Shown here: one piece after another, positions 1-64,000 of the stretch
Layout: every line of letters starts with the position of its first letter
Position numbering within the stretch: the stretch's first letter is position 1
IMG/VR virus record: IMGVR_UViG_3300049988_000124
Location: 1 to 64,000 of that record
Length of the DNA stretch: 64,000 nt
Strand: one strand, 5' to 3'
Source of the DNA: a virus
Taxonomy: Duplodnaviria > Caudoviricetes
The notes under the pieces: generated by a model
Seen by the model: the letters and a program-made list of their open reading frames with translations, nothing else
Told to the model about the DNA's origin: nothing
The model's database searches: none
Made by a program: the position numbers and the translations under genes

Positions 1-676
1 TACCACCACGGTTGCCTCCACCTTGGCCACCGCCACCTCCATTGCCACCACCGCCGTAGCCTCCGCCACCGCCGCCCTGACCACCGCCTCCACCGTAGCC
101 GCCGCCACGGTTTCCACCGCCGCCATAGCCGCCTCCGCCACCACCCTTGTTAAAGCCGCCCGGAGCGCGCTTGAAGCGGGTCATGGTCTCAGCGATCGGA
201 GTCGTGAGCGTCATTACTTCCAGGAAGAAGTCGACGTTGGCATTCAGGAGATCACGCTCGGTGAGCGCAGTCTCATGCGCACTAAAGCGCATGTCAGAGC
301 GAATGAGGAAGGTGTGGCGACCATTCAGGTCATTGTGTGCGATGTCGATGTAGAAGTTCAGCTTCTCATCGAGACCAAAGCCGATGCAACCGACATTCGA
401 GGACTTCTTGGTCTCCTGGTTCCAAGCGCTCATGTAGAGGGGCTCACGACGGGTCGTGGGCTCTTCCACCAGCTTCTTGACGATCTTGGCGATCAGGCGA
501 CGGGTCTTGGGTGGAATGCTAACCTTCCAAGGCTTACCGCCGCCCTGGGTAAAGACCACGAACGATGTGGTACCGCCCCAGACATCGACCTGGAATGATA
601 CTTCCTTGCTGTCCTTTGAGGGAGCCTTGATCAGGCCAGACTGACTCAGATTTTCGAAACTCTGATCCCCTGCCAT
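1..676 (-). CDS. ChmC-like nuclear-shell-associated nucleic-acid-binding protein with Gly-rich low-complexity tail (3' end runs off the window)
   Basis: Absent from the ORF track because it is open to the edge. Manual translation from ATG at 676 gives MAGDQSFENLSQSGLIKAPSKDSKEVSFQVDVWGGTTSFVVFTQ...RFKRAPGGFNKGGGGGGYGGGGNRGGGYGG.... It has a beta-rich globular part plus a G/Y/N/R tail. Its position downstream of the SbcD-like gene in the chimallin block matches ChmC as I recall it. Confidence 0.6.
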   Translation of the reverse strand, partial: MAGDQSFENLSQSGLIKAPSKDSKEVSFQVDVWGGTTSFVVFTQGGGKPWKVSIPPKTRRLIAKIVKKLVEEPTTRREPLYMSAWNQETKKSSNVGCIGFGLDEKLNFYIDIAHNDLNGRHTFLIRSDMRFSAHETALTERDLLNANVDFFLEVMTLTTPIAETMTRFKRAPGGFNKGGGGGGYGGGGNRGGGYGGGGGQGGGGGGYGGGGNGGGGGQGGGNRGG

Positions 677-753
677 ATCGGCAAATCCTTTAGCTAGTTG
701 TGGAGGTCAAACCATATTAGCCCGGATGGATAGATTTAAATGTAACCTTCCAA

Positions 754-1671
754 TTATCCAAAGTCATACTGCCTAAGCTTGGCAATTGGGATACCCGTCA
801 TCTTGGACAAACGAATAGTTACGTCTGATTCATCACGGCTTGCCCAACGTTCTTGTCCCGCTGTCAGTAAGATCTCTCGTCTCACCTTGCCTGGAACGAT
901 GGGCTGGAACATCTTGTCATCGCCCACGACCACGTGGACAGCAGATTGTAGGGGAACACGACCTTCCTTGTCGAGCTTCAGGTTAAACTCCGAGGCTGGA
1001 CGAATACGACCAGTGTTACTCTCCAGAAGGTGGAGGTTACGCAAGCGGTAGGAAAGGTAGAGATCCAAGGGAATATGGGTCGTGATGGAGACAGGGTCTC
1101 CGGTGTTGTACAAGCAGTCCTTCTTGTGGACGATGTCCCTGAACTTTTGAACGAGTTCACGGTGAGGATACATCGATGGCCCCGCTGTTACGAAGAAGCA
1201 CCGGATGTGCTCCATTACCTTGACCATTCCCATCTCACTGGAATGAGAGCGCAGAAAGAGCTTGTACATATCTGCAATCTCAGCACGCTTACCAGTGTGC
1301 TCGCGCTCCAGCTCTTTGGGAACCAGGTCGTAATTGGGAAAGTAGACAATAACGGGACAACGCTTCTGCCCGTAGAGTTGATGATTCCAGACGTGGGACA
1401 GGTACGTGTTGTAATAGTCCAAGAACAAATTCAAGTCCACAACGAACGCTTCATCCAGCGACTTCAAGGTCGGAAATTGCTGCTGGTCATAGACGTTGCG
1501 AAAGATCGTAAAAGCGCTGATCAAGACCCCGGTAAACCGGGGCCTTTTATCAGTATTACTCGCCGCAACAATCGTGTTCAAGATTCGGTTCAGGCCGATA
1601 GATCCCCCACGAATAGGTTCACTACCGTCCTTGGACCGAGGCATCTGGGATTCATCGGGGAACTGTTGCAT
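754..1671 (-). CDS. Conserved phiKZ-like hypothetical protein (possible degenerate PIN/5'-3' exonuclease-like fold)
   Basis: 305-aa ORF co-oriented in the core block between the SbcD-like and ChmC-like genes. The fold guess rests only on its alpha/beta pattern. Confidence 0.5.
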   Translation of the reverse strand: MQQFPDESQMPRSKDGSEPIRGGSIGLNRILNTIVAASNTDKRPRFTGVLISAFTIFRNVYDQQQFPTLKSLDEAFVVDLNLFLDYYNTYLSHVWNHQLYGQKRCPVIVYFPNYDLVPKELEREHTGKRAEIADMYKLFLRSHSSEMGMVKVMEHIRCFFVTAGPSMYPHRELVQKFRDIVHKKDCLYNTGDPVSITTHIPLDLYLSYRLRNLHLLESNTGRIRPASEFNLKLDKEGRVPLQSAVHVVVGDDKMFQPIVPGKVRREILLTAGQERWASRDESDVTIRLSKMTGIPIAKLRQYDFG

Positions 1672-1701
1672 GATGTTCTCCTAATGAATGAGGGGGTTAA
1701 A

Positions 1702-2898
1702 CTATCGTCTCACCTCGGGAGGTAGCAAGTGCTGCTTGATCTCATCGGTGGTGAGTGGATAACCATCGGGGACGTACTTCTGGATAAACGTCGCGATCGT
1801 CTCCGGGTTCGGAGCAATACGCTTCGTCGTCGGTGTAAAGAGCGCAGAGGCTGCATTAACGACCGACTTATCATCGATGTCCTTGCTCTTCTTAAACTGG
1901 AAGCGGATCTCTGGAAAAGCATCCTTCATCCACGCCTTAATGGCTTCTCGGTGTTCCAAAAGATCAACGACGAAGCGAAGAGAGACCTTGCGATCCGTTA
2001 CCAGCTGAGCCACGTGGTGGGTGATCCTTGCCACGATTGTCTCGGTGGTATCCTCCTTGGTAAAGACCAAGGTGTCGTAGACCGCTGCACTCTTGTTCTC
2101 GATGAACTGGGCAGTGTAATGATCAGGATAGTCAAGGATGCGAATGAGACCTTTGGGAGCCTCGTCGCCGAACACGGCCCGGTCAAAGCTACCATTACTG
2201 ATGAGCTTATCCCAGGCACCGTATTGATGAACGTGACCGCAGTTGATCACCTTCTTGACGAAGGGGAACTGCTCTTCTTTGAACACCACGGTTCCTTCCT
2301 GGCTGATGCCTTTGGGAAAGGTTTGGTCAAAGAAGCCGTGCATGCATCCGTAATCGACGTGATCCCAGCCAGCATCCACCATCTTGGCTTTCACTACCTC
2401 GACGATGTCATCGGAGGTTTTGAAGGGGAGATCGTCTTGGATATACATGACCCGAAGTTCACGGCTACCAATATAGATCTCCTCCAACTCAATTCCCTGG
2501 ACGAACCGGAAGTCGAAGGTATAACCGCCAAAGCCACCATTTTTGTAAATGGTGTTAAAGCGCAAGCACTGGTTACGGTCGTGCATCCAGGTACCCTGTA
2601 GTACCCGTAAAGCAATCTTCTTGCGCTCACACAATTGGAACAAGTTCACGATGGTGTCGTAGATGGGGTCGAAACCGATCTGATCGAACTGCACCAAGGT
2701 GTCGAAGAAGTCACCGTTGATGAAGAAGATATCCGTCTCTTCTAGGAGCGGAAAGATCGTGCGAACGAATGCGTTTGCCATCTCCGTTTGACTGATGTTG
2801 GGGACACCGAAGTGGAAGTCGGATCCCATGAGAATCCGAATAGGATCACTCATCGTCGAGGGTGATGCCAAGATCGTCATCGGAAGCGTCTGGACCAT
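1702..2898 (-). CDS. sbcD: SbcD/Mre11-like metallophosphoesterase nuclease
   Basis: Motifs SDFHFG, NGDFFD, LQGTWMHD, MHG and CGHVH match the calcineurin-like phosphoesterase motifs I-V. Confidence 0.85.
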   Translation of the reverse strand: MVQTLPMTILASPSTMSDPIRILMGSDFHFGVPNISQTEMANAFVRTIFPLLEETDIFFINGDFFDTLVQFDQIGFDPIYDTIVNLFQLCERKKIALRVLQGTWMHDRNQCLRFNTIYKNGGFGGYTFDFRFVQGIELEEIYIGSRELRVMYIQDDLPFKTSDDIVEVVKAKMVDAGWDHVDYGCMHGFFDQTFPKGISQEGTVVFKEEQFPFVKKVINCGHVHQYGAWDKLISNGSFDRAVFGDEAPKGLIRILDYPDHYTAQFIENKSAAVYDTLVFTKEDTTETIVARITHHVAQLVTDRKVSLRFVVDLLEHREAIKAWMKDAFPEIRFQFKKSKDIDDKSVVNAASALFTPTTKRIAPNPETIATFIQKYVPDGYPLTTDEIKQHLLPPEVRR

Positions 2899-3532
2899 CA
2901 GTGTCGCCGTCCTTCAGGACATCGGGACGAAGACTAGGGGTCTGATTACGCTCGGCGAAATGACGAGCAATAACGGCCGACTCCATCTTCAGCTGACCGA
3001 TGCGCTGTGTCTGATCAGGCGTGCTGTTGGCAAGCACGAGGTCCTTGTAGGACGCATCGATTACTAAGTCTTCCTTGGTCGTGGGACCACCGCGCGGGAC
3101 ATTGCTGGGAACATCACCGCGACTGCTCTCACCCTCGTAGGAGTCACTGCGCAGCCTGGTCAGCTGACGATCAAGATAGTAGACGATCGTGCGATCCTCC
3201 GCACTCTTCACCACGTAGGTGACCTCGTACTGATTGATCCCCAGCTCAAAGCGCCAACGGCGATAGAGGTCGTTCAGATCGCGGGTGTACTGATTAGGAC
3301 GCCCTGAACCTGGACCACTGTGGGGGATGTACTTGGTCGGGTCTACGTTGAAGAGAGGGACAAAGGGAGCAAACTGCTCCAGGGTGATGATGTTGGGCCG
3401 GTTCGTTTCCTTGAGAAGCGCTGTCCCCTCGGTTACGAACTGCGAGATCACCGTGTCACTCTTCAGCGCTTCCTCGATCGCAGCAGCGGTCTCAGGGCTG
3501 GTCTTTCTGATCGTCATGGGAGAAAACCTCAT
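2846..3532 (-). CDS. Conserved jumbo-phage hypothetical protein, acidic C-terminus
   Basis: 228-aa ORF in the core operon, preceded by the TTTTAGACA motif. Confidence 0.6.
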   Translation of the reverse strand: MRFSPMTIRKTSPETAAAIEEALKSDTVISQFVTEGTALLKETNRPNIITLEQFAPFVPLFNVDPTKYIPHSGPGSGRPNQYTRDLNDLYRRWRFELGINQYEVTYVVKSAEDRTIVYYLDRQLTRLRSDSYEGESSRGDVPSNVPRGGPTTKEDLVIDASYKDLVLANSTPDQTQRIGQLKMESAVIARHFAERNQTPSLRPDVLKDGDTDGPDASDDDLGITLDDE

Positions 3533-3582
3533 TGTCTAAAAGTCACGATTACATAATGTCTCGGTGACCAAGACAACAATAT

Positions 3583-4011
3583 TTAACCCAGATTGTACGG
3601 GCTGGACATCCAGTTAATCTGATCTTCCGGGATCGTCAGCTGCCCATTCTTCAAGGCGAGTGTGGTACCGGTCTGCTGGAGCTCACCGCTCAGGAGTGTG
3701 TAGATCACCGACACCGACACGCTGTAAGTGCCCGCGTCTATCTTGCTGTGACTGACGTTCACCGTAACCTTACGCTCGTTGCGAAAGATGCGGGTAAAAA
3801 CGCCCTGGAGATCAGACTGGATGTTCGACACCAACGTGTCTGGATCCTTACCGAAGTTAGCGATCTGCCAGGGCAGAGAGATGATCAGGTCAGGTAGAAT
3901 GGTGACCGTGTCTTTGGGCTGTCGCCCGTAGCGACGCAACTGATAGCCGATGATTGATTGGGGATCAGTCAGATACGTCTGACTGGTTAGTGAGGGAACC
4001 GTGATGGCCAT
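3583..4011 (-). CDS. Conserved phiKZ-like hypothetical protein (possibly virion/baseplate gp25-like)
   Basis: 142-aa ORF with an SD-like sequence upstream. Size and alpha-beta pattern recall gp25-like proteins (weak). Confidence 0.45.
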   Translation of the reverse strand: MAITVPSLTSQTYLTDPQSIIGYQLRRYGRQPKDTVTILPDLIISLPWQIANFGKDPDTLVSNIQSDLQGVFTRIFRNERKVTVNVSHSKIDAGTYSVSVSVIYTLLSGELQQTGTTLALKNGQLTIPEDQINWMSSPYNLG

Positions 4012-4050
4012 GCTAAGAACTCCATAGTCTCAAACTATAGAGTCCCCAAT

Positions 4051-4602
4051 TTAACTGACCGAAGCATCCTCAACAAAGTTCTGTAATAGCGATTCGAGAC
4101 TAGTTGCGTGAGCCAGACAAAAGCCCACTGGGGTGTCGGGGTACCAGTGGATCGTCCACAGCTCGTTGTCCGCTAGAGCAGTTTCTTTATCTTCTGGAGT
4201 TACCCAGTCTTCGTCACTGTAATATTCAGGCTGCGACTCTAGTTGTTCTGCTACGGTCTCGAAGTTGACCAAGTGTTCGTTGTGGTTGATGTGAAGAGAA
4301 GCTTTGTGAGGAGGAAATTTAACTTCCCCAGATTCTAACCCAAAACTCTCCCACAACGCTTCGAGCGTACTGGCATGTCTCTTCGAGTACTCGCTGTCGG
4401 CAGCCTCTTTCCACCAGAAACTCCAGAGTTCATTGGTCTCAATTGCTTTCTGTTTTTCCTCCAACGATACCCATCTGTAATCCGCGTAAGTCTTGAACCT
4501 ATCATGCTCGATTGTTTGAGCAACAGTGTCATAGACGGAGAGATGGTCGTTGTGGTCCAATCTTGCATCACCGTAGTGATCTGGAAACTTAAGCATAGCC
4601 AC
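4051..4602 (-). CDS. Hypothetical protein made of two tandem copies of an ~80-aa phage domain
   Basis: Internal repeat: HNDHLSVYDTVAQ...WVSLEEKQKAIETNELWSFWW versus HNEHLVNFETVAE...WVTPEDKETALADNELWTIHW. Confidence 0.7.
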   Translation of the reverse strand: MAMLKFPDHYGDARLDHNDHLSVYDTVAQTIEHDRFKTYADYRWVSLEEKQKAIETNELWSFWWKEAADSEYSKRHASTLEALWESFGLESGEVKFPPHKASLHINHNEHLVNFETVAEQLESQPEYYSDEDWVTPEDKETALADNELWTIHWYPDTPVGFCLAHATSLESLLQNFVEDASVS

Positions 4603-4612
4603 TATTCCTTTG

Positions 4613-5596
4613 TTACGCTGTTAGTCCCAGGCGTTGTAAGATACGAGGACGCAGCTCACGCACGAGACCGTAGTCGAAATCTTCCATCGTCGGATCATCA
4701 CTGTAAGTAACAGAGTTGAGCGGGAAGAATCCTTGACTATCCATTGCCGCACCAACATCGGGACACGTTAAGTTATCCCCTAGACGAAGTGCTGGTTCCA
4801 GACCAATCTGATCGATCCACTCATCGTTTAGTTGCTCATCCGTAACCGGAGCGACTCCGTAAACGCGCTCGAATATCTTGTCATTGGGCTCTGTGTAGAA
4901 GTCCTCTGACTGGGATGCATCGAAGCGACTCATGATCCCTTGTCCGGCGTGCATTCCTCCCTCATCATACCAAGCGAGGTTGAGCGTGAGATCGGGAAAT
5001 TGCTTAGCGAGCTGATCGTAGACCGGTGTGGGCGCACACCATGCCGTGTTGATCGTGAACTCGAACCGAGCATGATCCTCCACTGGTTCATAGTCGTAAG
5101 CGTTCCACTTGGTCCCCCAATTGGTGATCGACCAATCGTGCCAATTGGCGTAGCCTGTTTGAGCAATCTTCGCTAGTTCGTTTCTACCCTGCTCCTCGAT
5201 ATCTGGATGTAGCTTAAGGTAGTTCTGAGCAACCACTGTGTCGGAGCTAGTATCCAAGCCTGCTGCTCTAACTTCTTCAAGGTAGCGCGACCATGCCCAT
5301 TGAACAAACAAGAAAGGAGGTGCTGGTTCAGCTTTTAGGGCTTCTGCCATCGAGACGCCAGAAGCAATTTTGGTCATAATAACAGCATCGTTAACTGCTA
5401 TCCCGTCATTGGCTTTTAAGATCTCCGGCATCGGAATAGCACCGTTGAAGTCGAACGTCAGACCAACGTAGGTGCCCGATGATGTTCCAAAATCAATCGT
5501 TGATTCTTTGTCATTGACGACCATCAGCTTCTTGAACGCCGCCACGTCCTCGATGGGTCCTGACACTACTACTCGGTTGGTGACATGGTTTGGCAT
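4613..5596 (-). CDS. DUF1281/YubB ferredoxin-like domain protein
   Basis: N-terminal MPNHVTNRV and central GYANWHDWSITNWGTKWNA...FTINTAWCAP are typical of the family. SD GGAGG lies upstream. Confidence 0.7.
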   Translation of the reverse strand: MPNHVTNRVVVSGPIEDVAAFKKLMVVNDKESTIDFGTSSGTYVGLTFDFNGAIPMPEILKANDGIAVNDAVIMTKIASGVSMAEALKAEPAPPFLFVQWAWSRYLEEVRAAGLDTSSDTVVAQNYLKLHPDIEEQGRNELAKIAQTGYANWHDWSITNWGTKWNAYDYEPVEDHARFEFTINTAWCAPTPVYDQLAKQFPDLTLNLAWYDEGGMHAGQGIMSRFDASQSEDFYTEPNDKIFERVYGVAPVTDEQLNDEWIDQIGLEPALRLGDNLTCPDVGAAMDSQGFFPLNSVTYSDDPTMEDFDYGLVRELRPRILQRLGLTA

Positions 5597-5677
5597 GTTT
5601 ACCTCCGCTTACGATGATAAAAAATAAAGAGGAGAGGTGGTTGTTACGCCACCTCTCCCCACTAAGAACAACAGCTG

Positions 5678-6361
5678 TTAGTCAGCCAGCGATGTCGAGA
5701 TAATCTTACCGGGACTGCGCGGCGGCTCACCCTTCGGGAGACGATCGATTACCTCCATCCCTTCGACGACCCTCCCCCACACCGTGTACTGGCGGTCGAG
5801 GAAGCGTGCATCCTCGAAGCAGATAAAGAACTGACTGTTTGCACTATTGGGATCATTCGTCCTTGCCATCGAGCATGTTCCGCGCACGTGCTCCTCGTTC
5901 GAGAACTCCTGCTTCAGGTCCGGCTTGGTTGAACCACCGGTGCCGTCCTTGTTACCGCCGTCACCACCTTGCGCCATGAAGCCGGGGATGACGCGGTGGA
6001 AAGGAACACCGTCGTAGAAACCTTCGCTCGCCAGTTCCGTGATACGTTCTACGTGATTGGGAGCAAGATCAGGATGCAGTTCGATGGTCACGGGTTCCAC
6101 TTCATTGTCGTTGATCGTCGCGATATTCAGAACCAGAAAGCGCGGCTTCGACGTTGGGTTGAGGGCACGGTTCAGACGACGATCGAGGATTGCGAGATAC
6201 TCTTCCATCGGCTTAACCTGCCGCCGCAGATCGTAGCTGTCCGAGGCACCGAGTTCCTTGAACTTATCGGTATCGATGAACGCCTTCAGCTTAGTGAGAC
6301 GATCGTTGAGCTGCTCGCGCTCTTCCTGAACGCGCTGGATATGTGCGGGTACGTCAGCCAT
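5678..6361 (-). CDS. Cyclophilin-type peptidyl-prolyl isomerase with N-terminal coiled-coil (crAss001_48-like) domain
   Basis: Cyclophilin motifs FYDGVPFHRVIPGFMAQGGD, SMAR, SANSQFFI, LDRQYTVWGRV. Start moved to ATG 6361 (MADVPAH) because of SD AAAGGA. Confidence 0.9.
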   Translation of the reverse strand: MADVPAHIQRVQEEREQLNDRLTKLKAFIDTDKFKELGASDSYDLRRQVKPMEEYLAILDRRLNRALNPTSKPRFLVLNIATINDNEVEPVTIELHPDLAPNHVERITELASEGFYDGVPFHRVIPGFMAQGGDGGNKDGTGGSTKPDLKQEFSNEEHVRGTCSMARTNDPNSANSQFFICFEDARFLDRQYTVWGRVVEGMEVIDRLPKGEPPRSPGKIISTSLAD

Positions 6362-6377
6362 TGATAATTCCTTTCGT

Positions 6378-6611
6378 TTAAGTCCAAGGAACATGAGAGC
6401 GAGAGACGAGGTTTCCACCCCGTCCCTTTACTGCTGCAATTCCGTGTGATGAATATTGAACGCGCTCGGTCTGGTTACGTCTACCTCGGGGACGAGAAGT
6501 TGTCTTCTTCCGCACACCGGTATAGCGACCATCCTTACAATCCGTGATGAGAACCGTCTCACCGTCTTCATTCAAATACGTGGTCATTGTCTCGATGTGT
6601 GAAAGAGGCAT
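6378..6611 (-). CDS. Hypothetical protein
   Basis: 77-aa ORF packed in the minus-strand operon. Confidence 0.5.
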   Translation of the reverse strand: MPLSHIETMTTYLNEDGETVLITDCKDGRYTGVRKKTTSRPRGRRNQTERVQYSSHGIAAVKGRGGNLVSRSHVPWT

Positions 6612-6625
6612 GGGTTAGTTTCCCA

Positions 6626-6892
6626 TCATATCGTCGGATTGTAGTCGTTCACCACGCAGGTACCGGTGACGTAGTCCTGATGGATATTACCCTGATCATC
6701 CTGGATACGCACGGTTAGGCCTACGTCATCGTTGTTCATGACCTTGACGTGATCCTTGCGGTAGTAGGTCTGACCGAGTGATGTCTTGCACGTTATCGTG
6801 CTACCGTACTCTTGACCGATTATCCGAGGACCACACGCGGTTGCGGTTCCCAGTACACAGCAGAGCACTAAGAGTTTGAAAGAGGTTCTCAC
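6626..6892 (-). CDS. Putative lipoprotein
   Basis: MRTSFKLLVLCCVLGTATA-C: basic N-terminus, hydrophobic stretch, lipobox-like Cys. Confidence 0.6.
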   Translation of the reverse strand: MRTSFKLLVLCCVLGTATACGPRIIGQEYGSTITCKTSLGQTYYRKDHVKVMNNDDVGLTVRIQDDQGNIHQDYVTGTCVVNDYNPTI

Positions 6893-7269
6893 TCGAAAAC
6901 TACTCCTGCTTCCCTGATGATAGAGGCTCGAAACATACCTAGAAGTCGATGAATCTCAGCCACCTGCATAGTTGGGTCACCAGAGCCCATGACGATTTCA
7001 TTGGCGAGAGCTTCTTCCACGGTCCGGAATGGTAGTTTGAGCTTCCCACGAACGTGCTCTTCCACGATAGTGATTTGTGGATCGATCTTCTTCAAGATCT
7101 CGGAGCGATTGTTGTAAGCTTCCCGCAAGCTTTCCTCAGACTGAAGATCATCGTTGCGATACTTGGCAGTCACTCCGTGATCCTGGAGTGCCTTCTCGAT
7201 GATCATACCGATGACACCTTTACCGGTACACGGAAGACCGGATACAGTGACGGTGAGTTCATTTGCCAT
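6889..7269 (-). CDS. Hypothetical protein
   Basis: 126-aa ORF with 4-nt overlap with the next gene and SD AGGA. Confidence 0.6.
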   Translation of the reverse strand: MANELTVTVSGLPCTGKGVIGMIIEKALQDHGVTAKYRNDDLQSEESLREAYNNRSEILKKIDPQITIVEEHVRGKLKLPFRTVEEALANEIVMGSGDPTMQVAEIHRLLGMFRASIIREAGVVFE

Positions 7270-7290
7270 GAGCTATCCTTTTCTTGTCAA

Positions 7291-7342
7291 TGGTGCCCCC
7301 GGTCGGACTCGAACCGACACTCCAGAGGAAGGAGATTTTAAG
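7291..7342 (-). pseudogene. 3' half of interrupted tRNA-Leu(UAA) (anticodon loop to CCA)
   Basis: Minus strand reads CTTAAAA TCTCC-variable arm-GTCGG TTCGAGT CCGAC CGGGGGC ACCA. The acceptor 3' strand is complementary to GCCCCCG at 7963-7969. Confidence 0.85.
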
Positions 7343-7805
7343 GTATGTCCCAAGATCGAAACTCTACTACAACTTGCCCACTGTGGCTATCGACACTGTA
7401 GGTGGTCTCATGGCGAGTGATGTTCTTAGATACCAACCCTGCACATTCTTTAGAACATACCGGACCCGTCCTTCCCTGGTTCCAACAGTGCTTGACATCT
7501 TTCATCAGTTTGGTTGTCGGATTTTTGCAAACGGGACAAATGAAAGAGTAGGTCTCTGCTTCTCGACCAAGTTGAGCTTTTTCAGAATTCTCAACTCTGG
7601 AGAGCACCTGTAGATTGTTAGGATCGTCGTTGGTAAGATCCTCATCGACATGGTCGCAAGTCTCATCACCAACTAGTTCTCTACCAAGCTTTTGCTCAAG
7701 AAGATGTTTGGGATATGACTTGGTTTGCATTCTACCATCGTCGTGTTTAATAACGACGTGCTGTCTACCGTCTTTGCGATAGTACGGTCCATAGATCTTA
7801 GTCAT
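7338..7805 (-). CDS. HNH homing endonuclease (HNH_3-like) with C-terminal Cys zinc finger
   Basis: DHVDEDLTNDDPNNLQVLSRVENS is the HNH motif. CPVC...CSKEC follows. The stop TAA coincides with the outer tRNA anticodon. Confidence 0.9.
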   Translation of the reverse strand: MTKIYGPYYRKDGRQHVVIKHDDGRMQTKSYPKHLLEQKLGRELVGDETCDHVDEDLTNDDPNNLQVLSRVENSEKAQLGREAETYSFICPVCKNPTTKLMKDVKHCWNQGRTGPVCSKECAGLVSKNITRHETTYSVDSHSGQVVVEFRSWDIP

Positions 7806-7940
7806 ACTCTACGACTCGCGAAAATGGTGGGCATGGTCGGATTCGAACCGACGATGTGATCATTAATCCGTGACCGATTTTAAGTCGGATGCGTTTCAAC
7901 CATCTTCGCCACATGCCCTCAAAGAGTTGTAGAGTATGAC
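7801..7940. repeat. 17-bp inverted repeat (16/17) enclosing the complete tRNA-Leu
   Basis: gtcatactctacgactc (7801-7817) versus gagttgtagagtatgac (7924-7940). Confidence 0.9.
7825..7918 (-). tRNA. trnL: tRNA-Leu(UAA), complete, long variable arm, encoded CCA
   Basis: Acceptor GGGCATG/CATGCCC; D-arm GCG...CGC; CCGA-CTTAAAA-TCGG; T-arm GTCGG TTCGAAT CCGAC; ACCA end. Confidence 0.92.
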
Positions 7941-7969
7941 CCAGCGCCTACCAATTACGCCACGGGGGC
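7941..7969 (-). pseudogene. 5' half of interrupted tRNA-Leu
   Basis: GCCCCCG TG GCGTAATTGGTAGGCGC TGG: acceptor 5' strand and a Leu-type D-arm. It pairs perfectly with CGGGGGC of the 3' half about 600 nt downstream. Confidence 0.85.
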
Positions 7970-7976
7970 ATCTGAC

Positions 7977-8369
7977 TCACTCTTCGCTAGCATTCTCGAG
8001 GGCTTTATGTCCCATGACTTCTGCTAGCTTAGTGTAAGCAGCTCGTTGCTCTTCTGACCAGACCACGCCCTCAGCAAAAGCCGTCAGTATCTCAGTAACG
8101 GTGTTCTTGGGGAGAAGAACCACTTCTTCCTGGCTGTTGACGAGTTCATTGGAAACAGTTGGACCGAACTTGTTCCTGACAATCACACCACCAACCAGAA
8201 CAAGGTGCGAGGTGAAAAGTGCTTTCCCGTCAGTGAACGCGTTATATTCGTCAGCGTTCTTGAAGTGAAGGACCTTGACATCCTTGGCGAACTGGTCGCC
8301 CAGAAGTTTACCCAAGGTCATCTCTTCGTCGCGGGAGTGTTCGATTTCAAGTTCATGAAACTTTGGCAT
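7977..8369 (-). CDS. Hypothetical protein
   Basis: 130-aa ORF with SD AAGGA. Confidence 0.6.
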   Translation of the reverse strand: MPKFHELEIEHSRDEEMTLGKLLGDQFAKDVKVLHFKNADEYNAFTDGKALFTSHLVLVGGVIVRNKFGPTVSNELVNSQEEVVLLPKNTVTEILTAFAEGVVWSEEQRAAYTKLAEVMGHKALENASEE

Positions 8370-8386
8370 ACGTTATCCTTTCTCTA

Positions 8387-8995
8387 TCACCCCCGAGGGA
8401 GATCAATGGCAGTGGGATCACGATCAGTCTTATCCAAGACGTGCTTGAGATAATCACGCGTACGCCGGATGGCGTAGAGATCATCGTCGCTCAGCTCTGG
8501 ATCATCACTGTAGATAATCGCACTGGTCTGGAAACGACCTTCCTCGTCCATGGATGCGCCGACATCCTCGCACGTGAAGTTATCGTTCAATCGCCCAAAG
8601 ACATCCTCGGGCAGAGTGTTGGGATCGTAGCCGAAGCCTTCGAAGCGACCCTCCATGATTCCCTGGCGGATCGGGGCAAAGGTGGCAATCGCCATCTCCA
8701 TGCACAGCGGAATGCTGCGCAGATCCTCGATCGATTCCAATGCTCGGAAGTAATCAGGATTAAGGAGGGCGTTGACGGTGCTGCGGATCTCATGGGCGAC
8801 CTGATCCACAGGCTGTACGTAGCGCATGAAGAACTCATTGCGCCGCTGGTCGAACTCGCTGCCGAAAATACTGGCGTGTCCCAGATCGTTGATCTGGCTA
8901 AACACGTCGCTGCTCACTCGGCTACCCAAGAGGGAACCGAGCGTGGGCATCATGCTTCCCGGGCTAAGAGTGATGGTGTCGTGAATGCGGGCCAC
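8387..8995 (-). CDS. Conserved phiKZ-like core hypothetical protein
   Basis: 202-aa ORF with SD AAGGA. Lies in the chimallin/RNAP block as in related phages (from memory). Confidence 0.6.
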   Translation of the reverse strand: MARIHDTITLSPGSMMPTLGSLLGSRVSSDVFSQINDLGHASIFGSEFDQRRNEFFMRYVQPVDQVAHEIRSTVNALLNPDYFRALESIEDLRSIPLCMEMAIATFAPIRQGIMEGRFEGFGYDPNTLPEDVFGRLNDNFTCEDVGASMDEEGRFQTSAIIYSDDPELSDDDLYAIRRTRDYLKHVLDKTDRDPTAIDLPRG

Positions 8996-9061
8996 GCTAG
9001 TTTGTCCTTCGGTATACGGGGTAGGTCTCCTATCATCGTCTCTCCCGAGACAAGAATAGTT

Positions 9062-9220
9062 TTAGTCTCTTACTCGCCACGGAACGGTTCGCCACTTACC
9101 CTTGGGGGGCAGATCAATTTCTTGATCTTTGAAAGAATCGTAATCCTCTCGTTCCCAAGTCTTTGTTGAATCGTTCCATGCAAGAGATTCATCATCTTCA
9201 TTAACGATAATCAAAGCCAT
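9062..9220 (-). CDS. Small Trp-rich hypothetical protein (52 aa)
   Basis: Below the ORF-track cutoff: MALIIVNEDDESLAWNDSTKTWEREDY...; SD GGAGGGA upstream. Confidence 0.6.
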   Translation of the reverse strand: MALIIVNEDDESLAWNDSTKTWEREDYDSFKDQEIDLPPKGKWRTVPWRVRD

Positions 9221-9231
9221 GAGATCCCTCC

Positions 9232-9618
9232 TTACTTATTTGGAAACCGCTTGATTCCGATTGGATTACCCGCCACCTCTACGGTACGCAGTTCACCCTC
9301 ACCATAACGGAAAGGATCAACTCCGCAACAGCGATCATCCAATCTACCACCAACGTGGTTAGTTAGACCATCGGTCCATTTGCGAGCAGCAGTGTAAGCT
9401 TTACTAAGGCAAACTTCAAACGTCGAGTCGAAATTCTCGGATTGGAATTCCGACGCCATGAAGTCTCTCAGGTGGAATGACGTGTCAAGCGGATGTGCTG
9501 CATCAGTATTTCTGATGTATACACCAAAACCAACGGCGTTTCGAACATCGTCGTTACAAGTTTCGATCTCATCGGCCTCAGTGCGCCGAATGGCTGAGAG
9601 TTCGATATCCAATGCCAT
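9232..9618 (-). CDS. Hypothetical protein (early)
   Basis: Start moved to MALDIELS at 9618 (SD AGGAG); TATATTAC box upstream. Confidence 0.6.
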   Translation of the reverse strand: MALDIELSAIRRTEADEIETCNDDVRNAVGFGVYIRNTDAAHPLDTSFHLRDFMASEFQSENFDSTFEVCLSKAYTAARKWTDGLTNHVGGRLDDRCCGVDPFRYGEGELRTVEVAGNPIGIKRFPNK

Positions 9619-9648
9619 GTAAAAACTCCTCTTCTTGAGATCACTTGG

Positions 9649-9656
9649 GTAATATA
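9649..9656 (-). promoter_or_regulatory. phiKZ-type early promoter box TATATTAC
   Basis: Exact 8-mer about 30 nt upstream of the 9618 start. Confidence 0.65.
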
Positions 9657-9677
9657 TTGACTCAAGTATGACGAGTC

Positions 9678-10100
9678 TTAGTCCATCATGAAGTCGCATC
9701 CACCAGATGACGATTCTTTTGTCACTAGTAGATTGAACACGGGAAAACCAAAATCTATCACTAGATCAAATCTAGTCCCAATCAAGATTGGAACAAGAAG
9801 GTTTTCTCCAGTCGCCATGATCATCTGTTCAATGTCAATAAGTAGACATTTAAACTTCTTGTCGTAATAATCGAGACGAACTTTTGGAGTGCTCATGATG
9901 CGGTCTTCGACATCAACGATAACTACTCTGAACACTGCGACATTGGGTCGTCCAAATGTATCAAATTCATTTTCGTAATATAAAGCAATTTGGGGTATGA
10001 AGCGATGGAGGTTAAAGAAGTTTGACTCAAGCCCGAAAGCAAAATGCCCTCCAACTAGTCCTTTAACCAAGTCTTTTTGTGACCAGGTAATCTGAACCAT
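9678..10100 (-). CDS. Hypothetical protein, AT-rich
   Basis: 140-aa ORF with SD GGAG. Confidence 0.55.
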   Translation of the reverse strand: MVQITWSQKDLVKGLVGGHFAFGLESNFFNLHRFIPQIALYYENEFDTFGRPNVAVFRVVIVDVEDRIMSTPKVRLDYYDKKFKCLLIDIEQMIMATGENLLVPILIGTRFDLVIDFGFPVFNLLVTKESSSGGCDFMMD

Positions 10101-10102
10101 CT

Positions 10103-10471
10103 TTAATCTCCTCTACTCTCGAGTTCAGCAATACGACGCTTGGTGGAGGATAACTCTCGGTCAAGACTACGCACTTGTCGCTCAGCTAGATCTGCGCGCC
10201 GCTCAGCATCACTGAGTAGCTCTTGCGCTTGTTTTAGCTCAGCTTGTGCGTTTGCCACTTTCCTTTCCGCTTTAGTAAATAAGGCTGCTCTCTGAACCAA
10301 CTGGCCGTGTATGCGCCGCGCGAAACTACCGAGGGCTCGCACGTCTTTCTTATTCATTCCCTTGCCAGTAACGGCGGCTTGGATAAGCTCGTTGGTGCGG
10401 ACAGTTAGCTTCGTAATTTCGCTAACGCCTGCGTCGTTCTGCGCTTGCGGTGGATCATTCACTTCAGTCAT
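10103..10471 (-). CDS. Coiled-coil hypothetical protein
   Basis: Start probably MTEVND at 10471; heptad-rich C-terminus. Confidence 0.55.
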   Translation of the reverse strand: MTEVNDPPQAQNDAGVSEITKLTVRTNELIQAAVTGKGMNKKDVRALGSFARRIHGQLVQRAALFTKAERKVANAQAELKQAQELLSDAERRADLAERQVRSLDRELSSTKRRIAELESRGD

Positions 10472-10539
10472 GAATTCATCCCTTCTGTGTAAAAAAGAGA
10501 AGAAGTAGGAGTGGCTGTTAACCACCCCTACTCGTAACC

Positions 10540-12009
10540 TTACGCTGCCTTGTTGAATCTACCGAGGAACTGGTTCCACGTGATCGACGTTGTTTTGTGA
10601 ATACCGATATTGTCACTGATTCCACCGTTGTTACGGTCGTAGATCAGAGACGCAGGCGAGAGCGATCGGAATGCCCTGACCATGTCGGTCTCAGGAATGA
10701 GAATTCCTGCAAGGTTGTCACCGTCGAAGTCAGCATTGGGGAGTGCCACGTCAATGGGACCCATGCCGATGCACGAATCATCCAAGTCCGTCTTGATCTT
10801 GGTCCAAAACTTCAGCATCACTGAACCATCGCGGATCGAGGGTGGTCGGTCCCACACACAAGGAAGTCCTGGGAACGGAGAGTCCGCAATCATCTTGTCC
10901 ATGATTGCCTTGATGTCCTCATCCACCACCAGGAGTGCACGGGTGACCTTCGCCACGGCCTGATTGATCGACATGCCTTGGCGCATGAGGGCACCACGCA
11001 ATTGAACCCGCAAGGAGTTTACAGCCATCTGCCAGGGAACGTGGAGCTCGTAATATTCGTGCGGACCGATGATCGGCACGACCACGGCACGGAAGGACCA
11101 GTGGAACCGCGACCCGAAGATGTGCATCCGAGGGATGGCCTTCTTGATCGAGATATACTTACTGGTCGCCTCGACCACGTAGGCGATGATGTCCTTGTAC
11201 GCCTTGAAGGCAGTACGCTCGACGCGGAGCTGACGGTTCTTCTTCTTGGTCTCGAACTCAAGCTGCGAGAGCGAGATGGCTGCGCGCAAGATATAGTCCG
11301 CCGTGACGTCACTGTACTTGCGCTTATTGGCACCTACCCCGTCTGAACTCATCATCGGGTTGATGGCCGCATTCAGAACAGGGACGTACTTGGTGTAGAT
11401 CCGGTCCCGGTAAAGCTTCAAGCACGCCACCATCGAGGGGGTGTCAGGCTTCTTGGAGATGATGGGATGATTGTAGGCAAAGAACTCAATGATGCGATCG
11501 AAGTTCTCGAACAGATAGGTAAAGCCGCGCCCAGTGATCACGCCCTGGAGGGTGTGGTCAAGGGGTCCATCGACGTCCAGGATCTCATCGAGGTAGTTAC
11601 GCTTATTCTTCCGGCCCTTGTTGTCCGACAACCATACGCTAAGGGCAAGGTAGACCTTGGGGGCTAGCCAGCCGTGGGGAAGCTCAGTGGGTGCTGACAG
11701 CCAGTTCTTGCAGATCAGGTTGTTCCCATCTAGAAGATTAATGGGACTCACCACCGAGTCGCAAATCTGGCAGGTCATGCCGATCTTGTTGTTACCCTCT
11801 AGCTCACCACAGTGACACTTGGCAACGAAATCAGCTCCTGCGCCATCGGAGAAGATCTGTTCCTGGAGTGCCTCCATGGTGGAGGGATCTTGCATGTCGA
11901 AGTGATTAAGAATAACGGGATCGATTCCCTTATTCTGATTCATCTCAAACTGTGCATTGTGGTCGACCAGCTGGAGCACTCTGAACGTGTTATCTGTGCG
12001 CATAAACAA
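10540..12009 (-). CDS. rpoC: Non-virion RNA polymerase beta-prime subunit, N-terminal/catalytic part (phiKZ gp55-like)
   Basis: Zn-finger CHCG...CQIC, GSRFHWSFRAVVVP, RPPS and the catalytic NADFDGD. Lies directly downstream of the chimallin candidate and is uninterrupted. Confidence 0.92.
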   Translation of the reverse strand: MFMRTDNTFRVLQLVDHNAQFEMNQNKGIDPVILNHFDMQDPSTMEALQEQIFSDGAGADFVAKCHCGELEGNNKIGMTCQICDSVVSPINLLDGNNLICKNWLSAPTELPHGWLAPKVYLALSVWLSDNKGRKNKRNYLDEILDVDGPLDHTLQGVITGRGFTYLFENFDRIIEFFAYNHPIISKKPDTPSMVACLKLYRDRIYTKYVPVLNAAINPMMSSDGVGANKRKYSDVTADYILRAAISLSQLEFETKKKNRQLRVERTAFKAYKDIIAYVVEATSKYISIKKAIPRMHIFGSRFHWSFRAVVVPIIGPHEYYELHVPWQMAVNSLRVQLRGALMRQGMSINQAVAKVTRALLVVDEDIKAIMDKMIADSPFPGLPCVWDRPPSIRDGSVMLKFWTKIKTDLDDSCIGMGPIDVALPNADFDGDNLAGILIPETDMVRAFRSLSPASLIYDRNNGGISDNIGIHKTTSITWNQFLGRFNKAA

Positions 12010-12139
12010 GTGCCTCCCGAGTGTGTCTAAAACTGGGTCTAACCGATTCTACTTTCGGGGTACCCAGAGCATGGTGTAGTGAGGTGCAAAAATAACAACC
12101 CCTATCTTTGACCGTGCTAAAAAATAAAGGGGGAAAGAA

Positions 12140-12168
12140 CAGAGGGAAGGCTTGACGCCCTCCCTCTG
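12140..12168 (-). terminator. Intrinsic terminator after chimallin
   Basis: agagggaaggc/gccctccctct hairpin followed on the minus strand by a U-rich tract. Confidence 0.6.
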
Positions 12169-12185
12169 CACTTGTGCTACGTGGC

Positions 12186-13847
12186 TTAGAACTGCCAGAC
12201 CGAGCTGAGACCAGCACCGCCACGGTTGGCGAAGCCGTTCGACACGATCGAGCTGATGCCCGTCGAGGAGCCGAAGCCGGTGATGAACGACCCGAACGGA
12301 CGAGCCTCCATCTGGCTGTTGGGATCCACGATGGTCAGGCCGCGAGCCTGGGTCATGCGGATGATGCCCTTGATGAAGTCGGCATTGACCGCCGCGATCG
12401 TGTTGAGGAACAGCGGGTTGAACGAACCCGTGATGTCCGCCACGATCTGCGCACGCTCGGCCGGGTTCTCGGAACCCTTGATCAGCACGTCGCGGGTGTG
12501 CTGAGCGATCGAGCTGACGCCGTTCTTGGCCGCGATGTAGAGGTAGTCGACATCACGCGAGTCGTGGAGCGTGCCGTTCGGCTCACCGTACACGCCGTCC
12601 GAGCGATGCTCGATGACCTGGCTGATGATGACGTTCGACAGATCCTCCTGCGGCGCACCGAAGAACTTGGTGAGACGCTCACCGAAGTAGTTCTTGTGAT
12701 CGGGACGCGGGTCGGCCAGCAGATGCATGCCGGGGATGACGTCGCGACCGTCCTGGTACTGGACAGCGATCTCGGGGGTCGCGAAGTACGTCTCGATGAA
12801 GGTCTTGACCTCTTCCTTGCTCTTGAGGATGTAGGGATGACCCGGACGCTCAGCGTCCTCCTCGAGCAGACCAGGCTGCGGCTCGTTCTCGCCGAGGTTG
12901 TTCCACTGCGAGGCCCACCACAGGCTGTTGTAGATTGCCGGAGCAATCGCAGCCAGCGCAATCGCGCCGACGCCCTCGAGCGGGATAACCGCATTGTTGA
13001 CCGTGATCATCACGACCGGACGGTACAGCAGACGCTGCTGGCCGTTGACCGTGAACATCTCGCGACCGCGAATCTCGACGTAACCGCCGATCACCGCGAG
13101 CGGCTGGTAGTCGACCTCATACTCCTTGAGGTTGCGACCGAACTGGTGCTGGATCTTGGCGTTAATGGTAGCGCCGAAGTCCATGCGGGGCGGAACACCG
13201 TGCGGCGAGAGCTGACGCTCCAGCTTGCGCGCCTCGGTGAGGCTCCAGTTGATCGCGAACTCGGTACCAACGAGCGAGTCGATGGTCGCGTTGCGCGCGG
13301 CGGGGATCGAGGTGACGTTGAAGGTGCGAACGATCGTCGCAGCCATCTGGAACGTGCGCTCCATGTCGGGAGCGTAGTCGACGATGATGACGCGAGCGTC
13401 GGCCAGGCGGATCTTCTTGTCCTGCTTGGCGTAGCGGTCCCGCAGTTCCTGCAGGAGCGGCTCGAGACGCATGGAGGCCGGGATCATCTTCTGCGAGACG
13501 AGCTCGCTCATGGAGACGAACAGGAGGCCGAATGCGTTGACGTAACCATCATCGCCCTCGAACGAGTAGGCGTAGGTGTTCGACAGGTTCTGAAGCTTCT
13601 CATATCCCAGGTTGGGGATCTTGGTCTTGGCCTGCTTCAGGACCTCTTCCAGGTAGGGCTCGACGGTGCCGTCGGCCTGATCCAGGATGATCATGGAGCG
13701 CAGACCAAGGAAGTCTGCAGCGCCCGTGGGCGCACTGCCGGTAAACGTCGAACCCGCAAAGGTCGTGGTGCCAGCCTGGGTGTTGTTGTTCGGCTGGTCG
13801 GGCTTGTTGTCTACGCGGGTGGCGTCGTCGTCACTGATGATACCCAT
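12186..13847 (-). CDS. chmA: Chimallin (phage nuclear shell protein)
   Basis: 553 aa from MGIISDDD (SD GGAG). It has a disordered N-terminal tail, an S/G/F-rich C-terminal tail ending in WQF and strongly biased high-expression codons. It lies immediately upstream of nvRNAP beta-prime with an early box upstream, as for phiKZ gp54-gp55. The call is mainly by synteny. Confidence 0.78.
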   Translation of the reverse strand: MGIISDDDATRVDNKPDQPNNNTQAGTTTFAGSTFTGSAPTGAADFLGLRSMIILDQADGTVEPYLEEVLKQAKTKIPNLGYEKLQNLSNTYAYSFEGDDGYVNAFGLLFVSMSELVSQKMIPASMRLEPLLQELRDRYAKQDKKIRLADARVIIVDYAPDMERTFQMAATIVRTFNVTSIPAARNATIDSLVGTEFAINWSLTEARKLERQLSPHGVPPRMDFGATINAKIQHQFGRNLKEYEVDYQPLAVIGGYVEIRGREMFTVNGQQRLLYRPVVMITVNNAVIPLEGVGAIALAAIAPAIYNSLWWASQWNNLGENEPQPGLLEEDAERPGHPYILKSKEEVKTFIETYFATPEIAVQYQDGRDVIPGMHLLADPRPDHKNYFGERLTKFFGAPQEDLSNVIISQVIEHRSDGVYGEPNGTLHDSRDVDYLYIAAKNGVSSIAQHTRDVLIKGSENPAERAQIVADITGSFNPLFLNTIAAVNADFIKGIIRMTQARGLTIVDPNSQMEARPFGSFITGFGSSTGISSIVSNGFANRGGAGLSSVWQF

Positions 13848-14023
13848 GGTAATACTTCTCCGTTTGAGGCTTATGACTATACATACAACAACAGATGCAT
13901 GTAAAGCACACGGCAAACCAGCTGCGATGGATTGTTGGAATACTCTCCAACACATCTGATCATACCAGATGAACAGTAAAGGACGAATAGAATTTTGTTC
14001 CACTCGAGTCTACTGTCACCTTG

Positions 14024-14031
14024 GTAATATA
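14024..14031 (-). promoter_or_regulatory. Early promoter box TATATTAC upstream of chimallin
   Basis: Exact motif; chimallin is an early gene in characterised phages. Confidence 0.7.
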
Positions 14032-14237
14032 TCGGTACATACGCGATGATAAATCGTGGCTCTGCTGCGAGTTCGCATATATAGGCCATTACAATCACGC
14101 ACCAATAACCTATAGGTTACCGACACGATCATACCATACCACCCAAGTAGTAAAAATAAATGTCAGTTATAATAGCGAGCAAGATTATCCCCATCCATCG
14201 TATGATTTAACTCACTCCAGCGAGAAAGTATCCCATC

Positions 14238-15404
14238 ATGATCGGGGAACGATTTGTTAGGCACTTGCGAAATGTGCCTCCTCGCAGCATGCCTCGCCTT
14301 AATCAATTCATCCGGTTCATCGGACGAAAGATCGACGATGCAACCATGCGTGCTTCCTACATTACCCCCAATGGTCACGGCTCCAGACAGCTCGTGGAGA
14401 TCATCAAGCTCGCTGATCTAAAGAGGGTTACCTCAGCGAGTGCGAACGATCAGGACTTCATGTCCTACCTCCTGTCTATTCTGAAAGACCTGGAGAAGCC
14501 GCTCGATGTCCGAGTGGGTAAGCATACCTACCGAACCCTCTTTATTCGGTCACGGACAGCATGCTTTGAGCTCATGACGCCCTCTAGGCGCCGGAGTCCA
14601 CTCTCGGACATTCCGTTCGAGCAGGCCTATGATCACCCAGACTGGGACAACATCAAGCCCTTGCGCATCGTCGACATGGGTTGTACGGACTTGAAGTTCC
14701 AGGTACACAATGACTATCTGAACTATCCCAAGCGTGGTCCGACCCACGCAGTCTACAGTGTTGACTGTCTAGCTCTTGTTGCGAAGTTTACCGCTTACTA
14801 CCGGGCACAAACGACGGTTCCCAACATTGACCAGTGTATCTTGGACTTCGTTCACAACGACGTGATTGTGCCAGCGCTCCTCAATGACTCGCTCGCCATC
14901 TGGTTGCGCAATATCTACAAGCAGCAGTTCTTGAGTGTGTCTCCCCTTGAGTCTCACACCTCAACGATCTGGGACACGATTAACATCGACAGTATTGGTT
15001 CTGACTTCACCGGAGCCATGGTCGACATTCAGCATATCAGGGATGATCTAAAGAAAAGCTCGATCAGTGATCAGGTCGTCTTCTCCTCGCTCATTATGAC
15101 GCCTGATGGTCAGAATCTTACCGACTATTACCGTGACCTTTTCTACACCTCAACGACGCCTGATGAACAACCATGGGCCTGGGTCGATTGCCTAAAGCAT
15201 CTGACTTGGTGGGAGTTCATTATCGCTATTGCCTCCATTGCTCCTGAACTACCAGACGTCATATCGCTAAAGAGAGATGCGATTCGTGATGTCAGGTTCT
15301 GGATGATGTTCAAACCGTGGAACGAGATCCACTCATCGATTCCCTACAAGACCATGATTCGGTCTCGTCTGGAGGGTCTCTACACGTACTTGCAGCAAGG
15401 ATAA
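14238..15404 (+). CDS. Conserved phiKZ-like hypothetical protein divergent from chmA
   Basis: 388-aa ORF ending at a strong hairpin. Confidence 0.65.
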   Translation: MIGERFVRHLRNVPPRSMPRLNQFIRFIGRKIDDATMRASYITPNGHGSRQLVEIIKLADLKRVTSASANDQDFMSYLLSILKDLEKPLDVRVGKHTYRTLFIRSRTACFELMTPSRRRSPLSDIPFEQAYDHPDWDNIKPLRIVDMGCTDLKFQVHNDYLNYPKRGPTHAVYSVDCLALVAKFTAYYRAQTTVPNIDQCILDFVHNDVIVPALLNDSLAIWLRNIYKQQFLSVSPLESHTSTIWDTINIDSIGSDFTGAMVDIQHIRDDLKKSSISDQVVFSSLIMTPDGQNLTDYYRDLFYTSTTPDEQPWAWVDCLKHLTWWEFIIAIASIAPELPDVISLKRDAIRDVRFWMMFKPWNEIHSSIPYKTMIRSRLEGLYTYLQQG

Positions 15405-15406
15405 AG

Positions 15407-15440
15407 GATAAGAGGGAGGCCGTGTGGCCTCCCTCTTATC
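15407..15440. terminator. 15-bp perfect hairpin between convergent genes
   Basis: gataagagggaggcc-gtgt-ggcctccctcttatc. Confidence 0.75.
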
Positions 15441-15460
15441 ACTTAAAGATCGGTCGCATG

Positions 15461-15571
15461 TCAGTAGCACTCAGACTGCGTGATCTCTGTGGCGTCCTTG
15501 ATGAAGGCACTGCCCCCATCGACCTTGGTCACGACACGCACGCGACCGCCACCCCATCCTTCAGTCTTCAT
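15461..15571 (-). CDS. Small hypothetical protein (36 aa)
   Basis: MKTEGWGGGRVRVVTKVDGGSAFIKDATEITQSECY, with strong SD AAGGAGG 6 nt upstream. Confidence 0.55.
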   Translation of the reverse strand: MKTEGWGGGRVRVVTKVDGGSAFIKDATEITQSECY

Positions 15572-15610
15572 GGATGTCCTCCTTGAAAGATCCACGTGGA
15601 TCATAAGTTA

Positions 15611-15991
15611 TTACTGATTGACGGAGACTTCAACTTTAAAGCCGTAGTTATCGATAGTCTTCTGAAGAGCATCGACAAGCTTTTCAGCAATGCCGCCTTC
15701 AACAATCTTAGCGGTCACGGTAGCCTTAATGTCTTCCCGTTGCGTCTCAAACCAACCCCTGACTGCTTCCTGGATAATCTTGTCGATCTCTCTACTTGAC
15801 ATAAACTCAAGTAGGGTCATCTTCTTGTCGTTATACTCGGGCTTACTACCGTATTGATTGACCTCTCGAGCAAGAGATCGATCAACAAGTTCTTTCAGTA
15901 GAGCAGGACCTTGTTCACTCAAGGCGTTCAGTACTGCTCCTGAAATAACCTGCTTCATCGATTCTGCGTCAAACATCTTAGTGTTCCTCAA
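15611..15991 (-). CDS. Hypothetical helical protein
   Basis: 126-aa ORF in the operon. Confidence 0.6.
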   Translation of the reverse strand: MRNTKMFDAESMKQVISGAVLNALSEQGPALLKELVDRSLAREVNQYGSKPEYNDKKMTLLEFMSSREIDKIIQEAVRGWFETQREDIKATVTAKIVEGGIAEKLVDALQKTIDNYGFKVEVSVNQ

Positions 15992-16005
15992 AAGATATTG
16001 TTAAG

Positions 16006-16359
16006 TCAACGAGGTAATTTTACGCGTAACTGGTTGAGCTCTGTGTCAATCTCACTTAGTCGATCTTTGCGTTCCTCATGAGACAGGAAGAAGAGGCCTG
16101 ATCGTTCTTTCATCAGCTCGAGTTCACGAGGGGAATATTTACGTAGTCCCTCGTGAGTCGATTTATTACCATCGTACGTTAATGTGGCGCTGATGATCAT
16201 GACGTCGAAATCGTTGTTCATATCGAGCTCTGACCAGGGCTTGGGATAATATTCAATCCCAGACATAGAAGCACTAACGTCACTGTTGCGAATCTTGGCA
16301 AGGATATCGTTTCTTCGCTGATCGTACGATGCGCCGAGCTCGGCTAATGTTCTACCCAT
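16006..16359 (-). CDS. Hypothetical protein
   Basis: 117-aa ORF. Confidence 0.55.
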   Translation of the reverse strand: MGRTLAELGASYDQRRNDILAKIRNSDVSASMSGIEYYPKPWSELDMNNDFDVMIISATLTYDGNKSTHEGLRKYSPRELELMKERSGLFFLSHEERKDRLSEIDTELNQLRVKLPR

Positions 16360-16663
16360 GTTCAGTTTTCCCCTTCGCTTGATATGGTTTCTCGATCTCC
16401 TGGATCTTGACGTGTTTCTTTCTGCTAACCACGTATCTGAAGTACGTACCAGATTTGATACCTTGCTTCACGAACTCTTCCTTGGGAACTAGGAAGTGAT
16501 CTACCCAGATCAGAAATGCATCGGCGTCTGACAAGTTAAGGTTGTCAAACACAGAGTAGACTTTAGCTACTCCGTCTACCCCTACTTCGTAGAGTAGCTT
16601 ACTTCTGAACCGACTGTTAAAAGAAGCTCTTCGCTTCTTGTTAACACTACGCAATCTCCTCAT
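16352..16663 (-). CDS. Hypothetical protein, basic N-terminus
   Basis: 103-aa ORF overlapping both neighbours. Confidence 0.5.
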   Translation of the reverse strand: MRRLRSVNKKRRASFNSRFRSKLLYEVGVDGVAKVYSVFDNLNLSDADAFLIWVDHFLVPKEEFVKQGIKSGTYFRYVVSRKKHVKIQEIEKPYQAKGKTEHG

Positions 16664-17301
16664 GCCAATTCCCTCTCTAGTACGATGTGACCGTCACTAC
16701 CGATTGGTCGAAGTTCAATCTCTTCCTCATTAAAAGGAACATCCTCAACCGGAAGATGACGCCATGGTCTTGGTCTAGCAGTGTCATCGTGCTCAGGATG
16801 CTTGCGGTTCACCGCTTCTTGCTTGCGGCGGTAAGCCCTAGCTTCGTAGTTCCACAGCGCCATGCGGATAGCGTAGATCGCCTCTGTTGTTCGCATGATC
16901 CAATCATCAGTTGGATGACGCAGGATCTCTTGAGCACTACCCATCCAGTAGCAAGCATCCGATGTTTCCACGCACACCAGAACAGAGTTGAGATAGTGAC
17001 TGCGATCAATCAGGATGTCAAGGATGTCAATGACCTGGTGACAGTTACACAATCTTACTGGATAAGGGCTGTCGAGCCCCAATTGCCACAGGTGATAAAG
17101 TTTGGGTCGAACATGATTCTCATACTCGAACTCACCGAGGTAGTTAATCAATGCCCGCATCACGGCTTGGGTTTGGATACCTGGCCATTCTCTTGAATAT
17201 TGAATGGCACCCCCTCCCCTCTTGATGAATTTCAAGAAGATCGGCTTGGTACCATCAATCAGCGTGGTTTCATAGATGTGCCCTGGATCAATAATTCTCA
17301 T
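16660..17301 (-). CDS. Hypothetical protein with Tad1-like motif pattern
   Basis: GHIYE...LKFIKR...GIQTQAVMRAL...ILIDR...CVE...ALWNYEARAYRR resembles the Tad1 consensus as remembered. Confidence 0.45.
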   Translation of the reverse strand: MRIIDPGHIYETTLIDGTKPIFLKFIKRGGGAIQYSREWPGIQTQAVMRALINYLGEFEYENHVRPKLYHLWQLGLDSPYPVRLCNCHQVIDILDILIDRSHYLNSVLVCVETSDACYWMGSAQEILRHPTDDWIMRTTEAIYAIRMALWNYEARAYRRKQEAVNRKHPEHDDTARPRPWRHLPVEDVPFNEEEIELRPIGSDGHIVLERELA

Positions 17302-17391
17302 GTCGACTAACCCCCTTTAGATTAGGTCATAGGAGCCTTCAGTAAGAAAACATAAACAAATAAATAGAGAGGAGCCGAAGCTCCCCTCTAT

Positions 17392-18690
17392 CTAGATCAC
17401 TTGGGTGGCATTGGGAGCAAGACGAAGAATAAGAGCCGCTGATACACCAAACATCTGTACCGGACCAGTCTTTGGCATCGGCTGAATGGAGTAGGTTGCC
17501 CGCTCAACGATTCCGGTCTTCCTGACCATCTTCTCGTTCTCGTCGTAGTAATAAGAGACCGCGTGTCCTGGATCTAACTGAAAAGGATCAGCGTGCATCC
17601 ACTGGACTTTCATGAGGCTGGCCTGGTGAGAGATCAGCTCACTCATGTGCGGGTAGGGATTGTCCGTCGTGGCAACGTGACGGATGTTGTTCATTCCCTT
17701 GGCCGCTGTACGCGGTGAATCCAACGTCACGGTCAAGGCAGACTGCTCAGTATACTTAACCTCACCACCCTCGAGTGATGTGTAAGCATCAGTCGTCCTG
17801 GACGCTCTGGTGAACATGAAGCCCGTACCGATGTTCTCCGACCCAGCGATCGACAAGTCGTAGGATTCAGGCTGCTTATTCACCACGATGGAGATGTTGT
17901 TATCCTCTACCCGGTGAAAGATGTGGGCACCTGCGTAGGTACCACTATCGACCTGGTAGAAGATCACCGTCTTGTCGTAGGTAGGAGCAGTCTCGAAAGG
18001 GGGATAGATGTAGAGCACGTCACCCGTGATGTAACTGGTCGCACCTTTCTCATACACCCCGAACTTTGATTGCAAGAACTGGTAGACCGACTCAATCCCC
18101 TGGTACGAGGGAATATCGATGTGGTCGTGCTGATGCCCATTGTCGGGGGGTACCATCTGGATCTTGGTGATGCCAAGCTTGGCGGTGATCCCGTGGATAG
18201 CCTGGGTGATGGTCGCGTTCTGGAAGATCGTGTTGATGCGTTGGTGACGCAGCTTGTAGACCGACTCTTCCATCAAGCGCACCGTAATGGGCGTCGAGGG
18301 CTCGGTGTACATCTGGATGTCGGGAATAGCTTTGCGCACATCCCTGGCATCGTTGATCATCACTCGGTACTGCGTCTGCACAGGTGCAGGCGTAAAGAGC
18401 ATCTTACCGTCCTTGGTCACGTAGGTCGTGGTCAGGACGCACAAGAGATTCTGTCCTTGATCTTGCATCAAGGCGTAGTCTTTAGGACTGACGGTCATCG
18501 ACAGGTCAATGACATCACCCCAGTTCTCGATATAGTCCCGGTCAATCATGACCTCGTTGATCGAGAAAGGATAATAAGAGAAGGTCGACTCTGTGTCACT
18601 ACTAATGAAGTGGGCCGTCAGCATGAACTGAGCAGGAGAGGTGTTACTCATCACCTTCTTGGCGGAGGATACCAGAACCGAGTTTAACAT
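17392..18690 (-). CDS. Virion structural protein, possible baseplate hub-like
   Basis: 432-aa beta-rich ORF in a four-gene co-oriented block typical of phiKZ-like structural modules. Confidence 0.45.
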   Translation of the reverse strand: MLNSVLVSSAKKVMSNTSPAQFMLTAHFISSDTESTFSYYPFSINEVMIDRDYIENWGDVIDLSMTVSPKDYALMQDQGQNLLCVLTTTYVTKDGKMLFTPAPVQTQYRVMINDARDVRKAIPDIQMYTEPSTPITVRLMEESVYKLRHQRINTIFQNATITQAIHGITAKLGITKIQMVPPDNGHQHDHIDIPSYQGIESVYQFLQSKFGVYEKGATSYITGDVLYIYPPFETAPTYDKTVIFYQVDSGTYAGAHIFHRVEDNNISIVVNKQPESYDLSIAGSENIGTGFMFTRASRTTDAYTSLEGGEVKYTEQSALTVTLDSPRTAAKGMNNIRHVATTDNPYPHMSELISHQASLMKVQWMHADPFQLDPGHAVSYYYDENEKMVRKTGIVERATYSIQPMPKTGPVQMFGVSAALILRLAPNATQVI

Positions 18691-18693
18691 CGA

Positions 18694-19428
18694 TTATGAC
18701 CCTCCCAAGAAGCCCTGGAGATCAAACTTGGGTGCACTACCCTTGTCCGCGAAGAGATCCTTCTTATTCTCCAACCCCAGTGAGCTACCGATATCAAAGT
18801 CACCCCCAGTTGCTGCAACTGGATCAACGGGTATAACTGCGTTGATGTCGAAGGGAGGATTGCGCCTGGACAACAGTGGGTCATCTTTATACTCACTGTA
18901 GTTGATTCCACTCACCGAGGCCATCAGCGTGAAGATGTTCTCCACGGTGTCATTGCGAGGATAGAGTTCCTCCATGGCCGTGGGGTTCATCCGCATGAAG
19001 CGGTAGTAATGCTTGTACACTTCCTCTCGCCAACTAACCACGAGTCTGGCATAGTTGATGGAATCCTCGACCCCTTGCTCGCAGTCGGGCTTCAGGGTCA
19101 AGAGGTAGCGGTCAAGATTGTCGAAGATCTCGGGCAAGTCAGTGTCGCGAACAATCTCGAAGTGAGTCTTCTTTCGAAACATGTCCAGCATGATCTCAAC
19201 GGTATACGAGCAGAACTGCATCTCGTCTGGATCAATACCCTGGCGAAACGGCGCAGAACAGCGAACACCCCGATCAACGAACCGCAAGGTGTTCACTTTC
19301 TCGGGCTTCTTCTTGGTAAGCTCCAGCGTGCTCGATGATTCGTCCGGATGGTAGAAGGAGGGAGCTAAGACTTCAAAGCGGCGATGCCGAATGAATTCAG
19401 CTGCACTGGGGTAGAGAATAATGGCCAT
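18694..19428 (-). CDS. Conserved phiKZ-like hypothetical/virion protein
   Basis: 244-aa ORF within the structural block. Confidence 0.5.
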   Translation of the reverse strand: MAIILYPSAAEFIRHRRFEVLAPSFYHPDESSSTLELTKKKPEKVNTLRFVDRGVRCSAPFRQGIDPDEMQFCSYTVEIMLDMFRKKTHFEIVRDTDLPEIFDNLDRYLLTLKPDCEQGVEDSINYARLVVSWREEVYKHYYRFMRMNPTAMEELYPRNDTVENIFTLMASVSGINYSEYKDDPLLSRRNPPFDINAVIPVDPVAATGGDFDIGSSLGLENKKDLFADKGSAPKFDLQGFLGGS

Positions 19429-19443
19429 GGATTAGCCTTTCGA

Positions 19444-20763
19444 TTAATCGTCCTGACCAGGGGCATAGTCCATCGCTGGGGCATCGATCTCTCGGTACTG
19501 GTTGCGAAGGGCCATGTCGATCAGGTGGATACAAAGAGGGATCTTGTAGAACTGCTTGTCCATCGAGAGCTTGAAGACCGGATCAAGGTGATCCACGATC
19601 AAGGTGGTGAGACCACCTGATGTCTTTTTGGTAATCGCCTCATGGATAAGAAGCTCTTCTGCGGTCATCTCGGTGGTCTTCCCGCTGTAGAAATTGTCGG
19701 AGAAGATGTAGTCCTCGAGACCCGCAGCGCGGGGGCGTGTGAAAACAATACGACGGTTGTGGAGTTCGGTAACGAAAGCACCCATGCGCGTCTGACGATA
19801 ACCTTGCAGCTGTGCGCACGGATCAATCAGGTAGAGCGTGTTATTGTGCTCGTCTTCCAGGCGTGCCCACATGCTGCGCTGATACTCATCCTTTGCCTGC
19901 CCCAGGAGATTCTTCGGCCTGGTATAGACGTCCTCCATGCGAAGCTTGCCGCACATGAAAAGAACCACCCAAGGATCGTAGGTGCCATTGGGATGAAGGT
20001 AGGTATTCAGCGTCTTGTTAAAGAAAGCCTGGTGGTAGTGCTTGGACAAGATGATCCGCATCTCTCGAAGCTTTGCCAGCTGAACGTAGCTCTGCTCAGC
20101 CAGGAGGGCTGCTGTACCACCCAGGTAATTCTCCTTCGAGAAGTAGCTGACGATCTCAACGGATGCCTCGAGTGGTTCGGAGAGGGAATGCTCCAGAAAC
20201 TCTTGAACAATGAAGTTGGCCGTGTAGATCCGGTCCTGTAGCCAGGTCATTGGGACGACCGAAGTAATCCGGCAGTAACCGACCCGGCCATCTCCCACTC
20301 CCATCAGGAACACGTCACCGATGTTAGGGTTCATGTTGGGATAGAATTTAGCTGTCCCGGTGATAGTTGCGTTGGCATCTTCCTGGTTAGCCTGGAAGGT
20401 AAACTCTTCAGTGAGGGTAATCTCTAGACCAACGATCTTTTGATAACCAGTATCCACCGAGTTCCTGGCATTAGTCATGTCACTAATGTTGGAGCGGATG
20501 TTGTTACCCTCACGTCTCAAGAGACGGTAGTAGGTAACGGTCTCACGACTGCCCTTCATGAAACCAAGCAACTGCTTAGTTACACTGGCGTAGCCGCTGG
20601 TGTTGATCGCGCGCTTGTTCAGGTTGCTGTCGGAAATGAATGGCATGCTAGCCAGGCTGTCATGCGGCTTGATGACGACCTGACCGGGTGTTCCGTCATG
20701 TGTCGATGGTGATGTTGAAGACGCGGACTGGCGTGTTAAACCCATAAAAACCTCCTTGGCCAC
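19444..20763 (-). CDS. Virion structural protein, possible neck/head-completion-like
   Basis: VTYY...GTAKFYPNMNPNIGDVF recalls head-closure beta-barrels. The start may lie downstream of the 68-nt overlap. Confidence 0.45.
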   Translation of the reverse strand: MAKEVFMGLTRQSASSTSPSTHDGTPGQVVIKPHDSLASMPFISDSNLNKRAINTSGYASVTKQLLGFMKGSRETVTYYRLLRREGNNIRSNISDMTNARNSVDTGYQKIVGLEITLTEEFTFQANQEDANATITGTAKFYPNMNPNIGDVFLMGVGDGRVGYCRITSVVPMTWLQDRIYTANFIVQEFLEHSLSEPLEASVEIVSYFSKENYLGGTAALLAEQSYVQLAKLREMRIILSKHYHQAFFNKTLNTYLHPNGTYDPWVVLFMCGKLRMEDVYTRPKNLLGQAKDEYQRSMWARLEDEHNNTLYLIDPCAQLQGYRQTRMGAFVTELHNRRIVFTRPRAAGLEDYIFSDNFYSGKTTEMTAEELLIHEAITKKTSGGLTTLIVDHLDPVFKLSMDKQFYKIPLCIHLIDMALRNQYREIDAPAMDYAPGQDD

Positions 20764-22561
20764 TGTAATAAGGATACATGGTGCGACTGGGATCGAGATA
20801 CTGCGTGGGGATCTCAGACAAGGTAATGTAGCCCAGTGTCAGACACACTTCCATGAAGGCTACGAAGAGCGAGCGACTCGTTACCGAGGCATGCTTCTCG
20901 TAATATTCACGAACGCGCAGGCTTGCCTCACTCGTTCCCGTCGGTAGTGCGTAATCATCTCGCTTGGACTGGGTGTAGACTAAGAAGTCTGCCAGCTGCG
21001 ATGGATTCTGGGTGTAGGCGTAGATTTCATTGGTAACCTCACCCAAGGCAACCATGGTACCAAGAAGAGCCTTGATCTTTCCTTGTCTACTAAGCTTACT
21101 GATGAGATTCAGAAAGTTGTCATGGTAGCCCACGTAGAACACGTTCTTCTCGATGAGTTTTTGCAAGTTGCGCTCAATCGTCATCGGGAAGAAGTAGCGG
21201 TACTTGATCAAGATCTTGTCCCAGATCGGATCAGTCCGAAAGAGCTCAGTGGTCTCTGACAAGACCAAGTGGTAGACCTTGTCTTTTCTGTTCGAACGAA
21301 TCGTCAGTTTGAGATCCTCGTCGATCGATAACAGATCATCGTGAAGTTTCAACTGGTCAGCGAAGACGCCGATGTGAAAGAGTCCCCCGAACCGGAAGAT
21401 CGACTCACCCGTTTCTTTCATGATCGCTTTGACGACCGGGTGGATCGAGAGGCTACCTAGATCCTTTAGATCAATAACCGTCTCTGGTCCATCCAAGGTA
21501 AAGTGCGCAACCAGGAACGGCCGATACTGGTAGAAGAGGTAGGTCTGGTCAAAGGTCAACCAATCATCGTAATTCGGAATACGAACGAGCTGATGAGCGG
21601 CATTGAAGTTCCCGTAGGAGCGACGCATGAACTCATTACAGGTCAGGTCTGAGTAGACACCGGACACCGCACCTGAGTAATGCGTCTCCTGATTGATCGA
21701 GGAGAAGAGTTCCTCAGGCAGCGGTGTGTTGTCAATCGAGATCGGCGTCGTAATCTTGATCATCGACGGGCGACCAAACTGAATGGTCGTGGTAAAGGAG
21801 ATCCCGTAAGTGCCAGGAGCCTGCTCAATCAACCCGACGTCTGGTTCCAGCTGATCCATCGTCAGCTGCAAGATACAGTTGAGCTGCTGGATACGGATCA
21901 AGAGCTGCTTGTCTGCATCTTCCTTGTTAAGCTGCGACTTTCGCACATCCCAGCTGATCTCGGTCTTCATGGTGTCATGGATCCAGTCCATGAACTTCTT
22001 GTTCTTATAGTCAGCCTTTGCCTCGAAAATCTGGATGAGAAGTTTCATCATCTCGTAAGAGACTGGGTAGGAGAACGCCAGGTGGAAGGGCTGCTGAATG
22101 AGACCACCCTTGTAGCGGTTCTGAAGCGAGTCAAACGCCTTGGTTGCCTCATCAAAGGTCATGAACTTCAAGTTGAAGTCGAGCTTGATGGCACAAGCAA
22201 CGGTCTGATGCTCGATCAGGACGCCAGCCTTCGGGTCTGCCAGAACAGGCGTGTAAGTGCCGCGCTGTGAGTTCCTGACACCCATGGCAGCGGTGGTGTG
22301 GGGACTGTCGACGGGCCAGGGAACTTGCGACTTATCCATGATGAAGTTGGCCATCACGTCGCAGCGGTTAGAGGTAAGGTTAATGCTACCCTCACCGTCT
22401 GAGTAATTCGAGTTAGCCTGGAAACTCGACTTGATGAAAACAGCGTTCGTGAAATGGCGGGTAAGGTCCAATTCCTCCAGCAGTCCGGTGACTACTTCCT
22501 CGGTCACGGGCTCTAGAACATTGATACCGGTAGCCTCTACCCGATAGTTAAGAGTGGGCAT
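20696..22561 (-). CDS. Virion structural protein (possible tail-terminator-like N-terminus)
   Basis: 621-aa ORF; a TATG late-type start motif lies just upstream. Confidence 0.5.
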   Translation of the reverse strand: MPTLNYRVEATGINVLEPVTEEVVTGLLEELDLTRHFTNAVFIKSSFQANSNYSDGEGSINLTSNRCDVMANFIMDKSQVPWPVDSPHTTAAMGVRNSQRGTYTPVLADPKAGVLIEHQTVACAIKLDFNLKFMTFDEATKAFDSLQNRYKGGLIQQPFHLAFSYPVSYEMMKLLIQIFEAKADYKNKKFMDWIHDTMKTEISWDVRKSQLNKEDADKQLLIRIQQLNCILQLTMDQLEPDVGLIEQAPGTYGISFTTTIQFGRPSMIKITTPISIDNTPLPEELFSSINQETHYSGAVSGVYSDLTCNEFMRRSYGNFNAAHQLVRIPNYDDWLTFDQTYLFYQYRPFLVAHFTLDGPETVIDLKDLGSLSIHPVVKAIMKETGESIFRFGGLFHIGVFADQLKLHDDLLSIDEDLKLTIRSNRKDKVYHLVLSETTELFRTDPIWDKILIKYRYFFPMTIERNLQKLIEKNVFYVGYHDNFLNLISKLSRQGKIKALLGTMVALGEVTNEIYAYTQNPSQLADFLVYTQSKRDDYALPTGTSEASLRVREYYEKHASVTSRSLFVAFMEVCLTLGYITLSEIPTQYLDPSRTMYPYYSGQGGFYGFNTPVRVFNITIDT

Positions 22562-22648
22562 AATGGGATTTCCTAAGAATCAAGGTCATAGCATCGCGCT
22601 GTGGTGGTTCGGGGTAAATATTATTTCTACTAAATCATATGACAACCG

Positions 22649-23260
22649 GTGCTACCAAGCGTAGTTAGGAGTATTGACAAAGTGGCAGACACGACCGATC
22701 CCCAGAAGCTTTCCAGTTTCGTTAACAGCATTATTGATCGCAAGATCAAGCCTATCTCCATCTCGTTCATCGCGGTTGCTGGAACCTTGCGTGATCAGGC
22801 GACTCAGCTTCTTCGATCACGGACGTTCCAGAGCCGCTTCTCACGCGGTGCAAACACGTACGGTAGCTGGGAGATTCGTCCCGGCGTTATTGAGATGTGG
22901 GGTCGCTACAAGCGCTCGGTGGGCGAGTCGTCCCCTGCACAGGCGATTGCTTTCCCGCTCATCCTACCCGACACCACTTTTAACTTCTCAGCCACTCCGA
23001 TCATTGCTTCGCTCAGCACTAGCAAGGATTTCTGGGTCCAGATCACCGAAGACACCCGCACGGTCGCTGGCGTCACGGTAAACTACCAGACCAGCAACAG
23101 TAATGGTCAGACGCTGGAAGGCTTCGATTGGCGCGTTATCATCAACGTTGATTTCGCGTTCATCCCGACGGAGAATGCGGCAACCCCTACCGGTAGCCAG
23201 GCTGATGCTAGCGGCGCTACCAAGATCACCGGAGTTAACGTTCGCCCCGCAGATACCTAA
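22649..23260 (+). CDS. Tail-fibre-associated protein with gp53-like C-terminal domain
   Basis: GSWEIRPGVIEMWG...AIAFP...F...WRVII pattern; GTG start. Confidence 0.55.
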   Translation: MLPSVVRSIDKVADTTDPQKLSSFVNSIIDRKIKPISISFIAVAGTLRDQATQLLRSRTFQSRFSRGANTYGSWEIRPGVIEMWGRYKRSVGESSPAQAIAFPLILPDTTFNFSATPIIASLSTSKDFWVQITEDTRTVAGVTVNYQTSNSNGQTLEGFDWRVIINVDFAFIPTENAATPTGSQADASGATKITGVNVRPADT

Positions 23261-23280
23261 AACAAGAGGAGACCTAAGTC

Positions 23281-23649
23281 ATGGACTTGTCGATGGTCGT
23301 GATGATGCTTCTGTCATGGATCACGAAGAAGTTTCCATCGCTCGAGCAATATACTGAGTACGTCATCCCTATTGCGATCTTCTCGATCACGGCATTTGGT
23401 ATCTTCACCAACATGCTCCCCAAGCCGGGTCACAAGTTCCCGGTACCAGATGTTGCAGAGCTTGAGAAAGAACTGCAAGGCGGGGGTGGTCTCATTATCC
23501 GGATGGCCAAGTTTGCCCGTACCATCGTGATCTCCACGAACTGGTTCTTGGGCACTGTTATCTACAGTTGGTTTTACAACTTTACCAATCGTATTTCCAC
23601 AATGCTTTCTAAGCTTTCTGTCTTTCTTCCCAAGAAGAAAAAAGTATAA
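23281..23649 (+). CDS. Small membrane protein, holin-like
   Basis: Two to three hydrophobic segments, basic C-terminus KKKKV, SD AGAGGA. Confidence 0.45.
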   Translation: MDLSMVVMMLLSWITKKFPSLEQYTEYVIPIAIFSITAFGIFTNMLPKPGHKFPVPDVAELEKELQGGGGLIIRMAKFARTIVISTNWFLGTVIYSWFYNFTNRISTMLSKLSVFLPKKKKV

Positions 23650-23657
23650 CACCAAAG

Positions 23658-23691
23658 AGTAGAGAGGAGGGCTGATGCCCTCCTCTCTACT
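23658..23691. terminator. Conserved hairpin (GGGC-TGAT-GCCC family) between convergent genes
   Basis: agtagagaggagggc-tgat-gccctcctctctact. Confidence 0.75.
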
Positions 23692-23695
23692 TATT

Positions 23696-23950
23696 CTATT
23701 CAACGAACTTGAACATAAGGTCTTCGTAGTACGTAGCATTATGCTCACACTTGAAGTTACCCTCAGCAAATCTACTTCCATCACCGTGGTACACGATGCC
23801 GTTGTCTCCCTGGAATAGAGAATAAACGGTATCGTCTTCAGGCTTAAGAGAGACTAGCTTTCTCAACGTTGTCTGCGAAGCGATGGTTACTATCTTACCT
23901 TCGGAGGTTACATAGCGCTCACCGACTTTGATGAGTACTTCAGTCATCAC
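23696..23950 (-). CDS. Hypothetical protein
   Basis: 84-aa ORF overlapping the recombinase stop codon. Confidence 0.6.
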   Translation of the reverse strand: MMTEVLIKVGERYVTSEGKIVTIASQTTLRKLVSLKPEDDTVYSLFQGDNGIVYHGDGSRFAEGNFKCEHNATYYEDLMFKFVE

Positions 23951-25437
23951 TTCGTACTCACCGCAAACGATTTGGGCTTGTAGCTACCATCCAGCATCAT
24001 CATGATGTTAGGCAGCGTCAGGAACGGACGATTAGCTTCGTCGAGCTCCTTCTCAGCACCGACGTACGTCCACCACCCACGCGAGTTAAGGATGTCATCC
24101 ACTGCGTAGCTATTGTCCTTGGTGAGCTTCTCAGCGAACTCATCGATCGGCATCAGGTAGTTGACGGGTGAGTCCATCAAGGTCCAGGTCGACTGAATGA
24201 CGAGCAGCTGGTAGGTGAGCTCGAGGGCACGACGTACCTTGTAGCTCTTGGTTTCCTCGAAAGCGCGTGTGCGACCCAGATCAGTATCCGGGATCATGGG
24301 ATTGCGCGTGGAGCGAGGATTACCCAGACCAAAGTACTTGTGCTCACGCAGGTAGTTGTAGTAGGACAACCCGCCCATTGCGCCGTAACGCTGTGAGCAA
24401 ACGAGCTGCGTCTGCTGACCAGCAGAAGCATTCTTGGAGCGGGACAGAGTGATCATGAGCTGATTAAGCTCGTTGGCAGCAACACCTTCCTTCGAGGGAT
24501 ACTGCGACTGGTTGCGATCACCATCGTAAAGCATGGCGATTGCTTTATTGATGTGGAAGATGTTTGACATCAAGAAGTTGAACTTAGGCCCCATTGCCTT
24601 GACGGTCTCGTCCTGGGGCATGTAGGTCATGTCCTTCTTGACGGGTTTACCATCCAAGGACTGCTTCTTGCCGATATGGCCGGTGATGAAGAGGTGAATA
24701 CCACCGCGCGCACAGATGGTGGGAAGCTGGCTCATCAGTCGTGACTTCTGCCAACCCTCTTCCATGTGGATCATGCGCTGCTCCTTCATCTCGGTATCAG
24801 CGTTATGCTCCTCGTAGCGCACACCCAGCTGCCGAACCAGCGCCATGGTCCAAGAGTCGATGCTAGCAAAGGTCGGCACCATCATCCGGTAAGGCTTACC
24901 AGTATCGAGGTCGAGGACCTCGGTCTCGCGCTCGTAATCCTTGTAGTGCTTCACCTTCTCATCGCGGATCGTCTTTAGAAGATCCACGAACGCATCCAGG
25001 GTCTCTGCCTTGGGTGAGGTGGTATCCAGAAGCGTGATACGCTGCTGAAGATCTTCCAAGTGAGCCTCACGCTTGACCGCATCATCGAGGTAGAGGTCGG
25101 AGAACTTGGACAAGCGAGTACGATCACTCACCGCATTCTCGGTGTCATCCAGGATGAAGGCAGAACCAGGGAAGCGGGCCATCGCATTAATGCTGGCACC
25201 ATTACTCAGCGTTGACTTGAATGTGTTGGGACCACCGATTGACGCGTTGGTGAGACCAAGACCACCAGATAGTGCCCAGCCACCATCAGTGCCGGGTACG
25301 AACTTACCACACAGAAGGTCGAGAGGACCACCGGTGTTGAGATACGGGCGATACTTTGCCTCATCGACGTCCATGAGCGATGCCAAGGAGCGCATGACCA
25401 TAAGTGAATACCTTTTCGTGTAAAAACGTGAGAGCAA
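23947..25437 (-). CDS. uvsX: UvsX/RecA-like recombinase (phiKZ gp152-like)
   Basis: Walker A variant GGPNTFKST, DTE-like motif DTEN, Walker B SIDSW, FITGHIG. The true start may be a downstream Met near 25400. Confidence 0.8.
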   Translation of the reverse strand: MLSRFYTKRYSLMVMRSLASLMDVDEAKYRPYLNTGGPLDLLCGKFVPGTDGGWALSGGLGLTNASIGGPNTFKSTLSNGASINAMARFPGSAFILDDTENAVSDRTRLSKFSDLYLDDAVKREAHLEDLQQRITLLDTTSPKAETLDAFVDLLKTIRDEKVKHYKDYERETEVLDLDTGKPYRMMVPTFASIDSWTMALVRQLGVRYEEHNADTEMKEQRMIHMEEGWQKSRLMSQLPTICARGGIHLFITGHIGKKQSLDGKPVKKDMTYMPQDETVKAMGPKFNFLMSNIFHINKAIAMLYDGDRNQSQYPSKEGVAANELNQLMITLSRSKNASAGQQTQLVCSQRYGAMGGLSYYNYLREHKYFGLGNPRSTRNPMIPDTDLGRTRAFEETKSYKVRRALELTYQLLVIQSTWTLMDSPVNYLMPIDEFAEKLTKDNSYAVDDILNSRGWWTYVGAEKELDEANRPFLTLPNIMMMLDGSYKPKSFAVSTK

Positions 25438-25572
25438 CTAGGTCCCACAAGATCTTTTCGCATAGCATCTGGTAAGTGGTGATGAGAATAAATATTGAAC
25501 GATGGAGCCTCCCAGAAACCAGGGTATTCGGTATCTTATGACCCATCTGATCCTTGTAGCAAGGACCTTTTC

Positions 25573-26937
25573 ATGCCCACGTTGATCACCAGATTTGCCT
25601 CCCTCACGAACCAGAGTCGTGACATTCTAAGCCCCGTTGAACATCGCACCATTGTTGAGATGATTCGCGGCATCCTTCAGAGCTACCAGTTCAAGAAATT
25701 GGACGGGGCCGTAAAGCTCTTCTACCAGCATCTCGCCAGTCAAGATCCCTTGTACGCGGCCTCGGGGATTAACTTCTATTTCAAGATCGTGGAGAGCACC
25801 TACGCTGTCTACGTGAACATGACGCCCTCGCCCCTTCCCCTCGAGGACTTCAAGACGCAGATTGCAGGAACGCTCTCCTTCGTGGAGCTGTTCCGCCGGA
25901 TCGTCCTCAACCGCTTCATGTACGACCAGCTAAAGGTCGTGGGTGGGCTTGCCCCCAACGGTACTCCAGGCACCAACGGCAGTGTTCCTGCGGGCACTTA
26001 CTCGGTCTACCTCTCCACTGATTGGCCGACCCGCGAAGCATTCCCTAATCCAGTTAGCCTGACGATCCCCTCCACGCTCAACACTGAGCAGGACTTCATT
26101 CGCTTCGGATGGCAGGGATCGACCACGCCGGTTGGGTTCATCTTTACAGCAGAGAACATCGCTCCCTCACGTGTCGACTTACCAATCGTTTTCTCGACGA
26201 CTTCTGAGTTCACGTCACTTTTCACACCAGCTGCCCCTGTAACGCTACCCATCGCCTCCAATGATCTGACCGTTCATGTTCGCTACACGAACAACCCGGC
26301 AGCGGCATTGAATCTTTTCACCCTCCAGAACAACATCGACATCATCAGTGTGGACATGGCGGTCAACAAGACCATCTCGGTCTCCCTGAACACCAAGAAG
26401 CTTCTCCAGACAGCAGCGCCTAGCACTGATGGTCGCATCTCCCTGATCGTGGATTCACGCGGTTACCTCTCACTTCAGATCACTGACAAGATGTTCCAGC
26501 TGAGGACGAGGGAGAGGATCGTCTTCAAGAACGACATTCCCCTTAACCGCTTCACGGTAAATGCGCCCTACCTTGACCAGTTCACCACGAGCTTTGGTCT
26601 GCGTAGTGTAACGGTGTTCCAAGGATGGGAGGACTTCCTGCCCCCCGACGAGATCGTGGTGCCGCTCGGCTACAACCTTCTCGTTGATGTGAATGGTCGC
26701 TACTTGTGTGACCGGGACGGTGTACCACTAATGGACGTGGACATTGACCGGGGTGCTGATGAGGCAGGTAACTTTGTCTACCTGACCGACTCAGATGGTT
26801 CTTTCGTGATGGATGCAAACGGTGCTTACTACATCGTTCCGGCTGATGAATATTACGCCATCGTCGATGATGACAATGCGCTGCTCCTGGATGATGACGG
26901 TGCTTACGTGATCGAACCCTTGACACAGACATCGTAG
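25573..26937 (+). CDS. Virion structural protein with acidic D-x-x-G hairpin repeats at the C-terminus
   Basis: Likely start MPTLITRF at 25573; beta-rich; C-terminal DVNGRYLCDRDG / DSDGSFVMDANG / DDDNALLLDDDG. Confidence 0.55.
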   Translation: MPTLITRFASLTNQSRDILSPVEHRTIVEMIRGILQSYQFKKLDGAVKLFYQHLASQDPLYAASGINFYFKIVESTYAVYVNMTPSPLPLEDFKTQIAGTLSFVELFRRIVLNRFMYDQLKVVGGLAPNGTPGTNGSVPAGTYSVYLSTDWPTREAFPNPVSLTIPSTLNTEQDFIRFGWQGSTTPVGFIFTAENIAPSRVDLPIVFSTTSEFTSLFTPAAPVTLPIASNDLTVHVRYTNNPAAALNLFTLQNNIDIISVDMAVNKTISVSLNTKKLLQTAAPSTDGRISLIVDSRGYLSLQITDKMFQLRTRERIVFKNDIPLNRFTVNAPYLDQFTTSFGLRSVTVFQGWEDFLPPDEIVVPLGYNLLVDVNGRYLCDRDGVPLMDVDIDRGADEAGNFVYLTDSDGSFVMDANGAYYIVPADEYYAIVDDDNALLLDDDGAYVIEPLTQTS

Positions 26938-26955
26938 TAAAGGTATTTCTCTCCC

Positions 26956-28422
26956 ATGGCTGACAATCCTCTTACCAATTACTACCAGCCTGCCCAGGGT
27001 AGCTTGGTAGGCTTCGATGGTGGTGTACTCGATAACGTTGACCCGACCCTTGCCAAGAGTGGTTGGTCCATCGAGCAGATCCGCCGCTTTCTTCTGAACG
27101 AGTCGGGAAGTAACTTCCCAACGATCGAGCGGGTCGATGAGATCGAGGAGTTAATCCTTCGTCACATCAACGACACCAACAATCCGCACAACGTCTCCAC
27201 CACTGCGATCACGCAAGACGTCACCAACAACATCTTGTCCGGATTCGTGCCCGGCACTCCGCCCGCCTCCACGCCGTTCTTCGCGTATGATGCAGCTTGT
27301 CCGATCCCGATGGACTCTGTCTATCCGGCTACGTACTCGAGCACTAACTTCTACCGTACTGTGGAGGGTGGTCGCTTGGTTAATCCGGCAACAGAGGTTG
27401 ACAAGCTTCACATCGATGCCACCAACGGGGTGGCGGGTCTGCCTCTCTACTCTGGCCTCAGTAACATCGTTCCCAGTAACTGGCCAACGAGTGCTGGCTT
27501 GATGGTGAACACGCGCGTTACCAAGGTCACGAACGACACGATTGATTATCCCTTCGACTTCTACCGAGTCGATGAGACCAACGCCACCGGCGACTTCGGC
27601 GTGAGCATTCCTGCCTCCATGATGGCATCGAATGTTTACACCTTCACGATCTTCCTCCAGCCGCTCTACGCTGGTGGGTATTTCGCGATCAAGCAAGTCG
27701 GTAATGATGCAGCAGTGATGCTCATCAACAGTGACACTGGTGACTTTGTTCTGGGCAGTACTTCGGTACAAGGTGACGTCACGGTGTACCCCAGCGGTGT
27801 GATGAAGGTGTCCTACACCTTTGTTGCCTCCACTGGTGGTAGCAACCGCGTTCAGGTTCTTCATCGCCAGACAATGGGGAGTGAGGCTAGTCGTATTGGT
27901 CGCAACGGCCAGATCCTGTTCATGATGGGTCTCCCGCTCGTCTCGACGTCACCCATCGGTACACCGCTGCCGGTTAACACAGCAGCCGCTGCCAGTGCGA
28001 CGGCTCTCACACCCAAGCTCAACACACTGGGTGTACCTGCTACGCTGTCACGCTTCATGGTCTCCATGTCGCTTATCTTCAGAAAGCAGCTGGGTGCTCT
28101 TCCGATTACTGATACCGTGCTCTTCCAGTTCGGTGGTCTGGCACTCACCAGAGACGCCACCAAGGTCTACCTGAAGCTGGACGGGGTGACACTGTTCACC
28201 AGCACGATCACGAACGGTCTGAACGCATTCTCGGTGAGCTACTCGCCAACCGAGATCTTGTTCAAGGACATTGCGGCCAACAAGCAGAAGGTAACTGGTA
28301 GCTACGCTGCACTCAGTACTACCAACGTCAAGGTTGGGCCTTGTGCTGGTCATCTTCGTCAGTTCCTTCTTTACCCCGAGCAGGATTCCTCCAAACACTT
28401 GGAGTTCTTGACTAATGGATAA
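26956..28422 (+). CDS. Virion structural/baseplate-tail protein with lectin-like beta-sandwich domains
   Basis: 488-aa beta-rich ORF; HINDTNNPHNV motif typical of phage tail/baseplate proteins. Confidence 0.55.
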   Translation: MADNPLTNYYQPAQGSLVGFDGGVLDNVDPTLAKSGWSIEQIRRFLLNESGSNFPTIERVDEIEELILRHINDTNNPHNVSTTAITQDVTNNILSGFVPGTPPASTPFFAYDAACPIPMDSVYPATYSSTNFYRTVEGGRLVNPATEVDKLHIDATNGVAGLPLYSGLSNIVPSNWPTSAGLMVNTRVTKVTNDTIDYPFDFYRVDETNATGDFGVSIPASMMASNVYTFTIFLQPLYAGGYFAIKQVGNDAAVMLINSDTGDFVLGSTSVQGDVTVYPSGVMKVSYTFVASTGGSNRVQVLHRQTMGSEASRIGRNGQILFMMGLPLVSTSPIGTPLPVNTAAAASATALTPKLNTLGVPATLSRFMVSMSLIFRKQLGALPITDTVLFQFGGLALTRDATKVYLKLDGVTLFTSTITNGLNAFSVSYSPTEILFKDIAANKQKVTGSYAALSTTNVKVGPCAGHLRQFLLYPEQDSSKHLEFLTNG

Positions 28423-29188
28423 TCTCTTCCGGGACGTGTTCCGGTTGAATCTGATTACCCAGATGCACATCGGACAAGAACGGTTCTCGGTGGCAACGTA
28501 CTTTCAAGATTTCGCTCACTATTACTTCTCCAAGTTCGTAGTGAACATCCGGCATGCCTTCAAGGACTTTGTCGTGTCAGAGATCAAGGATTTCAACGCT
28601 CGTCATCAGAACAAGATCACCAGTCTTGTTAAGTACCCCGCCTTAAAGCTTGACAAGACCATCGTTCCTATCCCCAGGGGCATGATCAACTCCTACAAGT
28701 CCACGCTCACTCAGCTGACGGAGATCTTGGGGGTCGTTCACGCTCCCACCATCCAGCGGGACCTCAATGAGATCCTCACTGCGATGGGTACGGGCAAGCT
28801 CAAGACCTTGCGTATTGATCAGCTCAGTAAAGAGCAGTTCGAAGATGCCAAGGTCGTGATCAGTAAGCTCTTTGGTAAAACAGGCCTGAGTCATTCCACG
28901 GTTAGTCACTCCTTGGTCTCACCAGAAGAGATCGGTCACGTCAACCAGGAACTTCTCCAGTTGACCAGTACCTACTACCCAGCGGCACTCGCTATTGATC
29001 CGCTGTTGAAGAAGATTGAGACTCGTTTTTCACAACTGAAGTTCAATGACACGGACAAGGATGTTCTCTCAGCCTTGCTCATGACCATGGCGTACCGTTT
29101 GTCCTTGATGGCGGTCGTCGTGGAGCACCTACAAGAAATCGAACACGGTTTTATCGGTGGGGCTACCATCATCTTGAAGCAGCTATAA
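28415..29188 (+). CDS. Hypothetical helical protein
   Basis: 257-aa ORF overlapping the previous stop codon. Confidence 0.6.
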   Translation: MDNLFRDVFRLNLITQMHIGQERFSVATYFQDFAHYYFSKFVVNIRHAFKDFVVSEIKDFNARHQNKITSLVKYPALKLDKTIVPIPRGMINSYKSTLTQLTEILGVVHAPTIQRDLNEILTAMGTGKLKTLRIDQLSKEQFEDAKVVISKLFGKTGLSHSTVSHSLVSPEEIGHVNQELLQLTSTYYPAALAIDPLLKKIETRFSQLKFNDTDKDVLSALLMTMAYRLSLMAVVVEHLQEIEHGFIGGATIILKQL

Positions 29189-29197
29189 GACCCATTG

Positions 29198-29227
29198 GTA
29201 AGAGGAGGGCATCTGCCCTCCTCTTAC
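29198..29227. terminator. Conserved hairpin between convergent genes
   Basis: gtaagaggagggc-atct-gccctcctcttac. Confidence 0.7.
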
Positions 29228-29244
29228 TGAGCTATTGCTTGTTA

Positions 29245-30402
29245 TCAGAAGTTCACGCTGAAGTAGCGAAGATACGCATCTTCACCAAAGCTCGGCGAGA
29301 GTACCATGACGAGGCTGTTCTCGGTGATCATCGACTTGTTCAGATCACGATTCGTCAGGTGACGCTCAGCGAGATAGTCGCTACCCATGTCATCCTTCTT
29401 GAAGGAAACCATGCGCTCAACACCCGGAACAATGGCGTAGAAGGTATCTCCGACACTGACCACATCAATGATCGGCAGAACCGGCGGTGGTGTCGGGGCC
29501 TTCTTCTTGCGGGGTCCGGCTGGCTGAGGGGGCTGGGCAGGATGGCGAGGCTGGTTCTTACCCTGCTCCTCGTACGCTGCACGGCACAGATCTTCGAACG
29601 CCGCATAGTTGATCTGCGTGGCATTGGCGATCATGGGAGCAAGCTTTTCCTCAATGACCTTGCGCTTGAAGGAAGCGGGCTGGACAGGAAGGAAGTGCGG
29701 CTTCCAAGCATAAGCGGTGCTCAGGTCCATGACCGACTGCGTCAGTCGTGCAACAAAGCTTCCCGCCATCTCGTGATCGTACTCACGCTCTCCCATGCAG
29801 AGGATATCAGCAGAGCCAGAATCAGCGTGGTCGAGCCGCAAGGCGTAATGCATGGTTGCATTAACCGACGGAACAACGATGGACGACAGTTCACCAGCGC
29901 CTGCGTTCATGCGAATGCGCAAGCTATCTTCCACCTCGTAGAGAAGAACGTAGGTGAAGCCAGCGGTGGTATCACCGATCGCAATGCCGACCCAGTCGCC
30001 CTTGACTAGCTTGTTCAGGTGAGTGCGAATGGAGGAGTGAGTGAAGCGCAGGTACGACGGCCACGACGTCACGCGCTCCCTTGGAACAGGCTCGAAATTG
30101 TGCTGGGCTACCATGATGGTCGCAGTCGAGGAGCGATACTGGCTAGAGTTGAAGAACATGTCCCACAGACCAAAGCCGTCGCGCGCGGGGCGACAAGCTA
30201 GCGTGATCTGGTGAAGTGCTGCCAGATCATCCGACTGTGCGATCTTCTGGATCTTGCTGACGTCGATCGAATAGATGACGCCGTCAGGGTTCGTGTTGGT
30301 AGGATTGGAGACCCGGTTGAACCCCAGGTCAGACTGATAAGCGACGACCGCCTTGGTCTCCTTGGCCAAGGAGATAGACTGAGCGTCTGCGAAACTAGGC
30401 AT
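29245..30402 (-). CDS. Conserved hypothetical protein with Pro/Lys-rich linker
   Basis: 385-aa ORF co-transcribed downstream of the helicase. Confidence 0.6.
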   Translation of the reverse strand: MPSFADAQSISLAKETKAVVAYQSDLGFNRVSNPTNTNPDGVIYSIDVSKIQKIAQSDDLAALHQITLACRPARDGFGLWDMFFNSSQYRSSTATIMVAQHNFEPVPRERVTSWPSYLRFTHSSIRTHLNKLVKGDWVGIAIGDTTAGFTYVLLYEVEDSLRIRMNAGAGELSSIVVPSVNATMHYALRLDHADSGSADILCMGEREYDHEMAGSFVARLTQSVMDLSTAYAWKPHFLPVQPASFKRKVIEEKLAPMIANATQINYAAFEDLCRAAYEEQGKNQPRHPAQPPQPAGPRKKKAPTPPPVLPIIDVVSVGDTFYAIVPGVERMVSFKKDDMGSDYLAERHLTNRDLNKSMITENSLVMVLSPSFGEDAYLRYFSVNF

Positions 30403-30444
30403 GGTGAAAAGACTCCCGGAAGACGAGATAAAAGGATAACAGGA

Positions 30445-32019
30445 TTAGAACAAGGCGTTCTCGACGATTTCCTCGTCGCGCGCATGACCATTCCCATCGT
30501 AGGCATCGACGTCAGTGACGTACCCTGGAGCACCGTAGAGGTCATCCTCGATGCCGAAGGGCGTGAAGGGGTAAGCCCAGAATTTGTGGCTCTCATTGGT
30601 ATCTTGATTGCCACGGTTCTTGCGGTTCACCCCGGTTAGGAATTTGTGACCATCAAAGTTGGTCACGATCAGGAGAAAGAAGAAGATGTCAACGGGACGA
30701 AAGACGTTGGAGGATTCTGCGACCACGGACGGATTGAACTTCTTGACGGCGTAAGAACCGTGCTGGGCTGCAATCTCGTCTGCTTTGCGGTTACACTGGT
30801 GACCCGTGGCAAACGCGTAGCCTTGCTGCTTACCATGGTTGCAGAACTTGATGTAATTTTCAGTAATAAGCTGCTGATGACCAGCGGCCGACATGGTGTC
30901 GCCTGGATCAATACCCTTCGCCTCGGACAGATAGTCCAAGATGAACATGATAAGCTGCTTATCATCGTCCATGAACGCGTTGTAGCGCTTGATGTATTTC
31001 TCATACGAGAAGTCATGTGGGTTATACCGATCAATGATGAGATCGATATCAAACTTACCGAAGTAATCAATCAGCCACTGTTGTGCCCATTCCACCGACA
31101 GGTTGGTGACGTCGATATGCTTCTTCTCAGCGCGGCTGTAGACGGCCTTGAACACGAACATGACGTTCTGGTGGACTTCGTTCTCGAGCGACACGAAGTA
31201 AACAAGACCACGCTTGCCGGGCTTCAAGGTAGCCTTGATGGCTTCCAGGTTATACTCAGTTGCCCAGAGCATCCAGGAGACGAGCATACCGGACTTGTAC
31301 ATGTGCGAGGGAGCGGTGAAAACAATGCTCTCCCCCAAGCCCACACCACCGCGTTCACCCAGTGATCGGTTAAGACCTTGGAGGCCACTCTTCAAAACAC
31401 CGTTGACGCTTCGTTCCATGTACTTGTCGAGCGCACGCTTGATGCTCTCGGGGTCCGACATAGAGACGTAGGTTTCAGAAGCCTTGGTGTTGGAGCTACT
31501 CTCTCTGGTCTCGATTGCTTTCAGGGATCCATCAATCAACTGCTTCAAAGCGGCCATCTCGGCTTCCTGGATCTCGGGATCCTGGATGTCAGCGATACTG
31601 CGGCTCTTGGCAAAGATCTTCCTGGCATGGCTGTCCATCTCAGCGGCGAGGACGGCGTTGCGAATAGACTTCAGGAATTCATCCACCTGTTCCGGCGTAA
31701 TCGGATCAGAGGCGGTCAAGACATCGGTGAGCAGATCCTTTTGCACAGGATGCGCTCTGATGGTCTCGTTGGTGCTGAGCTTCAAGAGAAGCATCTTGGT
31801 GGCACTGGTATTTTCTTGGTTGATGTTCTCGTTGATCACGGAACGAATCAACCCACGGTAGACATCGATCAAGGCATCATCGTCACCGATGATTTCCTTT
31901 CGACCAGCGGTCTTCTCCGCGACGTCCATGAACTCACGGACAAGATCCTTGGTGCGATCACTATTGTCCCCCAGCAGAAGGAACAAGGCATTCAAGTACA
32001 TCGCAGGGGATACGAACAT
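30445..32019 (-). CDS. dnaB: DnaB-like replicative helicase (phiKZ gp118-like)
   Basis: Walker A variant APSHMYKSG, FVSLENE, Walker B ILDYL, TGHQ motif; divergent from the capsid operon. Confidence 0.85.
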   Translation of the reverse strand: MFVSPAMYLNALFLLLGDNSDRTKDLVREFMDVAEKTAGRKEIIGDDDALIDVYRGLIRSVINENINQENTSATKMLLLKLSTNETIRAHPVQKDLLTDVLTASDPITPEQVDEFLKSIRNAVLAAEMDSHARKIFAKSRSIADIQDPEIQEAEMAALKQLIDGSLKAIETRESSSNTKASETYVSMSDPESIKRALDKYMERSVNGVLKSGLQGLNRSLGERGGVGLGESIVFTAPSHMYKSGMLVSWMLWATEYNLEAIKATLKPGKRGLVYFVSLENEVHQNVMFVFKAVYSRAEKKHIDVTNLSVEWAQQWLIDYFGKFDIDLIIDRYNPHDFSYEKYIKRYNAFMDDDKQLIMFILDYLSEAKGIDPGDTMSAAGHQQLITENYIKFCNHGKQQGYAFATGHQCNRKADEIAAQHGSYAVKKFNPSVVAESSNVFRPVDIFFFLLIVTNFDGHKFLTGVNRKNRGNQDTNESHKFWAYPFTPFGIEDDLYGAPGYVTDVDAYDGNGHARDEEIVENALF

Positions 32020-32186
32020 AGTGCATCACCTTAAAGATTGAGGAGTAAAATCGGCATCACTCCTGAGAGATTTGCATCAAATCATGACTGGAGAGAGAGG
32101 AGGAAAAATATCTGACCGATGGGGTGTGACTGGCTCTGGCATCCGATGATATGATTGTACACGTATAGTGCGGGGAATTAGCGCTT

Positions 32187-33611
32187 ATGATTTTTGTCAA
32201 AGAGGAGAGTGTATTCTCCTTGTCACGGGTAACAGCGGGCGCTCTTCCTGGTGACATCACGCTCCTGTTCGAGGAGTTCTACTGTTATTTGCTCCTCGCT
32301 GGTCTTCTGCTAGAAGGTCAGCCAACAGGCGGTGGTTGCTACGCTGGTACTGGTGCGATCAGTAACAAGCACTTCCGCATCGATGGTGGCTGCTACAACA
32401 ACGTCATTGCCGAGCAGATCTCTACAGGGCTCAAGCAGCGCTTCCTTCAGCTGCGCGCGCACCAGAATGTGAACCCGGCCGAGCTGCGCTTGCTCATGCT
32501 CGTTGATCGTCTCTTTGATGACAACAAGGCATGGACCGCTGGTCTTACAGGAATCGATCTCTTCACGGTGTCGGAAGCACGCAACTTCTCGCCCACCATG
32601 AAAACGGTTGCTCGCTACGTCTCGGTGATGTTTGGTCGGACCTCGTATCCAGATCCCGCCTCGGTTCCCAAGCTCTATCTCTCCGCCCTCGGCAACATCC
32701 ATTTGTCGCGCGATGACTCGGTGCTCCTAGGAAATCCCGAACTACCTTATGGATCTCGTCATGACCGCAGCACTGATGTAACGCCTCTGTGGGCTTTGCT
32801 CTCCGCGCAGCTTCAGACGCTGTCTACTGGTTATTGCCCCGGTGAAATCCTGGGTGATATGCTCTCCAAGCTCAAGTTCATGGTGGAGCCGTGTGAGTTT
32901 GGAACAACGATCCCTGTGCCGGTGTACGCCGCTGCTCTTTACATGCAGCGGACCATGGGGATCGATGATTATAATCCTGTAGCGGTATCCGCTTCTTTTT
33001 ATCAGAGCTTCCTCTACGGTAGCAATGAAACAAGAACGGTGTCCAGGGCGGCGTTACTGGGTTATTTGTTAGATCTTATGGTGAAGAAGTCAGGTGATAC
33101 TGATTTTGAACTATTTGCTCCTAACTCTCTTTACTGGAGTTTGCGGTCACGGTCGCAGCTCACAGTGAGAAAGCCCGCCCAACCAGCTCTTCTCAAAATT
33201 GCACTCGAAGCACTTGACGACGCAGTCGAGGCTCCTGATCCTGCTGATGCGAACAGTTCTGATGCACCAACCGCTGATGAACCTGAAACTGATCCGCAGA
33301 CAGATGACGGTGGCTTTGATCCTGCTGCACCTACTCCTACTGCCGAGGAGCAGGTGGTGCCACAGAGTGTGAATATTATAGGCCTAATCTCGTTCGATAA
33401 AACGGGCGAAGGGGTCGATGAAGACTTGTATCGGTCAGCCGTTGTTGCCTTGAACGATAAGCTCAAGGCTGATGACACGCTCCCGGTCTCGGCAGATGTA
33501 AGAGAGGCTCTGGATTATTGGGTAAATGGGTTTCTTTATCGGACTGCCATTTCGTCCACCAAAGATCAAGTAGTTGCACTTAAGCTTCAGAAGTACTTCA
33601 AGAAGTTTTAA
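32187..33611 (+). CDS. Conserved head-region protein upstream of the major capsid gene
   Basis: 474-aa ORF with an acidic disordered linker; same position as phiKZ gp119 (from memory). Confidence 0.55.
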   Translation: MIFVKEESVFSLSRVTAGALPGDITLLFEEFYCYLLLAGLLLEGQPTGGGCYAGTGAISNKHFRIDGGCYNNVIAEQISTGLKQRFLQLRAHQNVNPAELRLLMLVDRLFDDNKAWTAGLTGIDLFTVSEARNFSPTMKTVARYVSVMFGRTSYPDPASVPKLYLSALGNIHLSRDDSVLLGNPELPYGSRHDRSTDVTPLWALLSAQLQTLSTGYCPGEILGDMLSKLKFMVEPCEFGTTIPVPVYAAALYMQRTMGIDDYNPVAVSASFYQSFLYGSNETRTVSRAALLGYLLDLMVKKSGDTDFELFAPNSLYWSLRSRSQLTVRKPAQPALLKIALEALDDAVEAPDPADANSSDAPTADEPETDPQTDDGGFDPAAPTPTAEEQVVPQSVNIIGLISFDKTGEGVDEDLYRSAVVALNDKLKADDTLPVSADVREALDYWVNGFLYRTAISSTKDQVVALKLQKYFKKF

Positions 33612-33631
33612 CACAAAAGGAATGAGGTTCA

Positions 33632-35872
33632 ATGAGTTACGTTGAAACCGCGCTGTCACAGCGCGTTCGTCTGGCTGCGCAGTCGCTCAACGATCAGGGT
33701 ATCCACCAGGGTCTGTCACTGGCGATTCGCGGCGTCACTGCCCGCATCATGCACGGCTGGGGTGCAGCCACCACGCGCAATGGCGACGGTGGTGCTCTGG
33801 GTCTGGAGTCGCTGGGTTCGGTCGAGCCGATCCGCAACACCGAGTTCAACTCGGCTACTGACGGTTCGCCCGAGGAGCTCCTGAGCGAGCTCGACAAGCT
33901 GGGTATGCCCGAGCGTCACCGTAAGCAGGTCACCGAGACCTGCATGCTCGTCCTGGACGGCAGCTACGATGCCTCGAGCATCATGCGTGGCGGTTACGTC
34001 GCGACTGGTCAGCACGTTGCATCGCTCTCGGACGTCGTGGGTCGTACGTCGGCCGCTGGCGTCGGCGCTGCTGAGAACGACATCGGCACCGAGGCGTTCG
34101 GTGAGGACATCAACCGTCTGAACACCGACGACCGTCTCACCATGAGCCTGGCGATCATGCGTCCCTGGGAGAACATCATGGACAAGGCGTTCGCTCGCGT
34201 GAACGACTCGTCGCCGATCGTGACCATCAAGGTCCCCAAGCCCGAGGTCTACGACTGGTCGCTGACCCAGAAGAACGGCTCGACTGCTTGGGAGCGTAGC
34301 AAGAGCACGCCGCTGCGTGATCTGTATCGCAACCCCTCGCGCGTCAACACCGCTGCTAAGCGCATCATCGCGCTGAACGCGAACGACGACAAGCAGGTCC
34401 TGTTTGCTGGCTCCACGGACGCCAACTTCTACAAGACCGGCAAGCAGATCTCGACGATGGATCTGTCGCGTGACACGAACAAGTTCGGCTACCACCAGGT
34501 TGACCGTACCGATCTGGTCGCCGACGGCGCTCTCCTCGACAAGGTCCTCGTCACGATCACCGATCCCTCGGGCAACGGTGGCGCTGGCGTCAAGGAGACC
34601 TTCGTTCTGAACAGCCGCGCGCTCTCGCTCGCTATGTTCGTGACGCAGGCTGCTAACACCACTTCGGGTGACCGCATCGTTAACCTGCCTTGCAACCTGC
34701 CGATCTCGGCGGACACCAAGCAGTACAACGACGCGCCGTCGACGATCGCAGCCAAGCTCACGGACGCTCGCGTCCTGGTTAAGCTGATGGTCAATGCCAA
34801 CCTCAACCTGCAGACCGGCATCGCTCACGCGTCGGGTTCGGCCAACAAGGAGATCCTCCCGATCGCCGGTGGCACGATCTCGAATGCGACGAACACCTAC
34901 TTTGGCCAGCTGCTGGTCGAGTTCTCGGCGTTCTCGATCGAGTCGTACTTCAACGAGGAAAACCAGCGCAAGGCCAACCTGGCGGTTCTCTGCCAGTACC
35001 GCGAGATGCAGTTCGTGGTGCCGCGTTCACGCGTGTACTTCACCGAGTACGCTCTGGCGCAGGACCTTGACGAGAACGCCATCTCGGCTACATCGTCGGT
35101 CATCGCTCTGGGTAACGGCCGTCGTGGTCTGGACACCGTTGTCAACCGTCTGAACGACGTTGCAGCGACGCTGGACTTCATTGCCAAGTATCCTGAGGTC
35201 GCTGAGTTCAACAACGTCGACGAGACGTCGTTCGTTTCTTCGCTCGTCAAGCCCAGCGTCATCACCGCGACGATGGACTTCGGTACCGAAGAGCTGAACG
35301 TGATGAACGAGTCGACTCGTCTGTCGGAGATCCATGGCCGCTTCCGTGCGCGCCTGCTCTCGGTCGTGACGCAGCTGATGGCGAACTCGCTGATGCTGAA
35401 CCAGTACAAGGGCGGTGAGACCCCGGTCTTCAAGCTCTTCGTGCACAGCACGATCGCTGACATCGTCATCGGTATTCTCGACTATCATCCGGACCTGGAT
35501 GACCGTGAGACCGTGGCGACTGGTGCTGACTACTCGATGAAGCTGCCTAACGGCTACCGCATCGACGTCATCAAGTCGAACATGGACTGCCTCAAGCAGC
35601 GCCTGTACGGCGTGCCGGTCATCGAGTCGGACATGTCGAACCTGCTGTCGGCTGCCTCGATCCGCGATTGCGGTACGGTGACGCTGAACTACAGCCCGAC
35701 CAACGCTGGTGCGGTGGTCCGTCGTGTTGCCACGACGACGCGCGAGATCGTCATGATGTCCAACCCGGTTGGTTTCATGTTCGAGATCAAGGGTCTGGCG
35801 ACTCAGCTTGGCGTTGCCAAGTACGAGGCGCTCAAGCTCGGTGCGGACGACAACGACAAGCTCGGCGTCTAA
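33632..35872 (+). CDS. Major capsid protein (phiKZ gp120-like)
   Basis: 746 aa, extreme codon bias, prohead-protease-type sites GLE/S and GTE/AFGE, strong terminator after the stop, adjacent to DnaB. Confidence 0.88.
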   Translation: MSYVETALSQRVRLAAQSLNDQGIHQGLSLAIRGVTARIMHGWGAATTRNGDGGALGLESLGSVEPIRNTEFNSATDGSPEELLSELDKLGMPERHRKQVTETCMLVLDGSYDASSIMRGGYVATGQHVASLSDVVGRTSAAGVGAAENDIGTEAFGEDINRLNTDDRLTMSLAIMRPWENIMDKAFARVNDSSPIVTIKVPKPEVYDWSLTQKNGSTAWERSKSTPLRDLYRNPSRVNTAAKRIIALNANDDKQVLFAGSTDANFYKTGKQISTMDLSRDTNKFGYHQVDRTDLVADGALLDKVLVTITDPSGNGGAGVKETFVLNSRALSLAMFVTQAANTTSGDRIVNLPCNLPISADTKQYNDAPSTIAAKLTDARVLVKLMVNANLNLQTGIAHASGSANKEILPIAGGTISNATNTYFGQLLVEFSAFSIESYFNEENQRKANLAVLCQYREMQFVVPRSRVYFTEYALAQDLDENAISATSSVIALGNGRRGLDTVVNRLNDVAATLDFIAKYPEVAEFNNVDETSFVSSLVKPSVITATMDFGTEELNVMNESTRLSEIHGRFRARLLSVVTQLMANSLMLNQYKGGETPVFKLFVHSTIADIVIGILDYHPDLDDRETVATGADYSMKLPNGYRIDVIKSNMDCLKQRLYGVPVIESDMSNLLSAASIRDCGTVTLNYSPTNAGAVVRRVATTTREIVMMSNPVGFMFEIKGLATQLGVAKYEALKLGADDNDKLGV

Positions 35873-35900
35873 TCGTACACTGCGTACATCTAAGAGGAGA

Positions 35901-35934
35901 GAGGAGGGGGCTTCGGCCTCCTCCTCTTTCTTTT
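35901..35934 (+). terminator. Intrinsic terminator with UUCG loop after the capsid gene
   Basis: gaggagggggc-ttcg-gcctcctcctc followed by tttctttt. Confidence 0.85.
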
Positions 35935-36022
35935 ATGCCGCTATATTTCAATTGGCTTATCTTTATTATCGCTCACCAAACCGTCATCTCATGTATAGAA
36001 GACACCTAAGGTATTTAACACA

Positions 36023-37777
36023 ATGAGTGATGACAAGATCGTCGCTAGAACACTGCTTCATGCTTGCCACGTGCCCAACACCGGACACGGCAAGGATGCC
36101 GTGGTGATCTCTGAGATCATCGAGAATGACAAAGGAGAAGTACGCCCTAACTTAAGGATCTTTCGCTCCCCTAATGTTTCCTTCTGGGTAACTCAGGAGC
36201 CTTACCGAATCCACAATGACAAGAAAGAGTTCGAGGACAAGAAGCGCCTGGATGAGTTCAGTGTTCCCCACGCCACCAAGGACGAGGAGATTCACTTTGC
36301 GCTCTATGGCCGCTATCCTCGCTTCCTAGACCCTAAGCGTCGCCGCGAGATGTACAAGAGCCCTTATTTGTACGGGGGCAACATCATGATCGAAGCGCGG
36401 GTCGCGATGAAGTATAAGAAGGATCTCATTGCCGCTGGTAGAACGCCTCACGCGCCCACTACAGGCTTCTTTGATATCGAGATGTCCCTTCTTAAGTCCT
36501 CGTATGGAAAACTGCCCCTGATGGTCTTTACGTCAGAGAATCAGGTGTTCCTCACGATGAAGCAATCGTTCATGAACGAGATCAGAAATGGTCGCCGGGT
36601 GGACGTGACCGTCGATGACATCACCAAGGCAGCCCACGAACACCTTGATCCCTTGATCGACTCGATCTTTGCTGAGAACAAGGATCTGTCCGACTATAAG
36701 GGGAAGCTCCCTTTCCAATACCACTTCCACGTCGGGGAAACCGAGGTGGAGATGATCAAGTGGATCTTTGGTAAGATGCACGAGACCAAGACATCGTTCA
36801 TCGGTGTCTGGAACCTGGGCTTCGATATCCCTGAGATCATCCGAGTGCTAGAGGAATCTGGTATTCCCCTGGAGGACGTCTTTGCTGACCCATCACTGCG
36901 TCAGTCAGGCTTTGCTCTATCCAGTTACCGGGAAGACCAACGACAGGTCCAGCACTTTACGCAGAAGTGGCACTGGCTCTCTGCTACGGCTCACTTCCAG
37001 TTCGTTGACTCGATGGCGCTCTACAGCTACATCCGCGTCGTTGACGGCAAGGAAGCATCCTACGCGCTCGATGACATCTTGAAGAAGTTTAACCTAGGCG
37101 GTAAGCTCAAGGTCGGGCAGACTGAGGAGCTAGAGGGCCTACAGACGGAGGACTGGCACCGAGAGATGCTGTCTAAGCATTTCTTGAACTACGCGCTCTA
37201 CGCCATGTGGGACGGCATTGGTCTCCAGCTCCTCGAGTGGAACAACAACGATCTGACGGCCATGATGCTCCTGGGTGGCACAACACCGCCTAAGTATTTC
37301 GTGAACCAGACGATCCGAGTGACCAACACGCTCTTTGAGGAATGGCTCGCTAAGGGTCAGGTGCTGGGTACCGGCGTTGATGTGGAAGGTATGCGCGATG
37401 TTGACCTTCTAAACTTCGGTGGGGCCGTCTTGCAGCCGCAGGATCTAACCGGTCGGGGTATGAAGCTCTTCGTTGAATGGCCCAACCACCGGACCAACTG
37501 CTACGCGTGGTTGAACGACGTGGACTTCTCCGCGCAGTACCCAACTAACACCATGTGCTTGAACATCTCCAAGCAAACCAAGATTGCCACCATGGTCGCG
37601 ATCAAGGCAACGCACGTGAACGTTAAGTTCAACGAGAAGGAAGCGATCGAAGTCTTCTGCAGTTATCTCATCACCCCGAACTCCAACGGGGTTGAGATGG
37701 GCGTTGATTTCTTCAACCTTCCAGATTACGCAGAGATGGACACCCAGTTCCAACAGCGCTTGGAGCTCATGCACTAG
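36023..37777 (+). CDS. Split family-B DNA polymerase, N-terminal part (3'-5' exonuclease plus motif A)
   Basis: ExoI FFDIE, ExoII WNLGFD, ExoIII YAMWD, PolB motif A DVDFSAQYP; motifs B and C absent. Confidence 0.82.
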   Translation: MSDDKIVARTLLHACHVPNTGHGKDAVVISEIIENDKGEVRPNLRIFRSPNVSFWVTQEPYRIHNDKKEFEDKKRLDEFSVPHATKDEEIHFALYGRYPRFLDPKRRREMYKSPYLYGGNIMIEARVAMKYKKDLIAAGRTPHAPTTGFFDIEMSLLKSSYGKLPLMVFTSENQVFLTMKQSFMNEIRNGRRVDVTVDDITKAAHEHLDPLIDSIFAENKDLSDYKGKLPFQYHFHVGETEVEMIKWIFGKMHETKTSFIGVWNLGFDIPEIIRVLEESGIPLEDVFADPSLRQSGFALSSYREDQRQVQHFTQKWHWLSATAHFQFVDSMALYSYIRVVDGKEASYALDDILKKFNLGGKLKVGQTEELEGLQTEDWHREMLSKHFLNYALYAMWDGIGLQLLEWNNNDLTAMMLLGGTTPPKYFVNQTIRVTNTLFEEWLAKGQVLGTGVDVEGMRDVDLLNFGGAVLQPQDLTGRGMKLFVEWPNHRTNCYAWLNDVDFSAQYPTNTMCLNISKQTKIATMVAIKATHVNVKFNEKEAIEVFCSYLITPNSNGVEMGVDFFNLPDYAEMDTQFQQRLELMH

Positions 37778-37795
37778 ATAAAGGACAATCGGTCA

Positions 37796-38377
37796 ATGAG
37801 AATGCTCGCACTAGCTGGTGGTAGAATTGACATCCACGATCATCCTTATCTAGGCTGGGAGCCTGATTACCTCTTTGCCCTACTCCAGGAGCACATGCCC
37901 TGGGAACAGCGTTCCGTGGTGATCTACGGCAAGGAGATCCCACAACCACGCCTGGTGGCATGGTTTGGTGACTATGGGTATATGTACTCAGGTCTCATGC
38001 TCCCGCCTCGTCCTTTCCCGTTCATTCTGGAGCAGGTAAGAGATGCAGTATCGCGGTTGACGGGCACTTCGTTTAACGGAGTGCTTCTTAACTACTACCG
38101 TGATGGTCGTGATTCGATTGGGATGCACGCTGATGATGAACCTGAGTTCGGGTTCAATCCGACGATTGCTTCTCTATCGTTGGGTGCAGAGCGGCGCATG
38201 GACTTTCAGCGCAAGGATAAGTCATCCGCTGTTATTAACATCCCGCTCACCCACGGTAGCGTCTTAGTCATGTCCGGTGAGACACAGACCTACTGGAAGC
38301 ACGGTATCACCAAGACCAGTCTACCAGTGGGTCCCAGGATTAATCTGACTTTCCGCAACATCGTCAATCCACGGTAA
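37796..38377 (+). CDS. alkB: AlkB-family 2OG-Fe(II) dioxygenase
   Basis: LLNYYRDGRDSIGMHADDE, WKHGI, RINLTFR. Confidence 0.92.
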   Translation: MRMLALAGGRIDIHDHPYLGWEPDYLFALLQEHMPWEQRSVVIYGKEIPQPRLVAWFGDYGYMYSGLMLPPRPFPFILEQVRDAVSRLTGTSFNGVLLNYYRDGRDSIGMHADDEPEFGFNPTIASLSLGAERRMDFQRKDKSSAVINIPLTHGSVLVMSGETQTYWKHGITKTSLPVGPRINLTFRNIVNPR

Positions 38378-38391
38378 AGAAAGGATCTATC

Positions 38392-38628
38392 ATGAGTAAG
38401 CGCGAGGAAGGATCATTTTCAGAGAACCAGCTAAGACTCATTGCTCCCTGGCATGGTTACGAGGTGGAACTGGGTGACTTCGTCCGCCTGAACTCTGGCT
38501 CTCCTCTTGGGCTGGTAACAGATTTGGAGAACGGAGAAGCCAAGGTAACTTGGTTCACCACTCCTATTCAGCACGACGAGATAAACAGTCGTTGTCTCCG
38601 ACCAACGAGAACTCAAAGAGATGGATAG
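38392..38628 (+). CDS. YodC/DUF2158-like small protein
   Basis: GDFVRLNSGSP...V.WF pattern. Confidence 0.6.
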   Translation: MSKREEGSFSENQLRLIAPWHGYEVELGDFVRLNSGSPLGLVTDLENGEAKVTWFTTPIQHDEINSRCLRPTRTQRDG

Positions 38629-38848
38629 AACTGTTACCACCAAGACGACCACTACTGAGCAGGTGGTGTTCGAAGAGGAAGAAATCTTAGCCATTCTCAA
38701 AGAGCAGATGATTGCCAAATATCCTCAGATGGTTGATGCTGAGGGTAATTTCATGACCAAACCAGTACGAGCGGGTTTTGGTAACATGACCCGTGACGCC
38801 AGGTACGTTGTGTTTAACTTACTCACTAATAGTCAAACGACTAACTAA
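38621..38848 (+). CDS. Hypothetical protein
   Basis: 75-aa ORF overlapping the previous stop codon. Confidence 0.55.
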   Translation: MDRTVTTKTTTTEQVVFEEEEILAILKEQMIAKYPQMVDAEGNFMTKPVRAGFGNMTRDARYVVFNLLTNSQTTN

Positions 38849-38912
38849 CGAGGTGGGAATTCCCACCTCGTTACCACTACCCTATGAGTAGATCTCTTAC
38901 GGATTAAGTATC

Positions 38913-39539
38913 ATGGAGTTAGTGTTACCATACCGCATCTTCGCGGTCGACCCGGCAACGGGTAAGTCCGGGTGGGCGGTGTTGGACATTGTCTCTCTCC
39001 ATCCACTCGAAATCAACATTGTCAAGACTGGTCAGCTAGACGGTGACAAACTCTTTCGTCTCAGGAAAGAGATGGCCCTAATCTTTGGTCGGCAGTTCAG
39101 TGTTCTGGATGCTCTCTTCTCAGCGTATTGTGAACTCATCACCGAGCACAATCCTAACTGCGTGGTGTCGGAGGGTGCATTTGGTTACAACCACATGTCA
39201 GCCTACATCGCCATCAGTATGGCTATCTACGAACTACGCCGTGCAGCTCACGTGACGATTAACCAGGACGTTATTCAGATCCCGCCGACCATTAGCAAGA
39301 AGTCAGCGACTGGTTCTGGTGGCGCTGATAAGGATCTCATGCGGTTGGCTTACCAGACGTCTGAGTTCTTGAAGGGTATTGTTGCAGATGATCTGATCAG
39401 CGAGCACGAGATCGATGCCATCTGGCACGGTGTCGGCTTCATCATGCGTGATGTTCTAAAGCGCATCGTTCAGATATCCGCCAAGGAAGCCAAAGCTGCC
39501 AAGCGACTCAAACAAAAAGAAAAAGAAAGCAAGGGATAG
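38913..39539 (+). CDS. ruvC: RuvC-like Holliday junction resolvase
   Basis: IFAVDPATGKSGWAV, VVSEG, HEIDAI. Confidence 0.8.
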   Translation: MELVLPYRIFAVDPATGKSGWAVLDIVSLHPLEINIVKTGQLDGDKLFRLRKEMALIFGRQFSVLDALFSAYCELITEHNPNCVVSEGAFGYNHMSAYIAISMAIYELRRAAHVTINQDVIQIPPTISKKSATGSGGADKDLMRLAYQTSEFLKGIVADDLISEHEIDAIWHGVGFIMRDVLKRIVQISAKEAKAAKRLKQKEKESKG

Positions 39540-39564
39540 AGGGAGGGCTGATGCCCTCCCTCTA
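39537..39564. terminator. Conserved hairpin between convergent genes
   Basis: tagagggagggc-tgat-gccctccctcta. Confidence 0.7.
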
Positions 39565-39569
39565 CTCAC

Positions 39570-40127
39570 CTAGACCCGCTGATAAATCAAGTCGTAAATC
39601 GATCGTAGTTTGACCGATTGACCATGACGTGCCACCCAGGCTCTACCTGATCTGAACACAGGAGGATGGAACCGAGCACTGAGCGTGAATTTATCTGCAG
39701 TCGGTTTGTCTCGCATCATGCTACCTGTACACAGGACTGGTATTCCCATTGAGTTCAGATAGATGTTGCCGACCTTCATCTCAAAACCACGGTCACTCTT
39801 TGGAAGGAACCGAGAGGGATCATCTCGCATGGTTTGAGGAATAACTGTGTAGTCTGGGTAATTACGCTTCTGTGTATCATTGGCTTCTTTGCCCAACGAG
39901 CCGACGGAGCGATTACCCTTACTCAAGTTACTTCCATTGGGATGAAAGCGTTCGTTTTGGTCTGAGTAGAAACGAAACCCTAGAGCATATTCTAGACTAT
40001 CTTCAGGTATCAGTCCAATGATCTTCTGAACGTAACTGGGAACACCAACGAAGTCGTCGTTGCCATCGATGAGATGTTGCTCAGTTACGTAGATCTTTCC
40101 AACTTCCAACTCGACGTCGTGTGGCAT
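39570..40127 (-). CDS. Hypothetical protein
   Basis: 185-aa ORF with internal E.EVGKIY / EMKVGNIY repeat; SD GGGAG. Confidence 0.55.
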   Translation of the reverse strand: MPHDVELEVGKIYVTEQHLIDGNDDFVGVPSYVQKIIGLIPEDSLEYALGFRFYSDQNERFHPNGSNLSKGNRSVGSLGKEANDTQKRNYPDYTVIPQTMRDDPSRFLPKSDRGFEMKVGNIYLNSMGIPVLCTGSMMRDKPTADKFTLSARFHPPVFRSGRAWVARHGQSVKLRSIYDLIYQRV

Positions 40128-40145
40128 GCGTATCTCCCTCTACTT

Positions 40146-40508
40146 CTACGCCACCGTCTCGTAGGTTGTTTGCTCGTCGGTCTCCCTGTTACGGACCACG
40201 AGTTTCCCTACGGTGTCAGAGCGAACCAGCTCAATCACATCATAGCCCAGCAGGTTTGCAACGTTGGTTGCCATGTTGGGTGTGATCTTGCCCTTATTGG
40301 TGATGAACTTTCGATCAGCGTCTGCTCGCTGCTCATACCCTTCTTGACCACGCTCATCGAAGAAGGCTTCATGATATTTCTTCGTGTAACCCTCATTGGT
40401 GATTTTCTCACCAACCAAGAAAGCCCTGACTGTCTTAGTGAAGGGATATTGACCTTCCTCGATATCCGCTTGAGTGAACATCGGATCACCGTCACCAATC
40501 GTACTCAT
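40146..40508 (-). CDS. Hypothetical protein (early)
   Basis: 120-aa ORF with SD AGGAG and a TATATTAC box upstream. Confidence 0.6.
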   Translation of the reverse strand: MSTIGDGDPMFTQADIEEGQYPFTKTVRAFLVGEKITNEGYTKKYHEAFFDERGQEGYEQRADADRKFITNKGKITPNMATNVANLLGYDVIELVRSDTVGKLVVRNRETDEQTTYETVA

Positions 40509-40571
40509 GGTACATCTCCTGCTAGTGGATGAGAAACAAGAAACAAGTCCGGCTCCTTGATCCTCACATAG

Positions 40572-40579
40572 GTAATATA
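40572..40579 (-). promoter_or_regulatory. Early promoter box TATATTAC
   Basis: Exact motif upstream of the 40508 start. Confidence 0.65.
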
Positions 40580-40799
40580 TCGATTAGGGATAAATGAGTA
40601 TCGGCAGAGGAACCCGAAGGTTCCCCCACCAATCGGTATTGTGATACAATTTGAAGCACAGTAGAAAAGCAAAAGAGAATCGATACTGAAGCCTATCTAA
40701 AGATATCTTAGCACATTAGGCTCAAGAGGTTGAATATCTAGATGGGTGCCGATCGATTCAAGAAGCGTTTCTTTTTCAAGGTTTTTGTGTAAACGGGTA

Positions 40800-41117
40800 T
40801 TACTGGTAGAAAATAGACTCAGGCGGATTCTTGGCGCGGCCTTGAAGATGACCGAGAGCTTCGTGCTGGGTGTGGAGTTCACGAGGAATGACGACCTCGG
40901 TACCACATGGCTTGAATACCCGAACTGTGAAAGCGTGGGCATTCTCGGAGAAGAACGGAACCTGATCTCTCGCAACCATCATTGCAGCACAAGCGCTGTG
41001 CTGCACCGAACGCTCTGCCACAACTGCCACCCCGTAGATGCCCTCAGGGCTGCGGTGATTGCTGTGGGCTCTTCCCTCCACCTTCACGAAGAAAAGACTG
41101 CTAACTTCGGTACTCAT
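40800..41117 (-). CDS. Hypothetical protein
   Basis: 105-aa ORF; the most plausible of three overlapping ORFs. Confidence 0.45.
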   Translation of the reverse strand: MSTEVSSLFFVKVEGRAHSNHRSPEGIYGVAVVAERSVQHSACAAMMVARDQVPFFSENAHAFTVRVFKPCGTEVVIPRELHTQHEALGHLQGRAKNPPESIFYQ

Positions 41118-41272
41118 TGTGTTTCACTCATTAACTCTCTACTGCGGAGACACATCTCCATGATATATTGTACGCAAATAGCGCAGAAACTACCAGAAAT
41201 AAAAACAAACAAAAAAGAAAGAAGGATAATAGACCGGGGTGTTACCCCCGGTCTACTACCGTTTAGCTGATC

Positions 41273-41809
41273 TTAGAGACCGAGCTTGGACTTGATCCGG
41301 TCGCCCATGGCACCCGGCAGGTCCTTCTGGATGCGACCGGTCGCATTGACCGAGACGCGGATACGACCGTGGGTCGTCTTGGTCTGACGCTCGCCGTTGC
41401 CGTCGGCATCGCCCCGGAAGGGAATGTTGTTCACCGTCTCCGCCGAGACCGTGACTTCCGTCTTGCCGCCCGGAGTGGGCAGGCGCACCGTGGTGCTGAG
41501 ACCACGACGGGTCTCATCGTTGCTGAGCTCGTCCTTGCTCAGACCACCGATCTTGTCGTGGAGATCCTCCTCCGCGATCAGTGCCGCCGCCGTCGTCGCG
41601 TTGTCGATCGCGTTGGTGACCCGCTTGAAGTCCTCGCCGCTGACGCCGACGCTCAGCATCGCTGCGCTGAAGCCAGCCTTGTTGACCTCGCGAACGCCGT
41701 TCGGCTTGACCTGCGAGTGCTCCAGGAAGGCCGACTTGATGTTCTCGACGGGATCGCCCGAGACGGCGGGATCGGCCTGGGCCTGGGTGGCGGTATCGAT
41801 ATCTGCCAT
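41273..41809 (-). CDS. Hypothetical protein with high-expression codon bias
   Basis: 178 aa, SD AGGAG, GC3-rich like chmA and the capsid gene, followed by a hairpin with U tract. Confidence 0.7.
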   Translation of the reverse strand: MADIDTATQAQADPAVSGDPVENIKSAFLEHSQVKPNGVREVNKAGFSAAMLSVGVSGEDFKRVTNAIDNATTAAALIAEEDLHDKIGGLSKDELSNDETRRGLSTTVRLPTPGGKTEVTVSAETVNNIPFRGDADGNGERQTKTTHGRIRVSVNATGRIQKDLPGAMGDRIKSKLGL

Positions 41810-41828
41810 GGTATTCTCCTGTATACGG

Positions 41829-42020
41829 TTAACGATTTAGAAAGTCAGTCAAAGGAACAAGGGTTGGCTTGTTCTGTTGGACCCAATCCTCAGCGTCCTC
41901 AACGTTGTCGGGCACTTCGACAATGCTGCTCTCACCAGCATCGATGAGGGTACCAGTTCCCTGATGGTAAACCATTATGGCCATGATGACTCCGTTGAGC
42001 AAACTATAAGTGATGGGCAA
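41829..42020 (-). CDS. Small hypothetical protein
   Basis: The start is probably the internal MAIMVYH (SD GGAG). Confidence 0.5.
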   Translation of the reverse strand: MPITYSLLNGVIMAIMVYHQGTGTLIDAGESSIVEVPDNVEDAEDWVQQNKPTLVPLTDFLNR

Positions 42021-42029
42021 GGTTGAAAT

Positions 42030-42440
42030 TTAATGCTTGTTACGGCACGCGATCGTGTCGAATTGCATCGGCGGAATGACGCCGAGGGCAACGTGCGCGG
42101 CCAGGATAACGTTTGCCAGGCTCATCGGTACGTCCGTTGCGACTGGACCCTCGTTATCATCCAGGAGGTCCGACTGATAGTCGTAATAGGCCAGATCATC
42201 CTGACGGATGGTGGCCGTGACCTTCTGGTCGTCGTTCGAGAACTCGATCTTGGACACGCGCTTGTCGTCGTCGAGCGTGTACTCGACCTTGAGCGGCATG
42301 CCGTTACCAGCGCTGCGTACTTCAGCGGTGGTATCCGAAGGGGTACTACTCGACAACTTTGTCGACAGGATTTCCTGTGAAACAGGACTTCCTGTTGCTA
42401 CGTCGTTCTCAGTTTCTGCCATAATGAATTTACCTTTCAT
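42030..42440 (-). CDS. Acidic hypothetical protein (early)
   Basis: 136-aa ORF; TATATTAC box upstream. Confidence 0.55.
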   Translation of the reverse strand: MKGKFIMAETENDVATGSPVSQEILSTKLSSSTPSDTTAEVRSAGNGMPLKVEYTLDDDKRVSKIEFSNDDQKVTATIRQDDLAYYDYQSDLLDDNEGPVATDVPMSLANVILAAHVALGVIPPMQFDTIACRNKH

Positions 42441-42498
42441 TCAAGCGCTTGAGTGAAGATAAGAAACCATATGGTACCTGGTCTCTAACTTCACTTTG

Positions 42499-42506
42499 GT
42501 AATATA
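42499..42506 (-). promoter_or_regulatory. Early promoter box TATATTAC
   Basis: Exact motif. Confidence 0.6.
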
Positions 42507-42511
42507 GCTGC

Positions 42512-43210
42512 TCAGTTCTCTTGAGATTTCTGGGTGAACTTCTCCCATGCTTTCTGCCAAGGCCACCGGTCATCGACAATGGTTACGGTGACATGTAAAT
42601 CTCCTCTCTCACCTGTCGTGGTTTTCAGACCAACATTGTCAAACACGACTTCGTCACCCGACTGGATATTGAACCTCTCATTATCGAAGCTAATGTTTAA
42701 ACCAAGAAACATCGGATACTCATCAAGATGAAAAGACATCTTTTTCTTCTTGAGTTTAGACAGGGGAACATCAAGCGAGCACTTGAGATTTTTACCCTCA
42801 ACAGTGAAATGCTCATCAGGCAAGAACACAACGCTGAGCTTTAGAATCTTGTCGGGGAGTTCGTACTGGAGCATGTCTCCAGGAAGCTTTCCTGGATCAA
42901 TCTTCAGCAGGTGACCTTCATGGTTAATGATAGTACCGTGAAAATTTGACCAGAGTGTTGTCTGAACAGTTCCTAACCACACTGTTTTACCGTTCTGCTG
43001 AACAGTGGTTTGCGTAAGTACAGTGTCCATCGGTTTGCGCTGAAGGATAGCGTCGTAGGCTTCGGTGACTCGTGTGAAAATCTCAGTTGCTTCGGGATTG
43101 TTCTGATTGTGATCCGGGTGGAGTTCTTTGGCTAGCTTGCGGTAAGCTTTCTTGACTTCATCGTCGGATGCCTCAGGTGAGACACCCAAAATAGCGTAGC
43201 GATTATTCAT
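42512..43210 (-). CDS. dnaJ: J-domain (DnaJ/CbpA-like) co-chaperone
   Basis: YAILGVS...VKKAYRKLAKELHPD...F..VTEAYD; C-terminal RGDLHVTV; no Zn finger. Confidence 0.85.
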   Translation of the reverse strand: MNNRYAILGVSPEASDDEVKKAYRKLAKELHPDHNQNNPEATEIFTRVTEAYDAILQRKPMDTVLTQTTVQQNGKTVWLGTVQTTLWSNFHGTIINHEGHLLKIDPGKLPGDMLQYELPDKILKLSVVFLPDEHFTVEGKNLKCSLDVPLSKLKKKKMSFHLDEYPMFLGLNISFDNERFNIQSGDEVVFDNVGLKTTTGERGDLHVTVTIVDDRWPWQKAWEKFTQKSQEN

Positions 43211-43234
43211 GAGTGTTCTCCCAATTCCAATACG

Positions 43235-43242
43235 GTAATATA
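43235..43242 (-). promoter_or_regulatory. Early promoter box TATATTAC
   Basis: Exact motif upstream of the J-domain gene. Confidence 0.65.
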
Positions 43243-43356
43243 CCTTTGTATCTTTATTGATTTCTCAAAGGGTAAACCAGCGAAGTTAATTACCACCCCT
43301 CTTGCTGGGATGCTATTGATCCAAACGAATAAACGTTTTTATACAAGGAGACTGGC

Positions 43357-45894
43357 ATGCGCGTAGCCAGCATGATCTTGAGGGACTTTGTTCCCTTCAA
43401 GGACGCAGGTATCAGAGAGTTACAGGTTACCTTCAGCGAGAAGGTACAGATTGTTATCGGCACGAATGGTAGTGGTAAGAGCCAGTCCTTGAAGCAGCTC
43501 TCCCCCATTCCCCCAGTTCGCTCCGTCTTCGGTAAGCAAGGCTTTAAGAACACCGTCTACGAGAAAGGCGGGATCTACTACCGCCTGGAGTCCGAGTTCG
43601 AGAAGCCATCTTCTCCCCATCTCTTTTTTGAAGGAGACAGTGAGGAGAATCTCAATCAAGGTCGTACCACCGAGACCCAGCGCGAGCTCATCGCCGAGCA
43701 TCTAGGGATTACACCGCTCATCAACGACTTGATGATGAACAACTTCGTCTTTCCCAAGATGACCGCATCGAAGCGCAAAGAGATCTTGATGCAGATGAAC
43801 CCGGATGATATCGGGTTCGTGCTACCGCTTCACCGCCAGACTGCCTCCAAGGTAAAAGCGTGCCGGGCTAACTTGGCTAGGCTGACGGAGCGCAAGATCA
43901 TGCTCGAGCAGCAGTTGATCGATGATGAGAGCATGGAGGCGCTCCTTACCGAGAAAGATCAGATCGGTCAAGAACTCTCCGGGTTCCAGCAGATCCTCAT
44001 GAACCTGGAAGTAGGGACGCGCACCCTGGGTCCAGTGGGTGAGGTTACCCTGGCTCATCTCCCGGAGATCAAGCAGACGGTACGGCGTTGTCGTAACACC
44101 TTGATGACCCTCTCTCACGTTACCCGTGATGATCACAAGCGACAGATCAAGCGAGAGAACATCTTGTCCGCGATCGCTGTTTGTACGCAGCAGATCACCG
44201 AGAAGGATGAGGAGATCGGTCGTCTCTCAGCGGATCTTCAGGAGAAGGAAACTCGCTACCGAGAGATTGCCGTCGATGGTGATCTAAAGATCGCTGATCT
44301 GACGATTGACCGACTAGAGGCTGAAGTAGAGCGCCTGCAAGTCTCGCGTCCTCCTTTTGAATTGTCGCAGCAAGACTTGGATCAGCGCTACGAGGATCTG
44401 GACCGTATTCGTGAGCAGTTACTCATGTTCGCCAATCTCACGGTTCCCCTTCTTCCAGCCAAGCGTCGTCAACACCGTGAGCGGTTACTGCAGAACTTGC
44501 AGTACCGCCAATCTAGTCTCGGAATGAGGCAGTCAGAGCTCGAGACGCAATATGAGGATCTATCGCGTCGTCACAAACTCAGCCCCAGTGATATCCCCGA
44601 TGCTCCTTGTGCCAAGAATGCCTGCCCGCTCTACTCGCACTTCATGTCGCGCTTCGAGACCACAGAGGCCGAGCGGGTACAAGTAGGTCACGCGATTGCG
44701 CGTGGACAGCGGCGCATTGCTCGCGTGAATCAGTTGGTCGGCATGCTCGCTACCTACTTTGAGCAGTCACGCCCTTACACCGATCGTATCCAGTGGCTGG
44801 TGAACCAGGCTCAAGGTAATCCTGTTCTCCACCACGTCCTGCGACAGATTGACATCTTGTCGGTACTGGCTAGTTCACCTAACCGGATCACTCGTCTTCT
44901 CCAAGAAGCCTATGATCACATCGGTCAGTGGTTGAAGCTAAAAACGGTACTCGCCGACCTAGAAACAGCTCATGCGCTTAAAACGCGTCAGATTAGCTCA
45001 GAGGACCACGATACCATTAAACTGGTGTCTGCCATTGAGTCTACCAAAATGTCGCTGTACGAGCTTCGTGAGGGCATTGAAGAGCTATCTAAGCGCAGGG
45101 TCACGCTTAGCATGGATCTGTCGCACCTCATTACCTTCGATGAGATCAAGAAAACCATGCTGGGGATCCAGCACCAATACGTCACCACCATGCACGAGAT
45201 GGCAAACGGACACGAGAAAGATCGACTGTCTATTCTTCGCAGAGGTGTTGAGTCAGTACGTGATCGTCACTTCCTTCGCATGAGTGAGATTGAGAGTGCG
45301 CTTCGCAATCAGTCCATCGTGCGTGGTCGCTATGAAGAGGAAGTCGTCTCCCAGATCCTGATTATCGAGAAAGAGCTCCGGGACCTAGAGATCATCGTTG
45401 AGGCGCTCACGATCATTCCGAAGGAAAACATGATCGGCTTTATCAACGATATCTTCGTTCAAGCCAATAGCCTCATTGACAAGATCTGGACGGTTCCCCT
45501 AAAGATCGAACCGCTCTCGATGGATGATACCTTGGACTATACGTTCAAAGTAACAGGGGACAATCAGTCAGAGCGTGAACTCAGTGAGTGCTCAGAGGGT
45601 CAGACAGAGATTCTGTCACTGGCTATCAATCTTGCCATCAGGATTGTGCTGCAGCATTTCGACTATCCCTTGATGCTCGATGAGACTGGACGCACCTTTG
45701 ATGAGAAGCATCGCCAGAACCTCATCACGCTCCTGAAGCGACTAATGGATGACAAGGTCATCTCCCAGTTGTTCCTAGTCTCTCACCATGCCGCTATCCA
45801 TGAAGCATTCACCGATAGTGAGACCATGGTGATCCGCGAAGACAACATTGTTCTTCCTCCGGGCGGGTACAATCAACACGCAACGTTTAAGTGA
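43357..45894 (+). CDS. sbcC: SbcC/Rad50-like SMC ATPase
   Basis: Walker A GTNGSGKS, coiled coils with central CAKNAC hook-like motif, signature CSEGQ, Walker B MLDE, SHH. Confidence 0.9.
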   Translation: MRVASMILRDFVPFKDAGIRELQVTFSEKVQIVIGTNGSGKSQSLKQLSPIPPVRSVFGKQGFKNTVYEKGGIYYRLESEFEKPSSPHLFFEGDSEENLNQGRTTETQRELIAEHLGITPLINDLMMNNFVFPKMTASKRKEILMQMNPDDIGFVLPLHRQTASKVKACRANLARLTERKIMLEQQLIDDESMEALLTEKDQIGQELSGFQQILMNLEVGTRTLGPVGEVTLAHLPEIKQTVRRCRNTLMTLSHVTRDDHKRQIKRENILSAIAVCTQQITEKDEEIGRLSADLQEKETRYREIAVDGDLKIADLTIDRLEAEVERLQVSRPPFELSQQDLDQRYEDLDRIREQLLMFANLTVPLLPAKRRQHRERLLQNLQYRQSSLGMRQSELETQYEDLSRRHKLSPSDIPDAPCAKNACPLYSHFMSRFETTEAERVQVGHAIARGQRRIARVNQLVGMLATYFEQSRPYTDRIQWLVNQAQGNPVLHHVLRQIDILSVLASSPNRITRLLQEAYDHIGQWLKLKTVLADLETAHALKTRQISSEDHDTIKLVSAIESTKMSLYELREGIEELSKRRVTLSMDLSHLITFDEIKKTMLGIQHQYVTTMHEMANGHEKDRLSILRRGVESVRDRHFLRMSEIESALRNQSIVRGRYEEEVVSQILIIEKELRDLEIIVEALTIIPKENMIGFINDIFVQANSLIDKIWTVPLKIEPLSMDDTLDYTFKVTGDNQSERELSECSEGQTEILSLAINLAIRIVLQHFDYPLMLDETGRTFDEKHRQNLITLLKRLMDDKVISQLFLVSHHAAIHEAFTDSETMVIREDNIVLPPGGYNQHATFK

Positions 45895-45924
45895 TAGAGA
45901 GGAGGGCATCAGCCCTCCTCTCTA
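45895..45924. terminator. Conserved hairpin between convergent genes
   Basis: tagagaggagggc-atca-gccctcctctcta. Confidence 0.7.
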
Positions 45925-45932
45925 CCTTTAGG

Positions 45933-46805
45933 TTATTCTTGATTCAGGTAAGCGCTGACTGAGTAGCCCACCAGTCTACCCTGCGTTATTCCCATCATGT
46001 CTGCAGAAATACACCCAACCATTAGACTAAGATTGAGTATACCCGTTGCTCGATCCAGAGTTGCCGTAATATCGAACCTGAGGGTAACGAAAGAGCCAGC
46101 AGGTATTCTTGAAGCAATCGCAGATGAGTCCATCTTACGCTCGCGTGTACGATTGTTCATCACGAACGAGATCTGAGAATTGATCTCTTCGTGCGATTTA
46201 TGCTGCAGATTCGAAGGAGTTCTAAACACCAATGGTTCAGATTCTGAAACCTTGGGGAATGTTCCCTCACCAATGTCACCGGGAACATTTACCTGGAACA
46301 CTCCTTTATGACCATCCTGGTCGGTCAGTTCAATCAAGAGTGTATCCAGGGTTACTCCTGGGGCTATAAAATTAGTTCGGTCGAGTTGACGAAACCCATA
46401 TTCGACCGGGGAGCGTGATAGATCAAATAGTGATACATCTACATCTGGCTTATAGAAAGCAACGTCACCATCTAGAAGATAGATAACGTTACTGACATCA
46501 TTCTCTCTTCGAGGAATGATCTTCATCAGATCACGCTGAGGCCCGCTAGTGATGTTGTGAAAGGCTGTAAGTTCGTAGCTAGTTTTACTACGTCCTTCAC
46601 CGGTCTGAAAATCATGGTTGACGATATCTGACTCTAGATTAATGTCAAATTTAAGCTCACCATTTAAGTTGTGTACGGCTGAGACATTTCGTATTGCTAC
46701 CTCAATCGCTTGGTTAAGATCATCTGCTAGCCGATTGTCTCGCATTAGTGCGGGGAAATTACCGTTGAAGAGGTAGGATACATCGACTTTAAGTTTGTTA
46801 GCCAC
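45933..46805 (-). CDS. Hypothetical protein, AT-rich
   Basis: 290-aa ORF with SD GAAGGAG. Confidence 0.65.
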   Translation of the reverse strand: MANKLKVDVSYLFNGNFPALMRDNRLADDLNQAIEVAIRNVSAVHNLNGELKFDINLESDIVNHDFQTGEGRSKTSYELTAFHNITSGPQRDLMKIIPRRENDVSNVIYLLDGDVAFYKPDVDVSLFDLSRSPVEYGFRQLDRTNFIAPGVTLDTLLIELTDQDGHKGVFQVNVPGDIGEGTFPKVSESEPLVFRTPSNLQHKSHEEINSQISFVMNNRTRERKMDSSAIASRIPAGSFVTLRFDITATLDRATGILNLSLMVGCISADMMGITQGRLVGYSVSAYLNQE

Positions 46806-46898
46806 ACTGCTTCTCCTTCAACACCATTGACCAGATACAGACAAAAAAAGAAACACATCCTAAAGGGGGAGCATTACGCTCTCCCTTTAGAGTGGTAG

Positions 46899-47168
46899 TC
46901 ACAGGTGATATTTAGCAATCTCTGTTCCAGCATTGCTGAGTACGTAGACATCAGCACATTCCAGATCGTCGAAAGTCAGCGGTACTCGAGGAGCGTCGAA
47001 CGCAATGCTTTCACCGAGCCGACCGAGAACAACTTTCTCGCGACCCGGAACCACGCTGACGTCCTTACCATGGAGAGTGAGCGCTCCTGGTTCATACTCT
47101 ACTCTATCACAACAGTAGATGGTCTGCTTACCTTCCAGCTTCTCGACCCGTACGATCAACATAGTCAA
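46899..47168 (-). CDS. Hypothetical protein
   Basis: 89-aa ORF with SD AAGGA. Confidence 0.55.
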   Translation of the reverse strand: MTMLIVRVEKLEGKQTIYCCDRVEYEPGALTLHGKDVSVVPGREKVVLGRLGESIAFDAPRVPLTFDDLECADVYVLSNAGTEIAKYHL

Positions 47169-47176
47169 TTCCTTTC

Positions 47177-47878
47177 TTAGAGTTCTTCGAGTAAGTCCTT
47201 GATGAACTGTTCCATGCGACCAAAGAGGAGTTTGCCCTCGATTTGTCCCAGTGGAGTCTTCAGGTTATCGACGAGTTTCACCAGCTTGACGTAATAGTGA
47301 TCAAGAGTGTAAGCAATTTCGTCTGGCTCCCGGTTGAGCGCAGTGGGGTCGGTAGGATGAAAGAGTGGACGACCCATAGCACCGCCTGCTGCGAACACCC
47401 GAGCTATCCCTAGTGCTCCCAGCGACTCCATTCGGTCAGCGTCCTGAAGACACGCAGCCTCGAAACTCTCAACAGCAATACCACCGGTCCAGCTATGAGC
47501 TTCAATGGCGTTGCGGACAATTAAACTCTGGGTAGACTCGTCTCGAAGAAAACCACGATGGTAGAGAAGATCGAGCGCTTTGCCCGCTGACCAGATCGAC
47601 GCCTTAGAACGATTGGGGCTGTCTTTGGGTACGTTGACGAGATCGTGGAGAAGGGCTGCTACTGCAATGGTTTCCACATCACCTTTTGGTGTACCAGCCG
47701 GTGGTCTTTGTCCGTACCACACAGCCTTGCGTACTACTCGCAAGATGTGATCTTTATCGTGAACTACATCACAGTCCATGTTGTCGAGAATGTCAACGGC
47801 TGCTGCTGTCATCGGAGAGATTGCAGCAACTTCCTCGAGTGTCTTGTACATAGCGCGATAGGGGTTGAGGATATTCAT
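47177..47878 (-). CDS. HD-domain phosphohydrolase (YedJ-like)
   Basis: HDKDH, ALLHD, IEAHS, LQDADRMESLGALGIAR. Confidence 0.88.
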   Translation of the reverse strand: MNILNPYRAMYKTLEEVAAISPMTAAAVDILDNMDCDVVHDKDHILRVVRKAVWYGQRPPAGTPKGDVETIAVAALLHDLVNVPKDSPNRSKASIWSAGKALDLLYHRGFLRDESTQSLIVRNAIEAHSWTGGIAVESFEAACLQDADRMESLGALGIARVFAAGGAMGRPLFHPTDPTALNREPDEIAYTLDHYYVKLVKLVDNLKTPLGQIEGKLLFGRMEQFIKDLLEEL

Positions 47879-47929
47879 GAGATTAAAACCCTTTGTCTAA
47901 AATGAGTCATGGAATAGATCATCAAAGGG

Positions 47930-47937
47930 GTAATATA
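47930..47937 (-). promoter_or_regulatory. Early promoter box TATATTAC
   Basis: Exact motif upstream of the HD gene. Confidence 0.65.
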
Positions 47938-48002
47938 TAGATTAACTCAGATGACATAGGGGGGACGACCACGAGGAGGGTGTTACCCCTCCTCGCAGTA
48001 GA

Positions 48003-48347
48003 TCAGTCTTTCGAGGGAACGAGATGTTGTGGAAAAGAAACGTCGGTGTAGCGAACAGGGAAGAAGTCGTGATGTAGAAAAAGACCATTACCCAGCTGAT
48101 AACGTGCAGCTGTAACTACCTCGGCAATACCACCGGTCACACCACCGCAAGGAAGCGGAGTATCGGCGATACACATCAGGTTGTTAAACATCCACTGTGA
48201 ACCGGTGGGGGTGTCAATGCGCCTGATAATGGCAGACGCGCGCGTGAAGCTGTGCGTGCTACCGACGGTTTCTTTGTGTTGGATCAGAAGAGCATCACCT
48301 CTGACGTCATTGCTCATCTGCTGGAGTTGACTAGTTAAACGACACAC
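48003..48347 (-). CDS. Hypothetical protein
   Basis: 114-aa ORF downstream of the HTH gene. Confidence 0.5.
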   Translation of the reverse strand: MCRLTSQLQQMSNDVRGDALLIQHKETVGSTHSFTRASAIIRRIDTPTGSQWMFNNLMCIADTPLPCGGVTGGIAEVVTAARYQLGNGLFLHHDFFPVRYTDVSFPQHLVPSKD

Positions 48348-48401
48348 GGGATGGATACCTCTTTGAGCCTTAGGCTATATCATTAGGTACCCACCCAGTC
48401 C

Positions 48402-48779
48402 TCAGTCGGCCGTACTAGTATCCATGGCCATGAGTTTGTCCAATACGCCCGGACGCATGACTTCGATTGCATCCCAGATGTTGGAGATGACCTCTGCTGG
48501 CATATCGCGCTCACCGCTAATCATCTGCTGGAGAATCTTGCGCTTCACACCGATGCGCTGACTAAGGGGACGCACACCGACTTTAGTATAATCGAGAAGA
48601 GTCTGGACTGCGCCCACGGCCGAGGTAGGTCCACCAGCTGCTGCTGACTGGGAAAGGATCTGATGCTGCTGGATCTTGGAGGAGATCATGGCAGGGCCCA
48701 GATGCTCCAGGCTAGCGCGCATATCAGTCTGCAGCTCTTTCTGGAGAACGGCAACTTCGTTATCGTGGTGATCAGTCAT
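48402..48779 (-). CDS. XRE-like helix-turn-helix protein
   Basis: VRPLSQRIGVKRKILQQMISGERDMP. Confidence 0.6.
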   Translation of the reverse strand: MTDHHDNEVAVLQKELQTDMRASLEHLGPAMISSKIQQHQILSQSAAAGGPTSAVGAVQTLLDYTKVGVRPLSQRIGVKRKILQQMISGERDMPAEVISNIWDAIEVMRPGVLDKLMAMDTSTAD

Positions 48780-48847
48780 TGTTGTCTAAAACCTTGAAGG
48801 GTGTCTCTGTAGGATATTGTGTCAAATGAGCAAAAAAGAAACAGGTA

Positions 48848-48877
48848 TAAGAGGGAGGGCTGATGCCCTCCCTCTTA
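48848..48877 (-). terminator. Conserved hairpin terminator after phuZ
   Basis: taagagggagggc-tgat-gccctccctctta, with a U-rich tract on the minus strand. Confidence 0.75.
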
Positions 48878-48889
48878 CCTTATCAGATC

Positions 48890-49930
48890 TTAAAGGAACA
48901 GATCACCCGCACCAGCAGGCGTGTTCAGCCGGTCGACTTGACCGTAGTTCTGAGCCTGATCGATGTTCTGAACGCGCTCCACTGCATCAATGACGCTGTC
49001 CACCGCCTTGATGTCACCAGTAACCTTGCCGACGATGGCACGGCTATTCTCCTGATGAAAGCCGACCTTCTTCATCCGGCTCATGGGGAGCTCGATACCA
49101 GGCAGTGATTCCTCACCACTGTTCTGGATAATGAGAAGCGAGTCGACGATCTCGGGCGAGTCCTGACCGATGATGATCTGCGGATCATCCGGGGTCTGCT
49201 CAGAGACCAGCTGCATGAGCTTCAGACCAGGCTTGGCTCCGACGACCTTCAGGGGATCGATGAAGTTCAAGCGGTCGTTGCGGTCCACCTCGTAGAGCGG
49301 CTTGGTGAGGAGCTCGATAAGATCGCCCACCAGTACCTGCACTGCCTTGTCCACGCCAGTACGACCCTTGGGGGTATCGTTGGAGAGGATGATGGCGGGC
49401 AGGTAGAGACCAGCGTTGTTGGCGATGGCCGACATGGTCTTCAGGGTGTTGATGGTGTTCTTGGCCGCGATTGTCGAGCTGGTGTCCGTGACGACGATCA
49501 TGACCACGCGCATACCGCGCCGCGCATAGTCACGCGCGATGACTGGAGCGATGACCGAGCCCGAGCCACCAGCGCACGAGGAGATCACGATGCCAACATC
49601 GGCAAGACCGATCTCTTCGTTGGTGAAGGCAGAGACCACGCGCTCGATGTCACGCGCATTCTCTGAGCGGATGGACCCTGAACCATTGCCGTTGGTGACG
49701 ACGTTGACGCGCTCCTCGTAGCGCGAGTTCGCCATCGAGGTATCGAAGTTCAAGACAGTGGCCTCAGCCTTGCCGCCTGCAAACATCCGACCCAGGTTCA
49801 TGCCACATCCACCGCACGCGGCGATGGTAACCTTGACGACGGAGGGCTGTGCCCGCTCGGGCTGAGCGATGATCGCAGGCGCGGACTGCGAGGACGTGTT
49901 AACCGGATCGGGGGCGCGAAGATCGACCAT
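48890..49930 (-). CDS. phuZ: PhuZ phage tubulin
   Basis: ACGGCGMN, FDTS, GNGSG, tubulin-signature-like CAGGSGS, VDRND, C-terminal ..GDLFL. Confidence 0.9.
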   Translation of the reverse strand: MVDLRAPDPVNTSSQSAPAIIAQPERAQPSVVKVTIAACGGCGMNLGRMFAGGKAEATVLNFDTSMANSRYEERVNVVTNGNGSGSIRSENARDIERVVSAFTNEEIGLADVGIVISSCAGGSGSVIAPVIARDYARRGMRVVMIVVTDTSSTIAAKNTINTLKTMSAIANNAGLYLPAIILSNDTPKGRTGVDKAVQVLVGDLIELLTKPLYEVDRNDRLNFIDPLKVVGAKPGLKLMQLVSEQTPDDPQIIIGQDSPEIVDSLLIIQNSGEESLPGIELPMSRMKKVGFHQENSRAIVGKVTGDIKAVDSVIDAVERVQNIDQAQNYGQVDRLNTPAGAGDLFL

Positions 49931-50062
49931 GGTGATAATCCTTAACTGATGTGTGAAAATCTATATCATCCAGTCTACCGGGGTAGATAAGAATAATAGA
50001 ACCAACAACGTGTGAAGTGAAGGAGATGTGTCTCATCGACACAGCGTTCTACCTTCACCTCA

Positions 50063-50070
50063 GTAATATA
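50063..50070 (-). promoter_or_regulatory. Early promoter box TATATTAC upstream of phuZ
   Basis: Exact motif. Confidence 0.6.
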
Positions 50071-50102
50071 AGGATGAAACCACCATGGTTATTTGGGAGC
50101 GT

Positions 50103-51050
50103 TTAGTTGACAGCGGATAGGTAATCGAGTGATCCGCGATTTGTCCAAATGTTACCGTTCTTCATCGTGTGTAAAATAATAACGTCGTGGGGAGTTCTTG
50201 AAAAAGCACTGGGACCATCGTAGCACGTAAAGGCCAGCTCCACTGCTTCATAGTGAGTGCGAGGACAGAAGTGCTTCTCATCGAGCTCACCGTTGATGCA
50301 CATGAGATCAATGCCCGCTCTCAGTAGATCGGTAATCTCGGTGTCCCCGCCAAAGACACGAGGTAGCTGATGGTTCTGGTAGCAGATCTGCCCGGTGATA
50401 TTGCGCCAGCGGCGCTTGGCATCGAGCTGCGACATTCCGCAGATAATGACTGGTCGGAACAAGAGCCCACACGGTAGCGGCATGAGGATCAAGTGACAGT
50501 CCTCGTTCAAGAACTCCAAGGCTCGGATGTTCTTGGTTCTAGAATAGAACATGTCCATGATACCACCCAATTGCGGTCCCACGTCGCTATCTGGATCAGC
50601 CTTGTAGAGCTTGTTCAGCTGAACCTGCAGATCCGTTAAGATCTCCCGACGCCGGTTGTCCGGCGCACTGATGATGTTGACTTCGATCTGGCCCTTGGAC
50701 TTTACCCTGATCGACCAAATGATGTCCGCCCGTTCACGCTTGCCGCCATCGTGGCAGTAGAAGATATCACCATTGTGCGACTCCGTGGCCCAGACTGTGT
50801 CTGTGACGAAGCGAACGAAGTGGTTCTGATGAACGCTGCGAAGTCGCTCAAAGAAACGCCTGATGACTTTCTGCATTTCCTCGTCCTTGGGACAATCAAC
50901 CTCCACACCGATATAGGTGGGGGTGACTGACACGGTACGATCGAACTTGACTTCCTTGAACGTATAGTCAACAACACGCCCCATCGACTGATCGAACTTG
51001 TTGAAGGAAACAAAGCACTGGTGCTGAAATCTAGGATGCACGTCGTTCAT
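50103..51050 (-). CDS. Conserved hypothetical protein upstream of phuZ
   Basis: 315-aa ORF. Confidence 0.6.
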   Translation of the reverse strand: MNDVHPRFQHQCFVSFNKFDQSMGRVVDYTFKEVKFDRTVSVTPTYIGVEVDCPKDEEMQKVIRRFFERLRSVHQNHFVRFVTDTVWATESHNGDIFYCHDGGKRERADIIWSIRVKSKGQIEVNIISAPDNRRREILTDLQVQLNKLYKADPDSDVGPQLGGIMDMFYSRTKNIRALEFLNEDCHLILMPLPCGLLFRPVIICGMSQLDAKRRWRNITGQICYQNHQLPRVFGGDTEITDLLRAGIDLMCINGELDEKHFCPRTHYEAVELAFTCYDGPSAFSRTPHDVIILHTMKNGNIWTNRGSLDYLSAVN

Positions 51051-51197
51051 GGTGATTCTTCTAAGGCCGGGTTATGGTCTTAGCTCCTTTAGGTTACTGG
51101 GGTGGATAGATAAAAACCCATGACATAGTAGCCAATGCTGGGCAGAGGTTTCCCCCTGCCCAGCACGTGCTTATGTTATCAACGAAATCGCTGATGA

Positions 51198-52967
51198 TTA
51201 CGCCGCCTGCGCGCTACCACCACTGATGGGGAGGAGAGCACGGAAGGTCGAGGCAATCATGGTCATACCACCGACCACGACGGTCTTCACCAGCTTGACC
51301 AGCGTACCGACCAGACCGATGAGGAACGAGTAGTAGCCCGAGCTAGCAGCCCAGCCAGCCAGGCCAGCAACAGCGCGACCCTTGCCAGCGCTGAGACCAG
51401 CCTTGACCGCAGCCGTACCAGCAGCCTTAGCAGCGCCGCTCTGAGCAGCTGCGCCACCAGCGGTGACAACACTGGCTGCACTCTTGACAGCACCGACAGC
51501 AGCGCCAGCACCCGACTTGACCGAGTTAGCCGCCGACATGCTGCGCGTACCGAACGCAGTCCAGCCACCCTTCAGGGTCTGCCAAGCGCGGGTCAGCTGA
51601 CCCTGGATCGCCTTGACAGCATTCGCCGTCCAGCCGAGCTCCTTGGCCGAGCCCATCGCGTAGTTACCAGCCATCGGCTGATAGCCCGACTTGACAGCCG
51701 CCGCAGGCTTCACCGCGCTAGCAACCTTCGAGGCCGCATCCGAGACGGTCTTGCCAGCCGTAGCCGCTGCACCCTTAACCGCACTGGCGGCAGTGGAAGC
51801 ACCAGCCTTGGCGGCGTCCACAGCCTTGTCACCAGCCTGGTAAGCCGTACGGGCGAGATCCTTGGCACCCTTGGCAGCGCTGCTCGCTGCGTTCGAGACA
51901 GTCGAAGAAGCAGTCGACGCCGCACCCTTAACCGCGACCTTGGCATCGCCCACCGCGAGCATGATCTTGGTGCCCGCCTCGTTCAGGGTAGCCTTGACCG
52001 AACCACCAGCCCACTTGACCTTGGTGCTGATGTCCGATGCCAGCTTCGTCATGAACGCCTTGACGACGTTGATGTTGGCACTCATGGCCGGAGCACCGCC
52101 GCAGTACACGACAATCGCAGCAACAGCAGCAATCGCTGCGACGACACCGGCGATGGTCTTGTAGGGATGCGCCTTGATGGTCTGACCGACCGACTTAGCA
52201 GCGTCCCAGGTCTTCGACGCGAGCGTCGTAACCAGGCTCTGGACCTTGTTCCAGACCGAGGTGATGATCGCCAGGATCTTCTGACCACCAGCCTTGACGA
52301 CGTTGACGATCTTGGCAGCGAAGGACGCGGCCTTCTCCTTGATCTTCTCGCCGAGCGCCTCGAGCGCCATCATCGACTCAGCGTCACCGGGGACGGGGGC
52401 CGAGAACGACTCCAGGCCGACTGACTCGAGTGCGGTACCATTCAGCAGACCCGTGATCTGCATCACAGCGGCCGTCGAGGGACCCATGCCGTATGACTCG
52501 ATCGCGATGCTCGTCTGGCTCAGCTGCTCGATCTCCATCGACAGCATCTCGATGTCGTTGCTGTCGTTGTCGATCTCACGGTCGACCGAATCAGCGTCGT
52601 CGTAATCCGACTCGTCCTCATCGTCGCCGATCTCGTTCTTGAACGTGGCATCGGTGTCGTCGGCATCGACCTTGACGTCGGTGGTGCCGGTCACGTCGGC
52701 GTCATCGCCGAAGTCGCCGTCGGGCAGCTTGCCGCCAGTATCCTCGCCCTGATCGATCTGCTGCTCTTCGAGCTGGGTGTTGTCACCCTCGCCGTTCAGC
52801 TCAATCTGCTGACGCTCAGCAGCGAAGGCATCGTCGATAATCTGGAGGGGATCAACCGCACCATCCTGCGTCGCATTGGTGTCGAGGCTCTGATCATCGA
52901 GCGCCTCAGTAGCGATGGTCGAAGCGATCGCCTCAGCGCCGCCCTTGTACTGACCGAAAATAGACAT
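51198..52967 (-). CDS. Internal head (ejection-type) protein with acidic propeptide
   Basis: Asp/Glu-rich N-terminal third, then clustered (S/A/G)-x-E sites (AIE-SY, ALE-SV, GLE-SF, ALE-AL), then an Ala/Lys-rich helical region; strong codon bias. Confidence 0.7.
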   Translation of the reverse strand: MSIFGQYKGGAEAIASTIATEALDDQSLDTNATQDGAVDPLQIIDDAFAAERQQIELNGEGDNTQLEEQQIDQGEDTGGKLPDGDFGDDADVTGTTDVKVDADDTDATFKNEIGDDEDESDYDDADSVDREIDNDSNDIEMLSMEIEQLSQTSIAIESYGMGPSTAAVMQITGLLNGTALESVGLESFSAPVPGDAESMMALEALGEKIKEKAASFAAKIVNVVKAGGQKILAIITSVWNKVQSLVTTLASKTWDAAKSVGQTIKAHPYKTIAGVVAAIAAVAAIVVYCGGAPAMSANINVVKAFMTKLASDISTKVKWAGGSVKATLNEAGTKIMLAVGDAKVAVKGAASTASSTVSNAASSAAKGAKDLARTAYQAGDKAVDAAKAGASTAASAVKGAAATAGKTVSDAASKVASAVKPAAAVKSGYQPMAGNYAMGSAKELGWTANAVKAIQGQLTRAWQTLKGGWTAFGTRSMSAANSVKSGAGAAVGAVKSAASVVTAGGAAAQSGAAKAAGTAAVKAGLSAGKGRAVAGLAGWAASSGYYSFLIGLVGTLVKLVKTVVVGGMTMIASTFRALLPISGGSAQAA

Positions 52968-53163
52968 GTGAAAATAGCTCCATTAACGCGTTATGGTAGA
53001 AACCCTACCACGTCCTATTGTTACCATGGTAATAGAACCTGGTAGCAGATCTGGCGGTTATGACAATTTCCGCCAAAACCCCAATAGAATAGATATTACG
53101 TTTGTACTACTCTTTCTACGTTATGGGATTACAGTATCTTCACGTGCGATACTCGATGACACC

Positions 53164-53195
53164 AGACAGAGAGAGCCGCGAGGCTCTCTCTGTCT
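53164..53195. other. 14-bp perfect hairpin with GCGA tetraloop in a long non-coding gap
   Basis: agacagagagagcc-gcga-ggctctctctgtct. Confidence 0.8.
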
Positions 53196-53531
53196 AAAGA
53201 CTCTATCTGAGCTACCTTGGTACCTATCGCTTTATCTGCCTTTACGGCACTCAACTCAAAAGACACTAGCTAGTCAGGGAGATCGTACCAAAGATCGAGC
53301 AGAGGCGGGTTGGCGACAAAGTGTCTGTTCGGCCTCAGTGCTGTCTCAGTAACGACGACCCGGTATGGTTCGCTAGTAACTTTTAGGGTATGTTGGAAAC
53401 TAACTTCAATTGGTATTCTAGTTCAGTCATTCGTTCGTTCATATCAGTACAGATACATTGGTTGTAAAAAATGTCAGATTAGATAATGACCAGGTACACA
53501 GGGTAGGGCTAATGCCCTACCCTGCATAATG

Positions 53532-54308
53532 TCAGCTGTTACGATAAGCGAGGATGACGTCCTTACAAAAACCAGAGCGAACAATGTCGTCCGCTGTGAA
53601 CTCCACGTGACCAACCGAGGAGAGACTCTTCAAGCGACGAATGGCATCTTCCATACCACTCATTCCCTCGATGAACTTCTGCTCTTGATAGTCACCAGCG
53701 ATCACGATCTTGGAATCATGACCGACACGCGTCAGGAGTGCCTTCATCTGCTGGGGAGTGCTGTTTTGCATCTCATCGCCGATGATGGTGGCATTGTCGA
53801 AGGTAGTCCCCAGGATGCTTCCCAGGGGCTCAAACATGATACGACCAGCATTCATTAGGTTCTCCAGGTGGCTAGCACCCAGGAGCTTTGTCAGAATGTC
53901 GCGCATCGGACGCATGGAGACGGCAATCTTGTCGTCCTTATCACCCGGCAACGTGCCGAGCTTCTCACCAATTTCGTGGGCAGGATTTGTTAAAACAAAA
54001 ACGTGTTCTCTATCGTCTAGCAGTCTGGGTAGGCGTTCGGCAATCGCAACGTGGGTCTTGCCGGTACCCGCAGGCCCGGTTGCAAAGGTAGCATCGTAGT
54101 TACGAACACAGGAACCGAGGATCCGCTGATTCTCGGTGAGATACTCAATAGGCTTGCGAATAGAGATAATTGCGTCGCCCGGAGTGCGATCACGGTGTAC
54201 CTCTACTTTGGCGCGGTGGGACATCTTGTCCCGATAGTCTCCGCGTCTCTCACCTTTGGTCTGGGAATGGTGGGCATTAGAACTGCCCCTGCGCGCTGGC
54301 TTACCCAT
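53532..54308 (-). CDS. phoH: PhoH-family ATPase
   Basis: GPAGTGKT, GTLPGD, IIGDEMQN, LLTRVG, IAGD.Q, DIVRS. Confidence 0.93.
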   Translation of the reverse strand: MGKPARRGSSNAHHSQTKGERRGDYRDKMSHRAKVEVHRDRTPGDAIISIRKPIEYLTENQRILGSCVRNYDATFATGPAGTGKTHVAIAERLPRLLDDREHVFVLTNPAHEIGEKLGTLPGDKDDKIAVSMRPMRDILTKLLGASHLENLMNAGRIMFEPLGSILGTTFDNATIIGDEMQNSTPQQMKALLTRVGHDSKIVIAGDYQEQKFIEGMSGMEDAIRRLKSLSSVGHVEFTADDIVRSGFCKDVILAYRNS

Positions 54309-54421
54309 GTGTTCACCTTTAGAGTTACAGAAGAACCGAGCATAGCCCTTCCATAACAGCTACGGTGTAGCTAAAGGTGTTTAGCCGCTACTCTTATATC
54401 AGCTAAACACCTTTAGGATCG

Positions 54422-55309
54422 TTACTTACCATTCAGCCAGGTAAATGCTGCATCGAACACGGTCTTGAAGAAACCATGACGAGGAGCAGGAGTTGGACCA
54501 GGTGCTGGAACGCCTTGGGGGTAGAGGCGATGAATCATGTCGTTGTACGATTCTTCGCGGGGACGACGCTCGTAGATTGCTCGGTGAGCAAGTGCTGCAG
54601 CACGTGGGTTAGCCAGAATGCTCGCATTCGCATCAGCACCAGGAGCCACTAGTCCGTACGCGAACCCGAGTGCTGTATCGAGTTCCGGTGTGATGATGAG
54701 CGGGCCAGTGGGATCGGTGTTCACGGGCTTTGGACCACGGATCTCCTCGAGAATGTAATCCCAGTCTACTCCACCCGTACCACGAGCAAAGCCACCGGCG
54801 ATCGAAGGGAAGTGAACCTTCAAGGCTTCCAGTAGACCAAAGACTCGGTCATTGTAGTCGAGTACACCAGCAATGTCTTCTTTCTCCTCGACGGGAGGAG
54901 TAACAACCTCCACAGGAGCAGGAGGATCAAGCGGAGCTACGTAGCTAGCAGGTGAGGGTGAGAGAGAATCGAGTGTAAAAGTCTTCAGGGTCTTCTTGGT
55001 GGCGGCACTGGCGGAGTAAATGAAATGCTCGTGATCGATAACGGCCTGTGAGTAGATGTGACCCTCACCCAGGCTAAGCAGTGCGCGCTTCAGGGAATCC
55101 TTGCTGAGGTGGGGAAGCTTGTCGCTGATGTTCTCGAAGGAAACAGTGTTGCGATAAGAGGCTACGACCATCAGCACTTCAGCCTCGGTCTGGGTTACCT
55201 CGAACTCGTCCATAATGGCACGCATGAGGCGGACGCCCAACCAGGGAGCATCAATCGTGCGCAGATCACCGCGCAGATCATTGTGGTAGGGGTATAGTCG
55301 ATTGTACAT
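54422..55309 (-). CDS. Hypothetical protein with N-terminal winged-helix-like domain
   Basis: TQTEAEVLMVV...SFENISDKLPHLSKDSLKRALLSL; Pro-rich linkers. Confidence 0.55.
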   Translation of the reverse strand: MYNRLYPYHNDLRGDLRTIDAPWLGVRLMRAIMDEFEVTQTEAEVLMVVASYRNTVSFENISDKLPHLSKDSLKRALLSLGEGHIYSQAVIDHEHFIYSASAATKKTLKTFTLDSLSPSPASYVAPLDPPAPVEVVTPPVEEKEDIAGVLDYNDRVFGLLEALKVHFPSIAGGFARGTGGVDWDYILEEIRGPKPVNTDPTGPLIITPELDTALGFAYGLVAPGADANASILANPRAAALAHRAIYERRPREESYNDMIHRLYPQGVPAPGPTPAPRHGFFKTVFDAAFTWLNGK

Positions 55310-55375
55310 GATAACTGAACCTTCTTTTCTAGGGATGATGGGGTTAGGGCTACCCTAACCCCATCGGTGGTCGAG

Positions 55376-55918
55376 TTACGATGCAGATGCCTCGGCCGTC
55401 TCCTTAACCTCTTCAGGCTCTTCTTCCTTGGGACGGATGTAGGATTCAAACGTACAGATGAGTTGATCATCTTCGCGGTACTGTTCTGATGAGTCGAGGA
55501 TCCAGTCATCGACGTTGAATCGAAAGAACACATCTGCTTCAAACGTGCCGAACACCCTGGTCAAGAGGATGCGATCAGCATAACGTAGTGCGTGGTTGTA
55601 GACATCAGCCCCACCGATGATGAAGATCTCTTCCTCACCGAGTTCGGTATACTCGTTGAGCGCCCTCTTCAGATCGTGGACGACCTCGACACCGTCGGCC
55701 TTCCAGTTGGGGTTGGTGGTGAGGACAATGTTGGTGCGATCCTTCAGCGGAGCACCCAGCGTCTCAAAGGTCTTGCGACCCATGATCACGACGTGACCGG
55801 TGGTAGCTTGCTGGAAGAACTGCATGTCCTTCTTGATACGCGGCCACGGAAGACTTGTACCGTTTCCGATCGCACCAGCCTGGTCCTGAGCCAGGATCAT
55901 TGTAATACGCGTAGTCAT
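55376..55918 (-). CDS. folA: Dihydrofolate reductase
   Basis: AIGNGTSLPW, DMQFF, VIMGRKTF, PLKDRTNIVLT, IIGG. Confidence 0.96.
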   Translation of the reverse strand: MTTRITMILAQDQAGAIGNGTSLPWPRIKKDMQFFQQATTGHVVIMGRKTFETLGAPLKDRTNIVLTTNPNWKADGVEVVHDLKRALNEYTELGEEEIFIIGGADVYNHALRYADRILLTRVFGTFEADVFFRFNVDDWILDSSEQYREDDQLICTFESYIRPKEEEPEEVKETAEASAS

Positions 55919-55935
55919 ATAGGTAATCTCCTGTC

Positions 55936-56742
55936 TCAGACCGACACGTCGGCTTGGATGTGAGGATGAGGATCGTAACCCTCCACGATGAAATCTTCGA
56001 GTTCATACTCGTCGATGGTCGCAGGCGTGCGACGAAGCTTCAGCGTGGGGAGTGCACGTGGTTCACGGGTAATCTGCTCTCGTGCCTGATCAAGGTGATT
56101 GTTGTAGAGGTGGATACTACCACCTGTCCAGATGAAGTCACCGACTTCCAGACCACATTGATCAGCCAGCATGTGCGTCAGAATCGCGTAGGACGCGATG
56201 TTGAAGGGCACGCCCAGGAACAAGTCAGCGCTGCGCTGATAGAGCTGTAGGTCGAGTTTGCCGTTGGCAACCCTGGTCTGGAAAAGACAATGGCACGGGC
56301 TGAGAGCCATCTTCGAGAGTTCGCCTGGGTTCCATGCCGTGACGATCTGCCTCCGGCCTGCGGGATCGCGCTTGATGGAGGCAACCAGGTCTGCGATCTG
56401 ATCGATATGGCTCCCATCGGGTGCTACCCAATCACGCCACTGCTTGCCGTAGACGGGACCCAAGTCACCATTCTCATCTGCCCAGTCGTCCCAGATCTTG
56501 ACACCCCTGTCCTTGAGCCAGCCGATGTTGGTATCACCGCGCAAGAACCACAAGAGCTCAACGATGATCGATCGGGTGTGAAGCTTCTTGGTGGTGAGAA
56601 GAGGGAAACCCTTGGACAGGTCAAAGCGCATCTGACCCCCGAACGTGTCAAGCGTTCCAGTACCAGTACGGTCTTGCTGAGGTACGCCTGTATCCAAGAC
56701 GTGTTGAAGCATCCGCTGATATTGAAGATCCGTGTCGTTCAT
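55936..56742 (-). CDS. thyA: Thymidylate synthase
   Basis: [54 protein letters not shown]. Start corrected to MNDTDLQY at 56742. Confidence 0.97.
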
Positions 56743-56752
56743 GATAAATCCT

Positions 56753-57214
56753 TTACTGAACGTGGGGCTTGTCGGTAATGAGAACACCTTGGAGGTGATC
56801 CATCTCGTGCTGGATGATGCGCGCGAGCATCCCTGAGAAGTTACCGGTGTGGAAATTACCCTCTGGATCCTGCCAGGCAATCTCGCACTTTGCTGGGCGA
56901 CTAACCTTGCGACGAAGACCAGGGATAGAGAGGCAACCCTCCTCCATCACTACTTCGCGGTTGAGCTTCCTGATATACTCAGGATTGATCATCACGTGCA
57001 TTTCTTTGTCAGCGAAAGCAACAATAACGCGCTTGGCGACACCGATCTGGATTGCCGACAACCCGATTCCCTGATTGGTGATCATGGCAGCGAGCATTTG
57101 CTCGATAAGCGTCATCAAGGATTCGTCGAACTCAGTGACGAGGGCAGAGACTGTACGCAGTTGCGGATCGTCATCACGGACGATCGGCTTGATGTCAGGC
57201 ATTACTAGAGACAT
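56753..57214 (-). CDS. def: Peptide deformylase (short, phage-type)
   Basis: [22 protein letters not shown]. Confidence 0.95.
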
Positions 57215-57825
57215 GCTCTCTCTTCCTCGACTTGCTTTGTCAGGTCGTATGCTAATATTACACCGTCGTGCGCTACTTCGATCTCGTCAGCGCGAGGAGG
57301 ACCCACGACCAATCGCATCAGAGCAACCCTGAAGTTATTTTCTAGGATACGACGCTCGAGGGGTGAGGGCTGTAGTGCATCAATGAAGTCACCGACCCGG
57401 AATGAGTAGGGATCAAGACGCTTGGGCTCTAGTACTTCTAGAACGACTTCATTGACATTGTCAAAATAGCCGCGATGTAGCATATCACGAAGATAGCGAA
57501 ACGACCGACCAATCCAACCAACTGATTTCTCACGACGAAGCGACACTGCCGCCACGCGCTTGTTGTAATAAATGATTTTACCAACTTCATAATCCGCCGT
57601 TGATCCAGGCTTACCCAGGTCCATTCGGAGCTTGCAAAGGCGACACGTCGACTTAAAAGTAGTAGCTACGTTAAAGGGCATGTGAAGAAGTTCGATCACA
57701 TCCTCTGTTTCAACAACTACTGTGTCCCATAGTTCGGTGAGGTAGTAGTTAACATCCCCACCCGTCAGAGTCTGCTGCTTTTGAGAGGCTAGTCGCCGGT
57801 CCTCTCCAGTCCTTTGTTCCGTCAT
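57205..57825 (-). CDS. DUF3310-like phage protein, partly duplicated
   Basis: GGDVNYY...EDVIELL.M.FN....FK...R...GK.....YE..KIIYY pattern. Confidence 0.55.
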   Translation of the reverse strand: MTEQRTGEDRRLASQKQQTLTGGDVNYYLTELWDTVVVETEDVIELLHMPFNVATTFKSTCRLCKLRMDLGKPGSTADYEVGKIIYYNKRVAAVSLRREKSVGWIGRSFRYLRDMLHRGYFDNVNEVVLEVLEPKRLDPYSFRVGDFIDALQPSPLERRILENNFRVALMRLVVGPPRADEIEVAHDGVILAYDLTKQVEEERACL

Positions 57826-57855
57826 TGTTGCTATCCTTGTCTACGTTTGTACCAT

Positions 57856-58290
57856 CTAGTCGGTAACTACGACCGAGGTATCATTCCCGGACATGACCTC
57901 ACGAACGATGCCGATATGGGGAACGGAGGAGCAGAAGAAATGGTAGCCGTGTTCCTCCATTGCTCCCTCTTCACCAGAAGGAGCTAGTACCTTTAGCTCT
58001 CGTGTATCCCGGTCGAAGACGACAATGGCTGGATAGTGACGACTGCGACCATGGACCTCACCACGGCACCAAACATGCTCGTTTGGAGTACAAGCGGCAA
58101 TGCGTGCCATGCACGCCATTTCCAACTTCATCCAATCCTCGTGAGAACCACGACGTTCCTTGATCTGGTCCAAGAGCGCCCGCAGCTCAGGACTTACACC
58201 ACCCAGGGCGTCTTCCACTGCCTTTTGCATCTTCATGACTGTAACTCCACTTCTCTTGTGTAAAGATAGATTCCATCTAATCGTACCCAA
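57856..58290 (-). CDS. Hypothetical protein
   Basis: 144-aa ORF; start uncertain. Confidence 0.5.
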   Translation of the reverse strand: MGTIRWNLSLHKRSGVTVMKMQKAVEDALGGVSPELRALLDQIKERRGSHEDWMKLEMACMARIAACTPNEHVWCRGEVHGRSRHYPAIVVFDRDTRELKVLAPSGEEGAMEEHGYHFFCSSVPHIGIVREVMSGNDTSVVVTD

Positions 58291-58472
58291 AGGTGTTATT
58301 TTGATTTTCGTTCATCGAAGGCCTATACGAGACAAAATTACTACCCCGAAATCATATGACCACACGCCAACAAAAATCGCACTAGGCGATCATCATGGCT
58401 GTTGTTTTTTAGTAAGGGTGTTATCCCTTCCCAAACAGTTTCAAGTGTTTTTTATACAAGAAGGAAAAAGAC

Positions 58473-61400
58473 GTGGCTAAAGTCAAACTCCTGACCCTGG
58501 CTGATGCCTTCCTGGCGATGGTTCCCAAGCTCACCTTCAAGACCACGACCCTGGCTGCCGGTAGTTCGGTAACGATCGGTACCGTGACGAGCGGGACGGA
58601 CTATGAAGTCACCCTGGGTCTGCCCAGTGGTCCTCGTGGTCTCACCGGCCTTACCCCGAACTTCACCATCGGCAACGTGGTTGCTTCCTCATCGGGCGGT
58701 GCTGCTAGTGCAGCTCTTCGCGGCACGGTTGATAACCCGATCCTTGATCTCACGATCCCTCGTGGCCTAACTGGCGCTACCCCGAACATCTCAATCGGCT
58801 CGACCTTGACCAGTGCTGCTGGTGGTTCTGCAACGGTGTCAGTGGGGGGCACTGCTGAGTCACCAGTGTTGACCTTTACGATTCCGCGTGGTAACACTGG
58901 CCTCACGCCCAACCTGACCATCGGTACGGTCAGCACTGGTGCACCGGGTACTTCGGTGATTGCTTCGTTCCGGGGCACCACGGACAATCCCATCTTGGAC
59001 CTGACGGTTCCGCGTGGTACAACGGGGCTCACTCCGAATCTCACCATTGGTAACGTCACTTCTTCGGCGGCTGGTACGAGTGCGACAGTATCACTGCGCG
59101 GTACCACTGACAATCCGATCCTCGATGTTAACATCCCGCGTGGTGCAACAGGGCTTACACCCTCGATCACGGCGGGTACGATCACGACCGGTGCTCCTGG
59201 TAGCTCGGTAATTGCCAGCTTCCGTGGCACGACCGATAACCCCATTCTGGATCTCACGATCCCTCGTGGTACGGTTGGTGTCACGCCTGCTTTCACGATC
59301 GGTAACGTTACAACTGGTGCATCTGGCACGGCAGCTGCTGCGGGGCTTCGTGGTACAGCGGAGAGTCCGATCCTTGATCTCACGATCCCTCGTGGTCTGA
59401 CGGGTCTCACCCCAAACCTTACGATCGGTAACGTCACCACCTTGACACCGGGTTCAAACGCTACGGCCAGTTTCCGTGGTACGGTTGATAACCCGATCCT
59501 TGATCTCGCCATTCCTCGTGGTACGGCGGGTGCTGGTACGGGCGATGTGGTTGCTGCCAACAACGGCAGTGAGTACGCCACTAACAAGGATAGCTTCCAC
59601 GCTAACCTGGGTGCAGGGACCGGCGTTGGTGGTGGTCGTAGTGTCTACTACGCAACCGATGCAGCAGCGGTTCGCACCGCGATTGGTGCTGTGGCAGCGT
59701 CTGCTATCGGTACAGCGGCGATGTACAACGTTGGAACCACCAGCGGTACAGTCGCAGTCCTGGAATCAAACGGTGTCTTCAACGCTGCTCGTATTCCTGT
59801 CATCATGGGTCACGCCCTCGACGTTCTGACGCCTGATGGTAGCACTACTGCTCCTGGTCTGCGCGTTCGCGCTGCCTCATCGTCGTCGTCGGTCAATGCC
59901 AACACCGCAGTGCTTCAGCTCACCGCGAACGATGGTACCGTTTACGGTAGCCTGACCTCACCTGGTGCACAGCAGCTGAACTGGGATGGTCTCTTCTACC
60001 TTCCGGCTGCCACCAACGCTCTCGGTTCGTTCTTCCGTGCTGGTACTAGTACTGCGGTGATGAGCATTGCGGGCTACTGGAATGCACTGAATACAGTCGC
60101 GTTGACAGACAATGCCAGCATCACGCCTGATTTCTCCACTGGTATCAACTTTACCCTGACGATGACCACTGGTGTTGGTGTGTCTCGCAGCTTCAACGCT
60201 CCCACTAACCTCAAGCCTGGTCAGCGCGGATTCTTCCGCATTGTTCAGCCAGCGGTCACTGACGCTGACTACCGAGTTAACTGGAACTCGTCGACGTGGA
60301 AGTGGCTCGACAGTAACACCATCGAGCCGAGGTTTAACGTTGGTAACAGCGCTGTAACCACCCTCGAGTATTTGGTTACCCAGGCAGGTGAAGTTCAGCT
60401 TTTCCCTGGTAAGTTGTTTGCTACTGTTTCTGACATCAGGGTGGGCACCCATAATGGTGCAGCACTGACACCTGGTAGGTGGTACGACGCTCTGCAGCCG
60501 GTAGGCTTGACTGATGCTTCCTCGATCAACCTGGACTTGTCAACGGCGATTAACTTCACCTTGACAATGACCACCGGGATCGGTGCGACCCGTGCGCTCA
60601 CGCTCTCGAACTCCAAGGTCGGCCAGCGCGGTTTCATTCGCTTCGTGTCACCTGCTGGCATCGCAGCGGGTACCACCTACGTCTCGACCTTCAGTAGTGG
60701 TTTCCGCTTCGATGGTGGCACTGCGCCGCTCTTCAACGCTGGTCCCAACGCTGTCACGGTTCTGGACTATGAGGTTACCGCATTTGGCGAGCTCACCATC
60801 ACTGGTGGTAAGACAAGCACACTTGCGGCTGGTAGTGCTAGTGACTTCACGACTGGTACAGCAACCACAGCGGTTAGCCCGGCATCATACTGGGGAGCGC
60901 AAGTTCCTGTCGCCTTGACCGATGCCGCGACCGTAGCCATCGATCCTACGACGGGTATCAACTTTACGTTGACCATGACGACGGCAATTGGTACGAGCCG
61001 TATCCTTGCTGCTAGTAACACTGCATCAAAGATTGGACAGCGCGGATTTATCCGCATCGTACATCCGGGCTCGGCTACACCGCACGGTATTTCATGGAGC
61101 AGTGCTTACCGCTTCATGGACGGTGTTACCATCGCACCCACGTTGAATCAAACCGCTTTCGGTGTCACGGTCATCGACTATGAGATTACGGCGAGTGGTG
61201 AGATTTCCCTGGGTCAGGGTAGGATGATTGCTACTAGCAGCGATATTCTCGCTGGGACGAGTAACACTTTCCTGACACCTGCCACGTATTGGGCGTCACA
61301 GACAACCACTACGTTGACCGATTCGGCGCTGGTGGTATTCGACTTTGCGACGGCCATCAACTTTAACCTGGTCCTAACCACAGCGGTCGGTACGAGCCGT

Positions 61401-63248
61401 ACCTTCACGGTAAACAACCCCAACCTTGTGAGAGTGGGCCAGCGTGGTTTCATTCGCGTGGTGCAACCTGCTGGTATTCCGGTAGGCACTGTTTATAGTG
61501 CAGCGTTCGGCAGTAACTTCCGGTACGGTGATAACTCAACCTCACCTCTGTTTAATCCGAATGCCAACGCCATCACTGTCTTTGACTATGAGATCACTGC
61601 CTCGCAGGAAATCAGCATCACAGGCGGTCGTACATTTGCTACGACCAGCGAGTTCCTCACAGGGACGAGCACAGCAGCGCTCAACATCGCCACTTTCTGG
61701 GCAGGACAAACTCCGGTTGTTCTAACTGATGCTTCAACTGTTTCGCTGGATCTTTCTAAGGGCATTAACTTTGCTCTGGATATGACCACGGCGACCGGTG
61801 CCACACGTACGGTCAACTTCTCGAACCTCCGGGTGGGACAGCGCGGATTTATCCGGGTCACTCAGCCAACAGACTTCGGTCTGAACAACTTCACCGTCAA
61901 CTGGGGTAGTAACTATTACACCAACAGTGGAGCTGATCCTGTACTCAATACAGGCTACACTGCTGTTACGATCATTCACTACGATGTCACCTCTGCCACT
62001 CGCATTCTGTTGAGTGCCGGTAAGCCTGCTGTCGTCAACTCCGAAGCCACGGCTGCTGAGTATCGTTCGGCCACTCCTGCTCGTGTCCTTGCACCTGATA
62101 AGGTCTGGGCCGCAAACGCACCGGTGACGCTGAGTGAAGCTGATTTCCAGAACGGTGTCAACTTCAACAACTTCATCAACGCAACTGTGACTATCAGTAC
62201 TTATAGTTACGGTTATTTCAACAACGTTGCTAATCCAGTTGCCGCTGGCATGAAGCCTGGTCAATCTGGTTGCATCACGTTTGTTGTTCCAACTGCTGGT
62301 TCTGGTGGACTTAACAACATCATTCCATTTTTCAGTTTTAACGATCAATGGTTCTTTAGTAACGGTACAGTCCCCACGTTCCCCATAAACAATCCTGGCT
62401 ACACGTTCAGGATGTACTACACCATCACTTCCACTAACACAGTGGACGTGTTCTTTGCCATGAACATGGGTCGTAGCTACGACGCTCAAGCTAAGGCTTA
62501 TTTCGATGCTATGACGCTACAGCCAGAAACTTCTCGTAAAGTTCTCATTAACAATCTGATTGTTGGTCTGAAAAACGATGGCGTCTGGTCTTTGCTTGAC
62601 AATCTATGGCTCCTTGCGAGTCATGATAATCAGTCGAGTCGCGTTAATGCAGTACGTCCATCAAACGTATTGACGTTATATGGTAGCCCCTACTTTGTAA
62701 CCAATCTGGGGTGGCAGGCAACTAGCACTTCAGGTCAGGTCGCCAACGTTGGTCTTCAGACTCCTGATGCCTACAACGGTGGCGTCAATAGGCGGCAGTC
62801 GGCAAGTGATGGTAGTTTTGGTTTTTGGCAGAATACAACGAACAGTGAAACCGGTAACGGTTATCTGATCGGTGAGGCTACCAACAACTTCTACGATTAT
62901 CTGGGCCACAGCAGTGCAAACACGTTAACCGCTCGCATTGCTGGATCTAACTCTGGTCTTGCAACCGGTGGTCAGGCGAAGGGTCTCAGGGCCGTTAGTC
63001 ATGTGACCGGTGATGCTAACCAGACTATCTTCTACAATAGCACTGGTTATACTTCTGCTTATGGAAACCAGAACAACATGACGGGAAGTGCCAAGTTCTA
63101 CTTGCTAAATGCTGGTAACCCTGGTTCCTACACCGGTACTACGAACCGTCAGGCAGCTGCGTTCACTGGTCAAGGTATGACCAGCACTCAGCTTGTTGCA
63201 ATGAATAACCGTCTAAATACCTACCTCACTGCGATTGGTGCAAACTGA
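58473..63248 (+). CDS. Long tail fibre / receptor-binding protein
   Basis: 1591 aa, GTG start with SD AAGGA. It has seven 42-aa repeats, six ~135-aa LTDA...INF...GQRGF modules and a lectin-like C-terminal domain. Confidence 0.85.
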   Translation: MAKVKLLTLADAFLAMVPKLTFKTTTLAAGSSVTIGTVTSGTDYEVTLGLPSGPRGLTGLTPNFTIGNVVASSSGGAASAALRGTVDNPILDLTIPRGLTGATPNISIGSTLTSAAGGSATVSVGGTAESPVLTFTIPRGNTGLTPNLTIGTVSTGAPGTSVIASFRGTTDNPILDLTVPRGTTGLTPNLTIGNVTSSAAGTSATVSLRGTTDNPILDVNIPRGATGLTPSITAGTITTGAPGSSVIASFRGTTDNPILDLTIPRGTVGVTPAFTIGNVTTGASGTAAAAGLRGTAESPILDLTIPRGLTGLTPNLTIGNVTTLTPGSNATASFRGTVDNPILDLAIPRGTAGAGTGDVVAANNGSEYATNKDSFHANLGAGTGVGGGRSVYYATDAAAVRTAIGAVAASAIGTAAMYNVGTTSGTVAVLESNGVFNAARIPVIMGHALDVLTPDGSTTAPGLRVRAASSSSSVNANTAVLQLTANDGTVYGSLTSPGAQQLNWDGLFYLPAATNALGSFFRAGTSTAVMSIAGYWNALNTVALTDNASITPDFSTGINFTLTMTTGVGVSRSFNAPTNLKPGQRGFFRIVQPAVTDADYRVNWNSSTWKWLDSNTIEPRFNVGNSAVTTLEYLVTQAGEVQLFPGKLFATVSDIRVGTHNGAALTPGRWYDALQPVGLTDASSINLDLSTAINFTLTMTTGIGATRALTLSNSKVGQRGFIRFVSPAGIAAGTTYVSTFSSGFRFDGGTAPLFNAGPNAVTVLDYEVTAFGELTITGGKTSTLAAGSASDFTTGTATTAVSPASYWGAQVPVALTDAATVAIDPTTGINFTLTMTTAIGTSRILAASNTASKIGQRGFIRIVHPGSATPHGISWSSAYRFMDGVTIAPTLNQTAFGVTVIDYEITASGEISLGQGRMIATSSDILAGTSNTFLTPATYWASQTTTTLTDSALVVFDFATAINFNLVLTTAVGTSRTFTVNNPNLVRVGQRGFIRVVQPAGIPVGTVYSAAFGSNFRYGDNSTSPLFNPNANAITVFDYEITASQEISITGGRTFATTSEFLTGTSTAALNIATFWAGQTPVVLTDASTVSLDLSKGINFALDMTTATGATRTVNFSNLRVGQRGFIRVTQPTDFGLNNFTVNWGSNYYTNSGADPVLNTGYTAVTIIHYDVTSATRILLSAGKPAVVNSEATAAEYRSATPARVLAPDKVWAANAPVTLSEADFQNGVNFNNFINATVTISTYSYGYFNNVANPVAAGMKPGQSGCITFVVPTAGSGGLNNIIPFFSFNDQWFFSNGTVPTFPINNPGYTFRMYYTITSTNTVDVFFAMNMGRSYDAQAKAYFDAMTLQPETSRKVLINNLIVGLKNDGVWSLLDNLWLLASHDNQSSRVNAVRPSNVLTLYGSPYFVTNLGWQATSTSGQVANVGLQTPDAYNGGVNRRQSASDGSFGFWQNTTNSETGNGYLIGEATNNFYDYLGHSSANTLTARIAGSNSGLATGGQAKGLRAVSHVTGDANQTIFYNSTGYTSAYGNQNNMTGSAKFYLLNAGNPGSYTGTTNRQAAAFTGQGMTSTQLVAMNNRLNTYLTAIGAN
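58650..59531 (+). repeat. Seven tandem 126-nt (42-aa) coding repeats
   Basis: Consensus LTPNLTIGxVTT..G..A.AS.RGT.DNPILDLTIPRG.TG. Confidence 0.92.
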
Positions 63249-63263
63249 TCTGATCTACTGGTC

Positions 63264-63291
63264 ACAGAGGAGGGCATGCGCCCTCCTCTGT
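63264..63291. terminator. Conserved hairpin after the tail fibre gene
   Basis: acagaggagggc-atgc-gccctcctctgt. Confidence 0.65.
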
Positions 63292-63377
63292 AGACTATTA
63301 TAAATGCCAATCTTATGACGCCTATTCCCGCACAAAGATGCAAGAAGGCCACGTTATTTTTACATATGAGGTAAACT

Positions 63378-64000
63378 ATGAGCACTATTACACCTCGTCT
63401 ACTGGAAGATTCTGAGACCTTCCGCACCGCGTTCGATGCTCCCAAGTATAGCGGACCGGTTGTTACCGGTGCATACGTTGAAGCTGTCACACCAAACGGT
63501 CCTGGTACCACTGGTGGTGTACGTATTCGTGTCAACGCAGCTGATGAGGCTTACCTCCAGATCCTCAGCGCTGATGGTGTTGCTGAGCGGTACAATCTGA
63601 AGTTCAAGGCTGGCCTCATGGTTGCCTCGGGGATGGTCACCACCCTGCGCGCAGCCGCTGATGCCAAGAACGACTTCCTGACAGCAGCTGCTGGTGTGTT
63701 TATCACCGCCGATGGTTTCTGGCAGGGAATGCGCATCTTTGATCTGACTGATGCCCCGATCATCACCATCGATTATTCCAAGTCAATCAACTTCAGTGTC
63801 ACCATCACTGATAACCGGACGCTTGATTTTCCACAGAACCTGAAGCAGGGTCAGCGCGGATTCATTCGTGTTCGCCAGGACTCAACTGGCGGCCGCCTGC
63901 TGGCTTTTGCCTCTGGCTACCGCTACGAAGATAACGTTACGGCTCCGATCCTGAACTCAGCCGCGAATGCTGTCACGGTTCTTCGCTACGAGGTGACGGG
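63378..64000 (+). CDS. Second tail-fibre-related protein (partial, runs off the window)
   Basis: MSTITPRLLEDSE... with SD GAGG; contains DLTDAPIITIDYSKSINF...KQGQRGFIRVRQD, the same module as the upstream fibre. Confidence 0.8.
   Translation, partial: MSTITPRLLEDSETFRTAFDAPKYSGPVVTGAYVEAVTPNGPGTTGGVRIRVNAADEAYLQILSADGVAERYNLKFKAGLMVASGMVTTLRAAADAKNDFLTAAAGVFITADGFWQGMRIFDLTDAPIITIDYSKSINFSVTITDNRTLDFPQNLKQGQRGFIRVRQDSTGGRLLAFASGYRYEDNVTAPILNSAANAVTVLRYEVT

What the first reader, a model, noticed from the sequence alone, without database searches (positions are those of the whole stretch)
7291..7969. Nested tRNA locus: a tRNA-Leu(UAA) split by an insert carrying a replacement tRNA-Leu(UAA) and an HNH endonuclease
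Seen: the minus strand reads 5' half of tRNA A (7969-7941), complete tRNA B (7918-7825), HNH gene (7805-7338), then 3' half of tRNA A (7342-7291). A's acceptor strands (GCCCCCG/CGGGGGC) pair perfectly across about 600 nt. The insert is bounded by TGGGTCATAC/TGGGACATAC. A and B have the same UAA anticodon but different bodies. There is no room for a group I or II catalytic core, so this is not a standard tRNA intron. Known: free-standing homing endonucleases occur in phage tRNA regions (T4 SegB). Inference: this is a selfish cassette that inserts into and disrupts tRNA-Leu while supplying a sequence-divergent, cleavage-resistant copy, which makes insertion neutral without splicing. Simple excision between the repeats leaves 10 nt rather than the canonical 6 between the D-arm and the anticodon loop, so A is probably dead.
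Basis: partly seen in the sequence, partly recalled or inferred. Interest (0 to 1): 0.9.

Follow-up and report, generated by a model that had tools for sequence, protein, structure and literature searches.

The report
Nuclease cassette splits phage tRNA-Leu
A selfish DNA-cutting-enzyme gene that carries its own spare leucine tRNA has landed inside a giant phage's leucine tRNA gene and broken it, and a near-identical phage in another sample still has the unbroken gene, so this is an insertion, not an intron.

Summary
On the minus strand, a host-type class II tRNA-Leu(UAA) gene (A: 7969-7941 and 7342-7291) is interrupted by a 598-bp insert (7940-7343). The insert holds a complete, divergent tRNA-Leu(UAA) (B, 7918-7825) enclosed in a 17-bp stem. 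It also holds an I-HmuI-like HNH endonuclease gene (7805-7338) whose stop codon is A's anticodon TAA. Rfam finds no group I or II core.

The decisive result is a contig from an independent metagenome run. It joins 7941 to 7342 with only AGA between them, in flanks about 99% identical. This restores a perfect GGAGA/UCUCC anticodon stem and an 84-nt tRNA-Leu(UAA). The insert therefore replaced three nucleotides that no splicing can regenerate, so A is dead.

All ten HNH proteins examined (the window's and nine homologues, 48-68% identity) abut a tRNA with a UAA anticodon. Their loci show orphan tRNA halves, nested second invasions and, in three contigs, tRNA-Leu genes with a group I intron.

Cleavage specificity and B's immunity are inferred, not shown. 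This scan has already reported the same layout for other tRNA types on other DNA. It is a new variant of free-standing homing. The closest concept is the fungal mitochondrial endonuclease ORF that brings a replacement gene end.

The parts
7941..7969 (-). 5' part of resident tRNA-Leu(UAA) gene A: acceptor strand, D arm, U26, G27, G28
   Evidence: Sequence. The same pattern occurs in >120 bacterial tRNA-Leu genes. The joint in the X4 contig lies at 7941.
7343..7940 (-). 598-bp insert that replaced AGA (tRNA positions 29-31) of gene A; GC 45.8% against 52.2% for the genome
   Evidence: X4 contig: skips 598 nt, with TCT (+ strand) between 7342 and 7941. GC values.
7924..7940 (-). 5' arm of the 17-bp stem (one mismatch) that encloses tRNA B
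   Evidence: 16 of 17 bases complementary; 0 of 300 shuffles reach this. The 151-nt fold has z = -5.3.
7825..7918 (-). tRNA B: complete 94-nt tRNA-Leu(UAA) with a long conserved variable arm; the only tRNA-Leu gene in the 308-kb genome
   Evidence: ARAGORN. Rfam 57.3 bits. 13 of 25 pairs show compensatory changes across 7 family members.
7801..7817 (-). 3' arm of the 17-bp stem; contains the HNH start codon (7805-7803)
7338..7805 (-). HNH homing-endonuclease gene (155 aa); its stop codon TAA (7340-7338) is the anticodon of gene A
   Evidence: PHROG 14913 at 3e-19. All invariant family residues are kept. The model (pLDDT 86) is closest to I-HmuI: Z 7.7, rmsd 2.8, 79 residues.
7291..7342 (-). 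3' part of gene A: anticodon loop, 3' anticodon-stem strand, variable arm, T arm, acceptor strand, A73, CCA
   Evidence: Sequence. The 25-mer is exact in 9 phage contigs. The X4 joint lies at 7342.
7934..7943 (-). First copy of the 10-nt near-repeat (TGGGTCATAC)
   Evidence: borderline significance
7343..7352 (-). Second copy of the near-repeat (TGGGACATAC); encodes the conserved W-D-I at the HNH C-terminus

Best explanation
The phage's resident, host-like tRNA-Leu(UAA) gene (A) was invaded in the 5' strand of its anticodon stem by a 598-bp cassette. The cassette is a free-standing, I-HmuI-like HNH homing-endonuclease gene together with its own complete but divergent tRNA-Leu(UAA) (B). It replaced three nucleotides and contains no ribozyme. 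A cannot be restored from the transcript and is a relic, and B is now the phage's only tRNA-Leu.

Inferred mechanism:
- The HNH nicks or cuts intact tRNA(UAA) genes in or near the anticodon arm of co-infecting relatives.
- Repair copies the cassette, possibly using the short conserved tRNA segments left on either side as homology.
- Carrying a spare tRNA makes destruction of the target neutral without splicing.
- The 17-bp stem around B probably ties HNH translation (its start codon is sequestered) to processing of the tRNA precursor.

Shown: the anatomy, the empty/occupied polymorphism, the absence of an intron core, B being a conserved tRNA lineage, the HNH fold with intact motifs, and the recurrent HNH-tRNA(UAA) linkage with relic halves and nested events.

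Inferred: cleavage of A, immunity of B, movement of the cassette as one unit, and the role of the stem.
For: (1) Empty site. The X4 contig (408 nt, a different study) covers 7241-7342 and 7941-8242 with 4 differences and joins them through AGA. From the UCUCC strand alone the missing strand had to be GG[A/G]G[A/G], and AGA gives GGAGA. The rebuilt 84-nt sequence is called tRNA-Leu(taa) by ARAGORN and folds into a cloverleaf. AGA is not templated at the occupied locus, so the joint cannot be a spliced RNA.

(2) No group I or II core at E<=10. The same search found group I introns above the gathering score in relatives.

(3) HNH. It keeps the invariant ETCDH...NLQ.L.R..N..K motif and four Cys. 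The best structural match is I-HmuI at Z 7.7, followed by I-PpoI and other HNH domains.

(4) Linkage. All ten distinct HNH proteins examined (the window's plus nine homologues at 48-68% identity), whose contigs were picked by length, abut a tRNA with a UAA anticodon.

(5) Relics in relatives:
- L028/L029, a relative of this phage (neighbouring proteins 57-70% identical), has B-type tRNA, then HNH, then an orphan tRNA 3' half. Again the HNH stop is the anticodon, and no 5' partner is present.
- L026 and L030 have an orphan 5' half, then B-type tRNA, then HNH.

(6) A second invasion. L025 differs from L026 by a 1168-bp segment (an intron-bearing tRNA-Leu plus another HNH) that replaces 123 bp, including most of B. 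The left flank is 99.9% identical and the right flank 92.9%.

(7) B is a real tRNA lineage: 13 of 25 pairs carry compensatory changes.

(8) The insert's GC is 6 points below the genome's.
Against: - No biochemical or genetic evidence exists for the HNH's target, and immunity of B is assumed.
- A and B share the identical GACTTAAAATC around the anticodon, so any discrimination must lie outside the loop.
- The empty allele rests on one low-depth (3.5) Logan contig from a run of unrecorded library type.
- The left junctions in different loci are not homologous, so the cassette's left boundary is undefined.
- In three distant homologues the HNH lies just upstream of an intact tRNA(UAA) rather than inside one. 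The family does not always destroy its tRNA.
- B-type tRNAs also occur without this HNH (Aeromonas phage AP1), so B may be cargo with its own selective value.
Confidence: 0.78

Rival explanations
1. The insert is an intron (self-splicing, or removed by a protein enzyme), and A is a functional split gene restored at the RNA level.
For: The position, in the anticodon arm of tRNA-Leu(UAA), lies 2-3 nt from the classic cyanobacterial group I intron site, and relatives carry such introns. In the 685-nt fold, A's acceptor stem and T arm form in both the MFE and the centroid structure.
Against: No group I or II match at E<=10. Only about 40 nt of the insert is neither tRNA B nor ORF. The exon-side base at the 5' junction is G, not U, and the last insert base is C, not G. 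The intact allele contains AGA, which is missing from the occupied locus, so no junction choice gives a 5-bp anticodon stem; the best is 3 of 5 pairs. Relatives keep only one of the two halves.
Confidence: 0.03
2. This was a one-off illegitimate recombination. A tRNA+HNH segment landed in A by accident, and the HNH has no specificity for tRNA-Leu genes.
For: Three nucleotides were lost and there is no clean duplication, as in non-homologous repair. The left junctions differ between loci.
Against: All ten HNH proteins examined abut a tRNA(UAA) gene. Two lineages with different A-type 3' halves share the same right junction, with the HNH stop equal to the anticodon. Orphan 5' halves in three lineages all end near the boundary between D stem and anticodon stem.
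Confidence: 0.08
3. B is the selected cargo. It is a phage-type tRNA-Leu(UAA) whose unusual invariant variable arm escapes a host tRNA-cleaving defence, and the HNH mainly spreads or amplifies it, as SegB does for tRNA-Tyr. Loss of A is a side effect. This is compatible with the main reading but shifts the reason the cassette persists.
For: B's 21-nt variable region is invariant while its stems covary. B-type tRNAs occur in Aeromonas T4-like phages without this HNH and next to unrelated endonuclease genes in L035 and L036. SegB amplifies a tRNA gene to defeat Septu, which cuts a variable loop (PMC13096335).
Against: No defence system that targets tRNA-Leu was identified here, and the host is unknown. 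UUA makes up only 2.2% of Leu codons in the phage.
Confidence: 0.25
4. The two halves of A are retained for a function: a tRNA-like fold that directs RNase P/Z processing of the cassette transcript, or homology arms kept by selection on the element.
For: The acceptor stem and T arm are perfect, and CCA is encoded. Both form in the predicted fold, z = -3.7. The crossover points of the second invasion in L025 lie in conserved D-loop and T-loop tRNA segments.
Against: The perfect state is equally explained by a recent insertion, since the flanks are about 99% identical to the empty allele. Relatives have lost one half or the other.
Confidence: 0.1

Closest known systems
T4/T6 SegB, a free-standing GIY-YIG homing endonuclease in the tRNA gene cluster (PMC2330249; PMC13096335)
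   Same: It is a free-standing phage endonuclease that recognises tRNA-gene DNA (SegB recognises the T-psi-C motif). It drives inheritance of itself together with neighbouring tRNA genes, and it is statistically associated with tRNA genes.
   Different: SegB is GIY-YIG, not HNH. It lies between tRNA genes and splits none. Its neighbourhood shows no isotype preference, whereas this HNH family abutted a UAA-anticodon tRNA in all ten proteins examined.
Mobile endonuclease ORFs of fungal mitochondria that insert into atp6, atp9, cox2 or nad3 and bring a foreign replacement C-terminus, leaving the native one as a relic (Allomyces macrogynus atp6; Glomus; PMC3630166)
   Same: The logic is the same. 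The endonuclease element disrupts its target gene, carries a divergent substitute for what it displaces, and leaves the native piece downstream as a dead copy.
   Different: The targets there are protein genes and only the displaced 3' end is replaced in frame, by LAGLIDADG or GIY-YIG enzymes in mitochondria. Here a whole RNA gene is supplied, both halves of the target remain, and the setting is a phage.
Collaborative (trans) homing of an ORF-less group I intron with a neighbouring free-standing endonuclease (reviewed in PMC3984707)
   Same: In relatives L027, L032 and L025 the tRNA-Leu(UAA) next to the endonuclease gene carries an ORF-less group I intron in the anticodon loop. This is the layout expected if the intron protects the gene from the neighbouring enzyme.
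   Different: The window's cassette has no intron. Protection, if any, must come from sequence divergence of B.
[quoted passage not shown]
   Same: Same gene and nearly the same site (anticodon arm). There is precedent for a homing enzyme aimed at a tRNA anticodon region.
   Different: Those elements splice and the tRNA stays functional. Here there is no ribozyme and three nucleotides are missing.
I-HmuI (PDB 1U3E), the intron-encoded HNH nicking endonuclease of Bacillus phage SPO1
   Same: It is the best structural match to residues 1-81: Z 7.7, rmsd 2.8 A, 79 residues. It is also the top Foldseek row, with probability 0.94.
   Different: Identity is only 16% and E was 0.11 in Foldseek. I-HmuI is intron-encoded. 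The C-terminal half here (a four-Cys motif plus a tail) was not matched.

Membership tests
Free-standing homing endonuclease gene (intronless homing) | Intact endonuclease domain of a homing-endonuclease family | tested here: met
   PHROG 14913 at 3e-19. Invariant family residues are kept. I-HmuI-like fold, Z 7.7. Pfam HNH_3 alone falls below its cut-off.
Free-standing homing endonuclease gene (intronless homing) | Not embedded in a self-splicing intron or an intein | tested here: met
   No Intron_gpI or group II match at E<=10. The ORF has its own start and stop codons.
Free-standing homing endonuclease gene (intronless homing) | Presence/absence polymorphism between close relatives at the same site | tested here: met
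   The X4 contig joins 7941 and 7342 with AGA between, in flanks about 99% identical. L025, L026 and L032 give further examples.
Free-standing homing endonuclease gene (intronless homing) | The enzyme cleaves the allele that lacks it, near the insertion site, and is preferentially inherited in crosses | not testable with these tools
   Needs purified protein and phage crosses.
Group I intron | Conserved catalytic core (P3-P9) detectable by the covariance model | tested here: not met
   No hit at E<=10 in 7000-8300. The same model scored 57-67 bits in L025, L027 and L032.
Group I intron | U before the 5' splice site, G as the last intron base, and exons that ligate to a functional product | tested here: not met
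   The junction bases are G and C. The intact allele needs AGA, which is absent from the locus.
tRNA-Leu, class II, anticodon UAA (gene A, empty-site form) | Cloverleaf with a long variable arm, UAA anticodon and A73 | tested here: met
   ARAGORN calls tRNA-Leu(taa), 84 nt. The MFE structure is a cloverleaf at -35.2 kcal/mol.
tRNA-Leu, class II, anticodon UAA (gene B) | Cloverleaf supported by covariation | tested here: met
   Rfam 57.3 bits. 13 of 25 pairs carry compensatory changes.
Endonuclease ORF with a replacement gene piece (fungal mitochondrial mORF hybrids) | The element carries a divergent substitute for the part of the target it displaces, and the native part persists as a relic | tested here: met
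   B lies within the insert and both halves of A flank it. This is a likeness of logic only, not common descent.

The most novel reading that the evidence does not exclude
This HNH lineage is a dedicated parasite of tRNA(UAA) genes that homes without splicing. It cuts the anticodon arm, carries a spare tRNA (or an intron-protected one) as its own immunity and compensation, and uses the short conserved tRNA relics as homology arms. Successive invasions then build nested 'graveyards' of tRNA-Leu fragments and move tRNA genes between unrelated phages. Together with the parallel cases this scan has noted for Arg, Thr, Ile and Asn tRNAs, it would be a general and so far undescribed route of tRNA gene turnover in phages.
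Probability: 0.5. Interest if true: 0.78.

Novelty: new variant of a known kind. Interest (0 to 1): 0.68.

Why it matters
The locus shows a third way for a homing element to make insertion into an essential gene harmless. Instead of splicing at the RNA level (introns) or the protein level (inteins), the element brings a replacement gene.

It would explain why phage tRNA regions hold tRNA fragments and duplicated isoacceptors, and how tRNA genes spread between phages.

It provides a matched empty and occupied allele pair, so the target site of a new I-HmuI-like enzyme can be tested directly.

It also places cyanobacterial-type tRNA-Leu(UAA) group I introns in phage genomes, next to a free-standing endonuclease. 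That is a natural system for studying how introns and endonucleases come to cooperate.

Tried and rejected
- The flanking ORFs (7977-8369 and 6889-7269) and the HNH itself gave no relatives in IMG/VR by pattern search. RNAP beta relatives there are only 20-25% identical and were not used.
- The exact 26-nt 5' half of A had no match in metagenome contigs.
- ARAGORN on 1750 in-silico joins called a 'tRNA' for 627 of them, because the acceptor, D and T arms are good. It was therefore uninformative about a splice junction.
- A profile search of PDB sequences gave only weak zinc-finger hits. Foldseek against PDB had no row at E<=0.001, with I-HmuI on top at 0.11.
- The sigma-70 promoter scan found none and the terminator scan one, neither above the number seen in shuffles. 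Phages of this kind use their own RNA polymerases.
- No RNA holder was listed among the sequencing runs, so expression was not examined.
- A second joint in run X2 (6652 to 7855; 151-nt contig, depth 2.2, 7-10 mismatches per side) was set aside as another organism's tRNA-like sequence.
- The long-range pairing of 7940-7927 with 7369-7352 is possible by eye but is not used in the MFE or centroid fold, which prefer the local 17-bp stem. It could not restore A in any case.
- The 10-nt near-repeat read as a target-site duplication was rejected.

Full report
**Setting.** The window is the first 64 kb of a 307.8-kb IMG/VR virus record rated complete. It encodes a phiKZ-type split RNA polymerase beta subunit, a DNA polymerase and a major head protein, so it is a jumbo phage. 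The whole genome has nine tRNA genes, and only one is a tRNA-Leu. The runs that hold the stretch are leaf metagenomes.

**The observation.** On the minus strand the locus reads in this order:
- 7969-7941: an acceptor strand GCCCCCG, UG, and a Leu-type D arm, followed by U-G-G.
- 7940-7924: the first arm of an inverted repeat.
- 7918-7825: a complete 94-nt tRNA-Leu(UAA), here called B (ARAGORN; Rfam 57.3 bits).
- 7817-7801: the second arm of the inverted repeat.
- 7805-7338: a 155-codon ORF.
- 7342-7291: an anticodon loop CTTAAAA, the strand TCTCC, a 4-bp variable arm, a T arm, CGGGGGC, A and CCA.

The two outer pieces pair 7/7 in the acceptor stem. The 25-nt 3' end is identical to tRNA genes on nine IMG/VR contigs. 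The 5' pattern occurs in more than 120 bacterial tRNA-Leu genes, overwhelmingly alphaproteobacterial, all with the canonical class II layout.

**Not an intron.** A permissive Rfam scan of 7000-8300 (E up to 10) found only tRNA B, a weak tRNA-like hit on A's 3' part, and noise. It found no group I or group II model. The same library scored group I introns at 57-67 bits in related loci, so the method would have seen one. Only about 40 nt of the insert is neither tRNA B nor ORF.

**The empty site.** From the 3' strand UCUCC, the missing 5' strand of A's anticodon stem had to be GG[A/G]G[A/G]. The locus offers only GGG followed by unrelated bases.

Laying Logan contigs of four runs on 6300-9000 gave these results:
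- X1 and X2 cover the window's own form and are probably its source.
- X3 has pieces of the cassette at 100% identity.
- X4, from a different study, has a 408-nt contig that covers 7241-7342 and 7941-8242 with four differences. It joins them with TCT on the plus strand, which is AGA on the tRNA strand.

That gives ...CGC-U-GGAGA-CUUAAAA-UCUCC..., a perfect stem. The rebuilt 84-nt sequence is called tRNA-Leu(taa) by ARAGORN and folds as a cloverleaf.

Three conclusions follow:
- AGA is not present at either junction of the occupied locus, so the joined form is a DNA allele and not a splicing product.
- No excision could restore A.
- The insert is exactly 7940-7343 (598 bp). It replaced tRNA positions 29-31, and its GC is 45.8% against 52.2% for the genome.

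Caveat: this rests on one contig of depth 3.5 from a run whose library type is not on record.

**The enzyme.** The ORF matches PHROG 14913 (HNH endonuclease, 3e-19). Pfam HNH_3 is below its cut-off. Aligned with 14 homologues, it keeps every invariant residue, including the ETCDH...NLQ.L.R..N..K block and four cysteines. An AlphaFold model (pLDDT 86) is closest to the homing endonuclease I-HmuI (Z 7.7, rmsd 2.8 A, 79 residues). I-PpoI and a series of HNH domains follow, and Foldseek also ranks I-HmuI first. It looks like an intact homing-type HNH enzyme.

**The stem around B.** The arms 7940-7924 and 7817-7801 pair at 16 of 17 positions, and none of 300 shuffles reached this. The 151-nt segment folds with z = -5.3. 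The HNH start codon lies inside the 3' arm.

Unrelated but equally significant inverted repeats flank the tRNA in L030 (17 of 18 positions; a perfect 16-bp core), L027/L032 (10-12 bp) and the second cassette of L025. They are absent in L026, L028, L034 and L035. A role in precursor processing or in limiting HNH translation is plausible, but it is an inference.

**The repeat at the ends.** TGGGTCATAC (7943-7934) and TGGGACATAC (7352-7343) are real. However, such a 10-mer with one mismatch occurs 7 times in the window against 3.2 expected. The second copy encodes the conserved W-[D/E]-I of the HNH tail. The first is U26-G27-G28 of A plus the first seven insert bases (G-TCATAC), which belong to the stem arm complementary to the start-codon region. 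It is not a target-site duplication, since the target lost three bases.

**Relatives.** The HNH has 41 homologues in the large protein collection. Together with the window's protein, that makes ten distinct HNH proteins.

- *L026 (65% identical):* an orphan tRNA-Leu 5' half, a spacer, a B-type tRNA, then the HNH, with no 3' half.
- *L028/L029 (58%):* a relative of the window's phage, with neighbouring proteins 57% and 70% identical. It has a B-type tRNA, the HNH, then an orphan tRNA-Leu 3' half. Here too the HNH stop codon is the anticodon TAA, but the rest of the half differs from the window's. No matching 5' strand is on the contig.
- *L030 (57%):* an orphan 5' half, a 16-bp inverted repeat around a B-type tRNA, then the HNH.
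- *L027 and L032 (68% and 53%):* a collapsed remnant of a B-type tRNA, then an inverted repeat around a tRNA-Leu(UAA). That tRNA carries a 214-nt group I intron between U34 and A35. The HNH follows.
- *L025:* the same phage as L026. The left flank is 99.9% identical up to the middle of the orphan half. Then 1168 bp replace 123 bp, removing most of B. The new segment consists of an inverted repeat, an intron-bearing tRNA-Leu(UAA), and a second, 258-aa HNH_3 gene on the other strand. The right flank is only 92.9% identical, as expected for co-conversion.
- *L034:* the HNH follows a 78-nt tRNA(UAA) inside a tRNA array.
- *L158, L160 and L162 (three distant homologues, 48-54% identical):* the ORF runs into the 5' part of an intact 75-76-nt tRNA(UAA). 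In L160 it stops exactly at the anticodon.

In summary, all ten HNH proteins abut a tRNA with a UAA anticodon. Relic halves are common, and a later invasion of the same kind is caught between L025 and L026.

**tRNA B.** Seven B-type genes were compared: the window, L026, L028, L030, L035, L036 and Aeromonas phage AP1. They show compensatory changes in 13 of 25 pairs, while a 21-nt variable region is invariant in six of them and differs only in AP1. B is a functional phage tRNA lineage. It also occurs without this HNH and next to other endonuclease genes.

**Mechanism and its limits.** What is shown:
- a recent, precise interruption of a resident tRNA gene by a cassette of tRNA plus HNH;
- no means of repair at the RNA level;
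- an enzyme family faithfully tied to tRNA(UAA) genes;
- repeated replacement at the same locus.

What is inferred:
- the HNH cuts or nicks intact tRNA(UAA) DNA in the anticodon arm;
- B (or an intron, in relatives) protects the donor;
- the tRNA relics help recombination.

A and B share GACTTAAAATC around the anticodon, so discrimination would have to rest on the stem or on the very different variable arms.

**Comparison with what is known.**
- SegB of T4/T6 is a free-standing endonuclease that recognises a tRNA T-loop motif and spreads neighbouring tRNA genes (PMC2330249). SegB homologues are associated with tRNA genes without isotype preference (PMC13096335). However, SegB is GIY-YIG and lies between genes.
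- Intron homing, collaborative homing and intronless homing are the three described pathways (PMC3984707). The window fits the third, and its relatives with introns fit the second.
- The closest logic is that of fungal mitochondrial endonuclease ORFs. They insert into atp6, atp9, cox2 or nad3 with a foreign replacement C-terminus and leave the native end as a relic (PMC3630166).
- Four literature searches turned up no paper describing a phage tRNA gene split by an endonuclease cassette that brings a whole replacement tRNA.
- This scan's own earlier notes report the same layout for tRNA-Arg, Thr, Ile, Asn and Leu in other genomes. I did not test those cases.

**Verdict.** This is a new variant of free-standing homing. 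It is of clear interest to people who work on mobile elements and phage tRNAs, and it is directly testable because both alleles are in hand.

Noticed in passing
L027:514-811, L032:2188-2485, L025:1825-2127: tRNA-Leu(UAA) genes on phage contigs with a 214-218-nt group I intron between U34 and A35 (Rfam 57-67 bits). Joining the exons gives ARAGORN tRNA-Leu(taa). This is the cyanobacterial intron position, here in phages and next to a free-standing HNH gene.
   Followed up: partly
L160:1501-1945: The HNH ORF reads through the 5' half of an intact 76-nt tRNA(UAA) gene and stops at its anticodon TAA. In L158 and L162 the stop codon falls at tRNA positions 8-10.
   Followed up: partly
L016:1208-1284, L019:3107-3183, L021:2979-3055, L023:2800-2876, L024:8232-8308, L034:2451-2528: 75-78-nt tRNAs with a UAA anticodon but a short variable loop (class I shape), often beside a normal class II tRNA-Leu(UAA). 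Their aminoacylation identity is unclear.
   Followed up: no
window 7851-7871 (within tRNA B) and the same region in L026, L028, L030, L035, L036: The 21-nt variable region CACGGATTAATGATCACATCG is invariant across B-type tRNAs whose stems have diverged with compensatory changes. This points to sequence-specific recognition by some protein.
   Followed up: partly
L035:7359-7910 and L036 (minus strand, downstream of 2509): B-type tRNA-Leu genes are followed by unrelated endonuclease-like ORFs (a classical HNH in L035). This tRNA type may be a hot spot for several endonuclease families.
   Followed up: no
L027:466-503 and L032:2139-2176: A 38-nt 'mini-helix' relic of a B-type tRNA: the 5' acceptor strand plus D arm is fused through a CAC microhomology to the 3' acceptor end and CCA.
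   Followed up: no
L028:325-687: Another group I intron (Rfam 53.1 bits), in a different place on the contig of the window phage's relative.
   Followed up: no
G000:C1:302824-303274 (outside the window): ARAGORN calls a permuted tmRNA-like gene beside the phage's main tRNA cluster.
   Followed up: no
window 5678-6418: A cyclophilin-type domain is fused to an N-terminal domain of unknown function (phrog_774). In relative L028 a 156-aa cyclophilin gene lies directly upstream of the tRNA cassette, so the gene order around the locus is rearranged.
   Followed up: no

Follow-up and report, generated by a model that had tools for sequence, protein, structure and literature searches.

The stretch of DNA analysed here, which we call the window, covers the first 64 kb of a jumbo-phage record of 307.8 kb with 52% GC. 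Our analysis concerns one tRNA locus in this window. All features of the locus are on the minus strand, and an open reading frame of 130 amino acids (8369-7977) lies upstream of them. The features are as follows.

7969-7941, minus strand: 5' relic of the resident tRNA-Leu(UAA), called tRNA A below, tRNA positions 1-28 (sequence, empty-site contig, ARAGORN)
7940-7924, minus strand: 5' arm (arm 1) of the inverted repeat, GUCAUACUCUACAACUC; the cassette opens with these 17 nt (inverted-repeat search)
7923-7919, minus strand: spacer UUUGA, 5 nt, from arm 1 to the 5' end of tRNA B, the RNase P site (sequence, fold)
7918-7825, minus strand: tRNA-Leu(UAA), called tRNA B below, 94 nt, the replacement tRNA carried by the cassette (ARAGORN; Rfam RF00005, 57.3 bits)
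7824-7818, minus strand: spacer UUUUCGC, 7 nt, after the CCA of tRNA B (sequence, fold)
7817-7801, minus strand: arm 2, GAGUCGUAGAGUAUGAC, spanning -12 to +5 around the HNH start, with the AUG at 7805-7803 (repeat search, ORF call, fold)
7805-7338, minus strand: HNH homing-endonuclease gene, 155 amino acids (match to PHROG 14913)
7342-7291, minus strand: 3' relic of the resident tRNA A, positions 32-76 (sequence, empty-site contig, ARAGORN)

The 5' relic of tRNA A retains the 5' strand of the acceptor stem (GCCCCCG), the D arm, T26, G27 and G28. The 3' relic consists of the anticodon loop CUUAAAA, UCUCC, a short variable arm, the T arm, CGGGGGC and ACCA, and its acceptor strand is perfectly complementary to the one in the 5' relic. 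A 408-nt metagenome contig from a different study (X4), belonging to a near-identical phage, contains the same site without the insert. Its two parts are about 99% identical to 8242-7941 and 7342-7241. Between 7941 and 7342 it has three letters, TCT in plus-strand and AGA in minus-strand orientation, where the window has 598 nt. ARAGORN recognises the joined sequence as a canonical 84-nt tRNA-Leu(UAA) with the anticodon stem GGAGA/UCUCC. Because the empty-site contig restores tRNA A, 7940-7343 is a mobile insertion that has replaced positions 29-31 of tRNA A. Filled and empty alleles both occur in nature, and the target is intact in the empty one. Free-standing HNH and GIY-YIG endonucleases such as mobE of Aeh1 (in nrdA) and SegB of T4 (in the tRNA region) likewise show presence/absence polymorphism with a clean empty site, and they too lie beside or inside a conserved target gene. 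The cassette in the window differs from mobE and SegB in two respects: it interrupts a tRNA gene, which is useless in pieces, and it carries a diverged replacement tRNA with the same anticodon.

The cassette thereby interrupts the anticodon stem of tRNA A. Along its 598 bp, arm 1 comes first and tRNA B second; arm 2, together with the start region, is third, and the HNH gene follows. The left boundary falls between 7941 and 7940, arm 1 begins at the first base of the cassette, and the HNH reading frame runs to the final base of the insertion. Of the 135 nt ahead of the reading frame, only 12 lie outside the arms and the tRNA. Both arms are inside the cassette; hence, the hairpin travels with the element.

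tRNA B has the same anticodon as tRNA A and is the only tRNA-Leu in the genome, with the anticodon stem UCCGA/UCGGU as against GGAGA/UCUCC in tRNA A. We infer that it replaces the broken tRNA A and escapes the nuclease. The HNH protein would cut the empty-site allele but not its own: the insertion destroys the GGAGA stem, and the stem of tRNA B reads UCCGA. A search of a limited library of the literature returned no precedent for a nuclease cassette with a replacement tRNA, which is not proof of novelty. The variable arm of tRNA B is 20 nt long and of fixed sequence, and the same type of tRNA is found at 15 other loci. Its variable-arm sequence, ACGGAUUAAUGAUCACAUCG (7873-7854), is identical in 15 phage tRNA-Leu genes (loci L005-L024) that differ in their acceptor, anticodon and T stems.

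Three other readings of the insert were rejected. First, it could be a group I intron. Rfam gives no Intron_gpI match in 6800-8500 even at E values of up to 1, and the same search does detect a group I intron in the relatives L012 and L006. Second, tRNA A could be a functional spliced or split tRNA. Its halves are lost piecemeal in relatives (the 5' half alone is left in L005 and L010, the 3' half alone in L007), which is why we treat the half-tRNAs as relics. Third, the arms could be the ends of a MITE or another transposon. The arms in the window and in L010 are unrelated, and there is no clear target duplication.

The HNH protein matches PHROG 14913 (HNH) with an E value of 3e-19; the match to Pfam HNH_3 is weak and below the cut-off. 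The motif ETCDH...NLQVLSR..N and two Cys pairs are invariant among 22 aligned sequences, and the catalytic motif of free-standing HNH homing endonucleases (DH...N...N) is present. There is an in-frame TAG 6 nt upstream of the ATG, and the N-terminus M-T-K-I-Y-G-P-Y aligns with the N-terminus that is conserved in the family (21 homologues). Hence, the gene has a single usable start, the ATG at 7805-7803. At its other end the frame is closed by the target. Within 7343-7338, the stop codon TAA (7340-7338) is the anticodon of relic A, and the last codon, CCT, uses C32 and U33 of the relic tRNA. The same closure of the frame by the target tRNA is seen in L007 and L001.

Two apparent signals within the gene were discarded. 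The tail of the gene resembles a degenerate 5' half of a tRNA, with an Rfam score of 19 bits (E 0.86) and an ARAGORN call that appears only when the threshold is relaxed. The closest homologues conserve this part as protein sequence (SWEID), and the likeness is therefore probably due to chance. The first coding bases, ATGACTAAGATC, resemble the anticodon stem-loop of tRNA A, GAGACTTAAAATC, as if they were an operator of the I-TevI kind, but the resemblance is not conserved in relatives.

We found 41 homologues of the HNH protein, the close ones sharing 53-68% identity, and compared their contexts. The family abuts a tRNA-Leu(UAA) in about 30 phage contigs. Among the IMG/VR loci found with the family profile, 19 of 23 have an abutting tRNA-Leu(UAA), and one more (L047) has a tRNA-Leu(UAG), which lies upstream of the gene. 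As in the window, tRNA-Leu(UAA) is directly upstream of the HNH gene in L005, L007/8, L010, L026, L039 and L046. In L001, L002, L027, L029 and most IMG/VR loci it is immediately downstream of the reading frame or overlaps its end. Relics of 5' half-tRNAs lie farther upstream in L005, L010, L026 and L039, and L007 has a 3' relic after the stop codon. The recurrent association with tRNA-Leu(UAA), together with the relics, leads us to conclude that this HNH lineage is specialised on phage tRNA-Leu(UAA) genes and that the site has been invaded repeatedly.

Some loci carry several layers of this history. Two successive, nested 3' halves of tRNA-Leu(UAA) follow the HNH gene in L028 (499-700), and in L027 a 3' half-tRNA follows a complete tRNA; these stacked relics are traces of serial invasions. 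The contigs L004 and L005 are the same except for a second HNH_3 gene in L004 (1665-2441, 258 amino acids, opposite strand), which replaces most of the cassette tRNA B. Here one nuclease has invaded the rescue tRNA of another. In L012 (1212-1409) and L006 (538-735) the upstream tRNA-Leu(UAA) contains a group I intron in its anticodon loop (Rfam 62 and 58 bits), which may be another way of gaining immunity to the nuclease. In a search for closer relatives suited to a covariation analysis, nothing but the tRNA matched in phage GenBank records, and there was no match in IMG/VR with single-protein or N-terminal patterns and none in genome contigs.

The first-pass annotation of this DNA had singled out a stem that would enclose a whole tRNA in its loop, with the HNH start codon in one arm and the partner arm on the far side of tRNA B. 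Both positions are right, that of the start codon to the base: arm 2 (7817-7801) contains the AUG at 7805-7803, and arm 1 (7940-7924) lies across the tRNA at 7918-7825. The arms are 17 nt long, 16/17 (94%) complementary and 106 nt apart, and the sole mismatch is A7928 opposite C7813. The loop between them consists of 5 nt, the 94-nt tRNA B and 7 nt, so that the spacers add up to 12 nt. In the whole genome (307.8 kb), only seven inverted repeats reach at least 16/17 when loops of up to 150 nt are allowed. By our own arithmetic (308,000 x 148 x 52/4^17), chance would yield about 0.14 such repeats per 308-kb genome.

The annotation had also proposed folding this region as a check. When 7975-7770 is folded with RNAfold, the 17-bp stem is present in both the minimum free energy structure and the centroid, with the tRNA folded within the loop. 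The leader-trailer stem of 17 bp with one mismatch is extended by 3 bp and stacks on the acceptor stem, giving a nearly continuous series with the acceptor and T stems (12+4+3+7+5 bp). The predicted energy of the leader-trailer duplex around tRNA B is -34 kcal/mol, with a z-score of about -5 relative to shuffled sequences. The 7-nt spacer that follows the CCA of tRNA B is U-rich and single-stranded in the fold and could be a site of 3' processing. These results confirm that the stem is real and non-random, that it is predicted to form and that, when formed, it would bury the HNH AUG. Part of arm 1 (7926-7935) is also complementary at 9 of 10 positions to GUAGUAGAGU at 7361-7370, near the end of the HNH reading frame. 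This pairing is much weaker than that between the arms and probably arose by chance.

What does the stem do to the nuclease gene? Constraint folding suggests that opening positions -12 to +5 costs 13.6-18.1 kcal/mol when arm 1 is present in cis and 7.6-8.4 kcal/mol when it is not, the latter for RNAs that begin at the mature 5' end of the tRNA or after the tRNA. Arm 1 in cis would thus add about 6-10 kcal/mol to the opening of the start region. For the AUG region alone (-3 to +5), the cost falls to 2.7-4.7 kcal/mol without arm 1. In a comparison of 24 family members, the start region of the HNH gene in the window is the most occluded, at 14.1 kcal/mol, with most of the others at 2-9 kcal/mol. 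Within its own genome, an opening cost of 14 kcal/mol corresponds only to about the 92nd percentile of 385 ORF starts that have a Shine-Dalgarno sequence. The purine run that the first-pass annotation placed upstream of the AUG exists in part: there is an AGAG 1 nt from the AUG, but there is only this AGAG, which makes a poor Shine-Dalgarno sequence by the phage's own standard. Words of the AGGAGG type (AGAGGAGG) are enriched in the intergenic DNA of the phage, and the HNH gene is without one.

In our preferred explanation the 17-bp helix silences translation of the HNH gene and is built into the cassette itself. We give this reading a probability of about 45%. Transcripts that enter from upstream phage genes would carry both arms. 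tRNA B would fold and bring its own ends together, and arm 1 would then pair with arm 2. With the AUG and the weak SD-like AGAG buried, the nuclease would be made at a very low level, as is usual for phage homing endonucleases. Expression would require the loss of arm 1. One may speculate about two routes to this loss: RNase P could cut at 7918/7919 and the leader fragment could then decay, or a transcript could start inside the loop.

The precedent named in the first-pass annotation is well documented. Hairpins that sequester the ribosome binding site control I-TevI, I-TevII, I-TevIII, SegB and mobE of Aeh1 (PMC2988022). In these T-even systems a stem in read-through transcripts likewise hides the start of the nuclease gene, and the defining feature, a stable stem that includes the Shine-Dalgarno sequence and/or the start codon, is predicted in the window as well, with arm 2 covering -12 to +5. 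The likeness extends to the setting. Both the T-even systems and the cassette in the window have a selfish nuclease gene embedded among useful genes, and SegB also lies in a tRNA cluster, that of T4 (PMC2988022). There are three differences. First, the T-even hairpins are local and have small loops, whereas the loop in the window is a whole 94-nt tRNA that is predicted to be functional. Second, the HNH gene in the window has no consensus Shine-Dalgarno sequence, unlike the T-even genes under hairpin control. Third, in the T-even systems a late or middle promoter, located within the 5' arm or downstream of it, overcomes the hairpin, whereas no promoter is detectable within the hairpin of the window.

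This third difference bears on one of the two routes. A promoter starting inside the loop had been suggested in the first-pass annotation, and our scans for sigma-70-like sites and for the phage motif TATATTAC do not point to one: neither is present between the arms. There is no terminator on this strand either. TATATTAC is a conserved promoter-like motif with 24 copies in the genome, all on the minus strand and 19 of them intergenic, set in the longer conserved context TCA..N12..CGnTATATTACynnnnTGA. None of the 24 copies lies between 7940 and 7806; the nearest are at 9656 of the window (1.7 kb upstream of the cassette), 9982 and 14031. The motif presumably resembles the core of the phiKZ early promoter, and its copies are likely to be early promoters of the phage's own RNA polymerase. 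Late promoters of phiKZ start at the G of TATG (PMC4666361). A late start of this type at the TATG in arm 2 was rejected, as a transcript starting at that G would not contain the AUG.

The other route would make tRNA processing the trigger. RNase P and 3' cleavage would sever the loop, arm 1 would be lost and the HNH gene would become translatable, which would couple synthesis of the nuclease to maturation of the rescue tRNA. This proposal, made in the first-pass annotation, is a special case of the silencer, and our confidence in the two overlaps and should not be added up. The layout is suggestive. Arm 1 and the RNase P site are separated by 5 nt, there is a U-rich single-stranded stretch after the CCA, and without arm 1 the predicted opening cost of the AUG region drops to the 2.7-4.7 kcal/mol given above. 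The order of events would also be sensible for the element, with the rescue tRNA matured before the nuclease. Nevertheless, we regard such a trigger as unlikely, for the following reasons. The arms alone form a duplex of -22.8 kcal/mol, so after the cuts they would still be paired in trans; hence, decay of the leader or unwinding by a helicase would also be needed to free the AUG. The 3' product would have a 5' monophosphate and no Shine-Dalgarno sequence. Finally, the arrangement is not conserved among relatives.

How far it is conserved follows from a comparison of leader and trailer at all loci that have a tRNA of the type of tRNA B and in all cassettes with a tRNA upstream of the HNH gene. 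A significant repeat is present only in the window cassette and in L010. Seven of the nine cassettes with a tRNA upstream of the HNH gene (L005, L007, L014, L026, L039, L046 and L047) have no significant repeat, and there is no leader-trailer pairing at eight loci that have the same type of tRNA but no HNH gene. The repeat in L010 is a perfect, AT-rich one of 16 bp (16/16), AAUAUAUCAAGUAUUA / UAAUACUUGAUAUAUU, around the same tRNA and abutting its CCA end. It is unrelated in sequence to the arms in the window, and its helix falls short of the L010 AUG by 20 nt and of the GGAG there by 7 nt. Hence, burial of the start codon is specific to the phage in the window and is not conserved among the relatives compared. 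The arrangement in L010 resembles that of seg43(25) in Aeromonas phage 25, where a very stable hairpin lies immediately upstream of the ribosome binding site of this homing-endonuclease gene without covering it (PMC2988022); the hairpin of seg43(25) has no tRNA in its loop. That two independent long helices have formed around the same tRNA suggests selection for pairing rather than for a particular sequence.

One could also argue that the selected function concerns the tRNA and not the nuclease. The helix would then be an element for tRNA maturation or insulation, a leader-trailer stem that closes tRNA B off from the relic and the mRNA flanks. It may offer a site for a double-strand-specific nuclease like RNase III, as in rRNA operons, and its overlap with the HNH AUG would be incidental, or the cut would inactivate the HNH message. 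What the window and L010 share is indeed a long helix around the tRNA and not the burial of an AUG, and the almost continuous stacking of the helix on the acceptor and T stems would fit a role of this kind. In the same genome, a tRNA-Asn has an acceptor stem that is extended by 10 bp. In rRNA operons with their leader-trailer helices, in tRNA-mRNA co-transcripts such as that of tufB in E. coli and in MALAT1-mascRNA, RNase III, P or E cuts out a structured RNA, and the cuts set the ends of the neighbouring RNA. As in the window, the structured RNA lies within a longer transcript. To our knowledge, none of these systems uses a flanking helix to mask a downstream start codon. We nevertheless consider it unlikely that maturation explains the helix. 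If it did, the helix should not be missing from the eight loci with the same type of tRNA but no HNH gene, nor from seven of the nine HNH cassettes. Moreover, paired leaders usually hinder RNase P, and 17 bp are short for RNase III.

The extension of the tRNA-Asn (301901-301991) is a leader-trailer pairing of 10 bp, with arms at 301901-17 and 301975-91 (17 nt, 16/17). This gene encodes no CCA and has no nuclease nearby. Hence, such helices may serve tRNA maturation.

It might also be that the repeat has no function and is the scar of a repair event. At a locus that is cut repeatedly, template switching during the repair of a double-strand break could leave an inverted duplication. The locus certainly looks like a hot spot of recombination, with half-tRNA relics in the window, L005, L010, L026, L027, L028 and L039 and a second HNH gene inside tRNA B in L004 that is absent from L005. 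Arm 1 starts exactly at the cassette junction, and the repeats are sporadic and unrelated in sequence. A scar is quite improbable all the same. First, on reading the sequence we see no microhomology at the putative switch points. Second, two independent repeats (16/17 in the window, 16/16 in L010) both bracket the tRNA exactly. Third, the cassette is otherwise stripped of spare sequence. And however the repeat arose, its RNA would fold into the helix all the same, with consequences for translation.

Homing endonucleases have to be expressed just enough to spread without harming the host phage, and silencing by a hairpin is a known answer to this problem. If the silencer reading is correct, the unusual point is that the loop of the hairpin is a whole tRNA, one that compensates for the gene broken by a very compact mobile cassette. 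The wider context may be the more notable aspect: a homing endonuclease disrupts a tRNA gene for which it supplies the replacement itself, and both alleles exist in nature. In its logic the cassette resembles synthetic cleave-and-rescue drives. Taken to its end, this likeness would make the cassette a natural cleave-and-rescue element, in which the HNH protein destroys the resident tRNA-Leu(UAA), the cassette carries an immune replacement, and the stem ties translation of the nuclease to maturation of the rescue tRNA. We think it rather unlikely that all of this holds. If maturation of the tRNA does release the nuclease, the cassette would be a naturally occurring counterpart of engineered cleave-and-rescue gene drives. 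We know of no earlier case in which RNase P or tRNA processing acts as a translational switch, and this one, if true, would be the first. Even otherwise, the filled and empty natural alleles offer a clean, testable system for studying how selfish nucleases colonise phage tRNA genes.

The genome also encodes a permuted two-piece tmRNA of the alphaproteobacterial type (302915-303245, which is L030:3116-3446, minus strand; RF04321, 73.5 bits). It adjoins a cluster of five tRNAs and is closely preceded by an inverted repeat of 16/17 (303279-95 / 303417-33).
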